From an uncultured bacterium (lineage in GTDB: Bacteria > CSSED10-310 > CAZUFC01), in assembly GCA_964619725.1 (NCBI GenBank), contig CAZUFC010000205.1, positions 1 through 10,614 of the forward strand: a DNA stretch of 10,614 nucleotides, given 5' to 3'. Position numbers and translations under genes: made by a program. Below the pieces are notes generated by a model. The model did not search any database, had not been told where the DNA came from, and saw nothing but the letters and a program-made list of their open reading frames with translations. Every line of letters begins with the position of its first letter. Within the stretch, counting starts at the first letter, position 1. Below are positions 1 through 10,614 of this stretch, one piece after another.

Positions 1-58
1 ATGCTTAATGGATTTTCTGTTGCCTTCAGGGCAACTTTTTTAACGAACTCTGAGAATA

Positions 59-1144
59 GTGGAACCCGTAATGAATCCCGATCTGGAGATCGGACGCCTG
101 CTGACTGAAACGATAAAATTTCCTAACACGCCCAAGGTGTTGGGAGCCCTGGAATATGAAACATCAAAAAGAGAGCCGGCAACTGTCGCTATTTTGGAGG
201 AATATGTGGAAAATGAAGGCGATGCCTGGAATTATACGCTGGATTATTTAAGTCGATTTTTTGAACGAGCGGCAGCAAAAACATCGGAGATAAAAAGCCG
301 GCCAAGGTTCACGGAGCCCTTGCCGGAATACCTGGATGACGAGCCCCCGGTCCTGGTCAGAGAACTCATGGGTCTTTATATGGATCAAATGAAATTGCTG
401 GGACAAAGAACTGCGGAATTGCATATCGCTCTGGCTTCAGGCGCCGGCGGACATGAATTTGCTCCTCAACCGTTCACCCATTTCTACCGTCAATCCCAGT
501 TCCAGGCAATGCGAAGCATTAACGTAGAAACTCTCCGTCTGTTAAATGAAAAAATACCTTATCTCAGAGAAACCACTAAAAAGCGCGCTGAAAAAGTTCT
601 CAGCCTGGAGTCGGACATTATCGACAAATTTCGCGATCTGCGCAACGCTCAGTTGACGGCTCAAAGGATCAGGATTCACGGCGATTACAGGCTGAGAAAA
701 GCCCTCTATACCGGCAAAGACTTTTTCATAGTGGATTTCCAAAGAGAACCCGGAAAAACTATCTCTGAAAGAAGAAACAAATCATCGGCCATACAGGATA
801 TCGCAGGAATGTTGCGATCCATACAATACGCTTCCTTTACAGCCATGTTCGATATCGCTGACAGCGCCTCCCCGCTCGACAAGGAAGATATGGAACCCTG
901 GAGAAAGCTATGGTACCGTTGGGCAGGCATTGCCTTTTTGAAGCAATATCTCACGGTAAGCGACAACGCTATCTTCATTCCCGAAAATCAGGAAGAGTTA
1001 CAGATACTGCTCGATGCCTACATCATGGAAAAAATGATATACGAATTAAGATACGAACTGAATAATCGTCCGGAATGGGCCGGAATTCCCCTGAGAGGCA
1101 TTATAGAGAACATGACCGACGGCATGACGACATCAGGAGAATGA
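59..1144 (+). CDS. Maltokinase (Mak/Pep2; TreS-associated, aminoglycoside-phosphotransferase fold)-like protein, 5'-incomplete, with degenerate catalytic motifs
   Basis: Translation contains Mak/Pep2 family signatures: NPDLEIGRLLTE, TPKVLGALEY, NEGDAWNY, LGQRTAELHIALAS, RIRIHGDY, DIAGMLRS, EKMIYELRYELNNRPEW. The frame is open from 44 and has an in-frame TAA at 41-43. The family N-terminal part is absent from this ORF. Confidence 0.85.
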   Translation: MEPVMNPDLEIGRLLTETIKFPNTPKVLGALEYETSKREPATVAILEEYVENEGDAWNYTLDYLSRFFERAAAKTSEIKSRPRFTEPLPEYLDDEPPVLVRELMGLYMDQMKLLGQRTAELHIALASGAGGHEFAPQPFTHFYRQSQFQAMRSINVETLRLLNEKIPYLRETTKKRAEKVLSLESDIIDKFRDLRNAQLTAQRIRIHGDYRLRKALYTGKDFFIVDFQREPGKTISERRNKSSAIQDIAGMLRSIQYASFTAMFDIADSASPLDKEDMEPWRKLWYRWAGIAFLKQYLTVSDNAIFIPENQEELQILLDAYIMEKMIYELRYELNNRPEWAGIPLRGIIENMTDGMTTSGE

Positions 1145-1145
1145 A

Positions 1146-1336
1146 GGCATTGATCAAATATCCGTGTTTGGCGGTTACAATTTTCGTTGCCTGGAACAAT
1201 TGATAATCTCTGGAAATTTTATAAAAAGAAAAAACATCTCCTCGAAATTATTTATTCCGATTGCGACAGCGATACCGACCCCGATTGCGATCCCGATTGC
1301 GACCCCGATTACTGATACAAATTGTAAGAAGTTTTG
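1146..1336 (+). repeat. Dispersed MITE-like repeat, copy A (hexamer core ~1257-1311; right end cut off by copy B)
   Basis: Starts aggcattgatcaaata...ggttacaatt, similar to 8023 and 1337; contains a CGAnnn tandem array; ends acaaattgtaagaagtttt, similar to the right part of copy B. Confidence 0.75.
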
Positions 1337-1530
1337 GCATTGATTAAAAAAGCGTCTTTTGAGGTTACAATTCGACAGAATCGTCTATCATTTTGTTTCG
1401 ATTTCGATCACGATTGCGATACCGATGCCGATACCGATTGCGATACCGACCCCGACCCCGATACCGATTGCGATACCGACACAAATTGTCAAAAGTTTTG
1501 AAAGAATTGTAACCCCGGTTTGATCAGTCC
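1337..1530 (+). repeat. Dispersed MITE-like repeat, copy B (most complete; hexamer core ~1398-1480)
   Basis: Left end ggcattgattaaa...ggttacaatt and right end aattgtaaccccggtttgatcagtcc are imperfect inverted repeats (ggttacaatt/aattgtaacc is exact); the core is a CGA(tac/ttg/ccc/tgc) array. Confidence 0.8.
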
Positions 1531-1608
1531 GCAATGTTCAACGCTTATTATACGAAGATGAAAAGACTGTAATGTGACTGGTGAATAAAGCCTTATCATT
1601 AAATAGCG

Positions 1609-1779
1609 TCAGTCTGCGGGCGATAGTTCATGGATTCCAGCGCTGCGGATATGGCTTCGACGGCTTGACGGTCGTGTTTTCAGGGCCGCTTCGAGTCTTG
1701 CGATCTGTTCGTTGCGTAATTCGCTGATCCACTCGTCATGTTTTTCCGGGTAAAGCGTCAGGGTATAGGAAAATTCAAA
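1609..1779 (-). pseudogene. Possible 3' remnant of an unknown gene (…SYTLTLYPEKHDEWISELRNEQIARLEAALK…)
   Basis: Protein-like reading frame; the start of the predicted ORF 1609..1821 lies inside repeat copy C, so a native start is not evident. Confidence 0.3.
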
Positions 1780-1875
1780 ACTGATCAAACCGGGGTTACG
1801 CTTTTTCAAAACTTTTGTCATTTTGTTGCAGTAATCGGGATCGCAATCGAAATAAAATGATGGGAAATTCTGCAG
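1780..1875 (-). repeat. Dispersed MITE-like repeat, copy C (inverted relative to B; short hexamer core)
   Basis: Reverse complement cagaatttcccatcattttatttcgattgcgatcccgatta…caaaagttttgaaaaagcgtaaccccggtttgatcagt aligns with 1376-1529. Confidence 0.8.
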
Positions 1876-1938
1876 GGATCAAGCGAAATTAAAAATAAGA
1901 CATTTATGTAAGGGACCGGGAGTCTAAAAACCAAGAAA

Positions 1939-2037
1939 TTCAAAAAATTTGAACTTATGCCTTCTTCCAAGCAACTGTTTTTATTATATTTCAAAAAAGG
2001 GATTCAAAAATTTTGAAAAAAGTTCAAAAAATTTGAC
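1939..2037. promoter_or_regulatory. Three 15-bp palindromic sites TTCAAA-N3-TTTGA(A/C); candidate upstream activator sites for a sigma54 enhancer-binding protein
   Basis: ttcaaaaaatttgaa 1939-1953, ttcaaaaattttgaa 2003-2017 and ttcaaaaaatttgac 2023-2037. Start-to-start spacings are 64 and 20 bp, and the sites lie about 100-180 bp upstream of the predicted start. Confidence 0.6.
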
Positions 2038-2072
2038 CCCCGTTTGCCGTTCAATATAATACGAATTAATAA

Positions 2073-2085
2073 AAACAATAACTTA
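2073..2085 (+). promoter_or_regulatory. IHF-like binding site
   Basis: aaacaataactta has one mismatch to WATCAANNNNTTR, has an AT-rich 5' flank, and lies between the palindromes and the -24/-12 box. Confidence 0.5.
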
Positions 2086-2101
2086 CGGTCCGACAATAAT
2101 G

Positions 2102-2117
2102 CGGCATGAATCCTGCT
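2102..2117 (+). promoter_or_regulatory. Sigma54 (RpoN) -24/-12 promoter
   Basis: cGGcatgaatcctGCt: GG at 2103-2104, exactly 10 nt, GC at 2115-2116; close to the consensus TGGCACGnnnnTTGCW. Confidence 0.7.
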
Positions 2118-2127
2118 TCAGGATAAT

Positions 2128-2405
2128 CGTCCGCTGCGGCCGCACGCAGATACTCTATGTCCGATAGGTTGGGTTAAGGGGGCGTATTCCGACCCGCCCA
2201 AAAGGGAAAGACTGCGCCCGTAAGAGAAGCAAGCCCGAAACCAATCGGGCGGGGGAGGGCCCGAATAAAGGGGGAGGTTCTTTTCCGCTGATTTTGTGCC
2301 TTGGGTGTTTTAATTCAAATAGCCCTGGGACTGCTACGTTGAATAAGTCGTTGAATCCGTGGCAGACCGCACAGGTGCGTAATTAGACTGCTGCCGCATT
2401 CAGAA
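2128..2405 (+). ncRNA. Candidate structured non-coding RNA, family not recognised
   Basis: GC-rich stretch without a credible ORF, directly downstream of the sigma54 box, with several stems (2134-2149, 2180-2219, 2233-2250, 2303-2325, 2359-2397). Boundaries are approximate. Confidence 0.5.
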
Positions 2406-2429
2406 GTGGTCGTGCTGGAGTCATCATAT

Positions 2430-2690
2430 TCATATTTTTTCATGAATTCCGATACGGAAAGCAAACGTCCCATAGCATATCAGATCGTCGTAAGAAAGCA
2501 TCTTTCCCAAAACTTTCAGAATGCGCGCCTGGATGGCGTAAAAGCTGCTGACATATTCGTCTGGGCTGAATCCTTTGACATTTTCGATTGTTACGCTTTC
2601 GGATGTGTTTTTGAGGGTCATCTTCAACTCTTTTTCCACTGCCCGACGCAGATAGAGCCTTTGCCGATAAGGAACAACAGGAAAAAATGT
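2430..2690 (-). pseudogene. Possible small gene or 3' gene remnant, unknown product
   Basis: ORF 2430..2639 (GTG start, no clear RBS). The frame stays open upstream to about 2690 (…PVVPYRQRLYLRRAVEKELKM…) and then hits a stop. Confidence 0.3.
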
Positions 2691-2761
2691 TTAGATTTGC
2701 ACGCCTGCAGCGATCATCTTTCATTATGACCCGATCCGGCGCCGACCAAAAATGGCCATGT

Positions 2762-2828
2762 CGGGGTTACAATTTTTCAGTTTGAATCCTCGGCGCTCGT
2801 GCTCAGCGCAACGGTAATCGTAATCGAA
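2762..2828. repeat. Fragment related to the MITE-like repeat (copy D)
   Basis: cggggttacaatt matches the terminal motif; it is followed by a degenerate 6-nt periodic tract (gctcgtgctcagcgcaacggtaatcgtaatcgaa). Confidence 0.45.
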
Positions 2829-2876
2829 CCATTGGTCTGATCTGTGCTGTCGTTTGAAAGCAAAGCAGGGCTATTA

Positions 2877-2910
2877 TTTGAATCGAGATTCGAGTTTATG
2901 GACAGGCACT
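2877..2910 (-). repeat. Second repeat family, half copy
   Basis: Exact 34-bp reverse complement of 10537-10570. Confidence 0.85.
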
Positions 2911-2949
2911 CGTTAGCCAAATCTTTCAGAAGAATCCGGCGCATTATTA

Positions 2950-3117
2950 TTAGAATGTGTTCCTTTCAGGAAAAAGTAATCCGCCTATAAGCAACATAAG
3001 AAGGACCAGCCCTGCGGCTGAAATGGCAGGCATGGGCAGATGTTGAATGACGGTCACTGCGGGCGTAGATGTTTTTTGTCCGGTATCGGTGGGTTCGGCG
3101 GCAAGGTGAGCAGCCGT
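2950..3117 (-). pseudogene. Orphan C-terminal fragment: Pro/Thr linker plus IPTL-CTERM-like membrane anchor
   Basis: Manual translation of a frame missing from the ORF track: *TAAHLAAEPTDTGQKTSTPAVTVIQHLPMPAISAAGLVLLMLLIGGLLFPERNTF*. It is bounded by stops and has no start upstream of the linker. Confidence 0.5.
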
Positions 3118-3247
3118 TCAGGGTTTTTAATTCATGCATCCAGCCTATGGTTGCGCTCTCAAAATCGTTTAATCCTGGTCCTTCGGCATGCGGGTTAGGG
3201 CTGCATGACATATCTGATCTTCTAACATCAGTTCAAGCCGGGCCAAC

Positions 3248-4853
3248 TCAATCGTTTTTCGTGACGAAAATGCCCAGGGAACCGTCGAATTTCCCTTTAA
3301 GCGGTTTAACTTCTTTTGATTTCATGACTCCAGAGCAAGGACCGAGGGCGGCATTAAACCGTGTTCCTTCTTTGGCGCGAAAGCCTTCCAGCAGGATCAC
3401 GCGATCGCCGGCTTTATATGTGACGCCTGTACCTTCTCCTCCTGTGATGATGCGTGTGGACTGAATTTCCTCTTCGGCTTCGTAATGCTGGAAGCCGGTA
3501 TAGTTGGGATTGCTGGGATCGTTTTGGGGTGTGAGATTGTGGGATACGGGGCAATGGGAGTAAGTATCCGATCTCCAGAGTCCGCGCCCGTAGGTACCTG
3601 CAGTGATAGAGTTATTCCTGATTTCCAGTTCAGTGACGATTACATTGGGCAATCCGTTCATAAAGGGAATCCAGTCGCCGATATTATTGTCCCTGTAGAA
3701 AACGCCGACGTCGATTCCCACATATATGCCGTCGGCGCTGCCTGTTTCGTAAGCGATGCAGTTGACGGGCAGATTGGGCAGCGATCCGGAAATATTCGTC
3801 CAGCTTGAGCCTGCATTGTTGGAGTAAAAAACTTTATTGCCGTCCTGATAACCAGAGAGTGTGACGAAAACTTCAGAAGAAGTATCAGGATTCACGGCTA
3901 TATAGGTGATAGATGAACCGACAGCAGCGGGGATGCCGGCGGTGACGTCCGTCCAGGAAACGGAAGCAGGATCGGCATTGATGTTGTTCGACATGAGGAG
4001 GGTCGTTCCATCTGATGCGTAAAACCTTCCCGTATTGTTTATGCCTTGAGCCATGGCGTCGAGGTTGTTGGGAATGCCTGAGTTAAGGCTGGCCCACGAG
4101 GTCCCTGAATCTGTTGAGCGGTAGACTTCGCTCCACCCTGCGAAAATAGTGGTTGAGTTTTGCGGATGCAGGTGAAAAGGGGTGAGCCAGGAGCCGCTTT
4201 CCCCGGAAGGTCGAATTTCGGTATTGGTATTGCCTTGATCCGTAGACCTTTTAAGGTTGCCGTATTGTGATTCAAAATAGACTATGTTGGAGTTATTCGG
4301 ATCGATGGCGCATTCGAAACCGTCGGCGCCCCATATATGCGTGAATGCGGAATCGGTCCAGACGTTGCTTCCCTGATCCTGCGTACCGCCCAGTACCAGG
4401 TTGGTTGAAGCATCGGTTCCGGCGATGCGGTAGAACTGGGTATTAACGAGTGTTGCGGAGATGTCTGTCCAGTTTTCCGCCTGGTCTGAGGATTTGAAAA
4501 CGCCGCCGTCGCTGCCGCAATAAAGAATACCAGCTTCCGTTTGAAGATAGAGCATCTCCTTTTTTATCCAGGTAGTCCTGCCATTCCAGCCAGGTTTTTG
4601 CGGTCCGGTTTACTATCGTGCCGTCGGGAAGAATCCGGTTCTGCATGATGAATTCCCATCGTTTGTATTGCTTGTACCCGGAACCCCTGCCCTTGAATTT
4701 ACCCATGAAATGCTGTTCAACTCTGTCTTGAATTTCTTTGAAGTCCTTCGTATCAACTTTTTGCCACAAGGAAAACGAAGAATCGGCGGCGAAAGAGTTT
4801 AATGCGCCGCAGAAAAGAAACGAGAAGAAGATCAGTATACAGAATATTTTCAT
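3248..4853 (-). pseudogene. Secreted BNR/Asp-box (VPS10/GH74-like) beta-propeller gene with a C-terminal '3-coathanger stack'-like domain, split into ORFs 4443..4853 and 3248..4555
   Basis: The 5' ORF has an RBS (gaaagga), a signal peptide and the family N-terminal motif KGRGSGYKQYKRWE. The 3' ORF has GSDGGVFKSSD, GGTQDQG, WGADGFEC, Asp-boxes (RSTDQG, RSTDSGTSW, SNNAGSSW), GLPNV, GTYGRGLWRS and YKAGDRVILLEGF. The frame changes near 4520-4530. Confidence 0.75.
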
Positions 4854-4886
4854 AATGAAGTCCTTTCGCTTGATTAGAATATGAAA

Positions 4887-6755
4887 TTAATGTTTCATTT
4901 CAGAATTTAAAGTTTTCAATCGGCATACTTCATCTTTCAGGACATTGATTTCCCTGGATTGCTGAATGGTATGCAGCGTCAGTATCTCGATCTGTTCCAG
5001 CAATTTGGCCTGCATAAAGCCCAACTGTATACCGCCATTTTCAACTTCTTGGGCCGAGGGAAGACCGGGAAGCCTGCCGTTTCGAGCGATGCATTTTTCC
5101 AGTTCACTAAGCGTAATGAGTTCATAATCATCTTTGAACACGTAATCCGGCCAGGCTGCGGAATTCTGTACCATGACTTCCTCACACATAATTTTTCCAT
5201 CGACTGACAGTTTATATCCTGTGGCGGTAGTCGTTGTACCGATGCCGACTTTTCCTTCAATGATCATCCCATCAACAGGCGCCGCCGTTCCGGCATAGGA
5301 GCTCCCGACAGAGAGTGAACCGTTGACGCTTAATTTGCTTCCCGGATTGTCTGTCCCTATTCCCACGCTTCCCGAACCGTCAGGAGCGTAGAGTCTTCCG
5401 TTATCGATTGAAATATGATCGGATATGGTTGAATCGGTATGAGTATGACTGTCGTTTATTACGATGAGGTTGTCGTATGGACCGGAGACGTCGCCTGAAA
5501 AACCTGTCGCGACGGTCAGGTCATTCGATGCATTTTTGTCCCATCCGTCGAATCCCGATCCGCTGATACTGCCGTTTACAGTCAATCCTGTACCGGTAAT
5601 AATTCCGGCCACATCCAATTTAGTGCTGGGATTGGTCGTTCCGATTCCGACCTTGCCGGTCCCGGAGGGCGCATAGAGCCTTCCGTTATCAATCGAGATA
5701 TTGTCGGCAATCCTGGAATCGGTATGATTATGACTGTCGTCGATAACCGTTATGGAATTATAAACTCCTGAAACATCCCCGGAAAACGCCGTCGTTGTCG
5801 TCAGATCATTCGACGCATTCGTATCCCAGGCGCTGAAGCCTTCACCCATCACAGCGCCGCTTATTGATAAACTGTCTCCGCAGATGAGTCCGACAACATC
5901 CAGTTTGGCGGCAGGGTAAGCCGTGCCGATGCCTAAATTACCGCCTTCTATCGTCAACGATTCGTCGCCAGTCAGGCGCAGGCGCATGTCATAATCCGAA
6001 ACGTCGTCATCAGAAAAATCAATATAAGCCGAACCTCCTCCGCTGCTCCTTATCTCCAGACCGGGATTCCCGTTCAGCTTGATCTGCGCCGTCCCTGCAA
6101 CTTCCAGTCTCGCAGTCGGACTTGTCGTTCCGATTCCCACATTCGCCGATCCGGGAGTCGTGTAAAGCGCTCCGTTATTTATCGTTATGCTGTCAGGAAC
6201 TTCGCTGTCACCGTCAGGCTGATCGTCGTCGGTTCCGCCGATGCTGTGGAAATCGTCCGAGCAGACAAGTTTTATATTGGCGAGAGTTGTAGGCCATATA
6301 CTGAGGTAGTTATGCCCATCTACCTTGTCGGCATCATTCGCCATTTCCGCCTGAAGCGCAAAACCGGCGCTGACGATTCGCTGATCAGGCGTCAGGCGCT
6401 GCATTCCCGTCGTTCCGTCCGTAAACCATATACGCAGAAAAAGATCGTCAGCGCTGAATATAGATGCCGGTATAGTCTCCATATCCTCACCAAGAATTAG
6501 GCTGTATAAACCACCGGTAACCGTCACCGCCACGTTCGTCGCAGGCGGCGTATTCCCGTCGTTCGACCAGTACTGTTCCGTTCCCGTTTCATTCACGATC
6601 GCAAAACGGAAATATCCTGTTCCTGTGAATTCCGCTCCGTCTACCTCGATCCGTCCCTGATAATTCATCATACCGGGTACAGCCCCCACGGAATCAAAAG
6701 ATGCCAGAATCGTAATAACAACCGTTAGACACTGTGCTATATACTCCCTCCTCAT
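4887..6755 (-). CDS. Secreted tail-fibre/adhesin-like protein (GxVGIGT repeats, C-terminal WPDYVF chaperone-like/coiled-coil domain)
   Basis: RBS aaaggag; signal peptide followed by VPGMMNYQG; five V/LGIGT repeats; DSHxH motifs; C-terminal KLSVDGKIMCEEV..WPDYVF..LPGLPSAQEV..KLLEQIEILTLHTIQQ and a coiled coil. Confidence 0.85.
   Translation of the reverse strand: MRREYIAQCLTVVITILASFDSVGAVPGMMNYQGRIEVDGAEFTGTGYFRFAIVNETGTEQYWSNDGNTPPATNVAVTVTGGLYSLILGEDMETIPASIFSADDLFLRIWFTDGTTGMQRLTPDQRIVSAGFALQAEMANDADKVDGHNYLSIWPTTLANIKLVCSDDFHSIGGTDDDQPDGDSEVPDSITINNGALYTTPGSANVGIGTTSPTARLEVAGTAQIKLNGNPGLEIRSSGGGSAYIDFSDDDVSDYDMRLRLTGDESLTIEGGNLGIGTAYPAAKLDVVGLICGDSLSISGAVMGEGFSAWDTNASNDLTTTTAFSGDVSGVYNSITVIDDSHNHTDSRIADNISIDNGRLYAPSGTGKVGIGTTNPSTKLDVAGIITGTGLTVNGSISGSGFDGWDKNASNDLTVATGFSGDVSGPYDNLIVINDSHTHTDSTISDHISIDNGRLYAPDGSGSVGIGTDNPGSKLSVNGSLSVGSSYAGTAAPVDGMIIEGKVGIGTTTTATGYKLSVDGKIMCEEVMVQNSAAWPDYVFKDDYELITLSELEKCIARNGRLPGLPSAQEVENGGIQLGFMQAKLLEQIEILTLHTIQQSREINVLKDEVCRLKTLNSEMKH
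5320..5828 (-). repeat. Intragenic tandem duplication with a 285-nt (95-aa) period
   Basis: WDTNASNDLT..FSGDVSG..DDSHNHTDS..ISIDNGRLYAP..VGIGT is repeated as WDKNASNDLT..FSGDVSG..NDSHTHTDS..ISIDNGRLYAP..VGIGT. The Trp codons are at 5826-5828 and 5541-5543. Confidence 0.9.
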
Positions 6756-6920
6756 TTCTTACTCCTTTCCTTTTCTAACCATGAAAAAAAATAACGGGAA
6801 ACGTGCCTAATGCTCCTCAATTCAAAGCCTGGAATACTCTCGTTTCCTGGATGATTGAAAAACTTTGTCTCGCACGCCTCCACCCCATTCATGAAGGTTG
6901 ACTGCATCAACAACATTAAA

Positions 6921-6949
6921 ATTTTAACTTAAAAAATTAGAAAAGTAAA
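6921..6949 (-). promoter_or_regulatory. Possible sigma70 promoter for the 6755->3248 operon
   Basis: Minus strand reads TTTACT-17 nt-TAAAAT. The region is very AT-rich, so a chance match is possible. Confidence 0.35.
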
Positions 6950-7112
6950 TTTTTCAAAAAAATTTTTGCGGTAAATGCAGAACACTTGACAAGGCTGTCA
7001 CAATCTATTGGAAAAAATGCTTTTCTATGGTTTAAAACAGCTTCCATTTTTGATTTAATCAACGGACCCGGTAAGGGGGAATTTTGTACGCCGATTTTTT
7101 GATTGGCTCATC

Positions 7113-7158
7113 CATTCAAACGTTTTTGGAAAAAGTTTGACCCCGGTTTGACCGGACC
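7113..7158 (+). repeat. Right-end fragment of the MITE-like repeat (copy E)
   Basis: tcaaacgtttttggaaaaagtttgaccccggtttgaccggacc resembles tcaaaagttttgaaagaattgtaaccccggtttgatcagtcc (1489-1530). Confidence 0.5.
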
Positions 7159-7443
7159 CAGCAAAATAATTGAAATAGAAGCTTTGATCTTTTACTCTGT
7201 TATTCTGCGGAACGATCTGGTTCCGAAAATGACAAAAGAATACTGATTTATAACATCAAACGCAGATTGTCTCAATGACTTTATTATTGGCGATGGAGAT
7301 TTAAAAAGGGCATATGTGCTATTCCATAAAAATAATGCGAACTCCGAAAGAAAACGCAAGAGGGAATAGATCATTTCAGCTTTGGGAGAATTAATAAGGT
7401 CATTAATGAGTGTATGTTTTAAATTGAGCGAGGTAAGAGACGA

Positions 7444-8013
7444 ATGACAGGAACGAAAGCTTTTCTATTTCAACTGGGGTTTACTTTGTTTCCGCTTCTT
7501 TTCATTTTCGGCGGCTTGCACTTGATGAAGACTTATGAGAAAAGGCGCCGGTTAAGGGTTTATCCGAAGTCCGGACACGGCTGCTTAATGGTTGCTCTTG
7601 CCGGACTCATTATGGCGTTTCTGGTAGTTCGATTCTTCGGTCAGGTTTATATTCACGTTTCATTGGGAGGAACTGAATCTCATGACGTCGAATATATGCA
7701 AGTATACGACGTAAAGATAAGCGAACCGGAGGATTTGGAGCGCATGTCGGAGGCGATACGTGATAATCAATGGTTCATGTCGAACCGCAGAAGCAGAAAC
7801 AGGCAGGGGATTCTTTTGATCAGACATAAAAACGGAGAGGAAGAGCTTTATCCTCTTTATTACTACAGGCAGAAGAACGGAGCCTGGATCACGATAAGTT
7901 CGGGATCAGGCGGATCAGGTTGGCGTTACGGGGCCATATTTTTTCCTCGTCTGCCTGAGGCGCTGAACGAGATAGGAGTTCCATTTCCACGGGAAAGCGA
8001 CAAGGATGGGTGA
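7444..8013 (+). CDS. Hypothetical membrane protein (two N-terminal hydrophobic helices plus a soluble domain)
   Basis: 189-aa ORF with an RBS-like gagg upstream; hydrophobic segments FLFQLGFTLFPLLFIFGGL and CLMVALAGLIMAFLVVRFF flank a basic loop. Confidence 0.75.
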   Translation: MTGTKAFLFQLGFTLFPLLFIFGGLHLMKTYEKRRRLRVYPKSGHGCLMVALAGLIMAFLVVRFFGQVYIHVSLGGTESHDVEYMQVYDVKISEPEDLERMSEAIRDNQWFMSNRRSRNRQGILLIRHKNGEEELYPLYYYRQKNGAWITISSGSGGSGWRYGAIFFPRLPEALNEIGVPFPRESDKDG

Positions 8014-8022
8014 TTAGTGAAG

Positions 8023-8355
8023 GAGGCATTGATCAAATACCGGTGTTTCGAGGTTGCCGTTTTCACATCCTTGAACAATTGAGAAACCTTGAAAAACTGA
8101 GAAAGTCGAAACACGACTGTTGGTAATTAATTATTCCGATGCCGAGCGCGATGCCTATCCCGATCCCGATTGCGATACCGACCCCGACCCCGATGCCGAT
8201 ACTGATGCCGATCCCGATTGCGATACCGATCCCGACCCCGATGCCTACGCCGCTGCTGATTCTGATACCGAAAAAAGCGTTGCTTGATGAAAAAACAGCG
8301 GTGAGTTCATCAAACAAATAGTTATGGAAGTTTTTTATAGGGATTGCAATCAGTC
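8023..8355 (+). repeat. Dispersed MITE-like repeat, copy F (longest hexamer core, ~8136-8272)
   Basis: The 5' part aligns with 1146-1215 (aggcattgatcaaata..gtgttt..ggtt..gaacaattga); long CGAnnn array; degenerate right end. Confidence 0.8.
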
Positions 8356-8429
8356 AGATATTTAAAAATTAAAAAGCGTTTCCCTGCTTTGAACAGTCCC
8401 GGCATGGGTTATGGCTGAAACGTGTAAAT

Positions 8430-8470
8430 AACTCGATTCCAAATCCAAACTTGAATGCTGGACAGACGCC
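8430..8470 (+). repeat. Second repeat family, degenerate copy
   Basis: aactcgattccaaatccaaacttgaatgctggacag resembles 10551-10586; aatgctggacag is identical. Confidence 0.5.
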
Positions 8471-8696
8471 GGTTAAGTTATTAATTTGAACAATGTGTCC
8501 TCGGAGAAGTTCAAATTGGGTTTTATAGAATAGGTCCAGAGGATGAGACCCTCCAGTCGGCCGCATTCAAAGAAGCCCGATCCGCGATACGCTGATCCTG
8601 TTTCAGCGGACAGCGTTTAATCCATGAGGTGTGAGTCCAGGTATTTTTTTATTCCGTAATCAGATATTCGAATGGTTCAGAGAGGATTACCCAGGA

Positions 8697-10220
8697 TTAT
8701 CTTCCGGGTCCGTATCGCCATTCAACGATGGCCATTTCGCCTGAGATTTCTGATAGTTCCTGATTAAGCATCGCTCCGTAGAAGAAGAGTCCCGACATGG
8801 ACTCTTCGCCTGTATCCGGCCATAGGAAGGGTTCGATGACGGTTATCGTTGTCGTGCCTGTAGGAATAGTCATGGTCTTATAGTCAAATTCGTCATATTC
8901 CGGGGGATGAAAACAGGTCCAGGAGTCCCAGAAGTAATAGCGGCCATAAACGTCCAGGACGAAGAAAACGGGGAGGTTCATAACGGGCGCACCGGGATTG
9001 TCCAGAAATCCTGTGACTTGGAAGAGTTCACCGGGGTGAGCTTCAACCGGCATTTCGATTCTTACGCCGAAGGGATGAGCACCGGGCGTCGGAGTCGGCG
9101 ACAGATGCTGAAAATGAAAAAGTTCGATATCCACGCGCATCAAACCTCGATAGAATATTTCAACGGCCAGGATGGAGCCGTCCGGACTCCAGGAATGATC
9201 GCTGACGCATACTCCGCCGGCTGTAAATTCGGGATAACCCGGATCATTATAATGAGTGAGTTTTCTTTTGTCTGATCCATCGGTATTCATGATCCAGAGG
9301 TCGGTATTGAGCCATTCGACATGGCGGCAATTATCGTAGTTAATTTCATATCCTGTTGTGGTCATCCAGGTCACGGCGTCTCCCAGGGGAGAAATTTTAC
9401 CGTGTTCATCCCATTCATCCGGTTCGCCGAAGAAACCCGATGTTTCCGTTAATCGTGTCGTCTCGCCAGTTTCCAAGATCATGCACCCGAAATCCATGGT
9501 TCGGTCATCCTGAGCCTCCAGAGGCGCATAAGAAAAATAAATGCCCGCATCATCCAAAGTCCAGTCCTGTGTTTCATACCACTCAGTCGATTCGCCCGGT
9601 TCGTAATACTCAAAATTACTGAATCCCGGATTCGATTCATCGAAATCAGCAACGACTATGCGCCAGTCGCCGTAACAACCGCCGGCGCCTTCCAGATCGC
9701 CCCACAGAATGCGGTCGCCCCGTCGCGAAAAATGAGGATGAAGACTGCCTCCGGGCGGATTGCCGGAGTGAACGTTAGTCATTTTATGGACCTGATAGGG
9801 TTCAGTCGATTTCAGGTCCATAACGTACAGATCATTATAAACGCCTTTGCCTGGAGTCGTCAGCGACGTTTCAGGATGTTCAGCCATCTCCGACTGAAAA
9901 AGCAGAAACCGCCCGCCGGGATGATAGGCGGGATTGCCTGTGCTCTTGTTGGGCAAAGAAGGATGATCGCATGTCAGGCATTCATTGCCTGTTCCGTCCG
10001 GCCGAATGCGGTATACATCGTGATAACCGTCGGCGCCTCGTTTGTCATACGCTATCCATTCTCCAGTCGCCGACCAGTCCAAACGGGCCGCCCGTTCAAG
10101 AAAATCCGTGATTTCTACAAGAACGTAATCTGATGCGCTGCTGTGACACTCTTCGTGAAAAACAGATGAATGAAGCGCCAAAGTCGTCAATGCCGTTAAT
10201 CCGATTAAAATTATTTTCAT
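8697..10220 (-). CDS. Secreted TolB-like (PD40/WD40-like) beta-propeller protein with a PT linker and a C-terminal domain of unknown function
   Basis: RBS-like gagagggg; signal peptide; propeller repeats WSATGEWIAY, VYRIRPDGT, PAYHPGGRFLLF, PHFSRRGDRILW, ISPLGDAVTW, LWIMNTDGSDKRKLT, SWSPDGS; SPTPTPG linker; ~125-aa terminal domain. Confidence 0.85.
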   Translation of the reverse strand: MKIILIGLTALTTLALHSSVFHEECHSSASDYVLVEITDFLERAARLDWSATGEWIAYDKRGADGYHDVYRIRPDGTGNECLTCDHPSLPNKSTGNPAYHPGGRFLLFQSEMAEHPETSLTTPGKGVYNDLYVMDLKSTEPYQVHKMTNVHSGNPPGGSLHPHFSRRGDRILWGDLEGAGGCYGDWRIVVADFDESNPGFSNFEYYEPGESTEWYETQDWTLDDAGIYFSYAPLEAQDDRTMDFGCMILETGETTRLTETSGFFGEPDEWDEHGKISPLGDAVTWMTTTGYEINYDNCRHVEWLNTDLWIMNTDGSDKRKLTHYNDPGYPEFTAGGVCVSDHSWSPDGSILAVEIFYRGLMRVDIELFHFQHLSPTPTPGAHPFGVRIEMPVEAHPGELFQVTGFLDNPGAPVMNLPVFFVLDVYGRYYFWDSWTCFHPPEYDEFDYKTMTIPTGTTTITVIEPFLWPDTGEESMSGLFFYGAMLNQELSEISGEMAIVEWRYGPGR

Positions 10221-10536
10221 TTTGTCCCCTCTCTTACAGATGCTAAAATCCGTTTACATTTGATACCAGAAAACTCATGAACCGTTAAAGCATGAATTAA
10301 CAGGCGCCGGGAAATACTTTTCCAAAACCTAAGTAATCCTGCGTTCTGCTTATGCCGGCCTTTTTCTCGCTTCAGGTACGAGTGAATGAAGAAAATTCAC
10401 TCCCCGTTTATCGGGGAGCAAAATTTGTTCCATGGTTGACGCATATGGAGGCATTAACATTACGGAACAGATATATTTTTTTGTATTTTAAACGCAGAGG
10501 CAAGCTGGACAATGATCCCGTCAATGATAATTAAAT

Positions 10537-10591
10537 AGTGCCTGTCCATAAACTCGAATCTCGATTCAAAATTTAATGCTGGACAGCCACT
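10537..10591. repeat. Second repeat family, complete 55-bp hairpin element (REP/MITE-like)
   Basis: Ends agtgcctgtcca and tggacagccact are an 11/12 inverted repeat; internal gaatc-tc-gattc palindrome. Confidence 0.75.
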
Positions 10592-10614
10592 TGGGTTTTT
10601 GATCCATAAACGGA

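Follow-up and report, generated by a model that had tools for sequence, protein, structure and literature searches.

A nine-copy family of putative sigma54-driven structured RNAs in a genome of a poorly sampled bacterial phylum

Positions 2128–2296 of the plus strand of the DNA analysed here (10,614 nucleotides, hereafter the window) appear to hold one of nine sister genes, each for a structured, stand-alone RNA some 170 nt long under a sigma54 promoter, and we consider it rather probable that these RNAs are trans-acting sibling regulators. Comparison of the nine sequences establishes the gene family, its promoter and enhancer module, the helices, the strand and the absence of coding capacity; transcription, the precise ends, the need for sigma54 and an activator, trans action and the effector site are inferred. 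In Rfam scans, the nine-copy family matches no catalogued RNA family. An earlier note on this DNA had suggested a signal-controlled, stand-alone noncoding RNA or a ribozyme-like RNA under a sigma54/enhancer promoter. The stand-alone part is made more credible by the nine paralogs and their convergent neighbours, while no sign of catalysis was found to sustain the ribozyme-like part.

Nine paralogs in one genome

A search with nhmmer located nine copies of the RNA on eight contigs of the 9.2-Mb genome, and a covariance model sets them apart from all else: the nine paralogs score 110–170 bits (121 bits for the window copy, matched at 2123–2291), and everything else in the genome 16.4 bits or less. 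The invariant segment GGGGGAGGGCCCGAA (2251–2265, plus strand) contains a 12-mer, GGGGGAGGGCCC, that is present once per paralog and, with exactly nine occurrences on both strands of 9.17 Mb, only in the nine RNA loci. The comparative data are paralogs of a single metagenome-type assembly (90.9% complete, 6.5% contamination), that is, non-independent samples, two of the nine being near-identical.

No homologue was found by blastn of 2100–2300 against 40 relatives, nor by the covariance model among 14 genomes of the phylum (best outside score 22.7 bits, in genome G002, at GC-rich DNA without the parts of the RNA) or among 150 relatives (best outside score 21.7 bits, in G014). In metagenome contigs a strict RNA pattern returned no locus and a looser one 36, all scoring 23.5 bits or less, of which L173 and L174 proved on inspection not to be homologues; viral contigs contained neither the RNA pattern nor the enhancer pattern. 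Another contig scan, whose pattern was too G/C-rich to be informative, gave at least 116 stretches, mainly in high-GC genomes; 14 of these and two loci from the phylum were scored with the model, and none matched. Because the other genomes searched yielded no homologue, the helices described below are judged on differences among paralogs and not across species. A full-text literature search for the invariant strings returned only unrelated primer matches.

Rfam cmscan at gathering thresholds gave no match in the window, and E-value scans of 1800–2800, of 2110–2330 and of paralog C135 gave only chance-level matches (E 2.6–9.4) to unrelated families; the covariance models of Qrr and GlmY/GlmZ were not matched in the Rfam scans, and ARAGORN found no tRNA or tmRNA gene in the window. 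These scans of the window and of paralog C135 agree with the original impression that the sequence could not be matched to the signatures of RNase P, tmRNA, SRP, group II intron domain V or common riboswitches.

Extent, strand and coding capacity

The predicted RNA of about 169 nt (2128–2296, plus strand) would begin 12 nt after the C of the -12 element and end after a U tract. The first estimate had been a unit of about 280 nt. Since family-wide conservation stops near 2291–2296, the shorter length is to be preferred; paralog C185, which is 82% identical, diverges past position 2318 or so. A 5′ end near 2128, as the earlier note expected, would be consistent with the spacing between promoter box and first helix. 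Two further features noticed at the outset held up: GC content changes abruptly, from 0.295 (1901–2100) to 0.58 (2101–2300), and the DNA downstream has no credible open reading frame (ORF), those on the plus strand within 2128–2400 encoding 30 amino acids at most. A small-protein gene was considered and rejected, as these short ORFs are not conserved and the indels are not multiples of three. At two helix positions, six of the nine copies have G-U or U-G pairs, which on the opposite strand would be C-A mismatches, so that only the plus strand fits.

At the 3′ end, positions 2270–2296 (plus strand) comprise a weak hairpin resembling a terminator, GGGGGAGG-UUC-UUUUCC, and then GCUGAUUUUG; the hairpin has seven pairs, of which three are G-C. 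A script search found candidates for a hairpin with a U-rich tail after the core in eight of the nine copies, mostly 30–45 nt past it; in none of the nine copies is the candidate a strong canonical terminator.

Conserved and competing helices

The 5′ hairpin P1, GUCcGCUGC-GGCC-GCAcGCaGAU (2129–2151, plus strand), is the first helix of the comparative structure; 93.8% of its cells are paired and two of its pairs change on both sides, e.g. U-A to G-C in three copies. P2 (2180–2219, plus strand) has an invariant base, GGGC/GCCC, followed by covarying pairs and a variable apex, which in the window is CCC-AAAA-GGG. Here 96.8% of cells are paired, with exchanges of A-U to G-C and of U-A to C-G or G-C. 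The P2 segment forms a single hairpin of 40–48 nt in all nine copies, with energies of -17.8 to -26.2 kcal/mol, and does so in every copy in spite of differences in apex length that are not multiples of three. The ctgcg/cgcag and gggcgta/tgcgccc stems of the earlier note are kept in the paralogs with compensatory changes.

Between these hairpins begins a long-range helix, whose 5′ strand GUCCGAU (2159–2165, plus strand) pairs with 2244–2250. It has 6–9 bp in eight of the nine copies, with U-A/C-G and C-G/U-A exchanges, and is part of the unconstrained minimum-energy fold of six of the nine; for the eight copies that have it, the observed score was reached by shuffles 2–70 times per 2000. The same 3′ strand, 2244–2250, also belongs to a local hairpin, GCCCGA-AACCAA-UCGGGC (2233–2250, plus strand; stem 2233–2238 with 2245–2250), and the two pairings are thus mutually exclusive. 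The local stem, gcccga/tcgggc, had been proposed from the first and does exist, being possible in seven of the nine copies, but it competes with the long-range helix; C1b and C17 lack it and have the long-range pairing only. As drawn from these pairings, the RNA may adopt two conformations, the local hairpin replacing the long-range helix. Two covarying, mutually exclusive helices make a clean case for structural study.

The five stems first listed accordingly divide: those just described stand, and the remaining two, at 2303–2325 and 2359–2397, lie outside the conserved unit, in a 3′ stretch that folds no better than shuffled sequence (z -0.33). A proposed pseudoknot between ggttgg and ccgacc is not supported, as it draws on the apex of the long stem, a variable part whose sequence differs in all other copies. 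For the proposed structure as a whole, 85% of cells pair, versus 26–48% when the partners are slid by 1–3 columns, and its covariation score of 0.267 (0.167 +/- 0.021 in shuffles) was reached by none of 500 shuffles. Single-sequence folding energy is ordinary (z -0.14 for 2128–2296 and z -0.91 for 2128–2405).

This ordinary energy, together with the confinement of the family to one assembly, would suit a duplicated promoter cassette without a functional RNA, its conserved block either working at the level of DNA or being left over from the leader of a lost gene. We regard that explanation as very improbable, because conservation begins at the predicted start site and exceeds that of the flanks, because the changes are compensatory and the G-U pairs strand-specific, because the apex varies while a hairpin forms in every copy, and because nine diverged copies keep a 12-mer that is absent elsewhere in the genome.

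A stereotyped promoter and enhancer

The predicted RNA is preceded by a sigma54-type box, cGGCATgaatcCTGCt (2102–2117, plus strand), with GG (2103–2104) at -24 and GC (2115–2116) at -12, 10 nt between them, and a sequence near TGGCAC-N5-TTGCW. Whether homologues keep this box had been named as a check on the proposal: TGGCAY-N5-NTGCT is found in all nine paralogs, and it lies 12–14 nt upstream of P1 in the eight that match the helix pattern, the ninth, C17, having the box and a diverged P1 that the pattern does not match. At the degeneracy used, the motif occurs 205 times genome-wide with about 244 expected, and in the absence of enrichment its weight comes from position and co-occurrence.

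Farther upstream lie an IHF-like site, AAACAATAACTTA (2073–2085, plus strand; one mismatch to WATCAANNNNTTR), and three exact 15-mer palindromes of the form TTCAAAWWWTTTGAA/C. Two of these are in tandem (2003–2017 and 2023–2037, spanning 2003–2037 and followed by CCCCC), exactly 20 bp from centre to centre; the third, distal site, TTCAAAAAATTTGAA, is at 1939–1953. Relative to 2128 the three lie at -189, -125 and -105, and neither they nor the tandem arrangement is assigned a strand. Inverted repeats as upstream activator sites, often with an IHF site between them and the promoter, are typical of promoters that depend on sigma54 and an enhancer-binding protein, and this arrangement is present here. 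IHF-like sites with at most one mismatch occur in six of the nine paralog spacers (1.5 expected from shuffles), four of them at one shared offset, -29 to -31 from the sigma54 box. Tandem palindromes, with an additional palindrome farther out, precede all nine RNA copies. The phased palindromes and the order palindromes, IHF-like site and box, both pointed out in the earlier note, are thus real and stereotyped across the family. A sigma70 promoter at 2033–2060 was rejected, the closest paralog not keeping its -10 element.

Genome-wide, the exact palindrome occurs 74 times (a complement-only control, 0), in 34 clusters, 19 of which are triples like that of the window, with the third palindrome 65–145 bp from the tandem pair. 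Tandem pairs that fit the pattern number 22 in this genome, nine of them upstream of members of the RNA family; a backwards control gave 0, and the phylum's 13 other genomes each contain 0. A strict sigma54 box lies within 330 bp of 17 of the 21 multi-site clusters. The idea that the palindromes are REP-like repeats was rejected, as the exact sites number only 74 and nearly every one belongs to a stereotyped triple next to a sigma54 box. The genome encodes one rpoN (DNA-binding domain match, 210 bits), four HU/IHF-family genes and, from 47 matches to PF00158, about 37 full-length enhancer-binding proteins; in a search for the identity of the activator, none of these 37 genes proved to have a true palindrome nearby.

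Genomic neighbourhood

The next downstream gene is convergent in six of the nine copies, an orientation that favours a stand-alone RNA. The window is counted among the six because a codon-usage score favours the minus-strand ORF 2430–2639 (0.233 bits/codon) over the plus-strand ORF 2406–2729 (0.084), in agreement with the minus-strand gene originally read there. Proteins encoded beside the RNA copies are unrelated from copy to copy, and no neighbouring gene is conserved.

This arrangement bears on the possibility that the RNA acts in cis as a leader or attenuator, forming the beginning of longer transcripts in which the competing helices switch read-through into downstream genes. The two exclusive pairings that share one 3′ strand in seven of the nine copies, the weakness of the terminator-like hairpin and the co-oriented downstream ORFs of C185, C135 and C26 are what such a leader would have. 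In most copies, however, the next gene points at the RNA; the co-oriented ORFs are some 200–970 nt past it and mutually unrelated, so that the adjacent, co-oriented gene which marks most occurrences of a riboswitch or leader is missing, and the Rfam scans matched no riboswitch family. We give the leader explanation only a slim chance.

Genes sharing the enhancer module

The identical enhancer and sigma54 module also precedes six genes for 226-aa Y1_Tnp proteins (Pfam E 6.8e-10), whose closest NCBIfam model is the REP-associated tyrosine transposase (RAYT; 67.4 bits), and an operon encoding a ComEA-like protein and SSB. The enhancer would define a regulon of at least 17 promoters that ties the RNAs to the RAYT-like genes and to ComEA/SSB, and the shared module predicts co-expression of the RNAs with these single-stranded-DNA proteins. 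It offers an entry point to the signal and the process under sigma54, possibly DNA uptake or processing.

Such predicted co-expression, and the fact that the RNA family and the six-copy RAYT-like gene family are both specific to this genome among the phylum's 14, could mean that the RNA works together with RAYT-like (Y1/HUH) proteins, or with some other enzyme of a mobile element, as guide, cofactor or antisense RNA in a domesticated, transposon-derived system. We think this very unlikely: no RNA copy adjoins a RAYT-like gene, complementarity to the 5′ regions of the RAYT-like genes is no greater than chance, and the TnpB-type nuclease PF07282 has no match in the assembly (90.9% complete), so the adjacent or overlapping nuclease gene of a TnpB/IscB omega-RNA is lacking. 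No use of RNA by Y1 transposases is known. A broader conjecture, which we offer as a long shot, would make the nine RNAs, the six RAYT-like enzymes and the ComEA-SSB operon one lineage-specific regulon under one sigma54 activator, with the two-state RNA as a direct cofactor or regulator of the DNA-uptake or single-strand-DNA-processing machinery. If true, this would be a domesticated HUH-transposase system with a dedicated RNA, and we know of no earlier description of one.

Discussion

We propose that sigma54 RNA polymerase transcribes each of the nine RNA genes, and that one enhancer-binding protein would bind the three-site enhancer (the two TTCAAAWWWTTTGAA palindromes 20 bp apart and the third) and reach the promoter through DNA looping, with the IHF-like bend site between. 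The RNA would open directly with the short hairpin P1, followed by a long composite stem made up of the long-range helix, the purine-rich internal loop that this helix closes, and P2 with its invariant GGGC/GCCC base and variable apex; its 3′ part would comprise the invariant, G-rich GGGGGAGGGCCCGAA, an A-run and the weak hairpin with its U tract. The nine RNAs would be what one signalling pathway produces, siblings that act in trans with redundant or additive effects, and the invariant 3′ segment would be their working surface, pairing with a pyrimidine-rich RNA or binding a protein.

Searches for a pairing target gave no candidate. A k-mer search for 11-mers complementary to the invariant segment found none beyond roughly the nine RNA genes themselves, and duplexes folded with the 5′ regions of eight co-regulated genes had energies no better than those of shuffled controls. 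The genome has no convincing Hfq, the best match scoring 24.4 bits, under the cut-off of 27.

These negative target searches favour another possibility, a protein-titrating or scaffold RNA (cf. CsrB/Rsm-CsrA and GlmY-RapZ) that, instead of pairing with mRNAs, would sequester or assemble a protein, contacting it through an invariant G-rich hairpin loop, YGGG-GGAGGG-CCCG, as well as through the purine-rich internal loop. Conservation of the invariant 15-mer is far stricter than pairing through a seed would demand, and the segment could form a 4-bp stem with a GGA in the loop; the genome contains one csrA gene; and there are known cases of multicopy sponge RNAs controlled by one response regulator. 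Against titration, that csrA gene directly adjoins fliW, and CsrA of the FliW type has the FliW protein, not RNAs, as its antagonist. GGA motifs moreover number just 3–5 or so per RNA, one of them invariant and possibly in a loop, the GGAAGG present in the other subfamily is missing from the window copy, and none of the RNA copies is linked to a gene for a partner protein. On balance we think titration unlikely, and trans-acting sibling regulators remain our preferred reading.

The closest analogy for such regulators would be the sibling RNAs that answer to one enhancer-binding protein, such as Qrr and GlmY/GlmZ. GlmY and GlmZ have a sigma54 promoter with three conserved activator sites upstream and IHF sites between (PMC3045617). 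As predicted for the RNAs described here, these enterobacterial RNAs have stand-alone genes, sigma54 promoters, three activator sites (for GlrR) and IHF (PMC3045617). They are also homologous sister RNAs with a common promoter design, as in the nine-copy family. In contrast to GlmY/GlmZ, the family has nine copies instead of two, belongs to a distant, poorly sampled phylum and shows no match to them in sequence or structure (Rfam). The GlrR site, too, differs from the palindrome TTCAAAWWWTTTGAA.

Five Qrr RNAs serve one pathway in Vibrio, and qrr transcription depends on sigma54 and an enhancer-binding protein, LuxO. Qrr1-5 resemble the present family in that each sibling has its own sigma54 promoter and activator sites and in that one fully conserved segment is common to all siblings. 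Qrr RNAs are about 100 nt long and Hfq-dependent, whereas those described here would measure about 170 nt and contain a long composite stem; the genome has no convincing Hfq, the family has no Rfam match, and its conserved segment is G-rich and maybe partly paired. CrcZ/CrcY of Pseudomonas (CbrB and sigma54, with IHF) and RNAs of the Rsm/CsrB type are sigma54- or response-regulator-controlled RNAs that titrate a protein, and they too are multicopy siblings with repeated short motifs. In contrast to these, the nine RNAs have no A-rich CA motifs, no dense GGA repeats and no Rfam match, and the CsrA of this genome is of the FliW-linked type.

What is understood of small RNAs under sigma54 control comes almost entirely from Proteobacteria (Qrr, GlmY/Z and CrcZ). 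A genome of a phylum represented by 14 species-level genomes in the collection searched appears to show the same logic, in which a single activator and an enhancer of three sites would serve many sister RNAs, with nine copies and an RNA fold that is unrelated to, and larger than, those of the proteobacterial sigma54 RNAs.

A predicted RNA family of nine copies

The view taken of the predicted RNA was changed by searching its own genome, a 9.17-Mb assembly in 344 contigs (90.9% complete, 6.5% contamination), of which the window is contig C205. Neither Rfam 15 at gathering thresholds, the comparison that the earlier note had proposed, nor ARAGORN (tRNA and tmRNA genes) gave a match in the window, and permissive Rfam scans returned only chance-level matches. 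Within the genome, blastn revealed a copy on contig C185 (82% identical) plus fragments elsewhere, and nhmmer with positions 2100-2325 as query recovered nine copies on eight contigs. Alignment showed that the -24/-12 box is kept in the paralogs, TGGCAY-N5-NTGCT opening all nine, and that beyond it the blocks common to the nine copies are far better conserved than their flanks. Between the window and C185 copies, near-identity extends from the -24 box as far as about 2318, one hairpin apex excepted; the stretch of enhancer between the palindromes has drifted. Each copy holds the 12-mer GGGGGAGGGCCC once, and these nine occurrences are the only ones in the genome. A covariance model trained on the nine sequences (R1) gives them 110-170 bits, and at most 16.4 bits to anything else in the genome. 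By these sequence comparisons, the predicted RNA gene family is real and previously uncatalogued.

No homologue was detected outside this genome by blastn of 40 relatives, by R1 on all 14 genomes of the phylum and 150 relatives (two marginal matches, the better one dismissed on reading), or by pattern scans of viral contigs. Two pattern scans of metagenomes returned 0 and 36 loci, and all 36 failed R1. The other genomes of the phylum share only phylum-level kinship with this one, so that no close relative was available for comparison; absence here means not found in those searched.

The predicted sigma54 enhancer module

Reading of positions 1700-2700 bore out the promoter architecture proposed earlier. 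Three exact palindromes (TTCAAAAAATTTGAA, 1939-1953; TTCAAAAATTTTGAA, 2003-2017; TTCAAAAAATTTGAC, 2023-2037) are followed by an IHF-like site in an AT-rich spacer (AAACAATAACTTA, 2073-2085, one mismatch from the consensus WATCAANNNNTTR) and by the sigma54 box cGGCATgaatcCTGCt (GG, 2103-2104; GC, 2115-2116). The abrupt switch in composition is likewise present (GC 0.295 to 0.58 at the promoter), as is the lack of a credible downstream ORF, the longest on the plus strand within 2128-2400 being 30 aa or less. A sigma70-like element, TTGACC-16-TATAAT (2033-2060, plus strand, 11/12 matches), overlaps the promoter-proximal palindrome; its -35 falls in a conserved TTTGACC and its -10 is not retained in the C185 paralog.

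Genome-wide, the exact 15-mer palindrome has 74 sites, versus 0 for a complement-only control, in 34 clusters, of which 19 are triples: two sites spaced exactly 20 bp apart and one more. Such tandem pairs number 22 here, and the other 13 genomes of the phylum have none. A strict box, GGCAY-N6-TGCW, lies within 330 bp of 17 of the 21 multi-site clusters, and this motif is not over-represented in the genome (205 found versus about 244 expected). Nine modules precede the predicted RNA genes, with 54-78 bp between tandem pair and box in eight copies and 247 bp in the C18 copy; IHF-like sites (at most one mismatch) occur in six of the nine spacers versus 1.5 expected. One rpoN gene is present in the genome, together with genes for about 37 full-length activators and four HU/IHF-family proteins. 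As read from the DNA, the predicted sigma54 enhancer module of the family is textbook and unusually clean. Triples at C10:51077, C126:23032, C144:156 and C296:2010 have no strict box within 330 bp; the first has a looser one, GGCGC-N5-TTGCT.

Modules also appear to drive a family of six 226-aa genes that share 85-88% identity (C5:24975-25655, C12:95561-96238, C22:69869-70546, C22:72248-72925, C27:20659-21330 and C35:6274-6951). The product matches Pfam Y1_Tnp (E 6.8e-10), and its best NCBIfam model is the REP-associated tyrosine transposase (RAYT), with a score (67.4 bits) that falls short of the 80-bit cut-off. At these RAYT-like loci about 243-255 bp separate the three-palindrome enhancer from a GGCAY-N5-TTGCT sigma54 box downstream, and the repeated unit is enhancer, promoter and gene, nothing more. 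In the other phylum genomes, relatives are all distant, none exceeding 41% identity. Sigma54/enhancer control of a transposase-like gene family looks unusual. The C18 RNA copy (C18:48173-48453) shares the pair-to-box spacing of these loci and carries a long imperfect inverted repeat between its tandem palindromes and -24 box. The same enhancer and box precede a putative operon (C43:25568-26700; 1396-2206 of locus L166) encoding a secreted ComEA-like protein (HHH_3, E 7e-21) and then SSB (E 7e-27), a pairing that recalls competence and DNA-uptake genes. Genes for an EF-hand protein (C43, near 50015) and for a DUF3006 protein (C70) are probably under the control of further modules.

Predicted extent and structure of the RNA

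Transcription is predicted to start at about 2128, counted from the -12 C at 2116; the distance from box to first helix is 12-14 nt in the eight copies where the helix could be matched. The R1 match spans 2123-2291, where family conservation stops, and the 3′ end carries a weak hairpin (2270-2286) with GCUGAUUUUG. A script found a candidate hairpin with a U-rich tail 3′ of the invariant core in eight of nine copies, mostly 30-45 nt past it. With this predicted start and an end placed after the U tract, the RNA would be about 169 nt (2128-2296), not the ~280 nt first proposed. Two stems assigned to its 3′ part (2303-2325 and 2359-2397) fall outside it, are not retained in the closest paralog and fold at shuffle level (z -0.33).

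In an R1-based alignment (A3), the proposed helices pair in 85% of cells, versus 26-48% when partners are slid by 1-3 columns, and the covariation score of 0.267 (shuffles, 0.167 ± 0.021) is reached by 0 of 500 shuffles, a control that overstates independence because the sequences are paralogs. In the 5′ hairpin P1 (2129-2151), 93.8% of cells pair, and three copies exchange U-A for G-C. The long stem P2 (2180-2186 with 2213-2219) is 96.8% paired; its GGGC/GCCC base is invariant, and A-U/G-C and U-A/C-G/G-C exchanges occur at the two pairs after it. Its apex varies in sequence and length, and the whole segment (40-48 nt) forms a single hairpin in all nine copies (-17.8 to -26.2 kcal/mol). G-U or U-G pairs at two helix positions in six copies are compatible with the promoter-sense strand only.

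The fold proposed in the earlier note is, on comparative grounds, partly revised. Its pseudoknot (2167-2172/2189-2194) requires the variable P2 apex and is not conserved. Its third stem (2233-2238/2245-2250) can form in seven of nine copies. The 3′ strand of this stem has a second partner between P1 and P2, AUCGGGC (2244-2250) being complementary to GUCCGAU (2159-2165) there. The resulting long-range helix has 6-9 bp in eight of nine copies, covaries (GUCCG/CGGAC, GCUCGC/GCGAGC, GCUCGGC/GCCGGGC, for example), is the sole option in the two copies without the local stem, and forms part of the minimum-energy fold, computed without constraints, in six of nine; its score in those eight copies is matched by shuffles 2-70 times per 2000. 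Because both pairings use one 3′ strand, the family is predicted to have two covarying, mutually exclusive pairings. Single-sequence folding stability is unremarkable against shuffles (z -0.14 and -0.91); the evidence for the predicted structure is all comparative.

A probable stand-alone RNA

The nearest downstream ORF of at least 90 aa is convergent in five copies. In the window, three overlapping small ORFs, all without a Pfam match, occupy 2406-2729: plus-strand 107 aa (2406-2729), and minus-strand 69 aa (2430-2639) and 94 aa. A codon-usage score trained on long ORFs of the genome prefers 2430-2639 (minus; 0.233 bits per codon) to 2406-2729 (plus; 0.084), long genes scoring about 0.25, which brings the convergent count to six of nine. 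Co-oriented ORFs in the other three begin about 200-970 nt past the RNA, and their products, like those of all other neighbours, are unrelated between copies. A leader or riboswitch, which would serve the gene downstream, is argued against by the convergent neighbours and by the distance and unrelatedness of the co-oriented ORFs. The RNA's surroundings in the window encode mostly uncharacterised proteins: ORFs 59-1144, 4887-6755, 7444-8013 and 8697-10220 (361, 622, 189 and 507 aa) match no Pfam family at E <= 0.01, unlike the 435-aa ORF 3248-4555 (minus), with weak BNR/Sortilin-type matches.

Possible function

Predicted co-regulation with the RAYT-like genes and ComEA/SSB is the most intriguing lead and hints at a possible link to single-stranded DNA handling. 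A transposon guide RNA was considered and rejected, a TnpB-type nuclease being absent from the assembly (90.9% complete). A role as a CsrA sponge is weakened because the single csrA (C7:53364-53893, minus) lies immediately downstream of fliW, the arrangement associated with the protein-antagonised, flagellum-linked type of CsrA. The genome gave no convincing match to Hfq, and neither k-mer complements of the invariant segments nor duplexes with the 5′ regions of co-regulated genes yielded a target. In its predicted design, with one type of activator site, a sigma54 promoter and many siblings that have an invariant segment in common, the present family resembles GlmY/GlmZ, which have three activator sites plus IHF (PMC3045617), and likewise the Qrr RNAs. 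Because its design matches that of GlmY/GlmZ and Qrr, we favour the reading that the nine RNAs are trans-acting sibling regulators.
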